A stretch of 64,000 nucleotides of DNA, from NCBI GenBank assembly GCA_020891255.1, contig BQFW01000010.1:62001-126000 (forward strand), given 5' to 3'. Under the pieces are notes generated by a model. It ran no database searches. It worked only from the letters and a program-made list of their open reading frames with translations, and was not told where the DNA came from. The position numbers and the translations under genes are program-made. Of this stretch, positions 1 to 64,000 are shown piece after piece (within the stretch, counting starts at the first letter, position 1; each line of letters opens with the position of its first letter). The stretch is from Entomortierella parvispora E1425 (lineage: Eukaryota; Fungi; Mortierellomycota).

Positions 1-1369
1 CTGAAGCATGCGCGCCACTCCTCAATGTACTTCCACAAGCCCGAGAACTCTGCAAAATTGATCAATCCCGAGTTGTCTAAAAAGAAGGAGAGAGAGAAGA
101 GAAAAAGAAAGTTAGTCCCATGTGTGGCCAAGGGGGTGACACTATTCTCTCTACTGCTATGATCTAAAGAATCACCACTTGCCTGTGTCGAACATGTTCA
201 TCATCAAGCGCACGGTCTCGATGTTGAAAGGACTCCAGTCACCTAATGATGATCAATTAAATAACATATTAGGGCTGTTCAGTTCCAGGGCCTTGATTCA
301 TCGTCATCATTCGCTGGCAAAGAAAGCTAAGAATAGCAGCGAGCGATAAAGACGCGCTTTGCAAAAAAAGGATGAAAGCCCCCAAGTTGGGGTCCTCTTT
401 TTTTTTTACTTTGCCAAGCCATGCTTGTTCAAATAAAACGTCCAAGCACAGCCTGCCGAGTCCACATGGACAAAGAAGACAGCCGAAATTTGCGTGGGAG
501 GAAAGATGCTTTTTTGAAGATCCTGTGACGATGGTTCATTCTACTCCCTTCTCTTTGCAGACATTACCGTTAATGAGAGCACGCTGGAGCTCCTCAGTGC
601 TCAGCTGGCCAGAGCGATCCGAGTCCACGGCGTCGAACCAATAACGGAGGTTGGCCTCATTAGACGCAGGAGGGGCTGTGGCGTGGGGTTGAGGATTCGA
701 ACGAGTTCACCAAGGCGTACACAGCACAGCGCAGCATCGGTGAACAAAGACAAGTTCAGGAAGGTCAGCCATAGGTGGAGAAAAAGGTGGTTAATTAGAC
801 AGAACGAGAAAGCAGATAAAAAAAAACCTCGAAGACACGACGCCAGTGGGGAAAATCCATGTTCCTCTCCTTCTGCATTGACCCAGCCCAGGTCCTGTCC
901 CGAGTCATAAAAACAGCGCTTTGCTTGCTTCCTTGTGGCCCTGCTCGCGGTAGACAGCGAATGACTCTTTCTTGCTGATGCCCTGAAGATGCCATTGCTG
1001 CAGGTTGGATGGAATGCGTTTTCTCTTCTTGGTCATCTTTGTGAAGTCTGAGGTTGCCCCTCTTGCGCCCTTCCACTTGTCGACAGGTGCCTGCCAATAG
1101 AAACGCGGTCCTTTGGTCCATACTTTTTTTCGTTGTCGGTGGTTGGGAACAAGGAAGAGTGGATAAAGAAAAGTACCTTGGGGTGGTGCCTGGTAGCCTC
1201 CTGTGTATCCTGGCTGGGCAGCGGCAGCAGCAGCGGCGGGGGCCTGGTACTGGCCGTAGACGCCCTGCTGCTGAGGAGGAGGGGCCTGGTACTGGCCGTA
1301 CTGCTGCTGCTGTCCGTACTGCTGCTGGGGTGGTGGTTGTTGCTGGTAGTTGTACTGGTTGTAAGCCAT
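1..1369 (-). CDS. PEF1: Penta-EF-hand Ca2+-binding protein (peflin/ALG-2/Pef1-like), 3' end outside the window
   Basis: Exons 1369-1177, 675-568, 242-183, 76-<1. A Gln/Pro/Gly/Tyr-rich N-terminus is followed by LRYWFDAVDSDRSGQLSTEELQRALINGDWSPFNIETVRLMMNMFDTDNSGLINFAEFSGLWKYIEEW (EF-hand loops). The third intron is GC-AG (182-77). Confidence 0.9.
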
Positions 1370-1674
1370 TGCGATAGAAAGTGGCTGGTTTCTTGAAAGA
1401 GCAGGGCTGAGTGAAGGATGGATGAAAGAAGAAAGAGGAGCAGGGGGTGAAGGTGCAGCAGAAGGACAAAAGGGAGCGCTTTTATACTGCACCGAGGCAC
1501 AAATGGCGAAGGAGCGAAAGAAGGGGGACATCAAAAGACAGTCCTTCTGACGGTGCTCTGTTCTTCTGGAACAGGAAAAAGGAACGATTCGCTGATCGCC
1601 ATGTCGCTCCGCCTTCTGCTCATTCTTCCCTCAGGATCGACGCTTAAGGCACCCCTCGCATCGCCATCGGAACC

Positions 1675-3385
1675 ATGTCCTTCACACGCGCCCTCTCCTT
1701 CACAGGCGCAGCCGTGGCACAGTCCTCGCGCCGCCACCCTCTCACGAAAAGAAACCTCGCCAGCGCATTCCATACCTCTGCATGGCGCAACAAGTCATGT
1801 GTGGTTGAGTGGGGTTATGGCTCAACTGACCGCAAGGTCTTTGAGAGCGACTCTGTCATCCCTACGGTAGGTGGCAATACGCGACATACTTCTTTGGCTG
1901 TGCCTTCTAGATCAGATCCCTGACAAGACTCATGATCGTTTTTGAACCCGCCTGTCCTGAATAGGGTCCTAACAAGACATGGATCGCAGCAGGAGCTTCT
2001 CACCGGCTGATTGCCCTTTCTGGAGAGAGCGAGACAGGCATCCTTGGCGAAGGCATGAACCACAGTGGTCAACTCGGGAATGGGATTCGTGAAGAAGGTT
2101 CGACCTTCAGCGCTATCGACACGTCTGGTCTGGACATCTTGGGCATGGCTTGTGGGCGCGAACATTCTATGCTCCTCGCCAAACCTCAATCGGAAGACCC
2201 CAGTGCTCCAGATCAGGATGCAAAGACTTTGTTATTCGGATTTGGAAACTCGATGTACGGCCAGTTGGGACTGGGTGGCTCCAAAGACACGTTGAGCAAG
2301 GAGTTTGCAGGACAGGATGTTGAAGGATTCGTGTTTGAGCCTTCTCCCACATCTGTCGAACTGCCAGATCCCAGTGAGAACGTTGTCCAGGTGCAGTGTG
2401 GGCTGGATCATACTGTTCTTCGTACAGGTACTGCGAAAAATCTGTAAAGACGATGCAAGTTACAAAATCTTGAGGGATTTCCTAACGTCGCGCAATTTGA
2501 CTTTTTTAATAGATCAAGGAAACTTGTATTCAATGGGATGGGGCGCCGATGGACAGCTCGGTCTTGGAGAGAATTCAAGTTCGGACAGGGCAGTACCGAC
2601 CCTTATTGAGCGTCTCAGTTTTAAGGCTCGCGGCAAGGAAGTGGGAAAAGTGCGCGACATTTCTTCCTCGACCGACTTTACCCTAGCTCTTCTCGACAAC
2701 AATCAAATCTGGATCTGGGGAAACTCGGAATATGGCCAATGCATGCTCAACAAGAAGATTGATAGGGTAAGGGAATCAGCTGCTGCGTATGGAATTGAGG
2801 GCAACTAGAGAGAAAGGTCGCTAAACTAGATTTTTATATCGGATCCTTTAGATCTTGGAACCTATCCACATTCCTCACCCTATCCCCGAGTCTGAGGTTA
2901 TCAAAGCCGTCGCTGCCGGAGGTACCTTTGGGCTTTTGTTGACAGAATCAGGAAAAGTCTACACCTGCGGTTACGGAGCACTTGGACTTGGCAGAGACAA
3001 AACTCAGATTTTGATGCCCGAGCAGATCCCATCCTTGTCCAACATCCGCAAGATTGTCGCCAACACGGACTATGCTGCCGCTATCAATGGTACGAAAACG
3101 AGTGAAAAAAAAACCACCAAAGTTGCTAAAAGAGACTGTTGACGTTGACGACAGCTTGAGCTAACGTGTTATGTTTGTTTGATTTTGACGTCAATAGATA
3201 AAGGCGAACTGTTCACTTGGGGCACCTGCGGCGAGACTGGCCGACTTGGTCATGGAGAATTTGGGCACTGTTTTGAGCCAAAGAGAGTTAAAATGCCACA
3301 AGAACTGGAGGGACAAAGCGTGTTTGTGCACGAGGTTGCATTGGGTCAAGATGGAGGCCTGGCGGTAGTAGAACTTGACCCATGA
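1675..3385 (+). CDS. RCC1/BLIP-II repeat beta-propeller protein, probably mitochondrial (RCC1L-like)
   Basis: Exons about 1675-1866, 1965-2427, 2513-2766, 2852-3089, 3199-3385. Repeated GxNxxGQLG motifs (GMNHSGQLG, GNSMYGQLG, GWGADGQLG, GNSEYGQC). Arg/Ser-rich, acid-free N-terminus resembles a presequence. Confidence 0.85.
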
Positions 3386-3555
3386 TTTAACAAGAGGTCA
3401 GCCAACATACAAGTAAAAAACTCCATCGCCAAACTGCTCGAGGTGGACCGATTGATGCTGCATGGTGGGGTCATTTCGTTATTAAGGATATTTTTGGAGG
3501 TGGGTTGCTATGGTACAAGAGTAAAAGAGGTATACAAAGGAGACGGAGGGAGTAA

Positions 3556-4428
3556 CTAGAGAATTGTCGTAACGGTGGAGTAGGAGCCCATGATGACAAC
3601 CAGGGCCTGGATAAGGCCCCAAAGGAATGGCACCCAAGTGGACATGCGATAGACGCCAGCGTTATAAATGGCCGCAATAGCCAGACCTGTGAAAGATAAA
3701 GAGAGAAAGACAGAGAAACGAGAGCAGGTCAGCCACCAGACAGAAAAAAAAAAACTCGGGGAGACACCAGCCGAGCCCATCTCCGTCAAAGAGGCCCGAG
3801 GGGCCTGACGAGACGTTGGACCATGTCTGGTTCCTGTGGCCACCAAATTCTTTCGTTCCCGCGTTTTCTTTAACTATAGTCTCCGAATTCCACATTCCAG
3901 CCAAACCGTTCTCGCCTGAACCTGTTCTTGACTAATGGTCTCCGCTCCATCAGCATCGCTCCAGAGAAGACTTTCAATGCTGTTGGTTGTATCCTGAGCG
4001 CAGTTCCTGAACATGCCATGAAATAAAATAAAATATCCTTACCAACAAGGCTCCCACTGATGAAGGCTATAAATGCACCAGTGATGAAGAAGAGTACCGG
4101 TAGTAGAATCGCCCATTTGTAATGCCTCCGCCCAAAGACTAGACATGCCCAGCATCCAGCCAAGGTGTAGATGGAGACAATAAAAATCAAGGTCCAGTAG
4201 GTGGTGAAGCGCCAGATGTCTATCAGAGACATGGAGAAAAAGGGTCAGCCGTCTTGCACCATGTGATCTGATCCCTGGAAAGGGGACTGAGTGAGTTTTG
4301 AAATTAAGCTTACCCCTGGGATAGTACATGAAGATGCCATGCGTCAGTGGATCAGTCACTGGCCAGTACAGAGAGGGCCATGGTGGGGTGATGTAGTCTG
4401 CTGGAGGTTGAAAGCCGTTCTGGGACAT
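3556..4428 (-). CDS. Small integral membrane protein, TMEM170-like fungal family
   Basis: Exons 4428-4314, 4219-4043, 3686-3556. PPWPSLYWP, DIWRFTTYWTLIF and YNAGVYRMSTWVPFLWGLIQ motifs; three hydrophobic helices. Confidence 0.75.
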
Positions 4429-4955
4429 GAAGAAGCGCCGGAAATAGCCTGGACAAGAAAAGCCAGGGAGTAGATGCAGATACGTTCGTGCCTTGGCAAG
4501 GGGCACAATTCAGGAAGGATGGATGGATGGATGGAATGCGGAGAATGAGAGAGAAAGAGAGGGGAAGAGATAGATGGACAGGAGGAAAGAGGAGGAGGAG
4601 GAGGAGGGCGGAAGAGGAGGAAGGGAAGCAACAAGGAAGGAAAGAAGGAAGAATAAGGACCACCGCTCTATTGAGTCAAAAATGGTGCAAAATGAATGGA
4701 CCCGCGAAACGAAGCAACTCAGCCTCGCTCTCTCTCGCTCGTTCTTTCTTTCGCTCTCAGTCCGTCACATTGATTCATCTCTTCTTCCCATCAACCCAAC
4801 AGCCAATCCTCGGACAGCACCATCAAGAAACAGGACATTTGCCGTGAACTAGTCATAGAAAATACAAGGACCAAGACACACAGCACACTCGATTGCATTC
4901 CACCCATCCAGGATCCCACCCAGCCATCCATTCATCGACATCACATATTCACGCC

Positions 4956-5762
4956 ATGGACAGCTTCCAGATCTTCACCACCTCGACCAGCTTGGTCGAT
5001 AGCGTCGACAGTACGTGAACTCTCCTCTCCCCTCCTCTCTTACCATCCCACAGGAACGAACTCCACCTGGATTCTTCCGTGTGCTTGTGGGCTGTCTACC
5101 CGACTCATGCATTCGAAGAAAGGAACGATCTGGACGCGGAGTTGCCTTACTCACATATATATTTATGTTTTTTTCCTCCTCCCCTTATCGTGCCTCCACA
5201 ATAACCTGTAGAGAAATTGCTGGTCGTGCTCAGAGATGGCAGAAAGCTCATTGGTATCCTCCGCTCGTTTGATCAGTTTGGTATGTAGCAAAGTGCTCTT
5301 CAATTGCATATGTGGGAAGTCGCTGTCCTTGCGCTTGGTGGCTAACACGGCGATCCTCTACTGTTGTCTTTAGCCAATTTGGTACTCCAGGATACAATTG
5401 AAAGGATATACGTTGGCGATGCCTACGGTGATATTCCCCGTGGTATCTTTATCATCCGTGGCGAGAATGTCGTTCTTCTGGGAGAAATTGTAAGTCATCC
5501 AACAACTCAACTCTTTGTGGCTGCCTGTTAGTTGGAATTGAAAGAGAGCTGACATTCTTCTTTCCACCCCTTCCAAATCTACTTCTTTCAGGACCTGGAT
5601 AAGGAAGACGAGTCGCCACTCAGAGAAGTACCCGTGGAGGAGATCTTGCAGGTGCAGCGCGAGGAGATGGAACTCAGGGTAAAACGGGAAAAGATCAAGA
5701 ACCGCATGCTCAGCGACCAGGGATTCTCTGTCGACCAAGCAGAGTTCGGCGATCTCTACTAG
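4956..5762 (+). CDS. LSM1: Sm-like protein Lsm1 (mRNA decapping activator)
   Basis: Exons 4956-5010, 5212-5280, 5374-5489, 5592-5762 splice to [43 protein letters not shown]...[13 protein letters not shown] (Sm1/Sm2 motifs). Confidence 0.95.
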
Positions 5763-5906
5763 AGAATAGGTCAAAATGCTACAATAAAATCAACATGTGG
5801 CGACCTCAAATTCACAGGATGATATGACTTGTTTTTATTGTATTCAACACAGATAATTGCTCTTTAGGTCCGAGGGTATAGGAATGTTTCCTCTGCGGTT
5901 AAAGAC

Positions 5907-7343
5907 TTATCCATACCACTTGCCCTTCTCCATCTTCTCTTTAGTGACACGCGTAGGGATCATTGTTTTCCGGATGTCATACACTTCGATGAGCTCCTAT
6001 AATAACAGCGTTGTAAACTCTCGAGTTAGAAAGACATGAAAATGTCGAAATATACTGGAGAAATCGTCCTGTCGCTCAACTTACCCTCCACATAGCCATG
6101 TCAATATTCATAATCATTTGCTTCTTGAGCAAGCCACCTTGATAATCCTCAGCAGTCGGCGTTTCGCACAACTCCACCATTGGCTGGATGTTTGCACCCT
6201 CTCGTGGTTCGTCGCCATCCTCGATATCGGGGTTATCAACGTCCTCCTCTGTGATGCTCACTTTACCATCGCGAACGAGGAAAGAGAGATAAAAGATGTT
6301 CTCGACCGTCTGCCCAAAGGACTCTGGGTTGATAACGAGATGAAACAAATTCACTTTCTCTTCCATCTGCTCCAAAATATCGCTGATCTGCATGACATTC
6401 TTTGTGGTTTCGTTTTCCTGTCGAGCAATATCCTCCTCTCGAAGTTCCTGGGGTTTTTTCATGTCCTTGGGATCGCGAACGACGCGGGTCCTTTGCTTCA
6501 TGTTTCGCGTCTTGTGTTCAACAGCCATAGGTCCCAGCCTGTCAGAATAGATTCATAATAAAAAAAGTCAATTCAGATTAGCTGTTGATCAGGGAGCAAC
6601 TATTCAGCAAAATAGCCAGGTTACGAGCGATATTTGCGAAGGCCCTTACATAAAATCCATAGTGGGAGCCTTCCGGGACCATTTCGCAGCCATGCGACCC
6701 AGTTTTGCCCAATTAAGGCCTCTTTCTTCACTTTCTACTTCGTGTCCGCCCATGGTATTGATCAACCTTGTCAGATACTCTGTCTCGTCGAATCCTCCTT
6801 GTCCCATCTTCAGCTGCTTTGCCTTTTGCATCCCCAAATCCGCTGACATGACCAACAACTTGGCGTCCAGCGTGGCTTCGTGTGTTCCAAACACTATATA
6901 TCAGGTAACGTTGTTAGTTGGAAAAACTTGAAAGAACCAATTCTCCTGGCCAAGGGTTCATTCATTCTAAAAGCTTTACCATTCTTGTACAGATTGTTGG
7001 CTCTGTCCACGTTCGACAAGAGGTCATTGTTGGTTGGTTCCATCAGCTCCTTGCGACGCTCTATATAAGGTAGGTAGAAGAGTTCCAAGTCAATCCTCCA
7101 TGTTCAACCCCATTGTAGCATCAGCTTGCATGGACAGGCTTCATTATGAATCGACAGAGGTTCAGGCATACCCTCAGTGTCTGTGATGAGCTGACGGTAT
7201 TGTTGGCGAATCTTTCTCTTTTCATCCTTTATCCTCTCCTTGGCCATGTCTTCATCTTGCGAGGCATCGCCATTGTGCATCTCTTCGTCCTGGTCCATGC
7301 TTGCGTCGTGTTCGTCGTCGCTCAGGCGCTGCTGTCGTCGCAT
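5907..7343 (-). CDS. NSE4: Smc5/6 complex kleisin subunit Nse4
   Basis: Exons 7343-7172, 7060-6980, 6893-6650, 6538-6085, 5996-5907. Contains EATLDAKLL, WAKLGRMA...RKAPTMDFMLGPM and the Nse4_C motif LFHLVINPESFGQTVENIFYLSFLVRDG. Confidence 0.9.
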
Positions 7344-7516
7344 GTTTGATGGTGGAGTGAAATGTTCAGCGTGTTGAAGGGACAAAGACGGAGCGACAAA
7401 GACAACGGAACTTGGTGGCAACCGAGGCAAGGCGCTGTTGTCGTTTTGGTTCGAACGCGATCCTTTTCTGACAGTCACAATTTTTTTTTTTTTTTTGCTT
7501 TCAGGGGGTCAGGAAC

Positions 7517-9685
7517 TCAGATGCACAACTCTATCCCAGGCCTTGCTTGCGCGAGCCATTGGATTGCTTTATTGTGTCGTCCCAGGCGCGGGTTCTTGAT
7601 GCCATCTTTGACCTCCACCTTCTCTAGCCGTGGCCAATTCTGTATCATCCACTCCACATCATCCTGCTCCAAGTGTTGAACAAGCCGACGGAGATCTATC
7701 GACTCCAAGCACTGAAGTGTTGTCAACGCCCTCAGTCCACTTTCCAGCGTCAAGTCCACGCCGGAATCTCTTCCACCAACTCGATGGCCACCCCCGAGTC
7801 CCAGCCTTTGGAGTCTTGTGAGCGCCGCCAATTGACTATACACTCTGGACCTGACTGTTTTGACAGACTCTGCAGGGTCGTTATCCTCTGATCCCGCACT
7901 GGGAAGAGCGACATAGATTTCAATATCAAGCACCAAAGTCTCGAGTCCGGTGCACGCCCACTGACTCGATTTACTGAGATCCCGGCCGTTCAAGACTACT
8001 CCTTGGGCGTGGAGTTCCGTGAGGGAGGGACACGACCTAAGAACGCCATCTAAGGTTGGACTCTGTATTCCGCGAGTGCCATCCAGGTTTAACCGGACAA
8101 TGCTTCTGCAATATGTGCCCACAGACTCCAACGCGCTTTGACTGAATCCGGTCCTGCCTGCATGTAGCCACTGCAACCGAGGAAAGTGACGGCACAACGA
8201 AACAAAAAACTCGTCCTGAAGATCAAGTGCCTGCTCCCGAAACTCGAGCCGAGAAAGCTGTGGACATAGCTGAGCGAGGACGGAGGCAAATTTGGAGGAT
8301 GGGTAGAATCCCCAGCCGTTGATCAGGGACAGATGCTCAAGCTGAGGACATTGGCGGGTCAGATTGACGAGAAATTCCTGACGGAGGCCTGTCTGATGGA
8401 GTAAGAGTGTTCGTATCCGACTCTGAATATCCAAGGGCTGATCCGCGTTCGACGCCAAGTTTGAAAATGGAGCTGCAGCAGGTGGCTTCAGAATTTCTAA
8501 GTGCTGTCCTGACCGGAGTGATGGTACAGATTTTGGATAGCGGACAGCCCTTTTGCTTTGAATATCGAGCAAGTCCTGATCGACATAGTGCCTTCCATGG
8601 GTTCCCTTTATCGGATCATCAAAGGGCTCTAGCTTGATCACGCAATCCTCGTCCTTTCGGAATGAGCTAGAGTCCTGGCATGCGAGGGTATCTAATGTGA
8701 ATCGCGTAAAATCATTCTCGCCGAGGGAGAGGTGGGCGAGTCGGCGACAGCCAGCAAGGATCAACTGAAGCGAATATTCTTGAAAGCCCTGCCAGCCATT
8801 GAGAGAAAGAACTTCCAAGAGATCCAATCGCGTGAGCGCTTCCAGAAGTGCGGGAGGGAACCGTCCAAGCGGCTTCAGTTGCAAACACCGCAAGCCCCTG
8901 TTGGATTCAAGGACACGTACGAGGTTGTCGGTCATACCAACAAACGCTTGGTATGAGCAGCTGTTGTTGGTATATCGGGTGTCCTTCGTATCCGACTGAG
9001 TGGTGTTTGAGATAATATTCTTACTTGCTGTTGACTTTGCGGCTGAAAGAGAACCGACCCGGTTTTGATCCGTTGCCGAAGCTCCCGAAAGACTAGACGG
9101 GGTGTACATCTGTTCATCTAAGATCCGGGACACGTCCAATGAAACAAGGTTGTGACAGTAAAGCGCCACTTGTCCCAAATCTACGCCAGGGCCGCAACGC
9201 AATGATCTGATCCTGGACCCGTGGTGATGCCAGTTTTCACAAAAGTAAGGATCTTGCCAAGCGCTTTCCGGGATTGTTGTCCAGAGTAAAGCTTTGCAGC
9301 AGTTGAAGAAATCCTTGGAGACTCGGCTCGCACGAACTAGAGTCAGCCCATGGAGGTAACCGCAGACTTCTTGAAGGATCTCAGGGATATCAAAGATTGA
9401 GCGACGCGGATTGGACAGGTCCATGCAGTGCCTTTGATCTGAATCCTGGTCCCGTCCTTGACTAGGAAGTGAATTCTCGCTCCCTTGAGAGGTAACAGCT
9501 ATGGCGGGCGGCTCTTCGTTGACGCTGCATGCAGGTTGATGTGCAGCGCTGTTGGTTGCGCTGTTTGAAACGCCTGCGAACATCGGTGGTTTAAACGAGA
9601 CGCGGTGAGTGTGGAGGCTGGTCGGAGTGGTGGAGCGGGGCCGAGAGCAAAGGGGCACAGACAGTGCAGGAAGGCAAGACTCCAC
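7517..9685 (-). CDS. F-box/RNI-like leucine-rich-repeat protein
   Basis: Single 722-aa ORF (start may be an internal Met). F-box-like IFDIPEILQEVCGYL...LVRASRVSKDF followed by LRR-like repeats (CPQLEHLSL, FPRLQWLHAG, WACTGLETL, NWPRLEKV). Confidence 0.8.
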   Translation of the reverse strand: MESCLPALSVPLCSRPRSTTPTSLHTHRVSFKPPMFAGVSNSATNSAAHQPACSVNEEPPAIAVTSQGSENSLPSQGRDQDSDQRHCMDLSNPRRSIFDIPEILQEVCGYLHGLTLVRASRVSKDFFNCCKALLWTTIPESAWQDPYFCENWHHHGSRIRSLRCGPGVDLGQVALYCHNLVSLDVSRILDEQMYTPSSLSGASATDQNRVGSLSAAKSTASKNIISNTTQSDTKDTRYTNNSCSYQAFVGMTDNLVRVLESNRGLRCLQLKPLGRFPPALLEALTRLDLLEVLSLNGWQGFQEYSLQLILAGCRRLAHLSLGENDFTRFTLDTLACQDSSSFRKDEDCVIKLEPFDDPIKGTHGRHYVDQDLLDIQSKRAVRYPKSVPSLRSGQHLEILKPPAAAPFSNLASNADQPLDIQSRIRTLLLHQTGLRQEFLVNLTRQCPQLEHLSLINGWGFYPSSKFASVLAQLCPQLSRLEFREQALDLQDEFFVSLCRHFPRLQWLHAGRTGFSQSALESVGTYCRSIVRLNLDGTRGIQSPTLDGVLRSCPSLTELHAQGVVLNGRDLSKSSQWACTGLETLVLDIEIYVALPSAGSEDNDPAESVKTVRSRVYSQLAALTRLQRLGLGGGHRVGGRDSGVDLTLESGLRALTTLQCLESIDLRRLVQHLEQDDVEWMIQNWPRLEKVEVKDGIKNPRLGRHNKAIQWLAQARPGIELCI

Positions 9686-11021
9686 GACTCAACGCAACAC
9701 AACAGAGTGGGTCGCAATGGAGAGATGAGGGGGACAGGGGGAATGATGGAATGGGATTAGAGGAAAGAGAGATGAGGTAAACGAATGAAAAAAGGTGGGT
9801 CCGAGTCGAGGCTCAAAAGGCACTCGCTCGCCTCCTCGAGACTCCTGGCCGTCCAACCTAGCTGCACCTGACTCGAATGCAGTGTAAGAATGAATCTGAT
9901 TAGATCCACATGTGGATCCTCATGCGTTCATCACGTCCACATCAACATCCTCGTCATCGGCAGTGTCGAGTTGCCAGTTTTACTCTTCCGGGAACTGTCC
10001 TCAATGTGGTGCGATATGCCCTTCTTATCCATCTCCGTTGCTAGGGTGACGATCTACTCCTGTTTCCTCCCCGGCTTTCCTCTTCTGATTATGATAGGGT
10101 TCCCTGTGCGACAGGCAATTGTCCATCGCTTGCTCGCTGTGGCTGGCGTCCGTTAAAGTGACAGGAGGTCCCTAGGACGACAGATGCTTGTGAATAGACG
10201 CTGTGCTTGTGCTTACTGTGCTTCAAGAGACAGGAAGAAATAACTAAAGACCAGGGACGATACAGTTCTCCCAACAATGCTCCACACACCATCGATGCCG
10301 CACAAGAAAGAAAGACCCGATGGGCGCGAGTGGAAAGTAGGACAAAGGACAAAAAAGAGCAAAGACCCGTGGGAAGAATACGATCGAGCTCATCCGAGGC
10401 TGAGTGCTGATTGGCTGACGACGCCACCGTCTGTCGCCAGCCAGTTCTCCTCAAGAGGGACTCTCCGCGCGTGCTGGACGCGCCGAATGTTGGTAATGTT
10501 GCCTATGGAACCCCTACTCGATCGGATGGCATGTGCTAGTTGCTCCCTCCTGCTTGAGTGCTTGCTTACGGACCGTCAATGATTGCTTGCTTGAACTGGC
10601 TTGCTCGGCTCACTGTCACTGCTCGTGCGATAGTCAGCTCTCTCTCATCTCAACCGGCGTCCCCTGGGTTGCGAACTACAGAGAGGTTTGTTGTTTGTTG
10701 ACTGGAAGGGATGCCGATCCGATGTTTACATCTTGTTTATCCCTATGATATATCCAGCCTCAAGGGATCATCACCTCCTTGGACCTTACACTGCCAGACA
10801 ACCGAAGGTTGAGTGTGGTCATGACCCCTGCTCTACCCCATTGCTTCAACCCCACCCCCTAAACCAGCTGCCAGTGATAAAACGACAACTCTACCCCTCT
10901 TCTAAGTTCTTTTCTCTTTCAAACATATTCTTTTTGTTGCTCTTGACATCTTTTCCCACAGGACTCAGTCTCTATCTCTTCATATTCACCACTTACTGCT
11001 ATCATCAACAAAGCTTTCAAG

Positions 11022-12922
11022 ATGGCAATGATCATGGCCTGGATCGGGGTCAAAAGACTCATCGAACGACAAATGTCCAAGAAAAAGCGAACGCCACTCG
11101 AATACGCTGTTTTGGCCACTTTGGGGTTCCTGGCTGCGGCGACACTGAAGTATCCCAACCGTGCCTTTCTGACTTCGGCTCGTAAACGAGTCGGTTACGA
11201 GCTCCCAGGGTTCGCTCTTGTTGGAAGCCTCCCTCACATAGTGGTATACAGAGATGATCCTCTTCCAATAATTCAAAGCTTCTTCGAAGAGCATGGCGAC
11301 GTCTTGTAAGTGGTTTCTTCTGTGCTCCTTCTCACTCCACGTTTCGGTAGTACAGTTTTTAATTGCTTACTCGTTTGATCCTCGACGTAGATCCTTCACT
11401 CTCCCTGTTTATGGTCGTGCTATCTTAATCAACAACCCTGAGCACATGGAGCACATCTTCAAAAGTAATACATCATAATTATGAAAGAATGAAGTCGGGT
11501 CGTTGACCGTCATGAGAGCTGACACCTGACTTAATACCGTCCCGTCTATAGCAAACTTTGAGAACTACGTCAAGGGAAATGTTTTCCGTTGGCAGCTGAA
11601 AGATATCCTCGGCCGAGGGATCTTTGTTGCTGATGGTGAGGAATGGCGATTCCACCGCAAGACCGCCTCAAACATTTTCACGACCAAGCTTTACCGCAGT
11701 TTAGTCCAGAATGCCTTCAAGTCCAGCGCACACGACTTTTGTCAGCATGTCCAAACATTTGTCACGGCGCAAAAGCCCGTCGATCTGCAAGCAAAGTTCC
11801 ACTTGCTGACGATGGACGCGTTTGGAAAGCTCACCTTTGGAATCGAGTTTAAGGCCTTGACTCAGGAAGGTTCGAACGAGTTTGGGGATGCATTTGATTT
11901 CTTGACATCGGCAGCTGATGCTCGAATTAGCAACCCAATTTGGTTCATCACTGACAGACTCATTCCGGGTCGAAGGAAGAAACACTTGCATTGCATCCAT
12001 ACTTTGGATTGTTACGCTGCTGCCGCTGTCGCCAAACGAAGAGCCGAGACGGAAGAAGTTAAGGCATCTAGACAACGCGATTTGTTGGATCATTTTATTT
12101 CGTATCGAAAAGACGATGGTTCCTTGCTTGATGAGCGCGAGCTGCGAGACGTGTTTGTCAATTTCATGGTGTATGTATCTTACCCCTGAAGCCAAGGCTT
12201 GATACGCTCCAAGATTATCTTTTTGACTAATTGCAATATACCTTTATAGCGCCGGGCGGGATACGACGGCCCAGGCATTGACCTGGCAGTTTTACTCACT
12301 CATGGCAAATCCAAGAGTGATGAAGAACTTGGTTCAAGAGATTGACAGTGTCCTTCAAGGAACTGAGGAAAACATCTCCTATGAAACCCTGATGAACTCG
12401 ATGCCCTACGCAAAGGCTGTCCTGCATGAGACTCTACGATTGAATCCACCTGTTCCCAAGAACGTCCGGCAAGCTCTGGATAATGACACTTTGCCTGATG
12501 GCACTCAGGTGAACAAGGGTGACTTTATCGGCTATTCGAATTGGTGCATGGGCCGTAACAAGAGCGTGTGGGGTCAAGATGCAGATTTATTTGTGCCAGA
12601 GCGATGGCTCGTTCCGGACCCCACTGCCGATCCCACCTCGTCTGCGGCTCGGTTTGGGAAGTTCAGGGCCGAGAGTCAGTTCAAATTTATTTCGTTCAAT
12701 GCTGGACCGCGACTCTGTTTGGGTCAGACCTTTGCAATTTTGGAGGCGATGGTGACGACGTGTATTCTCTTGCAGCGATATGAGTTTAAGTTGGTGCCTC
12801 GCCATCCTACACCAAGAATGAAGGGGTCAGTGACGCTGCCTATGAAGGACCCGTTGATGACCATTGTCTCGGAAAGACCTCGCTCGTCTCGTCTCCCACA
12901 CGTTTTTGAACATGAGCCTTGA
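11022..12922 (+). CDS. Cytochrome P450 (fatty-acid hydroxylase-like, CYP86/94/704-type clan by motif resemblance)
   Basis: Exons about 11022-11305, 11391-11464, 11552-12170, 12250-12922. I-helix VAGRDTT, K-helix ETLRL, PERW and heme motif FNAGPRLCLG. Confidence 0.95.
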
Positions 12923-14155
12923 AATAATTATCGCGTGCAGAACAGGCGCTACAAGCCTACAAGAATAAAGTCTGACGCAGTCATCTATGCATGGGTACGA
13001 GTGTGTGCGAGTGTGTGCGAGTGTGTAAGTGTGTGTTTGTGTGAGGGGGAAAAGAAGGGGAGTATTGACTCCCGAGGGTCCAAAGTTCAAGTACAGTAGT
13101 TTATTCAGGCACTCATGTCCAGTACACGCGAACTGAGGAGACAACGGCAGGTAGTTGTGGATTGAGAATCGCCATTTGTCCTCATCACCCTTTTTCGAGG
13201 AAATGGATTGCAGGGAACAGGAGAGGAAAAAAGGGGTGGAGGGATGCAGAAAAAAAAGGGAGGAGAACATGCCCAAACCCCTTGCTATTTTGTTCAACTT
13301 CGGCTGGATTGGACTTGGACTGAATGAAGATGATGTTGGTTGTGAAGGTACACAAAATAAAAAAAGGAGAAAAGAAAACACGACCCTGACGGCCTCTCTG
13401 CACGGACAATTGCATGTCATGTTCCATCCTTTCGCGGGCCAACAAAGAAGTGACAGGGGCTGAGACTGGGGGAGGAACTCTGATCTATTAAAGGAAAGAG
13501 AAAACAACAGCAGGCGGCAGAAGCGACGGTTCTTCAGAAAAAGATCATCTTTCAGGGTAGGGCGACTGCTTCAGCGATCCGGCCATTCAGGACATCCAAG
13601 GATGTCAGTCATCATCATCTACTCTTGGTTCAATCCGATAGCTCGGTTTCTCCTCTGCAAGCTCTGATCGTCTTGTTCTTACTCTTTTCTTTACTTTTCT
13701 TCAACTCCACTCTGGCTCCCCACCCCTCTCCTTCCATCCCTGTTGATCCCTGCCCCTCCCTGTCATCACAGCTTCATATCTCACGTTCAATTGATCGCGC
13801 TCTCCTCCTTTATTATTCCAGTCGTGTGAAAATACGATTCGCCTCCCTGTCGAACTTCTGCCGCCTATTTTTCTTTTTCTTCTCTTTTCGGTCTCTTTGC
13901 TTTCTCTTCACTGATCGTTGACCTTGACTTGAATTATCGACCCTTCCATCCTGTCGCTGCCCCGAAAATCTACCTACATCCCGATCCATTCCTTCACATA
14001 GCTCCACTTCCAAACCCTTCGATCTGACCAAACAACCGATCACCAACCTCCGTCTTATTATTGTCCTATCCTTCCGTACCGACAACAACAGTGCACCAAA
14101 CCCCCCCCCCCCACCCCTCCCTCCTTCCCCAACCGAGAACCTCGCCCAAATCATC

Positions 14156-14849
14156 ATGAGCAAGCTCAGAATCCTGGTCGAGCTTGCAGTGACAAGGACT
14201 GAAATCGGGTCTTTTCGTCAAGTCAAGACCAACACCAGGTCCAAGGACTACTGCCGCTGCATCTTTGAACAAGAGCTAGAGACCTTGGAGTGCATCGCAG
14301 CATGGATCTGTTTGGGAAAGGGGCCTGCCCTTCGACTGCCCTCTGGTACCGCCACAACTATGGTTTACAACCCTGCTAATAGACACCTTCGAATTATTAT
14401 CGATACATCTCTTGCCGAGGTAAGCCCCCCTCCCACTTCTCGTCCGTCTGCTCTTCCCCTTTTTCAATTGCACGCATTAGCGTGTGTCTTGAGAAAAATT
14501 GTTCACTCTCCTATTGGATTTCCGCGGCAGGAAGGGGGACCGCCAAGAGGGGAGAGGTGTGGGGAAATGGAAAGTTACCAAATTGGAGGAACAAATATTG
14601 CAACGGGAAACGGACGACATCATGGAAAGCATATACTCTTTGGACCGAGAACTGGACCACATCAATGAGCCTGACCATTTTAAACGTCGCGATTCCGATA
14701 TCGAGGCATTAAAAAAACGGACCACTTTCTCGATGCAAAGAAGATGTTCGAGATCATATATAAATTCGCCGTGTACCAAAAACAGACTGCAGGATCAATG
14801 GATCGCCAATGGAGCAACAGAGTGGGAATGGGAATACTATTTTTGTTGA
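14156..14849 (+). CDS. Hypothetical protein, 2 exons
   Basis: ATG 14156; strong donor GAG|gtaagc at 14420. Splicing to the AAG acceptor at 14534 continues into GDRQEGRGVGKWKVTKLEEQILQRETDDIMESIYSLDRELDH (stop 14849). No family recognised. Confidence 0.5.
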
Positions 14850-15144
14850 CACCCATGAACAATGATATGGGAATGAGGAGGAGACAGAGAAGGAAGAACG
14901 TGAGAGAGAGGAGCGAAGAAAATGAGGATTTAGAGAGGGGGAGAGAGTCGGGGTGGGGAAATGGCGGGGAATGGCGCGCTGGGTGGGGATCGGCTCATTT
15001 TTCTTCGTGATTGTTCCTCTTCGCATCTTTAGTATCCTCTTGGTGCAGATGAGGACCATCAGATCTTTGATGTCTGAAACACGGTCAACAAAGCTGACTG
15101 ACCTTTTTTTGTGAACAATTGTCTTCTGTCCTTTCCATTGATAG

Positions 15145-16759
15145 GGATTGTGCTGGCAATTGACCCCAGCAGACAGAACGCCATGCGACGATCCAACCGC
15201 AGGCGAACTCGCACGCTCTCACGCGATAGATCTTTATCTCTCCAGGCTCGTCGAGGAGTCCGATGTTCAGCATACAATTGGCATGATGTCCGCGGCCACC
15301 ATCCGATCCAGACTACCCTCCTCTCAATCCACAGAGTGCTCACCTTTCATGTCACCCTCCGGTTTATTATCTCCATCATTCTCGGAAGACACTCTCTGGA
15401 TGCCATCCGGGGAGTCCACTCCCCACAGACTCCACTCTTCTTTCCAAAGCTATCTGGATACGCCTGACAAATACTCATCGGATGTCAACGGAAGTTTAGA
15501 GTCTTCAGAGGATCCGGAGGCATCTAAGGGTCTGGGAATTGTTCACTCACCCAAACAAGGACCACTTATTTGTGGGGTCTCCGAACCACCATATTTCGGA
15601 ACTGGGGATCCTTATAGCCCTACGACTGCACCTCCGTCTTCACCACTGTCGACATCTTCACAATCATCGACTGGACACTGTGGGCAAAACTTGGACGAGA
15701 GCGTCCAAGCAGCAAGAGGAAGATCCCTTCGATCCTCACGACACGAATTCCAACCCTACTCCCCTGCCCAAGGCCATTTGTTGGCAAAGAATGATGAGCA
15801 TAGCCACAGACATCGCCTCTTGTTGGCTTTGCTGCAGGCCAAAACAAACGCGCCCCTTAGTTCCACCTCTGTTGACCTCCCACGCGCCTCGCCACAGGAT
15901 AGACAAATAGCCCTCGCCGCAAGTTCTTGTCCTTCCAGCCCCTCACGGCGCCAGCGATGCTCCTCTCACACGGGTCTTTCTTGGCTCCAATTGCCTCACA
16001 TGTCAGAAATCGCCATGCCTCTTTCTAATAATCGCGTCCGTCGACACAGCTGTGACGGCCGAGTAGAGCTCAGACCATTCCTGTCAAAGACAAAGACCAC
16101 AGCCCCTTTGGATCATCCTACTTCCTCCAAGTCAGGGATGGCCCAACATTCAAAGCGAACAAACTTGACCATCTCAACAGATGTAGCTCGACGAGGCTCA
16201 TTGTGGGACACCTCTATGAGCAGCATCAGCGCTGGCAGTATCGATCGCAGGCACAGTATATCGAGCACCATGAGTGACGTGAGCGACTCCAGCTTCTGCC
16301 TTCGTGATACGTCGTCTACAAGCCCCGGTAATAGTGCCCTCTCGGCCAGATCCAGTAACAAGGTTGCGCCTCGTAAAGGTGGCCCTCCTGTTCATGTAAG
16401 TGTTTACGAGACCAAAGAGACGGAGCGATCAACCCTGTCGACAAAAGGATGAGAGCTAACGGTGTCTCTTCTTCTCTTTCCTTTTACTTTTTAAGTACAC
16501 ACTCATGTGCTGGATCGGAGGCCGATGGCCCTGCAAGCTGCGCCCATTGATAAAAAGGAGCAAGTTTCAAGATATCCACGCGATGCTGCGACGTAATCTC
16601 CGCCTCCCTGCTTCCTTCTTTATTGACATTGAGTTTGATTGGGAAGGGGACACGTATGTAATCCTGGACGCGTCGCATTGGCAATGGGCACGCGAGCAGG
16701 TCCACTTTGGCGACATGACCGTCCGGTGCCACATCTGGCAGAAGAAGTACTCACCATAG
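15145..16759 (+). CDS. Ser-rich disordered protein with a C-terminal PB1/ubiquitin-like domain
   Basis: Long Ser/Pro-rich ORF (first ATG 15283, 5' end uncertain), intron about 16397-16495, last exon YTLMCWIGGRWPCKLRPLIKRSKFQDIHAMLRRNL...IEFDWEGDTYVILDASHW...MTVRCHI. Confidence 0.65.
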
Positions 16760-17385
16760 GTTGGGTAAAAACTCGGACAGTCTGCGTTCATTTATAGAAA
16801 ACACACTCACACACCCAAAAAAAAAAAAAAAAAAAAAAAAAAGACCCGACAAAAAAGGTGGCCATTGGCAGCGCGACAAGAAATGGCAAGAATAGAACAA
16901 AAGGACAGAGGTAATCAAGAAGGACGACGAAATGGTCAATGCAAAAAAAGATGCGACAAAAGCCGCGCCATCTGGATAATCTTATCCGGACCTCCGCTCC
17001 TTCTATGAAGGAGGGCACTCTTCTCCATTATACCTCCCTTCCTCCCAACCAACCAACTTTCTTCCACTTTTATGTAAGAAAAAAAAAGTACTTTGACTTT
17101 TCTAGTTTCTTAGTTTCTTTTCATCCCTTCACTTTGTCTACCTACCTTTCTTCACTATTTTATCCCATTCCTTTTCATGGCCAGAGTAGTTTAGGGCCAA
17201 CCTTTCTTAGTCTCTGTAGTTTTCTGCTCAATTCTGTTCCCCTCTTTTCTTATTCTTCACCAAACTATTAAACAGATGCAAAAAAAAAAAAAAAAATCGG
17301 AGAGAGGTACCTCAAGGACTCGACAATCATTTCTCAAATGATTTAGATGGCTGTCGTTTTGTGAAATGGATGATTATTATTGCCG

Positions 17386-18330
17386 TCATGGTGCATCGTC
17401 CTCTTCTATGTCTGTGAACTCTTCGTCCATGTCTTCCCACTCATTCAGACCATCGTCGCCATGCAAGATGCCATAGCAGCCATCCAAGTTGAGTGACGCC
17501 AGGAAGGCAGCGCCATTTCTCAATCCCTTGACTCCCCTGTCCGTGATCCTGGTACAATGGGATAGATCTAGACTCTTGAGCGGCCTCGTGAACCAAGGGT
17601 GACCCTCCACTTCGTCAACCAGCCGCCTAACTTCTTTCCGGTCCTCTAAAAACGACAACAACGCCGGGTCGGTGTCCAGATCTATGAGCGATCCAAGCTC
17701 CAAGATAGAAATGTCCGTGATCCGATCACAACCAGACAATTCCAGGTTCTCCAGCAAGGGTACATTGGCGCAAATGGAAAGGACAGCCAGATCTGAAATA
17801 CGGTTGCATCCGGAGAGCACCAGGGAGCGAAGTCTTCTTCGGGGTCCAAGAGTCTCTGCCAAGATTTGAATCGCATTGTCCCGCAAGAGGGCACAGTCTG
17901 AAAGGTTCAGTTGTTCGATCCATGGACATCCCTGGGCGATCATGTGGATGGTCTCATACTGAACAGACTCCCAACGGTGAGGCAACATCGACAGATCAAT
18001 GGATCTCACAAACGCTCCTGGTGGTATCCGTGGCGCAAGAGCAGAAGAGGGTGATGAAGAGTCGGCGGTGAGGTTTTGTAGCCTGGGGGAAGCATCGGGG
18101 CGTTGACTAGAACTGTGGTGTGTAAGGTAAATGTCCACCTCAGGGTTATCGACCGTCCGCACAAACAGCTCCAGGGCTGTCAGGCGAAGAAAGGACGGTT
18201 GCTGGTAGAGCCGGACCTGAGTAAGGCTGTGCCACAGCTTGTTTATCCGATTGCAACATGCGAGGGCGCGCTGGTCATGTTGAATGATGTCCACGATGGT
18301 GATGAGTAATTCTATCGGTAATGTCTCCAT
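17386..18330 (-). CDS. F-box/LRR-repeat protein (FBXL/AMN1-like)
   Basis: METLPIELLITIVD (F-box) plus cysteine-containing LRRs: LNLSDCALLRD, LVLSGCNRISD, LELSGCDRITD, LDLSHCTRITD. Confidence 0.88.
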   Translation of the reverse strand: METLPIELLITIVDIIQHDQRALACCNRINKLWHSLTQVRLYQQPSFLRLTALELFVRTVDNPEVDIYLTHHSSSQRPDASPRLQNLTADSSSPSSALAPRIPPGAFVRSIDLSMLPHRWESVQYETIHMIAQGCPWIEQLNLSDCALLRDNAIQILAETLGPRRRLRSLVLSGCNRISDLAVLSICANVPLLENLELSGCDRITDISILELGSLIDLDTDPALLSFLEDRKEVRRLVDEVEGHPWFTRPLKSLDLSHCTRITDRGVKGLRNGAAFLASLNLDGCYGILHGDDGLNEWEDMDEEFTDIEEDDAP

Positions 18331-18498
18331 GAGAGCGTGTCTTTTTGTGCGGTGGTTCGTGTCCATGCATGCAACCTCGCAGGTTACAAAAAGAATGAAA
18401 AAACGTGACTGTGGACCACTTTTTTTTTGTATTGACATCCAAGCGCCACCAATTTTTGGGAGAACAAAAAAAAACTGTTGTACATTTTTATTGCAAGT

Positions 18499-20060
18499 CT
18501 AGTCAAAAAAGCTGAACTCTGGTGGAACGGGCAGCGCCACAGGCATGTGTGCCGCAGGAGAGGATGTTGCAATCATGGCCGATGTGAGGGAGGCCATTCC
18601 TGCTCCTCCCAACGACAAGTAGGCTGATGGTATACTGGCGGAAGAATTTGACATTTGTGACAAAGAGATCGACCCTGGAGGCGTGACAGGTCTACCTGTA
18701 GAGGCCGGTGCAACAACTCCTGCGACAGTAACGGCATTCTGCTTATTTGGAAGTCTAGCTGCTCGCTCTCGTTCTAGCGCTGTTTGATGGTTGATATGAG
18801 GCGGGGCCCGTGCAGCTCTGCAAGCACCACAGTGCGTGACACACTTCCAGCACCTATCCTGGGGTGCGAGACAGATCCTGCATTTCTCTAGTTTCCAGAC
18901 AAGATTGCTGCATTCTGTAGTCGGTGGTAATGAGGACTGAGATGTGATTGCGTCCTGTTCATTTGCCATAGCTGAAGGTGGTGTGGTTGCCGGTACAGCC
19001 GTTGGTGTAGTTGCCGACGTGATCGAGGATGCCCAATGCAGTCCATGATGTACGGTTGCGCCTGGAGTTGTTGGTGCTTCAACTGACGCTCCTTCTAGGG
19101 GGCCAGGGCAGGGCTTAATGTCCAGTATGACCCCTGGACCATTCGCCTCTTGGCCAACCAGAGCGATTGCATCCAGAATTGCCTTGAAGCCCACAACGTC
19201 CTCGTTGGTCATGTACGGATGAAATATATCCCACCGACGAAGCTTTAGACTATGTTCGCCAATATCTCCATTCCGAAGCATATCTTTGAGAGTATGAGTA
19301 TCGGTATTAAGACTCGTCTGCCCTCTCCTGTACCGGGATGATAGAATTTCCAGGTGCGGGAATTTGATGAGCATGACTAGAGGCGAGGGAAAGTGTGGAG
19401 AGTCGGTCGAGTCCATGTAAATCTATTCCAAGGAAAGCGGAGTAATTAGCTTTTTGTTTTGGTCATTTTCTGATGTTACCATCATCATCCACCACCCAAA
19501 CCTACCTCTCGAACAAAGTCCACAAGGCGATTGTCTTTACGGAACCGTCGTAGCACAGCATAGATCTCAGAAATGAGGCTCCGGCTCCCGCCCCGTTCAC
19601 GATCCCGTTCATTCTCGGCATGCTTCAGGCGGTGGGAAGGCTTTGCTGCCTCGGAAGTTACGGCCTCTGTGTTGTTTTCAGACCGCTGCTTTGCCGCGAA
19701 CGCCGTAGGGACACTGGTAGTAGTAGATGCAGAGGGCGATACAGCGGATGTGGTCGACGATTGTTGCTGGAGTGTGATCAGCTCTGACAAAGGAATGAAC
19801 CGTACTTTTCGCCAGATCTCGGGCAGGTTGAGCAGCATATATCGGTGATAGCGACAGGTATCCAAAAACTCAAAGATGGTAAGGATATCGAGGTAGCTAA
19901 ATATCTCGAGCACCAGCTCCGAAGGTAGGACAGAGAAAATCGAGCTCTGTTCGATCCAAGGTAGATTTGGAGTTGCCTGTATTTGGAGGTCTGAAAAAGC
20001 GTCGGCAACAGCCTCTGCATCGGAGATTGCCGATGCAGTCAATGGTGTGTCCTGAGCCAT
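18499..20060 (-). CDS. F-box protein with Cys-rich C-terminal cluster
   Basis: Exons 20060-19506 and 19422-18499. F-box SVLPSELVLEIFSYLD; C-terminal CRICLAPQDRCWKCVTHCGAC. Confidence 0.8.
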
Positions 20061-20317
20061 CTCAATGTAAGTGCCTTCTGGTATCCCGTCCAATGCCTTT
20101 CTTTGTGCTGCTGTTGGTTGTCTGAGCGGGAGTGCTGGGTCAAGAATGGAAGGAAGGAAGGAAGGAAGGAAGGAAGAGAGGCATGAAGGACCAAAAGAGA
20201 AATAGGGGACCCACCCAATCATTTTTCATTTTTGGAGGGCCGCAGCTGGGTGCTGAATAATGTTCGAAAAATTTTGTTACATTTCCGAAGGGTGAATCTA
20301 ACATATTACTGTCAAAG

Positions 20318-20870
20318 CTACATCCAAGGAAACGCGTGCCGCATTGCTTGCTCTGTAGGCCATAGCTTGATGGATTCGCTTGGGTGGCTAAGATACTCTT
20401 CATCCGAGAGGTGGGGGAGCACGATATCTGAAAGAGTCTGCAGTTCCTCGATCAATTCTTGCTTTTGTGCAAAGTCGCGTCCTTCATCATCCAGACCCTT
20501 CCGGGCCAGCTTGCGGACCTTGCCCAACGTCTTGTGCAACGACTCGTGGGAATGGCTCCAATGTGAGATATCGGTCACAGCCGCAAACGACGGAAAGACA
20601 ACCTCTTCCTCTACGTCGTGATGTCGTTGAAGATGGTCACAAAACTGCAGGGTGTTCCTGCAGACTGTTTTCACCGCAGGCGGTTGTGTTGCACTGGGCA
20701 AAGTCTATGGAGAAGAAGAGCAAACAAATCAGCAATTGGGTTTCTACATGTTGCGATAGATATCGATGGGAGGAAACTAGACGTACGAGGAGACATTGTT
20801 TGAGTTGCTGGCGCAAACTGTTGTGAAAATACACTAGGGTGTCATAGTATTGCTGGTGGAAGGTGGGCAT
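20318..20870 (-). CDS. Hemerythrin/HHE cation-binding domain protein
   Basis: Exons 20870-20787 and 20704-20318. Di-iron ligand pattern YFHNSLR, HLQRHHDVEEEVVFP, HESLH, PHLSDEE. Confidence 0.9.
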
Positions 20871-21105
20871 GCTTGAAATGGTTTATTGAAGAAGGTGTTT
20901 GTAACAGAGGGAGTGGGACGAGACACAACTAACAGAGGGGAAATGATCCCCATTAGTCCTTGAGGAAAGAATGAGGGTGATGACCAATGGCCAATGGCTT
21001 GTCCAGCATCTCTGGGACATGAGCGCGACCCTGCTTGCTCAGCAAATCTTTTTTCGATCAAACTGCTTTGTTGTTATTTGCCTCTCACGCCTGCCAATTA
21101 TCTCT

Positions 21106-22173
21106 CTACAGCTGGTTCTTTTCCAGCTCCTTGCGCTGACGCTGGATCTCTTCAAAGATATACCCGTTAAAGTCCTCATACTTGGGCTCCCATCCAAGGA
21201 TCTCGTGTGCCTTCACCGCCTTCGACCGCGAATTTCCGCCTACAAGGAATCTGGCACCTGGGCGCCAGAACGCATCCTCCTCGTCCGCGGGCACAGAGTT
21301 GACGGCTCCTGAATCATTGATGCCCAGATGCGCAAAGACCTTTGCAATCTCTTCAGCAACTGATCCATAACTAAAGTCATCTCCCGACTGCACAAAGTAG
21401 TATGCATCCTCGTTCTTGGGCAACGGGACTCGGTTTGGATCGGTCACAGAGTCATTCTCGGGCTCTTGTAACGCACGTTCGAGCAGTAGGATATAAAAGT
21501 GGGCCAAGTCAATGACGTGCACTTTCGACCAGACGTTCTTGCCTTCGCCAATCTGGAACGCCCGTTGATGCTTGAGAGAGGTCGAGACCATAAGCGGGAT
21601 CTGGATCGAATTGTGGTTTCCAGGGCCGGTTCCAAATCCCCAGATGGTGGGGGGTGCAACAACATATGTGTCCACGACGCCCTTCAACTTTGGATCGACC
21701 AATACCAAATCAACATTACGATGGGGCTGACTTGGTGCAAGAGTGGAGAGTTGGGCGACATCGTTATCGTAGTAAATGTCTGAGGAAGCAAAACTTCCAC
21801 CGGCTCTGTCAAGAAGAACACCAGTACCGCTGGTGTGGATGAGGATGGGTCGTTGACGACCGTTTTCTGCTCTGGGTCGGTGGGAGAGGCCCTTGAGAAT
21901 GGCTTGAATCGATGGGAGATGGTCTGCATCGGCAAAAGACAAAACCACGTCCGCCTTGGCTGCCTCTTCTTCCAGAATCTCCAGGCTGTCGAGATCTCCA
22001 ATAATGGGTTCGATGCCCAAAGGTCGGATGTCTTTTTCTGCCTTTTCCTTGGATCGAACAAGAGCTCGGAACGAGAATCGATCAGCCGTTGTTTCCTTGT
22101 TGAGAAGGAGATCGAGTGTGGTCGATCCGATGTAGCCAGTGACTCCTAAGATAAAAACCTTGATAGGTGCCAT
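21106..22173 (-). CDS. NAD(P)-binding epimerase/dehydratase-family (atypical SDR) protein
   Basis: Intronless 355-aa ORF. Rossmann motif VFILGVTGYIGS, then LIHTSGTGVL, PPTIWG, WSKVHVIDLA and ILGWEP. Confidence 0.9.
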   Translation of the reverse strand: MAPIKVFILGVTGYIGSTTLDLLLNKETTADRFSFRALVRSKEKAEKDIRPLGIEPIIGDLDSLEILEEEAAKADVVLSFADADHLPSIQAILKGLSHRPRAENGRQRPILIHTSGTGVLLDRAGGSFASSDIYYDNDVAQLSTLAPSQPHRNVDLVLVDPKLKGVVDTYVVAPPTIWGFGTGPGNHNSIQIPLMVSTSLKHQRAFQIGEGKNVWSKVHVIDLAHFYILLLERALQEPENDSVTDPNRVPLPKNEDAYYFVQSGDDFSYGSVAEEIAKVFAHLGINDSGAVNSVPADEEDAFWRPGARFLVGGNSRSKAVKAHEILGWEPKYEDFNGYIFEEIQRQRKELEKNQL

Positions 22174-22561
22174 TCTATGTGTGTGCGTGAGTGTGTGTAC
22201 GTGTGTTGGATGAGAAGTGGATTGAAGAAGAAAAAAAGAGGAATTGAGACAATATCCTTTTAAACTGCCTGCGTGTCAAGTGATTACAAACCCAAAAATC
22301 GCGCCATTCGCGTCTCCACTTCTTGAACGCCCATGGTTGCAGCGGGCCGCTTAATAATTGTCGCTGCATCCATGTCGGATATCTTTTGCTGTTTCCCTAG
22401 AAAGCAGTCTTCCAAACGCTCATGCATGCTGAACTTGATTACCAACAAGCAAAAACAGCGCAGATACTATTGACGTGTCAAAGACACCTTGGTTGATAGG
22501 AAGAGACTGCATGTGTTTATTGCTGCTGTTTCTGTAACCTTCCAAAAGCTATAACATGCAT

Positions 22562-23813
22562 TCACTGGCGTTCCACATGTGAAGGTTCGGGTTTGTGAGG
22601 ACTATGAAACCTAGGGATGACACATGTAGTTGACAGCGCCATTAAGCCCTCAGTTAGGGCCTCATTTGCAGACGTTCCGTGAAATCCGTTGAGCGCCACT
22701 GTCTGATCCCTGACCGAGATTTCCTTCAAGAAGTGCAGGGTCGAGTCCAAGGATGTGTCAAAAACAATCGTCCCTTGTCTTGCGTCATTCATTCCCTGTA
22801 AAAGAGTGAAGTTCTCCATCGTGACAATCCCTAAAGGATGCCCTCCTTCTGCTGTCGAGACTGCCAATCGGATTTTGCCAAGCGTCAAGGACAATTGACT
22901 TGGATTCACAATGTCGAACTGAGCCTCGACCAATAAGTCATAACCCGCATTGCTCATTGAGCGGTCTTCTTCACTCTCATTTTGCTGGGCAGATGAATCC
23001 TGGGATAGGGGATTTCGATAATGAACATCTTGGATGGATGTGCAACTGATGTCGGGTATGTTGTTGAGTCCTCTTAGAGTCAGATCGGATATAAAGTCGA
23101 CGCCTTTGAGAGTGTGGACCCCAAAGATCCTGCCCAGGTCAAATACGATGTCGGCCGATCCCTTGATCGCAAATGTGTGCGATGGTTTAGTTGCCAAGGC
23201 CTTGATGAATTCACAAAAGTTTGAGTGAGCAGTAGGGAAAATGCTCATGGTGGACTGCGTGAGAGATGATGTGACGATACCTCCCTTGACAGAAGCAGGC
23301 GCAAAGGGCGACTCCAGTTTGCCAATGTCAACATTGTTGTCCTTTTTGTTAGGGAAAGTTTAGAAGAGCGTGAGCGTTGGAGCACGGATGTGGTTCTTGT
23401 TGATTTTGGTGGCACCGAAGAAGCAGGAGCACTGGCGATGGGGAGGAATGGAGACTTTTTGTGTTTCTTACCCGAATAATAACCTGTGGTGTGGTTTGGA
23501 AGCGGCGAGAAGGCGCAGGTCAAGATGGAAAATTGGCGGTTAGAGAGATGGTATAAAAAGATGGTGCTGTTTGCAACATGAGAGCTGAAAAGAGGGGGTA
23601 GAGGAAAAGAATGGTTTCTCGACTCACGCGCAGCTGAACTTGTTGAATGGGCCAGGAAAATCCGGGGATACTGGTGAGGCGGGCGATCATATGGTCGGAG
23701 GAGAGGGTTGAGAGCCAGTGGTCGGGCCCAGTAAAGTCGATAGCCATATCCTCCAGCTCAATGTTCTTGACTACGCTCAAGTCAAACTTTTTTCTGACCT
23801 TGTCAAGGACCAT
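22562..23813 (-). CDS. DUF3712-type (Sag1/LEA-2-like beta-sandwich) protein
   Basis: Exons 23813-23628, 23483-23472 (12-nt microexon VIIR), 23341-22562. PGFSWPIQQVQLRVIIRDNNVDIG, TLRGLNNI and NPSQLSLTLG motifs. Confidence 0.75.
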
Positions 23814-25344
23814 GTTGTGTGGTGTAGGTGAGAAAGAAGGATAAATCGAAGTGCGCAAGAGAGATGGATGTATGGGTATGGAGAAGGGAGGGGGCAAGGA
23901 GTTGAGTAAGAGGATCAAAATCCATGACGGAGCCATGACATGATTGCACCACAGTGCGCTCACCCCAGCAGATCAGAAGAGGGTACGATTGGCAGGAAAC
24001 AGCGACGGACAGCATCGAAATCGGATCCGCTCTCAATGCTGCGTGTTCCTGCATGCACCGACCTGCAACGGCTGTGTCTTGTTTTGTTTTGTTTGTTCAG
24101 ATAGCACGAACCATCCCTCTGAATCAGGAGATTGGGTACAAGGCCAAGGACGCCTTGAATCTGGTAATTGCAAAGAGGGTTCTTCCTTTCATTTCTTTGG
24201 AGTGATTTGAGGCAACGAGAGCCCTCCAGAGCTTGACTTTTGGACAAGGTCGACGCCACGCCGACCATCCATTGGGGGACTGCAGTCCAAGAGCGAGAGG
24301 TGACGCTGAAACAGACGGTAAAACCACCAAAAAGGCGCTTTTGGACCATCGGGGAAATGGCGCTTGCGGACGGCAGCGCGGGGATTGGAACCAGTGACGG
24401 AAGAATGATGAGTGGGTCATGACGATCGTCCGTAGCAAGGTGCCCGCCCGCACAGCCAAGGGCAGCCAGCCAGCCAGCCAGTCAGCCAGCCAACCAGGGA
24501 CGACCAAAGAGGCGTAAAATAATGAGCGTGGCACAGGAACAGCCACAACGGGACAGGAACACACTCAGCTCAGACACCCACACCACACCACACCGCACCA
24601 CAACCACACCACAACACACCACACTGCGTTCTGCACACTGCGCGCGTGCTGTCCGTGTGTCGGCCAGGCACGGCCAGACAGAAGGGCAGACAGACTGCAC
24701 ACTGCAGTTGCAATTGCACACAACAACACGCCCATCACACACACGGCGTGGATGACCCTCCTTTCATCCTTTCCTTCCTTTCCGTGTCCCCCTTCCCCGG
24801 CCTGTCAGACCATCCATCCATCCACGCATCCTTTGGGGTCTCTCTGACCCGTCTGTCTCATCTTCCTCTTTCTTCCCTTTGTTTTCCCTTTTCTTTTCTT
24901 TTCTTTTATTCTCTCATCCATCCTTCCATCTTCCGCTCTTCTCTTCTTCGCTCTCTTCATCTCTTCCCTCCTCTTTCTCTCCTTCCGACTCTTGCTCTCT
25001 CTCGCTCTTCCCCTCTCTTAATCTAATTCTATCGTCCTCTCTTCCTTCCTTCTTTCCTTCTCCTCTTATTCCATTCTCTTTGTCCCTCCATCACTTCCAT
25101 CGCAAGGTAAAATCCTTCCCCCTCATCAACCATCATCATCTTGCTCCTCCTCCTCTTCTCCATTGAGCTCCGTGGTAGCAACACGCACACTCATACGTCT
25201 CTCCAAACCATCACACGCCCCAATCAAGCTTCAAATCACATCCATTTCATCCCCACCGTCCATCTGGCCCCATCCATCTAACCTTTTCTTTTGCTCGTGT
25301 CATCGTCGTCTTCAGCACGCACTCACTTACACAGCCCGTCAATC

Positions 25345-27832
25345 ATGTCGATGGATCGTCCCGTCCGAGGGAGCTCCCGCTCAAACGACAGCGTCGCACC
25401 CCATCCGCAGGTCGTACTCTCGCCACTGCCCCCGCGTGAGACACACCAGCAGTCTATCGCCAATTATGACCTCTACGAGTCCGACTACCCCACCCAGAGC
25501 CCCCACCCGATCAACTCGCCTTCTTCTTCCGGCCCTGCCTGGCTCAGCAACGGCGGACGATCCAACACTGGTAACAGCATTGGCTCCCCACAGCAGCACC
25601 ACGAGGACACTGCCTCTGGTGGCGACTTCAACCTGAACTTGGGCGCACTCTCTCTGGACGACAACGACACTGCAGGCGCAGACCTCACCTCCTTGCCGCT
25701 CCGATTCTCAGACCCAGAGCCCAAGAAGCCCGTGGAGAGAACCGGCTACGCAGACGATACCCGCTACTCTGGTTCGGATCAGGGACATGCCTCGCCCGCC
25801 ACTGAAGGCTCCTTCGAACCTGGCGTCATTCTTCCCCAGGCAGAAGCACTCTCACCCCAGCAACAACGCATCGGAAGCATGGATTCAACACACTCCACTG
25901 TTCGTGCCTACGCCGCCGCGAACCCCAATGCTGCCACCTATCAGGAGTCTTCCTCTTCCAGTCAGGGAACAGCTGCCGATTATCCCGCTCATTCTGCAGG
26001 ATACGCTGGGCAACCTGCGCAGCCCGGTTATGGACCTGGAGGACAGGACTATGGATATGGCGCCGAGTATTATCCTCAGCAACCGCACTACAGAGGTCCT
26101 CCACAGGCCTATGGACAGTACTCTCAGCAGGACCCTAGATACCAGCAGCAATATGGCGGTTATCAGCAACAGGGCTATGATCAATATGGACAGCCATATG
26201 CAGCCGACTATGGTCAGGATTATTACCAAGACCCCCAAAACCCACAATATAATGGAGGATACGGAGGACAGGGCAATGGGTATGATTATGGCGGCGGATA
26301 CCGCCCACAGGGACCCGGATATGGTCCTCCCCGTCCCTATTACGGTGGAGGGCCTGGAGGACCACCAGGAGCAAATCTCCATGCCTCACCATCTATGCGT
26401 GGTCCTCCTCCAGGCCGTGGTGGACCTCGCCCTATGGGTCCTGGAGGTCCAGTTCCCTATGGTGCTCGCCCCCCTCATCGTGGCGATTCTGGAAGCAGTA
26501 TGGGCCGTGGTGGCGGAGGTCCCGGTCCTGCAGCTGCAGCAGCCTCAGGAGCACCAAGGAAAAGACCCCTTACCATCGAACTCTTGGATGAGATGCGACA
26601 GCGCGCAAGGACCAGCAATGACCCAGCAGCGCAGCTCGAATACGCAAAGGCCCTCATTGAGGCAGCAGTGACGTTTGGAAATGACGACCCTGACCCAAAG
26701 AGGCAGAAGAAGAACAAGGAGGCATTATTCATGGAGGGACTCAAGATCATCAAACGCCTTGCCACCACGGGTATGGGCATTGGCAAACCTGCGTACCCTG
26801 ATGCACAATTCTTCTTGGCCAACTGTTATGGAAATGGATCCCTTGGATTGCAGATTGATCACGACAAGGCCTTCAACTTGTACATGCAGGCTTCAAAACA
26901 GAACCATGCCGCAGCCACATACCGTACTGCTGTCTGTTACGAATTGGGTGCAGGAACCAAGCGAGACCACAGTCGTGCCGTCCAATTTTATAGAAAGGCC
27001 GCATCGCTGGGTGACACTGCAGCCATGTACAAGCTCGGTATGGTCATCCTCAAGGGATTGCTCGGCCAACAGCCTAACCCACGCGAGGCCATTACTTGGC
27101 TGAAGCGTGCCGCTGCCAATGCGGATGAGGATAACCCCCATGCCCTTCACGAGCTGGGTCTCTGCTTCGAAAAGTCTGGAATTCCCACGGTCATTCCGGA
27201 TGAAGCTTATTCACGCGAGTTGTTTACACAAGCTGCAGGATACGGATACGCTCCATCTCAGTTCAAACTCGGTCACTGTTACGAGTACGGAACGCTGACA
27301 TGTCCTGTGGATCCTCGGAGGAGTATTGCCTGGTACACGCGCGCGGCAGAACAGGGCGATGCAGAGTCTGAACTGGGTCTCTCTGGATGGTACTTGACTG
27401 GGTCGGAGGGGGTCTTGAAGCAGAGCGATACGGAAGCCTACCTCTGGGCCAGGAAAGCGGCTGACAAGGGATTGGCACGTGCAGAGTACGCAGTTGGATA
27501 CTATTCAGAGGTATGTTCAATGCAGTCATCATATGCAGGTTTCAGGAAGTTTTTTTTTCTTTCTACAGAATTTGTTTTGATCTTCCATGCTGACATACTG
27601 ACGTTATCATGCACTTTTTTCTTCTTTTTTTCAGGTTGGTATTGGCGTAAAGCAGGATTTGGAGGAAGCAAGACGATGGTACTTGCGATCTGCTGCTCAA
27701 GGTAACGGCCGAGCCAAGAAGCGATTGACGGACATGAAGAAGCTTGGAGCACAAAGACGCGTTCGTCCAGAACGTGGTCGTCAGAACGGAGCAGGCCCAG
27801 GCCCTGAAGATGAAAACTGTAAAGTCATGTAG
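25345..27832 (+). CDS. SKT5: Sel1-like-repeat chitin synthase activator (Skt5/Chs4 family)
   Basis: Exons 25345-27510 and 27635-27832. Multiple SEL1 repeats (AQFFLANCY, AATYRTAVCYELG, AMYKLG, SQFKLGHCYEYG, AEYAVGYYSEVG); spliced C-terminus ends in the CaaX box CKVM. Confidence 0.9.
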
Positions 27833-28220
27833 ATGGCTCCATCGTCTGTCTACTGAGACCCATAGTCACTTTGCTTTTGCTTTTTCTTTTTTACATTTCG
27901 GCAAGACTTTTCGCTCGCCTTGCTCTTCGCTCCTCTTCTCCCTGAATCTTTTGTATCATCAACCATTCCATCGATTACGATTCTACCCCCTCTCTTCATG
28001 CACCCACCTCTAAAGCAATTTCCACTAATAATACCTAACGACCTCATTATGACAAGTCCTTGTATGCAATTGCCGCTGCTGTGTATTTTTCCAGAAAAAA
28101 ACCCGCTTTTATTTCACGATATCATCTGGAATATAGTCCATGGAAAGCAGCTGTCTTTGACCAGTCTTTCTCTTCCTTGGCAGTGATCGCCTTGAGCCCC
28201 TTGATCCAACTCATCTTTTT

Positions 28221-29800
28221 CTACATGTCGTCCAGCGAATTACTCCTCAAAAGCCTGGCATCGCTCTCATAAAAAGAGTCGGCAGTGTATCGATGAACAC
28301 TGAGTTCTTCCTCGCCATCGTCCTCCTCGTCGTCTTCGTCCTTGCTCGGGCCGTAGGGAGACAGATTGAGAGAAAGAGCAGGCTGCTCCGTGTCGTCATG
28401 CTCACCGTCGTCTTCTTCCCCATCGTGATCGTCCAAAGAGTCACTGGCGTATAAATGAAGAGCCGGCTGCTCCTCCTTGTCGTCATCGTTGTCCTCTTCG
28501 CTGCTGCTTGGACAATAAGGAGAACAGGCGAGAAGATATTGCTGTTCTTCATCTGGCTCCTCCTCCTCCTCCTCCTTTTCAGTTCGCCTCCAGAGGTACT
28601 CTCTTTCGGCCACCTGCTCGTCCATCCACAACTGGTGTTTTTCTTGGTCGAAATCGGCCCAAGTGTTCCACCATTTCTCCAGGGCCTCCCGTTGTTCCTC
28701 CTCCTCCTCCATGCGAACGCGCTCCATCTCTTGAGCCTCGCGTTCCTTCCACCATATATGTTGCTCCTCTTGCAACCATAGGCACTGCTCCTCCTCTAGC
28801 TCCTCCAACGCCTCCCGCAGGCGCTCTTGCTCTTCGTACTCGTCCTCCAGCTTGAGCTCCTCCTTCATCCTCCTATCGTGCTCCTCCTCCGGCTCCTCTG
28901 CGGCCTCACGCAAGCACTCGAGTCGCTCAAACTCCTCCTCCAGCTCCAGCTGGTATTCTTATCTGCCTTCAACCTGAGACGTTGTGGTCAAGGAGACAGG
29001 GCTTCGTCAAACTGGGCGTCCTTCCTCTTCTGTGGAACTTGAGGTTGGACTTGAGGCGGGACCATGCTACAGCAGTTATTGAGAATGTGCTTCCTCATCG
29101 TGGACTTGGCACGTTTTCCGGCGGAGCACAAGAGGCTTCTGTACTGTCCATCGATATGTTGCATCCTAACCATGGATGCCGCGAAGCGGTACTCCATCAA
29201 GTGGTTGTGACTTTGCGCCTTTGCACCCCTCGCTGGAACAGGCGTGATGGCGACCACAGAGTGCAACATGGTCGTTTGCTGATATCGATAAAACGGCATC
29301 TCCCTTGCAGTCGATGAAAGGGATGAAAAAAATTCTGTTGGGCGATTTTTTGCCATTTGCGAATACGCCCATATAGGTAGGTGCACTATGGGGTCATGAT
29401 CCTTCATTATCGAAGCGGGAGGTCCTTAAACAACAAGAGCAATAAAAAATATGAACGGTGACATAGGAGGGTTAGCTCAGCTGGTAGAGGTTGAAGGGTA
29501 CATGAGGATCAAAGGCAGCTATACTTACTTGGTAAATCAGCCAATGCTAAGCACCATGTCCGGGCATGACTTGGTCAGGAAGGGTGATGCCACCCATGGT
29601 TACCGCACTGATCTCGGGGATTAAGAGCCCCCCAATCACCCCAATTAATCGGTGTCACGACTTCTTGCTGATCCACTCCATCGTAATCTTGTTGAGATCG
29701 CTCAAGCAGGGCCAAGATAGATATTCTGCATGCGTGTCGATGCGGGGTGCTGAAACTCTAGACCAAGACACCAAGACTAGCGGCTACTACCAGTTTCCAG
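28221..29800 (-). pseudogene. Disrupted copy of uncharacterised gene A (left copy), with an acidic coiled-coil tail
   Basis: Homologous to 37800-38700 (LLIPEISAVTMGGITLPD, WAYSQ, FYRYQQT, MRKHILNNC, VPPQVQPQVP). In-frame TGA/TAG and a frameshift near 28955 connect it to the Glu/Asp-rich ORF 28913-28221. Confidence 0.6.
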
Positions 29801-30110
29801 CTGGATTATGACCGCATTTATTCGGTCTAGAAGAGCATGGTGGTCTATGCGAGGGGGGCAATCAAAGGGTCAGTTTAAGTTCCTTCGAGAGAAAGAAAGA
29901 GGGAGAGAGCAGAGCAGTGGAGAGAGAACAGAAACAGGATCTTTGAAGAGAGTCGACAAGTGCTGCGAAAGGGGAGAAAAGACAACAAAGCAGGCAGTAC
30001 CTGGTCAATACCAGGCTCGAGTTCAGGGACAAGGGAGAAAAAGTGCATGCAGACAATGGAGGTCGGGTCGGAGAGGAAGGGAAACAATAAAAGGGACGCG
30101 CGACGTGATG
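28930..30110. repeat. Left arm of a diverged, about 1.1-kb inverted repeat (partner about 37495-38645)
   Basis: For example, 29808-29900 tgaccgcatttattcggtctagaagagcatggtggtctatgcgagggggg...gggtcagtttaagttccttcgagagaaag aligns to the reverse complement of 37685-37781. Similarity covers non-coding DNA and an intron as well as exons. Confidence 0.85.
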
Positions 30111-30199
30111 GCGGCTCATTACGGGGCGCAGATTTGGTGCAGAGACTCCTGTCCTCCTTCTCATACGTTTGGTTCTCGCATCATGTCCCTACCTGGCAC

Positions 30200-30643
30200 A
30201 TCATGTATACTTCACAAGTCTTTTCAGACCTGGAGAAATATTATGAGTAGATCATCCGCGCTCCATAGTTCAATCATCTCCTCATTCGCCCCGCATCTGC
30301 CCATAGCAAAGTCCGTGTCAAGTGGCTGTAGCTGTTTTTCAAATGGTCCAGGCACACCCTTCCTGTGACAATATTCATGGCTTCTTGAGATCTCGACATG
30401 ACGGGATGATGGGTCTAATTACTATGACACAATCAAAGATTGTAAATTTGGAGCAGACTCACCAAGTCCTTATCTCGCCTGTTCAAAATATGATAGGATA
30501 TCCAGAGTGAACTGTCATCTCTGGTTCGCTTTGCTACGAAGGACAAATCTTTGAAGGTCTTTGACATCATACAATACGAGTGGGGATGCAACTTCGAGTG
30601 TCTGCCTCGTGGTTTTATTTCTATTGATTTCTCCAGACCGAGC
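30200..30643 (-). pseudogene. Decayed third copy of the gene B (nuclease-fold) family
   Basis: Broken frames give RQTLEVASPLVLYDVKDLQRFVLRSKANQR*QFTLDILSY, LKNSYSHLTRTLLW and DDLLIIFLQV, matching B exons 7-8 (LRSLLLYGSKLHQ...NFILGTLSH; LARVLMW; DVDVVFLQII). Confidence 0.55.
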
Positions 30644-31147
30644 CTAGAAAGAGAGAGAGAAAGAGAAAAAAAAAAGAATTATTCACGTCTGTCACGCTGA
30701 GAACTTGGGGGCCAGATTGAACCAAATTCAAACGATAGGTCTTTGACAGCTCGACACGCTTGAAACGATCTCTTTACCTTGGACAGCGGGTGCGTGCTTC
30801 AGTTGTAAATGAATCTAAATGAATCAAAGGAAATTTCCGCCACTTGGTGACAATATCATGTATGAAGACGGCGGATCCTCCCGCTCCTCATATTGCCCTA
30901 AATAAGACACAGGATAGATGGCACGAGTTGCTTGCAGCATAGACTACACCCAATCAGCAAAAGCAATAGATGCCTTTCAACGGTAGGTACTGGTCCTGCC
31001 AAGCTGCAAACGTTCGACAGGCTGCATTCGCGTCCCCTGTGTCAGATCTCGGAAAAGAAATGTGGCGTCAGTATCTGCAGTGGCATCCAAGGGCACCCTT
31101 TTATAACACGCAAATGTGCACACGCAGGCTTTTAACCCTGTGAGACA

Positions 31148-31734
31148 ATATACTCGCCTGGATGCACCCGCCTCTGGCAGACAGTGCACCGCGAAAGGCA
31201 TCACTTCCCGCCTTTGGCAGACAGAAGAGTATGAGGATCAAGTCAGCCAGCATAGAACATGCCATCGTGGCAAACCATCGCACCCTCACTGAGCACATTC
31301 GCAAACTGAAAGCATGGAAAGGGTCCCAGACGACCACCTGCCGGATGAAGGACCTCTTTGTGCTGGCCCCCATGGCGCAGCACACGTTGATGACTCCACC
31401 CCTTCCCGCCTCTGGCAGACAGAAGTGCAAGTGACCTAGAGGATTGAAATATGAATACTCACCTGGATGCACCCGCCTCTGGCAGACAGTACACCGCGAA
31501 AGGCATCACTTCCCGCCTTTGGCAGACAGAAGAGTATGAGGATCAAGTCAGCCAGCATAGAACATGCCATCGTGGCAAACCATCGCACCCTCACTGAGCA
31601 CATTCGCAAACTGAAAGCATGGAAAGGGTCCCAGACGACCACCTGCCGGATGAAGGACCTCTTTGTGCTGGCCCCCATGGCGCAGCACACGTTGATGACT
31701 CCACCCCTTCCCGCCTCTGGCAGACAGAAGTGCA
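31148..31734. repeat. Near-identical 305-bp direct tandem duplication with three internal 18-bp subrepeats per unit
   Basis: Units 31148-31429 and 31453-31734. cccgcct(c/t)tggcagacag occurs at 31167, 31207, 31405, 31472, 31512 and 31710 (exact 305-bp period). Confidence 0.95.
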
Positions 31735-32045
31735 GGAGAAAGCGTAATATTTCGTGTGTTGGCGATGATGAAATAGAGTCTTACCTGAATAATTCTTGAC
31801 AGGAAGATGGAGCGGGCAGCCATGCACATGTTACATCATGTAAATTATCAAGTCACGTGCGACGATATCTCGGTGTGTGAGTCTCGTGACCAGACAACCC
31901 CTTTTTGCCACCGTTGTAGCTTTTGCCATGCCACCACCACGCTCTCCTGCCCTTCTTTCTTCAATCACTCCCTCACAAGAACTTGAAACTGACCGCCAGA
32001 GAAGCTCCAATATCCCTACACAAACTAACAAAACGACAACAAATC

Positions 32046-34447
32046 ATGTCTACATATATCGGTATTCCAGAGTACAGAGGAGCATTCATGGGCTTGGACT
32101 CCGCCCTTTCTCCCTCGTCATACTTTTCGACGATAAAAATTGACAAATGGAGTTTGCACCACTTCTTGGGCCTGTTCAGCGATGAGGAAGTTTTCATGGA
32201 AGGGCTCTCAGCAATCAGCCAAAACAAAAAAATCGACGTAACCATCAGGTCTTTCGCATCGAGTCTTTACTCCCACTACAGTGGGCCTTTGGGCTCTTCG
32301 CGTCGAAACCTGAGCAGAAAGGTTGCGGCCAATGCTATCAAGCGTGCATCTGTTACCCAGACACATTTGTCAGTCGCGTTGACGTATGAGGAGGTATGGT
32401 CTCTTCTAGATTCTCCTTCAGCATGGAAATGACTGCTGCCAATCTTTTTTTACTGAACTCAATCTCCGGCTACTGTACGATTGACCGTAGGCACTTGTCG
32501 AGCAAGAAGGAGTCGTCGCGAATGAACCCTCTCAAGGAAATAACGTACTTCCTGAGGCCCCTGAGGTCCAGCATTCTGAGGCTAGCGAGCGGCCCATGGA
32601 GAATAACACACCTGACAAGTCCCCTTCTGGTGAGTAAGCTTGCAGAACATCGCTTGATGTCTGCTAATGGCCGCGAATGATATTCTCATAAACTCGTGAT
32701 TGCCTTCCTTTTCCTCTTCTTAGCCACCAAACTCGGAAAGCGACGCCGAATCCAGGAGGATGAGCCTGCCGACTGTACGCGCTGATAATGTTGTAATGTT
32801 TTGGTTCACGTCGAATTCAAATCCAAGTGCTCATCCTCTTCTCTTCCTTTCTGCTGCCTACTAGACGAGCGGCCTACGATGGGATCTGGTGGTCCTTTTC
32901 AACCATGCGTAATGTTCTTAAACGTCTTTTTTTCGTGTCACCTTGAACGAGCAGTATCAGACACTGATTTTTTTTTTTTTTTTTTTTTGGCAACGCTAGA
33001 ATGAAGACGAAGTGACTTTGCAGGAAGAAGATCCTATCGGACTCGCACAATCGGTCCCCGGTGTTCAGATGAACATCATCTTTGACATGGAGGATTACGC
33101 CTTCATGGCCACCTCGGATGGAGTTGATTTTGGCGAAGAGTTCACCGACTATTACGAACACTGTCAGCCATTGCGATATGACGCTCACAATCTCCCAGAC
33201 TTCGTGTAGGTTGTCGACTTGTCACCCACTCAGCTTACGGTATTTCATCCCCTACTTTAATCACAAATGCTCATTCTGCCCTCTTATGATATCAAAAACT
33301 AGCGCCTTGTCCGGAATCCTTTTTCTGGACGATAGACCTACCTCCCTCCAAAAAAAGTGCTTTGGAGCAAAATATGATCGCCTCCTTGATCTTTTCGACT
33401 CACGGGTCAAGTATCCAACTCCAGACGAAGTTAAGGATGCCATTCAAGTATGCCGAGATGCCAAGGACGTATGTATTTTCGGATTCTTGAGTAGTATGAG
33501 TGTATGAGTGAAACTCCGCAAAATGAACAATTACTGACTTTTTACTGTCTTCATACCCCCCCCCCCAGGCTTACCAAAAGGCATCGTTGTCGCCACGGCG
33601 TGGCGTCAAGTGCGGAAGGGATTCAATGCAAGAAGCACTGGAGAAGACACCGAGGAATGCATTGCGATCCCTTTTGCTTTATGGCTCGAAACTGCATCAA
33701 CAGTGTTCACCTCTGAGTGAGACGGACCAAACGAGTAACTTCATCCTGGGAACTTTATCCCATATTTTCGATCGCCCTGACGAGACAAGGCTCGCACAGT
33801 AGGTTTTATCGTATCCAAAGAAGGCCTCGCTCTAATTGATCAACCAGGTTTATCTTCAGTTGCTCAACGATTTTTTTCTGTTCTTCCAATTTCGCTCGCA
33901 CAGCACGGCCAGCGCTCCGGTGACAGGGTCCGTGCTCCTGCGTGTGTACTTTGATGTGGGCCAATTGCCTCGACACCCGGATGTGATTGTGAAATATCAA
34001 GAAAAAGTTGATATCGGTGTCGGCGAGGTTAGTCTCTCGGCTTCCTTCCAGAAGGACCAAGGTGATCTTGCACGAGTCTTGATGTGGAGCAAGCGCGCGG
34101 CCGACGAGATCGCTACTCGTTACGAGAATGTAGAAGACGTGGATGTTGTATTTCTTCAAATCATTGGTCAGAAATGCGACGCCTACCTTTTGCATCGAAT
34201 CGGGACTGTCTGCGTGGCCGCCAGGATCTGTACCATGAAGATCCTCTATACGCTGTCCGATGCTCTTTCTTTCGAAGATGAGGTCATCCAGTGGATCACA
34301 CTGGAAAAGACTTTCAGCCACACCGCCACGACCCTCAATGGCGCCACACATCGACGAGAGGATACCGCACCTCCGTCATGCTTTGTTGGTTTGAAGACGC
34401 CACGCTCACGCAATATGTCGACCGATGCCAACAAGGATAGACTGTAG
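32046..34447 (+). CDS. Gene B: 8-exon protein with KRRR NLS-like motif and C-terminal PD-(D/E)xK restriction-endonuclease-like fold
   Basis: Exon 1 is 32046-32393 (348 nt), last exon 33904-34447; the spliced frame is open throughout. C-terminal LPRHPDVIVKYQEKVDIGVGEVS...KDQGDLARVLMWSKRAAD...VFLQIIG. Confidence 0.7.
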
Positions 34448-34754
34448 CTTGATCCACTGACAGCTTCGAATTGGCGACTCTGCCTTACCACCCCCAACTG
34501 TGTATTGCGTATCTGTAAAATAAAAAACCAACATTATTACAGAGATGACGTTTTGATCAAAGGTCTGAGCTTTGGCAAAAAGGAGACATCTCTCGTTGTC
34601 GGTGCAACTGTCTGACTAATAATCATCTGATCCACGTCGAGACAGTCTGCAATTGGGAACGGGTACTGCCATCGGCAGAAACATCGATTGGAGTAGCGGT
34701 TGTATATTGTCATTTTTCAGGGAACAAGCTGTCTCGCCTTCTTGCCAACCCTTT

Positions 34755-34788
<34 letters not shown>

Positions 34789-34804
34789 CATGCAGCCTCG
34801 GCCA

Positions 34805-37145
34805 CTATTGGCGCCTCTTTTTATTATTGAGTGAGCGTGGTGTGGCCAACTCAGGAAAGCAGGGAAAGGGTGTCCGTGCCGGGTCTGATTCTCGGTGCTT
34901 GGCCTTGCTCAGTACGCTCACTGTGCCGTTGAGTGTTTTTTCAAGCATGAGCCAAGTCGGAACATGGTCCTCAAAGGACAATGCATCGGACAATGTATAC
35001 AGTATGTCCATAGAACCGATCTTCGTAGCAACGCAAACAGTGCCCGCTCGACACATGACATACAAGTTACAGGTCTGACCAATGACCTGAATGAATAAAA
35101 TGTTGATGTCGTCCACCTCCTTGAAAGAGGCTGCAACATTATCCGCTGCACGTTTACTCCACAGCAACATCCGTGCTAAGTCGCCTTGATCTTTTACAAA
35201 TAAAGGGCAGGAGCTGACCCCGCCAATACCAATATTAACAATTTCTTGGTATCGAATCATAATATCTGGACAACGGGGTAAATGCCCTAATTCGAAACAC
35301 GCTGGCACAGGAACGGTCTCAGTGAGAGAAACATTGGCCGTGCTATGTACGAGAAATTGAAAGAATAGGAACGTAAACAGGTGAGCATGAAAGAATACAG
35401 GAAAAAGTGAGGATAAGATAATATGGTTAATATGTTCATCAGACCATCGCGGTTGATAGGTTCAATTGAATCAGGTACGCCCAAACTTACTGAACAACCC
35501 TTGTTTCATCAACCTTGTTCATGATATGAGATAGGGTTCCCAGGACAAAGCGGCTCGTCTGATCAGTCTTACTAAGCGGAACACATCTCTGATGAAGCTG
35601 AGCACCATATAATAGGAGAGAGCGAAGAGTGCTTTTTGGAGCCATCTCCAGTATCTCCTCCATCGCTGCTCGTCCCTGCTTTACACTGGACCGTGACAAA
35701 GATGTCTTTCTATATGCCTAAAGAAAAAAAAAAGAGTAATGGAGCACGTCAGTGCTCCACGCCATCGATGAATATAAGTATTCGCTCGCCAAATTGCACA
35801 ATTGTCAAAACAGTACATCTTTAGCATCTCGACAAATTTGGACCGCCTCCATAACTTCACCCGACGTTGGGCGCTTTACTCGTGAGTCAATAAGACGGAG
35901 AAGTTGTTGGTACTTAGTACCAAAATAAGCCTTTTGTAATGATGTCGGCCGATCCTCCAGAAAAAGTACTCCTGATAATGCACTAAAATCACAAAAGTGC
36001 AGGATATACGGATATACTGTTAGAGCCACAGTAGCATGAGCTACAGCCAGCAAGCTGAAGAGCAACTTACACAAAATCGGCAAGGTTGTTATGGTCATAG
36101 ATCAGCGATTTGCAGTGCTCGTAGTAGGCAGTAAACTCCTCGCCAAAATCTACCTCGCCCAAAGTGGCCGTAAATGCATAGTCTTCTATATCAAACATAG
36201 CATTCATTCGAACGCCTTCGACCGACTGCGCTAGTGTGACAGGATCATCGTCCTCTGACAGCTCTCGACCATCCTATATTTAGAAAGAAGGAAGATATTT
36301 GGTGAGTTGGCAGCGCAATGTGTTTGACTGAAGTGGGTACTGGCAACTACCTTAATCTGCTCGGCTAGTAGACGACAGAAAAGACGAAGCAAAGAGTGCG
36401 TAAGTGGAAATGGTCTTAGCCATTGCAGGCATCTGTCATTATAAATGAGCGCATACTGTTGACACCGCCTTCGATGCTGCGGCGTCGCTTGCCGTGCTTC
36501 GCGCCTAACAAAGAAAAGAAAGATGTGTTGGTATACTCCACCATGCTCGATGAGAAAACAAACTTCAAGAGATGTTCCTGCAGTTGACTAACTGGTAGCT
36601 GACTCCTTTGGAGGGTTGATCTCTTTCTGTTTCTCGACTACCCCTATCCCACGAGCGGACGAAAGTGCCTCATTGTAAATAGGTGTGGCATGCTGACGCG
36701 CAATTGCTTCCTCCTGCGCGACAAGCGTCTACGATATAAACAAAGGAGTCAGTATGAACTTTTCAATCCTCAAAAGCACTGGACAGTCAAGGTGTACCTC
36801 TTCGTAGGTTAACGCTGACGAGACGTGAGTTTGAAGGACAATTGACCTTTTGATGGAGTTGGTGGCCATCCTTCTACATAGATTTCGGCGTAATGAACCC
36901 AAGGGTCCATTGTAATAAGCGTGTAGAGCGGATGAGAATGCTCGAATTCCCACGTCAATCTTCTTGTTTTTGCGGATTTTTAAGAGACCCTCGAAGAAGA
37001 TGTCGTCGTCATCCTGGACACAAAAGAAGTTTTCTAAAGACCATTTGGAAATTGCTGTTCGTGTAAAGTAAGATGATGGAGCAAAAGTTGCATTCAGGAA
37101 AGTGGAGGTTCCTGTGTACTCAGGGATGGAATTAATTGTTGACAT
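34805..37145 (-). CDS. Gene B': convergent paralog of gene B
   Basis: Exon 1 is 37145-36798 (also 348 nt); same intron positions/phases; 14-nt microexon 36364-36351. Shared motifs PSSYF, GKRRR, DFGEEFT.YYEHC, LFL.DRPTSLQK, LRSLLLYG, PD, KDQGDLAR, ILYTLSDALSFED. Confidence 0.7.
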
Positions 37146-37494
37146 TATGACATTAAATAAAGGGTGTGGTTCGAATGGCTGGAAAAGGTGGAGGAAAAAA
37201 AATCAGCAGGCGCGTGCTGCGCTCTTGACGCGTTGAACAATGAAGAGACAAGCCACCATTTTCAGTGCATCGCGCAAGATTGCGGTGGGCGAGGTAAGCC
37301 CTTCTCCTCTCTGTTTCTTCCCCTTTCTTCCTGAGTATCACCGATCAAACGCGTATTGTCAGGGCCCCAAAGGAGGAATCAGTGCCAGTACCCTGTCTTC
37401 ATTAAAATCAGGCTGCAGCCAAACCTCCCCTACCCTTCGAGTTGAAAAGTAGAGGCGAAGACTGCAGGCAAAGAAAGACAAAAAGAAATGGGGC

Positions 37495-38645
37495 ACCTGC
37501 GTCCCTTCATTTTGTCCTTCTTTCTCTCCGACCACCTTCTACAGGCACTTTTCGACCCTTGTCCCTGAACTCGATCCTGGTCTTGATCAGGTATGCCTAC
37601 TTTGCCGTCCCTCCTCCCTCTTTGTCTAATCTCTTCAGATGTCCTCTTGTTTCTATTTTCTCTCCACACCCCTGCTCTCTCCCTCCCTTTCTCTCGAAGG
37701 AACTTAAACTGACCCTTTGATCCCCCCCCCCCCCCCTCGCATAAACCACCATGCTCATCTAGACCTAGTAAATGCGGTCAGCATCTAGTTGGAACCTGGT
37801 AGTAGTCGCCCGCCTTGGTGTCTTGATCTAGAGGTTCAACACTCCCATCGAAAATGCAGGCAGCATATCTCGCTTGGCTCTGCTTTGAGCTGCAAAAGAT
37901 CTCGGCGCGTTATGGTGGAATCGATCAATAAGAAGTCATGATGCCGATTGATTGGGGGTATCCTATTCCCCGAGATCAGTACGGTAACCAAGGGTGGCAT
38001 TATCTTGCCGGACCGAGTCATGCCCGAACTTGGCGCTCAGCACAGACTAGTTTACCGAGTAGGTATTGTACCTTGATTCTCGTGTACCCTTCAACCTTTA
38101 CCAGCTGACCTAACCCTTCTATGCAGCCCTTCATTTTTCTTTGTTTTTGTTTAAGAACCTCTCTCTTCGATAATGAGGGATCAAGGCAACATAGTGCGCC
38201 TACATGGATGGGCGTATTCGCAACTGGCAAGGGACTGCTCGACTGGAGGGCACAGAAGTCCTTTCATCGACTGCAGGGGGGATGGCGTTTTATCGATATC
38301 AGCAAACAAGCATATTGCACTCTATGGTCGCCAACACGCTACTTCAAGCGAGAGCTCCAAAGACACAACCATATGATGGACCACCGCTCCGAGGTCTTTG
38401 TGGTTGGGGACCTCATAGTACGACAGGTAGATGGACATACATATGTCCACTGTGCTCAACCGCCAAAAATACCTAGTCTGCAATGAGGAAGCACATCCGC
38501 AATAACTGTTCTGGCATTGTCCCGCCTCAAGTTCAGCCTCAAGTCCCACGCAAGCGGAAAGATGTCAAAATCCTATCCCCTTCACCACAACGTCGCAGGT
38601 TGAAGGCCGATAAGGAGTACAAGCCGAAACTGGAGGAGAAACTTG
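37495..38645. repeat. Right arm of the diverged inverted repeat (partner about 28930-30110)
   Basis: gaccaggatcgagttcagggacaaggg (reverse strand near 37560-37585) matches accaggctcgagttcagggacaaggg at about 30010; cctcaagttcagcctcaagtccc (38525) matches 29035-29057 reversed. Confidence 0.85.
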
Positions 38646-38700
38646 CGATATGGCATCATCGAATAGGTTGGATGTTCTTATCCGTTGGGGGGCGACTTGT
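37800..38700 (+). pseudogene. Disrupted copy of uncharacterised gene A (right copy)
   Basis: KKS*CRLIGGILFPEISTVTKGGIILPDRVMPELGAQHRLVYR, an intron, then WAYSQ, FYRYQQTSILHSMV and a Zn-finger-like YVHC...MRKHIRNNC, spread over several frames. Confidence 0.6.
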
Positions 38701-39119
38701 AGTTGCCCTCCTAGCCAAAGAATCGACGACTGCGATTCTACTTGCAAGCCGAGTACGAAGAGCAGGAGTGTCAGACACCAACGCTCATGGGGAAAGCAGA
38801 CAACGAAGATTATTTCAAAGGAAAACACGCTTTCCGCACCAAAGAAAAAATAATAATAATAATAATAATGAAAAAACCTGAAAAAAACTACCTAATTACC
38901 GAACCAGCCCGGCACCTGGTTCAATCGACTATTTGAATGGTCAGTGGATCTTTAGCAGGGGTGAGGGATCCAGTCCGTCTTTATTGCGTTTATTCTTTGT
39001 TTGACACCAAAATGTCGACCTTGATTCGGGAGAGTCATCTTGAGGGCCGTATCTCTAACTTTGGATCCTTCTAGCTTTGGATCCGGGAATCACAGTGAAC
39101 TCGATCCCGAAAGATTCTA

Positions 39120-40514
39120 TCATACTAGCGCAGCGATCTGCTCCTTGACCCGTGCCACTGCTTCAGGGCTTCCGCTCTCCTTGCCATGATCGTCACTCAA
39201 CTTGACACATTCCTGGCCATTGCAAGAGTGAAGCTTGATCACAATGTTCATTGCCACGCTCGTGCTCTTCAATGGGTCTTGAGCATGTTTATAGTCGTTG
39301 GTGAAATGAGTTCCGATCCCAAATGAGGCTTGGATGCCCTTTTGATCTGCCGCCTGCTGCAATCGAATGGCCAGATCCGTGTTCAGTCCGTCTGAGAAAA
39401 CAATCTTTTTGGTTTTTCTCATCTCTGGTCCTACGCAAGAGTCCTGGTCGTAATGTTGAATGATCCGATCCATGAAATCGAACGCGTCTCCAGAATCATG
39501 TCGAACGCCAATCCAATCCCGAGCCAGGTCGTGCTTGAAGGTCTTCAAGAAAGTCTCGGTCATGAAGGTGTCTGTCAAGGCGATCCCCAAGACCTGACCT
39601 GGGAATGTTTCTGCCCAACGTCTCAATGCCACCTCGTTGGCTGGTCCTGCATCCTTCAAGATGGCCGCTGTACCCATAAACCATTCGTGAGCCATGGTAC
39701 CGATGGGGGCGAGGTTCATCACATGTGCGAAATGCAGGTTGCTCGTTCCTGTCAACATCCCTGGCTTGGTCGATCTTGCGAGGTTGCCAGCGTCGGTGGC
39801 AGCGGCGGCTCTTGCCCGCTCTGAGCCGGCGATCAAACCTTCAAGGACGATCCGTTGTGTCTCATAATCACGGCGGCGACGAGTACCAAACTCTGCAAAC
39901 AGGGCTCCAGATTGGACGAGTCGCTCGGCCTTTGTAGCCGCGGCCTCGAACTGTCCGTCATAGTCCCAGTCTTGATCACCGAAACGGTAATAGGCCTCCG
40001 AGACCAAAGCCAGGATAGGGACCTCATAGAGGATGACTTGGTGCCAATCGCCCATGATGGTAATCTCGACCGAGGTCTTTTTTGCTACCGCAGATTCGGC
40101 TGTTGCTGTTGATGGTTTCATTCCCTGCGGCTGTTGTGATGTTGCTGTTGAAGATCCTACAGCAGCAGGGCGCCACTCGATCTTGATCTGTTGTTCGGGT
40201 AGGAAGCGGAACTCGTGTTGCAGCCAGTCGAGATAATCTTTTGTCAGATAGGGGCAGCGTTGTTCCAAAAAGAGTCTTTCGGCCCCTGTCAGCCTCAGAT
40301 CTGCAAAGGCCTGGATCTTGGATTGGAGCCAGGGGATGGCGGTCAGAGGGAGAGAGGCGAGTTCGGGGGATCGGTTGGTGAAGTGGTAGTCGCATGGAGT
40401 GTTGGGGTAATGTTGGCGGACGGCCTGTTGCATGGTGAACTTGTAAAGATCATTGTCGAGAATGGAGGTGCATGCGAGCGAAGGCGCCGCCGGGGATGTT
40501 GTTTGTGCGGGCAT
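39120..40514 (-). CDS. NPT1: Nicotinate phosphoribosyltransferase
   Basis: Intronless. SILDNDLYKFTMQQAV, FAEFGTRRRR, GTSNLHFA, PIGTMAHEW, IALTDTF, GVRHDSGD, IVFSDGL, FGIGTHFTND, VIKL...VKLSDDHGK. Confidence 0.95.
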   Translation of the reverse strand: MPAQTTSPAAPSLACTSILDNDLYKFTMQQAVRQHYPNTPCDYHFTNRSPELASLPLTAIPWLQSKIQAFADLRLTGAERLFLEQRCPYLTKDYLDWLQHEFRFLPEQQIKIEWRPAAVGSSTATSQQPQGMKPSTATAESAVAKKTSVEITIMGDWHQVILYEVPILALVSEAYYRFGDQDWDYDGQFEAAATKAERLVQSGALFAEFGTRRRRDYETQRIVLEGLIAGSERARAAAATDAGNLARSTKPGMLTGTSNLHFAHVMNLAPIGTMAHEWFMGTAAILKDAGPANEVALRRWAETFPGQVLGIALTDTFMTETFLKTFKHDLARDWIGVRHDSGDAFDFMDRIIQHYDQDSCVGPEMRKTKKIVFSDGLNTDLAIRLQQAADQKGIQASFGIGTHFTNDYKHAQDPLKSTSVAMNIVIKLHSCNGQECVKLSDDHGKESGSPEAVARVKEQIAALV

Positions 40515-40746
40515 GAGGGTCGACGCAATGAGAAAAGAATTAGGAGAGGAGAGCAGCGGTGATGAAAGGAGGGGAGAGGAAAGGAGAGAATGGTTGCGCG
40601 CAATGGAACGAACGACATTCTGAAAAGGGTGAGACTGCTGTTTGGACACGCTTTCATTTTTCTGTTTCTGTGGTTGGTAAAAGGATATCAGATCGTGGCA
40701 TGTCAGGGTGACACACACAGCAGACGCCTGTTTCTTTCAATCTTGT

Positions 40747-41905
40747 TTATGTGTTCATGGTGTCTCCTCTATCCTCTCTTATCTCTGTAGCCTCTCTTGC
40801 TTTTGCTGCCTCTGTTGCCTTTGTTGACTCTGTTGCCTCTGTTCGTCGGATACAAAGGAGAACTTTGCCATCTTTCGCTTCCTTGACAGATATTTCCATG
40901 GAGCAGGCGCAGGCGCAGTGTGTCGACTGTTTGATCTTGAGGCTGTTGATCTCTCCTTGCAGCCTCAGATTCTCGTCCCGTAAACCAAACATTCTGTCCT
41001 TCTCCGTGTGTAGCTTGCGTTGGCATTCCCTGAGGTCAATGTCTCTCTGCTGGAGCTGAAGATTTATCGCCCTTTCCTGTTCCAACAATTGTTGTCGAAG
41101 ATATGTCGATTGCTCTTCTCTGGCCAAAAGCGATTTCTCGCGCTCCAGTAGTTGTTCCTCCCGATTCAATAGTGCTCCCTCTCGTCTACCAAAATCCACT
41201 ATATCTTTTGCATGCTCATCGTACCTTTGTGCACTGTCCCTGGTGTTTGGTTGCGTAAACTGGTCAAGAGTCTCTGTTTGAGCATCAACAACGCTCACCT
41301 TCGATTTTTTCCTCAAGGGGATCGAACTATTATCTGCATCTACAAGGACCAATGTGGATCAGAATCTTTGTTGTAAACAGTCCTCATCCCGATATCCATG
41401 TCACGAACGAACCTGAATCCTCCTTGGCGGTCAACGGACGACGTTTTTTCAAAGTCGCCATGTTTTTTTCGGCCTCAATGCCTTAATTCATATCCTTCCT
41501 CCTCGCCTTGCGTGAGTTCCTGATCTCTTGCTCAACATCGCTGTCAAAAATGTCGGCAAAGTGAAAAAACTCTGGGCAAACTCTTAGGCGTCGATGCTCA
41601 AAAGAAAAGAGTCCTTCACCCCTCCTCCGTTCGATGAAATTCGCCTTCTTCCACAATGCACGGATTTTTTCAATCTTCCTTCTCAAGTAGTCATACGTGT
41701 AGGCTCGAGTGGTGTCTTCCAGAACCGCCTCTACAAGACTTTGCCGACCCCTATCATTGATTGTCGATCCTTTGTTCCTAAAGAGCTGTTCGTAGTTGCC
41801 TGGTATCCTCATCCACTTGATAATAGCCTTGGTGATTGGATCCTTAAAAAACTTGAAGTGTCTGTCCCGCCGTCTTCTTTCTCTGTGCTCTGTTCTTTGT
41901 TCTCT
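40747..41905 (-). pseudogene. Myb/SANT-like (trihelix-type) DNA-binding domain plus coiled coil, interrupted by one in-frame TAA (or two adjacent small genes)
   Basis: IIKWMRIPGNYEQL...YDYLRRKIEKIRALWKKA...GEG...CPEFFHFADIF. The frame continues past TAA 41483-41485 to a phase-compatible intron (about 41412-41341) and joins the coiled-coil ORF ending at 40747. Confidence 0.55.
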
Positions 41906-42238
41906 CTGAAGGCTACAAATGTACAGCATGCTGTAAGAACATGGGACAGGTGCCAGTTTAGACACGGCATGGGCGGACAGTATCGATGTCATTATGTCGA
42001 GCGTGAGCAGTAGGCGGCTAGGTAAGGCCAATGGACTCTGCAATGTTTTGTGTTTTGTCTCTGTGGTGCATGTAATGCAGCAACAAGACTTGTCAAGACT
42101 TGCTGTTTGGTGGGCTGTGCACGGGTGCAGAGAAAAAAGAAATCAAATCCTCAATTTTTTGTCGCGCTTCATGTGCGTGCGCTGCGCCTCATTCCATTGC
42201 AGGTGCTTCCTTCGTTCTTTTTTTGTCATCTCATCGCA

Positions 42239-44623
42239 ATGTCATTCTCAGCCCTCCCGACAGAATGCATCGAGCTCATCCTGCAGGAACTCCAGGACCA
42301 AGACGATGTCAGAACGCTCAAGAGTCTGCTCCTGGTCAGCCGCCACCTCTGTGCCCTGACCCTGCCCCATTTTTATATCACAGCCATCGAGGGACCGACA
42401 GACATTGACGACTATGCACTCTTCCAACTATTGCTTCGACAGCGGCCTCCCGCGGACGTGAGTCCCTTGCTTTCGGCTGCATTCGATGTCTTTCCGGACG
42501 GAACAACCAACTACTCCAAAGAGGACCAATCTTCCATGCCAATGTCCGCCGGGATTCATATCGACTATCTCTCTTATGTCCGGTGTTTTTACCTTGAGGA
42601 GGCGATCTACCACAAAAGACCGGAGGATAGGTCTCCTCGATTACGTTCCTTGGCGTTCAAGTCCAAGACAGGAGAGATCGCCCAGGCTTATGGAGAAGGT
42701 GGTCTGGATGCATCTCTCCCTTTCCCCCTTCCTGTCCTCATGGAGGCGTTGGATATGAAGAATGTCCGCCGATGTGCGGTGACCTCGGCCTTAAGACGCG
42801 ACCTCAGCTGGACTCTTTGTACGCCGTACCTTGAAAAGGTTCGGAGTATGTACCTTCCTCTCTCGGACCTATGGCGGTACATACCTCTTCTGGATCGATT
42901 CAAGTCTCTGGAGTCTGTCGTTTTCATAATGGACGAGCTACTGGTCATTCCCGACTTCAATCCTGAAGTGGATCCGGAGGTCGCTACTGAATTGGAGAAT
43001 TGCCGGAACAAAAGTAATCAACAATTCAAGGATATGGTCTTGTTCGTCAAGAGACATGTTGAGCTTTTTCCTGGCCAGCTTAATACCGCAGACTGTCCTA
43101 GCGATATTTCATGGATGCTAAAAACACGACGATGCCCTCTTGACATCTGGGAAGAAGTTGCTTGGCTCCCTCAATCAGTGAGGAAACTGGAGGAAATCAA
43201 CGTCGATAACTGGATACATGTGTCACGCAGGATCAACACTCTGGATCTGAGCTCTGTCAGGGTCGTTAAACTGCCGCTACTGTCAGACCAAGGCATCGCA
43301 TCCGTGAACGCTCTTCTCTCAAGCCGTCCGTACTCGCCTCCTCTGAGTCGATGCCGAAGTTTAAGGGAGCTGTATTTGGATGCTGTGGGAGGATCTTATT
43401 CTTTCAAGTGGGCTGTGGATGAGAGACTGGCTTTCAACCGGAACAATGGGCTAGAAACAGCCGAGCGTTCAGTTGGAGGGAGCGGCATGCGTGTGTCGCC
43501 GATGGAAACCCCGAAGCCGCTTGTTCCGCTGCAAAAAATTGTCACCTCGATACCTTACCCCCATGACCAGCTCGACGATATTGTCTTTGCTTTCAGCGAC
43601 ACGCTTGAGAGTATCGAAGTCATAAGTTGCGCGGAAGATATTGAAATGGATGACCAGCACTCGATAAGGATTGGGAAGGATTGGAGACTTCCTCGACTCC
43701 GTAATCTTTCTATTTCATCTCAAGATGTCCCACTGGCGATCGATCCAGACTTGTTCCAAGGCATGGGCGATAATCTGGAGAGCATTGAGTTGTCAGACTA
43801 TATGAGCCAATTCCAGAGTAAGGACCTCTACCTGTGTTCACCACCTTTGAATCCTCTTCCCAGGCTCCACACTGTTGACCTTACTGGAGTACCAGCCTTG
43901 GTATTCCACCCGGATACTCTGCTCAAGACTGTGAATCTCAAAAGTCTTACTCTTTATTCAAATAACGGCGTCGAGGAACTTCAGGATGATTGCGGAAATG
44001 CTCAGCATGGAAAAATGACTATTGACGATCATTTCTCTTGCTGGTTCTGGGACTGGCGCCTGCCCAATCTGGATAGCCTTTCGCTCGAAGGGGATTTCGC
44101 ATACAACTTTTCATTTAGAATGCTGCAGGGATGTCCTTCGCTGAAGACCCTCCAGCTTACACTCGGAGAAAGACTGCGTTCACTCAAGCGACATGATTTT
44201 TTTTCCGCCTTGGAAAGCCCTTCCACGGAGGATGGCTCTCTTACCGAGAACCAAGAGATGGTGTCATCCTCAGTCGAGCTGTTGACTTTGAGGGGCGTCT
44301 GGGTGATGAACGACGAATTACTCCCGACTCTCTACACAACCGTGTTTCCCAATATGCGTCGACTAACAGAGATTCAGACGTCTGGTTATTCTATTGAAGG
44401 GTGGCTTACAGCACTGAGAGGACATGGACGACTCAAAGAGGCAGAGTGCGGAACGAAATGTACTAAGGACGATGCAGAACATCTAGAGAGTATGGGTCTC
44501 CTCTCAAGGCCACAACTGAGTCGTCAGTACGTCAATGGGGTACAGGAATTTGCACAGGGCGACGGGCCATTTTTTTTCTTTGGAGATGGAAAGACATGGT
44601 ACTATGGCGAAAAGGGTGATTAA
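42239..44623 (+). CDS. F-box-like/RNI-like LRR protein (lineage-expanded family)
   Basis: MSFSALPTECIELILQEL...LKSLLLVSRHLCALTLPHFY then LRR-like segments (LPRLRNLSI, LPRLHTVDL, WDWRLPNLDSLSL, CPSLKTLQL). Confidence 0.8.
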   Translation: MSFSALPTECIELILQELQDQDDVRTLKSLLLVSRHLCALTLPHFYITAIEGPTDIDDYALFQLLLRQRPPADVSPLLSAAFDVFPDGTTNYSKEDQSSMPMSAGIHIDYLSYVRCFYLEEAIYHKRPEDRSPRLRSLAFKSKTGEIAQAYGEGGLDASLPFPLPVLMEALDMKNVRRCAVTSALRRDLSWTLCTPYLEKVRSMYLPLSDLWRYIPLLDRFKSLESVVFIMDELLVIPDFNPEVDPEVATELENCRNKSNQQFKDMVLFVKRHVELFPGQLNTADCPSDISWMLKTRRCPLDIWEEVAWLPQSVRKLEEINVDNWIHVSRRINTLDLSSVRVVKLPLLSDQGIASVNALLSSRPYSPPLSRCRSLRELYLDAVGGSYSFKWAVDERLAFNRNNGLETAERSVGGSGMRVSPMETPKPLVPLQKIVTSIPYPHDQLDDIVFAFSDTLESIEVISCAEDIEMDDQHSIRIGKDWRLPRLRNLSISSQDVPLAIDPDLFQGMGDNLESIELSDYMSQFQSKDLYLCSPPLNPLPRLHTVDLTGVPALVFHPDTLLKTVNLKSLTLYSNNGVEELQDDCGNAQHGKMTIDDHFSCWFWDWRLPNLDSLSLEGDFAYNFSFRMLQGCPSLKTLQLTLGERLRSLKRHDFFSALESPSTEDGSLTENQEMVSSSVELLTLRGVWVMNDELLPTLYTTVFPNMRRLTEIQTSGYSIEGWLTALRGHGRLKEAECGTKCTKDDAEHLESMGLLSRPQLSRQYVNGVQEFAQGDGPFFFFGDGKTWYYGEKGD

Positions 44624-45187
44624 ATTTCGTGGATGCTTACCCATCCTCGTTCATATCGGTAATAAAATCCATATCGAAGTTCAATGGTGGAGGACCAAAC
44701 ATGGCTCTATGATGCTGTATTTTCAATGATTTTACGTCTATGGTGCAAGTCATCTAGTCCCGACAAGAATATCTCCAAGTGCAATAACTTTTGAAGGAGC
44801 CATCATGATGTCTAGAATTTTTCATAACTGTGAGCCTCACAACACAACAAATAAAACTATGTTTTCCTTCCGGTGGAAAGACCTGTGGGAGAAGAGCCAT
44901 GGGCACCGTGGCGGAGCGTTGCAGAGACCCTTAAAGCCTTAAGCGTGTCATGTGACGACTGACGTGAGTTCGGATTCCGTCCTCTGGTCGTGGGCGTTGT
45001 CCGGACATCCTTCTTCTTGCAGTGCTCAGATGGTGGTTGATTCTTTACCTAGTCTCTCTAAGTTCCTCTCTTCCTCTCTCGCCTTCTTCTCAATGGAATT
45101 AGATATCCAGACGAGCGGCGACGACGAAGCAAAAAAGTGTACAAATGAAGACACCCTTCCAATTTTTTTTAAATTATTGACAAAGGG

Positions 45188-46386
45188 TGTGTACAACGCA
45201 TGCTTCTGCACCCAGAGCCGCGTCGCTCTCTTCCTGTTAGAAGAGAACCCGAGGTCAAGGGTCGCCTCAAGACAATAAAAATTTACTACTTCCTATCTTC
45301 TCCATCACTGCTGGCCAATGCCGGCCAAGATATGTGTCCAGCAGAAAGATATCCGCTTCGATGTTCTCGCCTGTAAATCTTGGGCACTTGTTGTTCGTGT
45401 GTTTGTCCATCACTTGGCCGCAGTCGCACTCATCCTCTGCTGGTGTTGCGCCCACCCATGTTCTCCATGCAGTGGTCGGTTCTCCGGGTTGTTTCAGTGG
45501 GGGAAATTCCGTCTGTTCTTTTTCCATCGCTATTTGCCTCCGATCCAGCCAAACTGCCTCTCGGGTGCTGCCCTCAAGTGCTCGGCAGAACCGGTGAGCT
45601 ATATTTTGGTCTGTTGTGATGTTGGTCTTGAAGAGTTGGCCCTATACTTGGGCGAGACTGTGGGGTGAGATCCTACGGTAGAGATCTGCCACAGGTCATT
45701 GGCGTAGGGTCTTCTCTGTTGTTGTACGAGCTGGCTTGCTTACATCCCAAGGTGCAGGATCGACCACGCCTGATATGTGCTCCAATGATGTCCATATGGC
45801 ACGGTCGCCTAGCGTCGTCAGTTTAGGTGCTTTTCTGTTAAAAGGCTCTTGCTTCTGTTGGTGGAGGTCTCGTTCTTCAGCCCACACCCGTCTTAAAAGT
45901 ACCTCCTTCAGATGTGTCCATTTCGCCATGGTTTCTAGTGTCCGGCGCCAGACCTTCTGCTCGTCTGCAAGATGTGGTTTACAGTTCCAAAGGTGTTCAT
46001 TGCTTTCTTCCTGGTCCTGGCATCAGGGGCATAGGGCTGGGGGGTAGATATATGGTCGCCAGTGGTGTTGAATGTCTTGTCTTGGGAGGACTCCATGGAG
46101 CTTTTTAGCCCGACGCCCGCGCAGCGAGGGGTCTCTTGGACTGGTATAAAAGGATCCGGTGTTGTTGTTGTTGTGCACATTGTCCAGTGTGGACTTCCAG
46201 TGGATATAGTCGCTGTCTAGGCCCGTCTTTTTGGTTTGCTTGAGCGCCAATCATGCACAATGATCCCTGATATATGACTGATGTCGAACAAGACGACGAA
46301 CATCGGTATCAACGTTCGTTCGCAGGAATTGTGCGCCAAAGTAGAAGTCCTGTTGATTCGATTGATTGATTGTCCATGGTACGTTG
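45188..46386 (-). mobile_element. 5'-truncated, decayed non-LTR retrotransposon (LINE ORF2 C-terminus with zf-RVT)
   Basis: One frame reads DTDVRRLVRHQSYIR...IHWKSTL...RAKKLHGVLPRQDIQHHWRPYIYPPALCP*CQDQEESNEHLWNC (zf-RVT CCHC motif with a stop at 46023-46025). It continues to REAVWLDRRQ and ends at 45267. The RT core is absent. Confidence 0.8.
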
Positions 46387-46587
46387 TGAAGACACCCTTC
46401 CAACTTCTTTTTTTTATTGACAAGGGGCCTGGAGAGACACCTTCCAACTTCGCGTCCCCCAAATCAATTTATGTCTCGGTGGCTTAGGCGTAAGCCGAAT
46501 CCACGACCTTCAGTTTTTGACTCTTCACCATTGTTGACCGATTGCTGACTCGTTCATTGACCAACTGATCCCAGTTCATCCCTAACA

Positions 46588-49500
46588 ATGACATTCACGC
46601 TTGACGTCGTGGCGCGCCCTGGGACCGATCCGCCACACGACTTTTCTCGCCTCGTCGAGAGTCATCAGTGCTCGTGGTCACAACCATCCGCCAACTTTAT
46701 GCATATTCTCGAAAATGCATCCAAGGACCCAAGGATCCAGTCTTGTGGCGAAAAGGCGGAAAAGGCTTTGTGGGCTCTTCGCAACCATGGGCTCCGTGCG
46801 GATCCTCACCCCGTAGACCCTAGGAGTTCAGTGGCTCATTTTATTACCCAGAATTTCTTGCAGCCACGCGGTAAATTCGACCTGCAGCTATCAGTCAACA
46901 GCAGCGACAACCCAGTTTTATCAGGACTCCCAACGAGAACGCAGCTCCTGTTCGTGTTTCTTGCAGAACGGCTCAACTGCAAAATCTTCTTATTTTCCAG
47001 TCGAGGAAAACCCAGAGTCTATTGTCCAACAAGAGAAGGCCCGTCTCAACCGCGAGTTTGTGGATTTTTCCACAGAGTGGACTCATTTCTGAAATTCTCG
47101 GAATATCTAGTCCTTGTGCCTATCGACAATTTCATCCTTACTCCTATGGACCAGGTGGTGGGCGATTTAGTGGTGGCTCCTGTGAGTGAGCTGGTTCCGT
47201 CTTCCGTTAACCACTCGTCTCCTGTTGACACCGTTTCATCACCTACCAATGCTGCCACGTTCCGGGCGAACAAACGAAAGATCCACTATGGGAAAGGGCC
47301 GGACGATAATATGAAGGCTGAATTACTTGTTTGCTTTGAGGAGTCATGGTAAGGTTGATATTCAAGTCTGTATTGATCAAGAACTCGTAAACGAGGACTT
47401 TTGTTGATGATTTTCTGCTTCCTTAGTTATAAGCATTTGGAAGTGAAAATACAGGAGCATATTGGCAAGCTGAACGACAGCAAAAATAAGGAAGTGGAGG
47501 GAAAACAGGAGTTCAAGCAACGACTATTGAACCAAAAGAGTTTACCAAAAGGTCCTCTTGTGGATGCCGCCGACATCTACATCAATCGCAATGACCACCC
47601 AATGAAACGTAGCAAGGTGACTTCTGACATTACTACAGCAACCAACAAGAACAACCTACGAATATGGTGCAACGTTGTGGAAGCAAAATTCGACAACATA
47701 TGGGAAGAATGCGAGAAAAATTTGGGAACCATTCAAGCGGAACCTGACAAAGGAAAGAAACGAAAGGGATCCAATCCGGATGAAGGCGGAGAGCCCAAGA
47801 CACCTATTGCAGGCGAGGATGAGGAGAATGATGACGACTGGCGTACGTGCACGGTGACTTTGAAGCAGATTCTTCATCCAAGCCTTTCAAATGACGAGGA
47901 CTACGGCAGAATCCTTAAGCTTCTTCATGAGGCACAGGCGCACGTCACCGACGTTGAGCGATCGCTATATCTCTTGGCACAGATCGGAACGATCTTGGTA
48001 AGTCGACATTCAACGGCCATCGAGATCGTCAGCTGGTGAGCTCCCTTCATCAGCTGCTATAGTTGCAGACAATTGATGCTTTTTTTTTATTGTTGTTGTT
48101 TCCAGGCAGGAGCCGGTGCCTGTATGGGGCAAGACAGCACTTTAGATTTGACCAACGTTCTCCCGCCAGGGTACATCGTTTCCCCAGAACAGAGGATTAT
48201 CCACGTCGCACCAGTCGCAACACAACAGGCTGGCATTGAAAACAAGAACTCTGGCATGCACAGCGACATCCGAAACCTCCTTTCCCAGAATCATCTAAGT
48301 AATATGCACACAGTATTCAAGGAGAATGGAGACGGCCGCAAGGGCAAACTTCTTGCTAAGAGCGGCGACGGCCATCCAAAGTGGCGTGAGTTGTCGACAA
48401 TCATCGACAACAAAGTGCCAGGTGTTACTATTCCCTACAAGGATGGGTTCTCATCAGTTGTCGAGGCGCACACTCGCCAATGCTCTACAGCAATCAAGAA
48501 TCTGTGGGAAGGCAACGTGTATGAAAAGGCACTTGACTATCTACTCCGTTACCTTTTGTCGGCATGGTTGGCTCCGAACCGGGCAGCGGCGCACAAGGAG
48601 CGAAAGATTAAGGCTGTCAAAAATAAGGAGGAAAAAAAAAGCGGCGAAGGACGCCATTCCAGACAGTCTTAGTCGATCCCAATGGCGTCACGCAATGTCC
48701 AGGCTGATGGATAACATTGCCCGATACCATTCCAATGGCCGCCTGGATCAACTCCAGCATTTTGTGGTTCCACTCCTGCGGCTCTATGCCAAAAAGCCTC
48801 TCCCAGCTGATGCAAACGCCAGCAAATCCTTCCAGAAACTTTCGGAAACTCAGCTCTCTGGGACAGGTCTAGGCAATGCTGGCGATCCAGAGGATGTATT
48901 GCCCGATGACGATCCAGAGGATTTATTCGCCGATGACGATCTTGACTTGTGTCTTTTCGAGAGTCAGGACTTCCTGAACGAACTTGACGGCGGGTTTATG
49001 ATGGAAACAGAAATATCATGCGGTGAAAATCAAAATGCTTCCGGACCAGAAGAGAAAGAGAAGGAGCCGAGCCGCCGAACGCTTCGCAGTCTGCAAGCAA
49101 TCGTTAAAACCTTGCTTGAATCACCGCTACCCTGCTCGACTTTCACCATGACCCACATCAAAGACACTGTTTACAAGGGCACATCTTTTACGGAGAATCA
49201 GCTCATGGTCGCCCAGAAGATCATCAACGCCCTCCGTCCCTATGTCCCTCGCCGATGGAGGAACGCGCAGGACGATGACTACCGCCCACACACTCCACAC
49301 ATTGTCCTTCGCGCTCCAATAGTGCTTATATCGAACGCCATCCTACGTCTTTTAGGTCAGGTTGAATTCACTCGACGATTGTCTCCTGTCATATCTTCAG
49401 GAAAACTGCACGGCTTGCACTTGGGCGCTCGCCACATATACGAGGTGCTCAGTGGCCCCATGGGTGGACGGTATGATATCAACGGCGACCTTGGCATTAT

Positions 49501-51669
49501 AACAAATGTAACAGACTGCGTTGGATCCTTGATGGCAAAAAGGGCAGTCTTTGCAAATTTTTTTGATATCGACAAAATCGACGCCATATGCAAGAAGCAC
49601 GGATTTCAATTTGGAACGAGGTAATTTATGTTGCAACTATCCCTTGTTTCAGCTGAAGTAGTTCACAGTTGCTCATAGCAAGACTAACGATGTTATGGTA
49701 AAATATTTTAGAATGTCCTTCGTCGATGAGTTTACTCTAAACATGTCCGGGCCCCAGATCGGAGATACTCGATATCCAATAAGGAGCGCCTTCGATGATA
49801 ATAGGAAAGCTAGTAAGGGCCTATCAAACGGGAAGACTGCACGTTGGCGTATTGAATTTGAGCGGAGTGGTCTTTCCAAGGGCGACGTGGAGCATCAGGT
49901 GGAGATAGCCAAAGCAAGCGTTGAAATGAAAGCCAAGGAGCGGGAAGGCCCTCGTAAGGAGATCGTTTCTCTTCGGCGAGACTGTAACCAACTCAACAGC
50001 AACATCAGAGCCTTGCCTAGGAGTTACAGCAACGGTGGCAGTGAAGGTGACGGCCACAAAAACCAATTAATGTTGGATCTCAAGGTTAAGCAGGCCACGC
50101 TCAGAAAGAAAGAAGGGAGGTTCCGGCAACTTGATGATGCGTGGGAGCGATCAAAAAAAGCGCTCTACTATTGGAACCGACTTTTGGCAATGTCGAAGAA
50201 AAAGGCACCAAAGGACAACCCAAAGAAGAGAGCCAAGGCCAGCGCAAACAAGACTCTTCAGATTTCTCCAAGGTGGGATCGGCCGCAAGCAGAGGACGTT
50301 CCGCAGCGCCTGGATCTTGATCCATTATTTGAGCACCATCTTAAACCGTGTCCCATTTCAAAGCGGACCCAGGTAGTGGCCATCTTGGCCGAAGATCCGG
50401 GTGTGAGAGTGATGTCAGAGAATGTTTTTCTGACCGTGGAGGGAATACGCGAATCAGTCAACAGATTTCAGCTACTGGCAGGTGAGTCTCATCATACGTG
50501 ACAGGCATGGATTTCAATACTATTGAACACAGTTCTAATTTTATGTGTCTATAGACCTCAATGAGCCAGAGCCAGAGGAGGCCCAGGCTGAGCCGGAGGA
50601 TACAGTTCCAGTGGCGTGGACAATGGAGCAGCGTGTACATACCAAAAAGGCTGTACAGGGTATGAAACTGCCCAAGGCTCATCGGATAACAGCACGCCAG
50701 GTTGACGATATCTCATTTGCACGAAAACTTCGCAAAAAACGAGAGCAGTTGCTCAGATCAGACAAGCACAGGCAGGCAAAGGCTGATCTACAAATGCTTT
50801 CGGACCCGGATTCATCTCTCGCCACAGCCTCCACAATCGACCGTGTCCAGCAAGCCATGAACGTTCGCGGATCAATTGAAGGACTGAGTGCTCACCTGCA
50901 GGCTCTTAATGGAGATCCCGAGCTTATCAAGCTTCGTCGAACTTGTAGACACCGGACAGTGAGATCTTGGGCCAAAGTCACCAGTAATCTGCGTTCCAGA
51001 TCCGCAGAATATACGATCAACAGACTGGCTGAAGACATGCGTGGCGAACCATGTGTGGACAAATCTACAGGCTATTGCTCCAATTGCGAGCGCGTCGAAA
51101 TATCCAAGTCCCGTATACCAGCTCCATACAGCCACCCCTCCTATTGTGTGAAGACTACCCCAGTCGTTCGCCATGTAATATTCATGGGCGCCGCCGGTAC
51201 TGGTGTGGGGTCTAGAATTGGTGGGCATTACCGCCTAGGAGGCAAGAATATCAGGAAACAACATCGCCAGGTTGGAACCGTGGTTGTTACTGATGAGTAC
51301 ATGTCGACCCAACGTTGCTGCTTCTGCTTTAAGAAAACTCACTCGGCACGCTCAAGGAGATTAGTCACAACTGATAAGGGAAAGACGGTCAACACCGTAC
51401 TAGTGAACGGGTCAAAAGAGTGCGACAACACGGCATGCCCTGCGTTCAAGAATGGCTATACAACTCGACCTCGGGACACGCAAGCATGCGTGTGCATTGG
51501 CATATCGGGGTTTTCTGCAATTCAAGATCAAGAAAGAATCCCTTTAGCACCATTTCGTCCACACCTTGAACCGTGTGAACACGATCAACACCAGCAAGAC
51601 GCTGGAATCCAAACTCGTAGTTCAACCCGAGGCGGGTCAAGGGCTACTCCCGGAAAAGGGCTACATTGA
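46588..51669 (+). CDS. Giant Fanzor1-type (TnpB/OMEGA-family) RuvC endonuclease, 5 exons, one +1 frameshift
   Basis: Exons 46588-47348, 47427-47997, 48106-49620, 49712-50481, 50555-51669 (all GT-AG, phases compatible). RuvC-I VAILAEDPG (D 50394), GAAGTGVGSRIGGHYRLGG, RuvC-II VVTDEYMSTQRCCFC (E 51295), Zn finger CDNTAC, RuvC-III RDTQACVCI (D 51475). Frame break at A9 48632-48640. Confidence 0.88.
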
Positions 51670-51700
51670 GGTAAACTTGGTTCGCTTCAATCCAGAATTG
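51570..51700 (+). ncRNA. Candidate omegaRNA scaffold/guide overlapping the Fanzor 3' end
   Basis: Successive hairpins cgtg-tgaa-cacg (51572-51583), ccagc-aagac-gctgg (51591-51605), acccg-agg-cgggt (51625-51637) and ccc-ggaaaa-ggg (51649-51660). Position expected by analogy to TnpB/Fanzor; no expression evidence. Confidence 0.35.
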
Positions 51701-51759
51701 TAAACACTGATACTAATCACGTGATATTGTGTTTTGGTGACAGGCATTGTATTAAGTAT

Positions 51760-53456
51760 TTACACGGAAAGCTCGAAATATTGATGATCGTGTCCGGTGC
51801 TTTTCATGATCCTCATGGCGACCAGCGCCCGTGTTGACATTGCCCAGACGCGATGCACACCATGCCTTGCCACCAGACGTCCCATCCTTGTCGTGATCAG
51901 CCAAACCAACGCTGTCAACAGAACGAACAGGATCAAGCTTGCATAGGGATAAAATGCCACGATCCAAGTTGGGTAATAAAATTTGTGGAACCTGCACGTC
52001 TTGTCCACGCCCAATCGTTTGATCTTCATTCCCGTTGTGTGGCTCCCGTCCGTTGGAGGCAGAGTCAGTGGTAGTTTCTTGATGCCCTCGGTCAGATCGT
52101 GGACTTCTCGACAAAGAGCACACATTCCTCCATGGTAGTCGGGTCCCCATTGCATCCCGTACTTTTCTCTGGAGGGGACATCACTCGCCCGAACCTTGCC
52201 CCTGTTGGGGCCAGTCCCATGGGTCAGCCATTCTGTTGTCGTCTTATTGAGCGATCCAGTCGTGTCCAGATCCCAGTTATCCACAAACCAGGGGAGTAGC
52301 CGGTCTTTGTAGTCCTGATTAAACGTCTCTGGTTCGCTGATCCGTACGTGTCCATTGCTGTCTGTGTTGGCCGCATTCTTTTTTGCTCGATACGACAGAT
52401 ATTCCTCGTACGCCCCGTCATCCTGATCTAACCGCCTCAAGAACGCAGCCAAGGCCTGAGGGGATCCAAAATCGTCATAGACAATCAAGGATTTCGCGGC
52501 TGGTTGAAGGCGCGAGTAATCCTTGGGGCCATCCACGATCGGAACCGACCCGACGGCGAGGGGTCTCCAAAGCTTTTCCGTGATATAGTCCTCACAATTG
52601 GTGTTTTCGAGCGCGAGATAAAACTTGTAGTGCGAGACCAGTTCCTCATCCGACATTTCCTTGGCAGAGTCGTCCTCGCTGTCCGGGGTATTAATATTAA
52701 TATTAATATTATTATTATTATTGGAGGTGGACGCTTGCTTGGGCCATGCTCGACTGGGAATGCAGTGGCCATAAATGTCCACAGGGATATATTTCTGGAG
52801 TTGTTGGACCATAAAGTGCCGACCATTGGTGGCCTCACAGTTGCTGGCGATCCAGGCGACGGGGGCCAGGGGTCGATTGTCCTGAGGATGGAAGCCATGT
52901 TGACGGTATTGATTCTTTTGGGCGAGCGATTTGAAGGCCGGTCGACTGACGAGGTTGATGAGTCCATCGGGGAGGTCGCGTCCGGCTTTGAAGTAGGAGC
53001 CAATAAAGTCGGATCCAAAGTGATAAGTGAACCGGTAGGTGAACAGGTTCATGTAGCGTGCCTGGTAGTGATGCGGGTCTGGTCGCTCGGCTAAGGGATA
53101 GCACAACAACAGAGAAAGGGTTGAGTGAATCCTTCAGAGAACAAGAAAAAAAAGAAGAAAAAAAAAAAAAAAAAAAGAGGACAAACGGCAGAGGATTGGT
53201 TAGTGTGGATGGTGGTGTTTTTCTTACCCTTGTTGAGCACCCAGGCTTTGACGTTGTTCTGCGCGTCCTTGACTGGCGGCAGATCATGGGGGTCCCAGTC
53301 GTGAAAGACGACCACGCGCGAGTCAGCATAACGCGAACGGTCGAGCGTGTGTTTGCATGTGTAGGGCAGTCCGCATTGGTCTGTGACCATGCCTTCGTAG
53401 CGATCCTCGCCAAACCAGCGCGTCCACCACAGGATTGGGTACTCCTTGGAGGTCAT
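51760..53456 (-). CDS. Alpha-(1,3)-fucosyltransferase, glycosyltransferase family 10
   Basis: Exons 53456-53228 and 53090-51760. PILWWT, VVVFH, FTYRF, VAWIASNC, PVDIYGHC and the alpha-1,3-FucT motif YKFYLALENTNCEDYITEKLWR...GSVPIV. Confidence 0.9.
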
Positions 53457-53686
53457 TGGATGAGATGAGACTGAATGGAATGGAATGGAATGGATGAAAA
53501 TGGAAGGAAAGAAGAAAAGAAGGAAAGAAAGAAAGAAAGAAGGCAAGGATGGAAGCAATCAGGAAAAGGGATGAAGGACAAGGACAGCGACAACAACAAC
53601 AAACAAGAAGAGAAAGAGCATCGTTGCACACTGCACTGCTTGCACACTGAACACAAACAGACAGAACTGAACACTGAACACCTTTC

Positions 53687-53751
53687 TTCCCTCCTTCCCT
53701 CCTTCCCTCCTTCCTTCCTTCCTTCCTTCCTTCCTTCCTTCCTTCCTTCCT
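53687..53751. repeat. (CCTT)n / (CCCT)n microsatellite between divergent genes
   Basis: Tandem cctt units directly visible. Confidence 0.9.
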
Positions 53752-53982
53752 TCTCCCATTGTTCCCCTTTCATTGCATCCCTTTTCATTCACTCCTTTCA
53801 TCGCATTGTTCATCTCCACCTTCATCTCTCCTTTCTTCCTTCATCCATCACCCATCACCCATCTCTCTGCCCCTTGCCCCTCCATCAAAAAAAGAAACTT
53901 CAAAACAGGAATGACCTGCTGTTGATCCCTCCTTCTCCTTCTCGTCCTCTCCTCTCCTCTCCTCTCCTCTCCCCATCATCGC

Positions 53983-56900
53983 ATGTCCGACCCCGTCATC
54001 TCGTCCTTTGCGCCTGGCCATGACCATGCCCCCGACCATACCAGCACTAGCCATGTCCATCTCCCTCACTCGTCCATCGCCCGCTCGTTGACTTCTCCCC
54101 CTCGTATCCATATCCCCCAGCCAGCAGCCATCAATCCTTCTTCCCCTTCACCCTACTCGGCTGCATCTTCCCATGCGTCCTCACTCAACTCCCCCGCCTC
54201 CTCATCTCCTGGCCATGGCCGGGCCTCCTTGGGTCATTCTCCCCATCCTTCCTCCTCTTCAGTCCATCGACAGACGATGCAGCAACGACAGAGCTACCAT
54301 GGACGAGCTCGTCTCGGCAACACCACCTCGGCCGAGGCAGCGGTAGCAGCAGCAGCAGGGGGACATCCTGCGCTTGCAAGAACGCCGCGTCGCGACTCGT
54401 CGCTGCCTTTTCCTCTGCCTTCAGTCTTGCCAGCATTACCTCCACTTATCCCCGTTACCCCCTCACCTTCCTCGTCCCCTATGACCTCGCCCATGACCCT
54501 TGCTCAGCCGCCGTCTACCCGTTCGCCAGGTGCCACGTTGTTGTCAACGCTGACCATGTCATCCTCCCCTGCTTCTGCACAGCCAGCTTTGCCTAGCGGA
54601 ACCAGTGCAGTTGCGCAACCCATGACTGTCGCACCACATCCTTCTCAGAAACAACAAAAGACCAGCCAAGAACAGGGCGGACGTTCTTCCACCGACACAA
54701 AGAGGACAGAGGGAGGATCGACAGGACCAGGCACACCAAAGTCATTATTGGCATCTGGATCAGGAGGAGCCCCATCTGGATCAGAACCAGTCCTAGGATC
54801 GAATCATGTATCAGGTTCATTATCATCGGCCCCAGGGGAAGAACGACCACCGGCGCAGCCATACTCCCAGCATCCTCATCCCCAACCCCATCCTCACCAC
54901 CCTAACCCACAGCAGCAGAAACAGCTGCAACAACCACAACCACAACCGCAGCCGAAACTGCAGCTGCAGCGGCAGGGCTCTTTGGATGGGTCTCTGCCCT
55001 CCAATGCAGTCGCTCCACAAGAACAACAATGGCCCGAGAGTCCACGCGTGTTCCTAGACCGTATCAAGGAGACGGTCTCCAAGGCAGAACTCGGCAACCT
55101 GCTCTCCAAGGGCACTGACGCCTTCCACCTGGCCGTTCTGAGAACACATATGGAGTCGTTTGACTTTAGACGGGATCCCATCGATCTTGCGCTTCGGTAA
55201 GGGCATTTGGGCACGCAACTCTGCGCTCTCTTTGCAAATGATTACACGCACTTTTTTCATTCTATGGCCGCAAGAACCATGGCTAATCAATATTCCTTTC
55301 TTCCGTCATCCTGCCTTGTACTCCAATAGTAAGTTTCTCCTCGACTTTCACTTTCCCAAGGAGGCACAACAGATTGACCGCGTCCTTGAGGCCTTTGCTG
55401 GTCGTTACCACGGTTGCAACCCCCATCTTTTTCGTTCGGCAGGCAAGTTACCTGATCTGCTCTTTAACATCCATTTCGCACCATTATCTGATGAGCCGTC
55501 ACCGTCGGACTAAACTGTAATAACCTCTGGGACCCTTAGATGTTGTCTATACCCTCGCATTCTCGTTAATGCTCCTCCACACCGATGCCCACAATAAGAA
55601 TGTCCGATACAAGATGACAAGAGAGCAATATGTTCGACAGGCAAAGAGCATTGACGGTGTCAACACCATCCCTGCCGATATTCTTGAGGTTTGTGGGAGT
55701 GAAAAAAAAAAAAAAAAAATTGAGCCTCGGTTCTTGGTTCTTCCAGTATCTTTTGTATTCTTGGACGATTCTCTGACAAGGGTTGATCCGTGTTCTCGAA
55801 TTAGGTTCTCTATGACAACATCACCTATCTCAAGTTTGTTTATGCAGAGGACGAGATGGATGTCGATGGTCAGCGACTGGCCGACGTTCAACCACCCGCC
55901 ACGTCGTGGTTCCCAAGACGGAGGACAGCGAGCAGTCAAAGAATCGACTCTTACAACATGATTCGACAAGGCAGCATTGCGCATCTGGCACCAGACCTGA
56001 GCGACTTGATTCCGTTCAGGTGGCCATATTACTGGAAGGGAACCATTGAAATGGTAGACAACGTTCAGATCAACAACCAATTCACGAGAGCACCAATGAC
56101 CTATGTTCCAGGTCTGCGCTCCAGGCGCCATAGCCAGAATTATACCCACGCTGGACGACCTCCTCTGACTGGTCTGGGCGCAGGCGCAGCAGTCCACCCA
56201 GAGCTGATACCTTCCAACGAATGTGATTCCAGACGGACTGCAGAGGAAGAAATGGACGGTGCAGCGGAGCTCAAGCTCGCTAAATTTGGCATCCTCTCCC
56301 GAAAAATTGATTTGGAGCATGGTCGAAAGAGCTCAGTGCGGGGATGGCGAGACCTGGGTGTCATCTTGAGCGGGTCTCAGCTCTTGTTTTTCACAGAGCT
56401 CGCTTGGTTTCAACAACAGCGGGCAGCTCTCCCAGGGTTCGATCCACGTGCCCCGCCAGAGGTGGATGGCTATTTTGCAAGTGAACTTGGCGGTGGCCCC
56501 CCACCTATGCCACAAGCTTTGATTTCGACCATGAACTCGATTGCTGTCGTGGACAGTGGTTATCAAAAGTACCCCCATGTCTTCCGACTTGTTTGTCCCA
56601 ACGGGAAGCAGTATCTGTTCAGAGCCGACTCGGAGCACGAGATGAATGACTGGATGGCACGGATCAACTATGCCTCCGCGTTCAAGACTGCAGGCGTTCG
56701 ACTTCGAAACTATAGAGTCGCGTGGGCCAGTGATGTGGTCTGGATCAAGGATGAGCAGGGACGCCACCAACTTCGACGAAAACTCAGGGCAGATCCAGGA
56801 GAGGTTGTTGGACCCATCGAAGGACGGACTCAGCTGATCCAAGTCAAGATGAAGGACATTGACAGAGAGATCAATGCTTGCTCTGCATCCTTGGCAGCAG

Positions 56901-58582
56901 AGTTGAGATTGGCTCGCGGCCTGGAAGTCATGATCCCTCTCCAGACAGTGACACGTCAAAGGATTGTCCAGAGTGCCACATTGGTTGGAAAGCGACTTCG
57001 ACATCTCATGCTGGAAAGGACAAAACTGGATTGCTTCCGTACCATCCTGGAACGTGACCTTGCCCTGGTCCCTTCAAACTGTTACGTGCAAGACGAGCGA
57101 TATAGATGGGCCAATGGTCAGCCGACCCAACCAAGCGACTGCCTTTCAGGAACTACGCAGTATAGTCGGTCCTCTGCACCTACAGCAGTAGATGATCATC
57201 TGGATCTGGCTAGAGAGGAATATGTTCTGGACTCCAGTAGAACCAGCTCTAGCAGTCTCTACAGCGGAAAGGGATTGGCCCGCCCTCGTCTTAACCTACC
57301 CGAGTTCCACAGGACGGTGAGCGAAAACGTTTTGGACGAGCATCGACGGTCTCGTATCGTGAAGGAGACCGACATTCCTCAGGGACCAGCGGCGATTCAG
57401 GCGGCCATTATTGAGGCTGCTCGAGGAGGAAATGGTAGCAATGGCGGCATGTCCAGCACTTTGTCCAGTCCAGACCCCAACCGATACCAGGACAAGTCTC
57501 CCCGCAAGGGACACCCACCTCCCTCCCCTTCAAGTGGAAAGACATTCCTTACGCCAGACTCACCCGATATGCCCATGGGTCGCTCCCGTGCATTGTCGAT
57601 GCCAGGAGAGCGTCCCAACCGGATGCCCAGGACCGTTTCAATCTACTCGAGCAGCTCTCAGACTGCCAACAAGTTGAAGCGACTCTTCGAACAAGGTCTT
57701 GGTCACCTCAAGTGGGGAAGCGGCAGCTCATCCCATAGCTCTGCCATTCCCCCCATCCCCTCAATCCCTGTTCCGTCATCCTTGAGCATGGAGACCACCT
57801 TTGATCCATCCGAGATTGCAGAGGCCAGACACAGTGTCCGCGACAACACAACAGGACCTCCTTCTCCACGGACGGATGACTACTCCAAATTGAGCACTGG
57901 CTCTCATCCTGATATTATCCGGACGAGTCACTCGAGTCACTCCGTGTCGTTTGCTGAAGATCTGGACGCTCCTGCCCTCAGGATCCATGATCTTTCGAAC
58001 GTGACTTTAGAGTCATCAGGATCATCCAGCGCAGGTTCAGGATCGACCGAAAGTGAAGAGACTGTAGCGTCCACACTCCCAGAATCAACAGAAACAATGG
58101 CGACAGTGACGACCACGAGCAGTGTGTCGGATGATACCAGTGCAACAGGACTGGGTATTATGGCTGCTGACGAGGATGTCGATAATGGCGAGGATGAAGT
58201 CGTGATTGATCGAAGCATTCAACAACACGCTCAGCGCGCTACCGACCCCTCGTTCTCGTCCTCGACCTCGTTGGAGCGATCGTTTGTGATGATGGTCAGT
58301 ACGGACTATGTCACAGAAGCGGACAACCATGAGGACTCTTTGGACAACCTGGAGGATGCCGACCTTGACGATCACCAGCTGGATCAAGAAGGCGACGACC
58401 AGGACGATGACGATGAAGAGGTCGATGCGCAAGAAATGGACGATTACAAGGAGGCCGGTCTTCATGAAGAGTACAAGGCCGCCCGGTTGTTGACCAGTGA
58501 TCTGAGTCTTTCGCTTTCGCTTGATATGCCCGCGCTCTCGACCATGTTGGACAACGAGGATTCCTGGCACACGATTCCATGA
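53983..58582 (+). CDS. Sec7 + PH domain Arf guanine-nucleotide exchange factor (Syt1-like)
   Basis: Exons 53983-55196, 55330-55442, 55540-55689, 55806-58582. Sec7 motifs DPIDLALRKFL...FPKEAQQIDRVLEAFAGRY and VYTLAFSLMLLHTDAHNKNV; PH-like GILSRK...W...VILSGSQLLFF...YLFRADSEHEMNDWMARINYA. Intron 2 is GC-AG. Confidence 0.92.
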
Positions 58583-58971
58583 AAATTGGTTCCCTGATTG
58601 AAACAAAAACTCCACTATACACGAAGGCGCTGTGGTACCCATACCCTGCTCTACTGCAACCCCACCCCACCACCCCCCACACTCCCATTTCCATTCGCAC
58701 TCCACTCCACTCCGCACCATTTTTGTACAATAATAAATGATTTTTTTTTTCTATGCTTTTTCTTTTTGTCTTTGGCAAATGACAAGCTGAAAGATTAAAA
58801 ACAGAAACTATGAAAGAAAGGAGGACAGAAAAGACTCTATAATATGACAATGGGTGGTGGTGGTGTTTTGGGAATGGTAAAACAAAGATACAACTATAAG
58901 AAGAAAAAGAGACAAAAGGGGAGGACGAAACAAAGAATATCGCTTCCCTTTTTCATTCCATTTTCTTGAAT

Positions 58972-60213
58972 TTAATCGGTGGACTGGACAACGCCGACCT
59001 GGGCAGGACGCAAGACGCGACCCTTGATCATGAAGCCAATCTTTTGGACATCAAAGACGGTACCGGGCTCCTTGCCGGGCATGGGGACCTGGAAGTTGGC
59101 CTGGTGCATGTTGGGGTCAAACTTCTCGTTCAGGGGGTCAAAGGACTCGACACCATAACGCTTCAAGGTCTTCAAGAGCTCATCCCGAGTCATGGAAACA
59201 CCAGTGTGCAAGTTCTTCAAATGGGCGTTGGTCGAGGTCTCGGCAATCTCCTCGGCGGGAACGTTTTTGATCGCCATGGCGAGAATATCGGCCGTGTCCA
59301 AGAGATCCTTGGCAAACTTTTGGATGGCATAGTCCTTGGTGTTGGCGACCTCCTTGGCCGTCCGTTGACGCAAGTTCTCCATATCAGCAAGGGTGCGCAA
59401 CAAGCGGTCCTAAAAAATAGAGTTGGGGCAAGAGAGGTAAAAAGAGAGGAGATCGGTTAGATCAGGTCAGGTCAGGTCAAGTCTGGACGATCCATTTTGT
59501 TTTCCTGTTTTTGAGATAGAAGATCTATCTGCAGGGGGGGGGAGGGGGGCTGAAAGGAAGTTGGGAAATGGGGAGCCGGGGAGTTGGGGAGTTGAGGAGT
59601 TGGATGAAGATTGAGGGGTAGAGGAAAGATGGGTCCTTTGTCGCTTTCCCCGCCTGATCCCAATGGCGTCCAATGCGATAATGCTATCATGCTGGATCAG
59701 ATCGCCGCTTTCCTTTGAAGTTGCAACGTTGTGGAGACAAGACCCTGCACCCCAACCCAATCCCCGTAGACTCGTTTTTTTTTTTTCCTTTTTCTTCCAT
59801 AAACCAGTCCTGTCTGCGCGGTCAGCGATAGTAATCCAGGGACGCCAGTTGAAGAAAAGGCGATTTGATTCGCTGGTCCGGCTGTTCGTCTGTGTTGGGT
59901 CTTTTGTGATTCTTTTCTTATTTACCTTGACCTCAGCAAGCTGCTTGTCCTTGGCGGCCAAAGCCTCCTCATGCACGCTCTTCTCGCTCTTCTCGGCCGA
60001 CTCTGTTGATGGGGCGGCGTCAGTCTTGGCGTCTGATCCTGCCTCTGCTGCAGCTGGTGATGATGAAGTCTTCTCGTCCTTGGTATCCTTGTTGTTGTTT
60101 TCGGTCGAGTAGAAACGGGCAGCCCAGGAGGCAGCAACGGGCCTCGTGGGGGCAGATGTGACGGCGGCGACGCGGACGGTCTTGAGGATCGAGCTCTTGA
60201 TCAGCATGGACAT
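58972..60213 (-). CDS. MGE1: Mitochondrial GrpE nucleotide-exchange factor
   Basis: Exons 60213-59926 and 59409-58972. Presequence-like N-terminus; LRTLADMENLRQRT, FAKDLLDTAD, KFDPNMHQA, GRVLRPAQVGV. Confidence 0.95.
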
Positions 60214-60649
60214 GATTGTAATATGTAATGGGGAAGGGGAGACGGAATGAGGAAGAAAGAAGGAAAAGAAGGGGAAAAGAAGGAAAAGGAAAGAATCAAC
60301 GGGAAGGAGGGGGGGAGAGGAGATTGAAAAGTTGCGCTGATCGGGATGGATTCAGTTCGATTGATGATCGGATCAGTCTGAATGGGGCGGATGTGGGCGA
60401 GAGACGTGTGCAGGAACAGAGGGCGTGGGGTGGACGACGATGCACGGCGGCCATGTGCAGTTAGAGAGGGCTCGTTGCTGCGGGACTGCTCTTTTTTTTG
60501 TCTTTGTCTTCCCAACTGCGTTGTATTTTTTTTCTTTTTTTTTCTTTTTGCATCAATCAACTCTTCAAACAAACAACGGCGAACCCCACCCCAGGAGACT
60601 CGGACTTTTTGCATTTCTTTCCCTTCTTCACATACACACATCCCATATA

Positions 60650-62489
<1,840 letters not shown>

Positions 62490-63572
62490 ACAAAGAAAGG
62501 ACGAATCAGAGATAGCTCCAGGAGAAATGAACAGACTGGTGACTATCTGCACACATCATTATTAAAACAAAAAAGTAAAAAGTCCAATGTGCAATGGTGT
62601 TCTCGTTCATTGTATGGTCCAATGGTGACCAACGTTTGCATGTAGCGTTATCCGTTTCGCTCCATGTGCGACATGGGACGGGTTGGAAACAAGGCGCGTT
62701 TGAGCAAAACTAGACAGGCAGTCTGTCCGTTAAGCCGTTAAGCAGTAAAATGCCAAAAAAAAAAAAAAAAAATGCATTCGGGCAAAAGGCAAGTCGCCGA
62801 TCGCGAAACAACCACATAGCCAAATCTGTTAAGATCACTCAAGGGTCACGGACCTGCAACTCTGCTGGCTGTGGCAAAGATGCATTGGCTGTGCGAATGC
62901 CTGGTGTGCGACATAACAAAAACGCGAACGAGAGCCAGAGAGAAGAAAAAGGAAATAATCGGCGGCGTGCCGCCAGCATACCAATCAACGCCAGGCATGA
63001 AGCAAAGCTCCTTTTCAAGAAGGCGGTGACCGAGTGGGATGGAAGGAGAAGATGCAGTTACATGATCCCGTCCCCCTCGCTCGGTCTTTCGCCGCGTCTG
63101 TTACCGTGCACTCTGCTTGCATTGCCTTTGCTTTTCAAACAAGAATCGAAGAAACGACCGGGTAACTGCTTTTTTTGTTGTCTGCTGCTGTTGGTGTCGG
63201 GCGGCCTGTTTCGTGTTCTGTTATTGTCCTTGGCAGTGCTTCTCCTCGCCAACCATTGGTGCCAAAGTTTTTTCGCCATTTTTTTTTCTATTTTCCTTCA
63301 TCTTCTTTCCCCTCTTGTTCTTGTTCTTGTTCTTCTTTGTTCCTCTTATATCCACCCATTGCCTTCGCGAAAAACGCACCCATCGCTCTTTGAAAGTTGT
63401 CCCCTTCCACGCAGCCTATATTCTGCTTGTCATCTCCCTTTTGCACTTCTTCATCCTCCTTGTTCCCCCTTATACCGATCAATTTGTTAGCTCAGGAACA
63501 GACTTTTTTTATATTCTCTCTCACCCTCCTATATACCCACAACCACCGCCATCACGACCATCGACCGCCACC

Positions 63573-64000
63573 ATGTCTTTCCATGTCCCTGGCGAGGAAC
63601 TCGACTTTACCATCTACGGAGGAGCCAACACCAGTCAACTGCAGCTGTCTCCTGTTCAACTGTCCAAGCTGTACAAGCAACAACGCGTCAAGGACGAACA
63701 AGAAGGACCGGATCTGACAGGATACCAAACTGGCATCTTTGATAGGGACCTCGTTGGTAACATCGCACGCGCCTTGTATTAATGGTGTTGTTGTTTGGTC
63801 CAAAAAAAACAACAAAAAAACCAGGCTCTCTTTCCCTTTCTGACACACATCCCTTCATCCTCCCTTTCATTTTTGCACTGATGTTCTTCTTTCGTCTAGG
63901 TGGCCGAGCTTCCCGAGAGAGAAAGAAGAAACGATCCTCGATTGCCTTTGTAGACCAACAACCCCCTTCGAGAGCATCGTCTCAGCAACGACAGCACCAG
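63573..64000 (+). CDS. Hypothetical protein, 5' portion only
   Basis: ATG in good context (ccgccaccATG); exon 63573-63775, intron to 63899, frame open to the window end (LWPSFPREKEETILDCLCRP). Family not recognised. Confidence 0.6.

Follow-up and report, generated by a model that had tools for sequence, protein, structure and literature searches.

Most of the Fanzor1 (Fz1) proteins, eukaryotic TnpB/Cas12-like nucleases and the closest described relatives of the protein reported here, are 600-700 aa long (Xu et al. 2024, PMC11423790). They are characterized by the motif D-X(125,275)-[TS]-[TS]-X-X-[C4 zinc finger]-X(5,50)-RD (Bao and Jurka 2013, PMC3627910), by DPG at RuvC-I and by a rearranged RuvC-II glutamate located six residues before the first CxxC (Yoon 2023, PMC10711439; Jiang 2023, PMC10530073). 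SpuFz1 and PpFz1 have an omegaRNA scaffold of 75-90 nt directly before the right end. The SPu-1 element has 33-bp TIRs and TA TSDs. The IS200/IS605 elements with TnpB (ISDra2, IS608) have neither, and they insert directly 3' of a fixed pentanucleotide, the TAM. IStrons are described as a group I intron combined with TnpB (Zedaveinyte et al., bioRxiv 10.1101/2023.11.20.567912).

The window, by which we mean the whole analysed stretch of 64,000 nucleotides from the soil fungus Entomortierella parvispora E1425, contains a gene for a giant protein of this type. We consider it probable, at about 0.75, that 44742-51752 represents one copy of a mobile element whose only gene encodes a Fanzor1-type nuclease of ~1,575 aa and which owes its retention or spread to guidance by an omegaRNA. 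The features of the locus are the following (X2 is an RNA run, described below).

44737-44741, + strand: TCTAT, left-end target motif (candidate TAM) in host DNA outside the element; single occurrence in the empty X5 site (another strain)
44742-51752, + strand: mobile element, 7,011 bp, one gene, no TIR, no TSD
44742-44766, + strand: left-end 25 nt, GGTGCAAGTCATCTAGTCCCGACAA, identical in a second subfamily
44767-46587, + strand: 5' non-coding region, with a 1.24-kb unit between 42-nt direct repeats (45146-45187, 46387-46427)
46588-47348, + strand: exon 1, start codon at 46588; predicted N-terminal alpha/beta domain, OTU-like part at ~46744-47127
47349-47426, + strand: intron 1, 78 nt, GT..AG; joint present in X2 contig
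47427-47997, + strand: exon 2; helical extension, KGKKRKG basic patch, predicted Fanzor core (WED) from ~47830
47998-48105, + strand: intron 2, 108 nt; joint in X2 contig
48106-49620, + strand: exon 3; predicted WED/REC with insertions
48632-48640, + strand: A9 run, frame-breaking in the window copy; A8 in both near-identical paralogous copies
49621-49711, + strand: intron 3, 91 nt; joint in X2 contig
49712-50481, + strand: exon 4; long coiled-coil hairpin at 49878-50198, RuvC-I EDPG with D at 50394-50396
50482-50554, + strand: intron 4, 73 nt, within the RuvC domain; joint in X2 contig
50555-51669, + strand: exon 5; RuvC helical insertion, G-rich motif 51187-51228, RuvC-II E 51295-51297, C4 zinc finger 51316-51438, RuvC-III D 51475-51477, stop codon 51667-51669
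51591-51660, + strand: conserved RNA hairpins over the last codons (within the last 50), candidate omegaRNA scaffold; CCAGC-N5-GCTGG 51591-51605, 11-bp stem 51617-51647, short stem 51648-51660
51671-51743, + strand: fifth intron, in the 3' UTR, 73 nt, GT..AG; seen in X2 contigs 9 and 11
51716-51752, + strand: right end with a CACGTG palindrome, TTTTGGTGACAG and terminal GCATTGTAT; conserved in the second subfamily
51753-51775, + strand: right flank, candidate guide/target sequence, transcribed by read-through from the element

Splicing of the window sequence at 46588-51669 (+ strand) yields five exons with GT..AG bounds and a frame that is held across every join, giving ~1,575 codons when one extra A is discounted; this is the gene structure proposed earlier from the letters of the DNA (hereafter the sequence-only reading). 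A 4,740-nt contig from run X2, made from the same sample as the genome, contains all five exons with the four coding introns removed. None of these joints is seen in X1, the DNA run of that sample. The spliced sequence thus represents RNA, in which the exons belong to one transcript, a point on which the sequence-only reading had staked its gene model. The X2 contig represents the majority sequence of three element copies, and the 3' junction alone can be assigned to the window copy. The GenBank annotation (P0001) corresponds to the C-terminal 785 aa and is 100% identical to the splice of exons 3b-5. Four introns had been counted originally; these are the coding introns, and the fifth, in the 3' UTR, had been overlooked. 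It begins 1 nt past the stop codon and finishes 9 nt short of the right end of the element. Mortierella sp. GBAus27b, M. alpina and Actinomortierella ambigua likewise have a donor that directly follows the stop codon, and this intron, kept across genera, is new here.

The predicted catalytic triad is encoded by D 50394-50396 (EDPG), E 51295-51297 (TDEY) and D 51475-51477 (PRD), three codons that the sequence-only reading had placed exactly. The GSRIGGH motif is at 51208-51228 and the zinc-finger cysteines are at 51316, 51325, 51421 and 51436. Among about 40 relatives the three acidic residues are conserved in 26/28, 40/41 and 37/38 sequences, respectively, and each cysteine in at least 35/39. 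P0001 has D386, S665-T666-Q-R-C669xxC672, C704xxxxC709 and, 11 residues further on, R721-D722. This agrees with the published Fanzor1 motif, but the D-to-[TS] spacing is 278, three above the upper bound, because of the RuvC insertion. The rearranged glutamate is found at its expected distance (EDPG 385-388, E662-YMSTQR-C669), and the Fanzor1-specific G/E pair, G500/E536 of SPu-1-1p, is represented by G626 (39/40) and E662 (40/41), 36 residues apart.

Comparison of a family profile with the PDB returns SpuFz1 (E 0.01) and PpFz1 (E 0.063) as the first matches. The matched region reads DEyxTSxxCxxC...hGxxxCxNpxC...RD, and its E and D align with the E and D606 of SpuFz1. The structural comparison of AlphaFold models that was suggested at the outset places SpuFz1 on top, with Z of 13-14. 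For the C-terminal model (pLDDT 78.7) SpuFz1 is the top Foldseek match (E 5e-4) and gives Z 13.4, and the RuvC region superposes over 252 residues with an rmsd of 5.0; residues 376-965 of the N-terminal model match SpuFz1 18-482 with Z 14.0. An unbiased wide structure search with the N-terminal model gives Z > 8 only for Fanzor, TnpB and Cas12. The values for ApmFz2 (Z 8.2-8.3) and ISDra2 TnpB (Z 8.1) are below that for SpuFz1. The language-model features score 0.96 to PF07282 clusters, and Pfam and NCBIfam models give no hit at threshold on the window's own pieces. According to the models, the C-terminal 1,200 residues have the Fanzor1 WED-REC-RuvC-TNB fold and resemble Fz1 more than they do Fz2, TnpB or Cas12. 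Both halves match Fanzor1 structures best, and the protein shares with SpuFz1 (8GKH/9CEY), PpFz1 (9CF0) and GtFz1 (9CER) the domain order, the RuvC-I DPG, the rearranged E, the hG..C.Np.C half of the zinc finger, the RuvC-III RD and the G located 36 residues before the E. Sequence signatures, PDB profile matches and structure models all support the assignment to Fanzor1 made by the sequence-only reading, and by analogy the nuclease would be RNA-guided.

With ~1,575 aa the protein is ~2.5 times the usual Fanzor1 size, so that "roughly twice", as first estimated, was even conservative. The large size is due to a ~375-aa N-terminal extension and to big insertions in REC and RuvC, in line with the added domains suspected earlier. 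REC accommodates a long, disordered acidic insert and a coiled-coil hairpin of ~100 residues, and the distance between RuvC-I and the G motif is ~240 residues. Introns and NLS-like patches are common to this gene and other Fanzors (PMC10530073). The search for relatives found 344, of which the long ones (1,445-1,823 aa) align end to end; six genera of Mortierellomycota have giant relatives of ~1,450-1,820 aa, with at least nine copies in Mortierella sp. GBAus27b. The searched literature contains no description of this giant Fanzor1 family.

The N-terminal extension comprises a predicted OTU-like alpha/beta domain, basic NLS-like patches and a helical module. Residues 53-175 give Z 4.9-5.3 to Otu2 and OTUD3 with VIA, have several OTU matches in Foldseek (probability up to 0.66), match an OTU cluster of the ESM Atlas with a TM of 0.52 over 114 residues and score 0.87 to OTU clusters in language-model features. 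No OTU match to this region is found by family profile against the PDB or by Pfam. At the position expected for the catalytic Cys, family members have S, T, D or P, and about one third of the aligned relatives have another residue in place of the candidate His (FHRVDS). An N-terminal OTU-like domain without the catalytic Cys, as suggested by these models, is new here. An HUH motif was sought in the N-terminal domain and is absent, and no XPG/PIN domain is detectable in the giant Fanzor or its long relatives. Large, uncharacterised Fanzor-like proteins of Mucorales in the AlphaFold DB (among them A0A1X2GGQ0, A0A168HZD0 and A0A077X2E7, the last named 'Cas12f1-like TNB domain-containing protein') have the fold of residues ~200-1000 in common with the giant Fanzor (E 1e-23 to 1e-17), including the helical module ahead of the Fanzor core, but are shorter (609-1,154 aa). 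As these matches begin at residue ~200, the OTU-like domain is not common to them.

The gene lies within a 7-kb repeated mobile unit, which the sequence-only reading had missed. The search for paralogs that it had suggested yields two further copies, L001 and L002, and a second subfamily with at least four full-length copies, ~59% identical in protein and ~65% in coding nucleotides. The window copy, L001 and L002 are 98.6-99.5% identical and reside on different contigs with unrelated flanks; L001 diverges past 51739, and L002 has an extra tandem unit of the 1.24-kb type, 71% identical. The 5' non-coding region of the second subfamily is just ~410 nt long. In another strain the site is empty: a contig of X5 joins the left flank straight to 51750/51753, ACGTCTAT|TAAG. 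TCTAT is kept in this empty site, and thus the element begins at GGTGC; its right end is TGTAT. In all 7 E. parvispora insertions examined, TCTAT directly precedes the left end, and all 3 insertions of GBAus27b have TCTA(T/A) within the 4-7 nt before it. The right flanks are unrelated to one another. Comparison of the two subfamilies shows that the termini are conserved far above the interior. Subfamily 1 has candidate subterminal hairpins, CATCATGATG at +60 and ATCACGTGAT at -37, neither of which is kept in subfamily 2. The GBAus27b relatives have a strong hairpin and CTAG two nucleotides from the right end. The element is therefore multi-copy and strain-polymorphic and is not domesticated. 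Of the earlier alternatives, "domesticated or cargo-type", the former fails and the latter holds, for the gene is the cargo of an element with conserved termini.

Like IS200/IS605, this element has no TIR and no TSD, inserts directly 3' of a fixed pentanucleotide (for TCTAT the role of a TAM is a candidate one), ends on the right in a related pentamer and carries its nuclease gene in its 3' part. Both have structured RNA over the gene 3' end, predicted in the present case, and transcription that continues past the right end into flanking DNA. In contrast to IS200/IS605, the element is eukaryotic and spliced, its nuclease is four times larger, and no Y1 HUH TnpA ORF or domain is found in the unit. 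For the present element, subterminal hairpins and single-strand 'peel and paste' transposition of the IS200/IS605 kind would be hypothetical. The SPu-1 element, with its TIRs and TSDs, differs in both respects.

At the place where SpuFz1 and PpFz1 have their scaffold, the giant Fanzor element has a spliceosomal intron, and folding of this region just upstream of the right end is no better than shuffled (z -0.47 and +1.5). The conserved hairpins in the final 50 codons, new here, are a candidate omegaRNA scaffold. Compensatory changes affect 8/24 predicted hairpin pairs, in four lineages only and where the hairpins overlap a conserved peptide tail. The second subfamily has the same hairpin fold; codons in the region are identical, and the stem keeps C despite differing amino acids. 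No Rfam match was found for the 3'-end RNA. In X2 contig 11 the spliced 3' end is joined to the copy-specific right flank and represents a read-through transcript.

By analogy with TnpB in IS200/IS605, it is possible to envisage how the element is maintained. An omegaRNA derived from the gene 3' end and the adjoining flank would direct the nuclease to element-free sites made up of TCTAT plus flank. Repair of the break at such an empty site from a filled copy would then keep or spread the element. The activity that moves it to new TCTAT sites would not be encoded within the unit. The much altered architecture of the protein and the OTU-like pseudo-enzyme domain could suggest instead a Fanzor derivative that has given up cutting, such as a TldR-like RNA-guided regulator or a protein with another role for its N-terminal half. 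We regard this as unlikely: the D/E/D residues and the zinc finger, which nuclease-dead TnpB derivatives lose, are nearly invariant in 40 relatives, and the gene is still within a mobile unit. A domesticated host gene that has lost mobility might likewise be proposed from the very large protein with added domains, the host-like introns and the lack of an adjoining transposase. It is highly improbable, being contradicted by the spread of near-identical copies to unrelated flanks, the additional copies of the second subfamily and of GBAus27b, the orthologous empty site and the conserved terminal sequences. It is somewhat short of an even chance that the window gene itself is a pseudogene, a dead relic of which only the paralogs matter. 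Its frame is broken by A9, as first recognized from the sequence, and both paralogs have A8; the paralog protein P0152 (97.4% identity) reads through the run. The window copy has 16 further private substitutions, and its GenBank annotation covers just the C-terminal part. On the other hand, A9 is the sole frameshift or stop defect in the 4.7-kb coding sequence, long-read assemblies err most commonly in homopolymer length, and the 3' end of this copy is transcribed and spliced, as the RNA junction to its private flank demonstrates. The X1 and X2 contigs have one A fewer in the run, but these short-read contigs collapse the three copies and follow their majority, and thus do not decide between A9 and A8 at the window copy. 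The window copy may be inactive, with its paralogs intact at this position.

The preferred reading, an element maintained by its RNA-guided nuclease, is compatible with several modes of movement. We lean slightly towards a non-autonomous passenger moved in trans by a transposase encoded elsewhere, with the Fanzor just aiding retention; an IS200/IS605-like Y1, a Helitron2-like RepHel or a Crypton/IS607-like recombinase acting at a T[C/G]TAT core might be responsible. The 7,011-bp unit contains no transposase or other ORF or domain; the lack of a transposase next to the gene had been stated by the sequence-only reading. The termini are the best conserved part, insertion is motif-specific without TSD, and the left flank TCTAT and the right terminus TGTAT/TGTAC are related pentamers. 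Moreover, Bao and Jurka (2013, PMC3627910) show that elements of other superfamilies, without a transposase of their own, are common carriers of Fanzor1 genes. However, the search within the unit identified no such transposase, and shared subterminal hairpins at both ends are unconvincing. Helitron and Helitron2 were rejected as the element type, as the empty site keeps TCTAT, the ends are GGTGC/TGTAT and the unit has no RepHel; neither the ends of the E. parvispora element nor its empty site conform to the Helitron rules of 5'-TC/CTRR-3' and an A|T target. It is doubtful that the giant Fanzor is the sole protein of an autonomous element, its N-terminal extension and REC and RuvC insertions supplying excision and integration. 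If it is, a single RNA-guided protein would carry an element without TIR and TSD to TCTAT sites in a eukaryote.

A more likely, still tentative proposal is that the conserved post-stop intron acts as a switch between spliced mRNA and an unspliced omegaRNA precursor. As in IStrons, an intron overlaps the guide-RNA-encoding 3' end of a TnpB-family element, the omegaRNA being predicted here; unlike theirs, the intron is spliceosomal, 73 nt long and in the 3' UTR. Because of this overlap, splicing and guide-RNA production could compete. If the switch exists, it would be a spliceosomal counterpart of the conflict between intron and guide RNA described for bacterial IStrons.

The six open reading frame pieces between positions 46588 and 51669 are joined through four GT..AG introns, with the frame kept at every join. 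The sole frame break in the gene is a run of nine adenines (A9) at 48632-48640. Once this run is bridged, the product has about 1,575 residues, the size that the sequence-only reading had given after correction of one extra A. The exons and the first domain of the product are:

46588-47348, plus strand, exon 1
47427-47997, plus strand, exon 2
48106-49620, plus strand, exon 3
49712-50481, plus strand, exon 4
50555-51669, plus strand, exon 5
Residues 1 to ~180 of the product, alpha/beta domain (model)

Both paralogous loci have A8 at the position of the A run, and the alignment of the paralog P0152 (EMPS_01913) runs unbroken across it, at 97.4% identity, from residue 187 to the C-terminus. In GenBank (assembly GCA_020891255.1), the C-terminal 785 aa appear as hypothetical protein EMPS_07264, GJJ74906.1; this protein, P0001, is 100% identical to our own splice of exons 3b-5. 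The neighbors in the window are ordinary fungal genes, which encode a NAPRTase, an LRR protein, a GT10 fucosyltransferase in convergent orientation (51760-53106) and a PH-domain protein.

The contigs of four public runs were compared with window positions 46400-52399. The RNA evidence comes from X2, a run labelled 'DNA?', which shares its sample with the genome-like run X1. One 4,740-nt contig of X2 spans 46589-51671 with all four coding introns precisely removed. Therefore, the five exons, whose splice sites are canonical as had been predicted, form one transcript, and separate transcripts are excluded. None of the exon-exon joints is seen in the X1 contigs over 46400-52399, which identifies the joined form as RNA rather than a retrocopy. 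The 4,740-nt contig tracks the majority sequence of three near-identical copies and is evidence on the family, not on the window copy specifically. In a second X2 contig, the spliced 3' end is joined to the private right flank of the window, and thus the window copy is transcribed, spliced and read through. The X2 contigs also reveal a fifth intron, 51671-51743, which starts one base past the stop codon and ends 9 nt short of the end of the repeated unit. The 4,740-nt contig starts at the second base of the start codon (46589), with no 5' UTR recovered. The ATG at 46588 is probably right, because the residues encoded from this position are conserved in relatives. The window copy, which has 16 further private substitutions and no other break, may be disabled by its extra A; the short-read contigs collapse the three copies, so that A9 and A8 are not separable from them.

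By every tested criterion of sequence and modeled fold, the gene is a member of Fanzor1, as had been proposed. When the six ORF pieces were scanned with Pfam and NCBIfam, no model reached threshold, and phmmer of exon 5 against PDB sequences gave spurious eS19 matches only. Nothing could be learned from an Atlas search with the 432-aa ORF, since the first 100 residues of this ORF lie out of frame. By language-model features, exon 5 groups with Cas12f1-like TNB clusters from Mucoromycota, Zoopagomycota and giant viruses, with a score of 0.96. An exhaustive HMMER search returned 344 relatives. When a profile of 41 relatives is compared with the PDB, SpuFz1 and PpFz1 are the first matches, and the alignment to them spans DEyxTSxxCxxC, hGxxxCxNpxC and RD. 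The window protein carries the Bao-Jurka motif, the Fanzor1-specific G and E at a spacing of 36 residues, a RuvC-I with DPG, and the rearranged glutamate six residues ahead of CxxC. The RuvC triad, the codon coordinates of which proved exact on re-check, is kept across the family (D in 26 of 28, E in 40 of 41 and D in 37 of 38 sequences). Each of the four zinc-finger cysteines is kept in at least 35 of the 37-39 sequences covering it.

The predicted structures agree with this assignment. The best Foldseek match of the P0001 AlphaFold model (pLDDT 78.7) is SpuFz1 (E 5e-4), with model residues 85-751 aligned to SpuFz1 271-633 at Z 13.4; PpFz1, GtFz1 and then Cas12 proteins come next. The N-terminal part was modeled with the first 1,000 residues of P0168, an intact paralog of 59% identity (pLDDT 73.2). 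Residues 376-965 of this model align to SpuFz1 18-482 at Z 14, and a Foldseek-independent search of 48,161 chains with the same model gave solely Fanzor, TnpB and Cas12 above Z 8. The two models jointly span the entire SpuFz1 chain, which places the predicted Fanzor core at residues ~385-1542. This core has ~1,170 aa in the window protein, compared to ~615 in SpuFz1.

Most Fz1 proteins have 600-700 aa, and the 100-aa RuvC insertion of PpFz1 has been handled as a notable exception (Xu et al. 2024). The extra mass of the window protein lies in added domains, as the sequence-only reading had suspected: the N-terminal alpha/beta domain, a helical module, and insertions in REC and RuvC. Within the first of these, residues 53-175 are weakly OTU-like: 1) VIA gives Z ~5 to Otu2 and OTUD3; 2) Foldseek returns several OTU matches; 3) the TM score to an ESM-Atlas OTU cluster is 0.52 over 114 residues; 4) language-model features score 0.87 to OTU. 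A family profile of the N-terminal domain found no OTU in the PDB, its sole match being a spurious P450. The position of the catalytic Cys is occupied by S, T, D or P across the family, and the candidate catalytic His is not conserved in it. The models thus lean towards an OTU fold, and the domain is probably an OTU-fold pseudo-enzyme. The basic patches FRANKRK and KGKKRKG are NLS-like. The helical module, residues ~240-355, is also present in large Fanzor-like proteins of Mucorales (AFDB match from residue ~200, E 1e-23). In the models, the REC insertions consist of an acidic disordered stretch and a 100-residue coiled-coil hairpin, and the RuvC insertion is helical and has ~240 residues. An XPG/FEN1 domain was searched for in the protein and its long relatives and was not found.

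Full-length relatives, which range over 1,445-1,823 aa, are present in Mortierella alpina, Mortierella spp., M. antarctica and Actinomortierella ambigua, and also in Gryganskiella, Benniella and Lunasporangiospora. One relative, P0007, aligns with residues 11-1574 of the window protein at 31% identity; thus, the whole architecture is conserved. The search for paralogs found none within the 64-kb window. Subfamily 1 has three copies in E. parvispora, and subfamily 2 (~59% protein identity) has six annotated proteins there, with at least four full-length loci. An intact paralog of the EMPS_06064 type has 1,580 aa. Mortierella sp. GBAus27b has at least nine near-identical copies. A literature search on Fanzors of Mortierellomycota, giant Fanzors and OTU fusions found nothing, and large surveys may hold these accessions. 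Saito's supplementary table has one Mortierella Fanzor, of 677 aa, which is different from the window gene and unrelated to it.

The sequence-only reading had left open whether the gene is domesticated or cargo-type. Two other contigs carry loci that are 98.6-99.5% identical to window positions 44737-51752 and have unrelated flanks. The X1 read depth over the element is ~3 times that of the flank, and the loose ends lead to those three flanks only. In a contig of X5, another strain under the same species label, the left flank of the window is joined straight to position 51750, the empty site reading ...TTTTACGTCTAT/TAAGTATTT... (slash, junction). Over the element itself, no X5 contig reaches 88% likeness. 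The X5 junction delimits an element of 7,011 bp, from 44742 (GGTGCAAG...) to 51752 (...GGCATTGTAT). A near-identical multi-copy element with unrelated flanks and an empty site in X5 is not a domesticated gene, and that option is rejected; the finding itself is real and well supported.

TCTAT lies directly 5' of an identical 25-nt left end in all seven E. parvispora insertions examined, from both subfamilies. The last five nucleotides of the right ends are TGTAT or TGTAC, and the flanks beyond them are unrelated; hence, there is neither a target-site duplication (TSD) nor a terminal inverted repeat (TIR), and no TIRs were found inside the window. A 3-bp TAT duplication was considered and rejected, as subfamily 2 has TCTAT on the left and GTAC on the right. 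A Helitron identity was rejected on the Helitron end and target rules, and a search for hairpins common to both element ends gave no convincing pair. The 25-nt left end and the right-end TTTTGGTGACAG block are kept between the subfamilies, the coding DNA of which is ~65% identical. In the GBAus27b family, the left end GGAGCAAGT follows TCTATATAATAA or TCTAATAA, also without a TSD. Subfamily 2 has ~410 nt only from the left end to the ATG, so the core element consists of the left end, one gene and a ~80-nt tail. The ORF survey found no other coding content in the element and no TnpA, which bears out the earlier remark that no transposase accompanies the gene.

Several further features of these loci were observed. 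The 5' non-coding part has a 1.24-kb unit flanked by 42-nt direct repeats (45146-45187 and 46387-46427); in this part of L002 (5457-6977), one of the two other copies, there is a second unit in tandem, 71% identical, and the whole 1.4-kb 5' block is absent from subfamily 2. This unit could have arisen by nested insertion or represent a promoter module that is expanding. The other copy, L001 (14555-14580), lacks the final 13 nt of the right end, and its junction TTTTGGTG/CAAGGATCC recreates at the break the 8 nt with which the left end begins, GGTGCAAG. The 11-mer GTGACAGGCAT occurs twice, in intron 4 (50498-50508) and, at the right end, over the acceptor of the 3' UTR intron (51737-51747), which may be chance. 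The convergent GT10 fucosyltransferase ORF (51760-53109, minus strand) ends 8 nt from the right end of the element, which therefore lies in or at the GT10 3' UTR, with overlapping transcripts. At the GBAus27b locus L012 (944-2550), the left end of one copy (1479) lies within a called gene matching the Pif1 2B domain. Pif1 2B belongs to the helicase type of Helitron RepHel proteins, and this copy may have inserted into another element by chance.

The tail encoded by the last 50 codons is disordered (pLDDT <50), yet across genera this candidate omegaRNA region is conserved at the nucleotide level. RNAalifold predicts a hairpin at 51617-51647 with compensatory changes in 8 of 24 pairs in four lineages, and the same fold is recovered independently in subfamily 2. 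In a second stem, CCAGC-N5-8-GCTGG (51591-51605), the codons are identical in all lineages, and a first-position C is kept although the amino acid of that codon varies (Q, P, L, R). The donor of the post-stop intron directly follows the stop in four of five lineages (TGAG/GTAAAC, TAG/GTATGT, TAG/GTAAGC, TAG/GTATTG); subfamily 2 has an alternative donor, GTAAAC. The 3' region has no Rfam match. The omegaRNA scaffolds of SpuFz1 and PpFz1 comprise the 75-90 nt that precede the guide; in the window element, most of this interval is intron. The region of this intron folds no better than shuffles, and splicing places the conserved hairpins within 32 nt of the flank. The precursor of the putative omegaRNA could be either the spliced or the unspliced RNA. 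In GBAus27b (L004/L005, 13184-13346), the 163-nt post-stop tail is very stable (z -3.96), with one long hairpin within the post-stop intron and, 32 nt before the right end, a 7-bp GC-rich hairpin and then CTAG. Beyond TCTAT at the X5 empty site, 13 nt agree with the window before an 18-nt insertion, GCCCGTCTCTCTTCCAGT, behind 51765. With a guide of 15-20 nt, the X5 allele would mismatch it; this allele could be resistant, or a deletion in the window strain could have left a scar.

By combining these results, an expressed, spliced and catalytically conserved Fanzor1 gene can be placed in a recently mobile, TCTAT-targeting element, the transcript of which carries flank sequence. By analogy with TnpB and Fanzor, a 3'-end omegaRNA would guide cleavage at sites that have TCTAT plus the flank and lack the element, and repair from a filled copy would then maintain or spread the element. 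The insertion geometry is the same as that of bacterial IS200/IS605, where the pentanucleotide next to the element doubles as the TnpB TAM, but the window element has no TnpA. The gene departs from known Fanzor1 genes in its size, its N-terminal domain and insertions, the type of element that carries it, and the post-stop intron.

To our knowledge, Fanzors are the only eukaryotic RNA-guided DNA nucleases, and they are under development as genome editors. The characterized ones have 600-700 aa and reside on transposons with recognizable transposases or TIRs. Here, Fanzor1 has been rebuilt into proteins of 1,450-1,820 aa with the nuclease site still under selection, and such a giant gene can be the sole cargo of a recently active element, the insertion geometry of which resembles that of bacterial IS200/IS605 and not that of any eukaryotic superfamily. 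A spliceosomal intron is fixed precisely at the expected position of the guide RNA. With E. parvispora culturable, filled and empty alleles at hand and intact paralogs expressed, this is a tractable natural system in which to ask what Fanzors do in vivo for the elements that carry them, how a eukaryote keeps mRNA and omegaRNA apart, and which role the added domains play.
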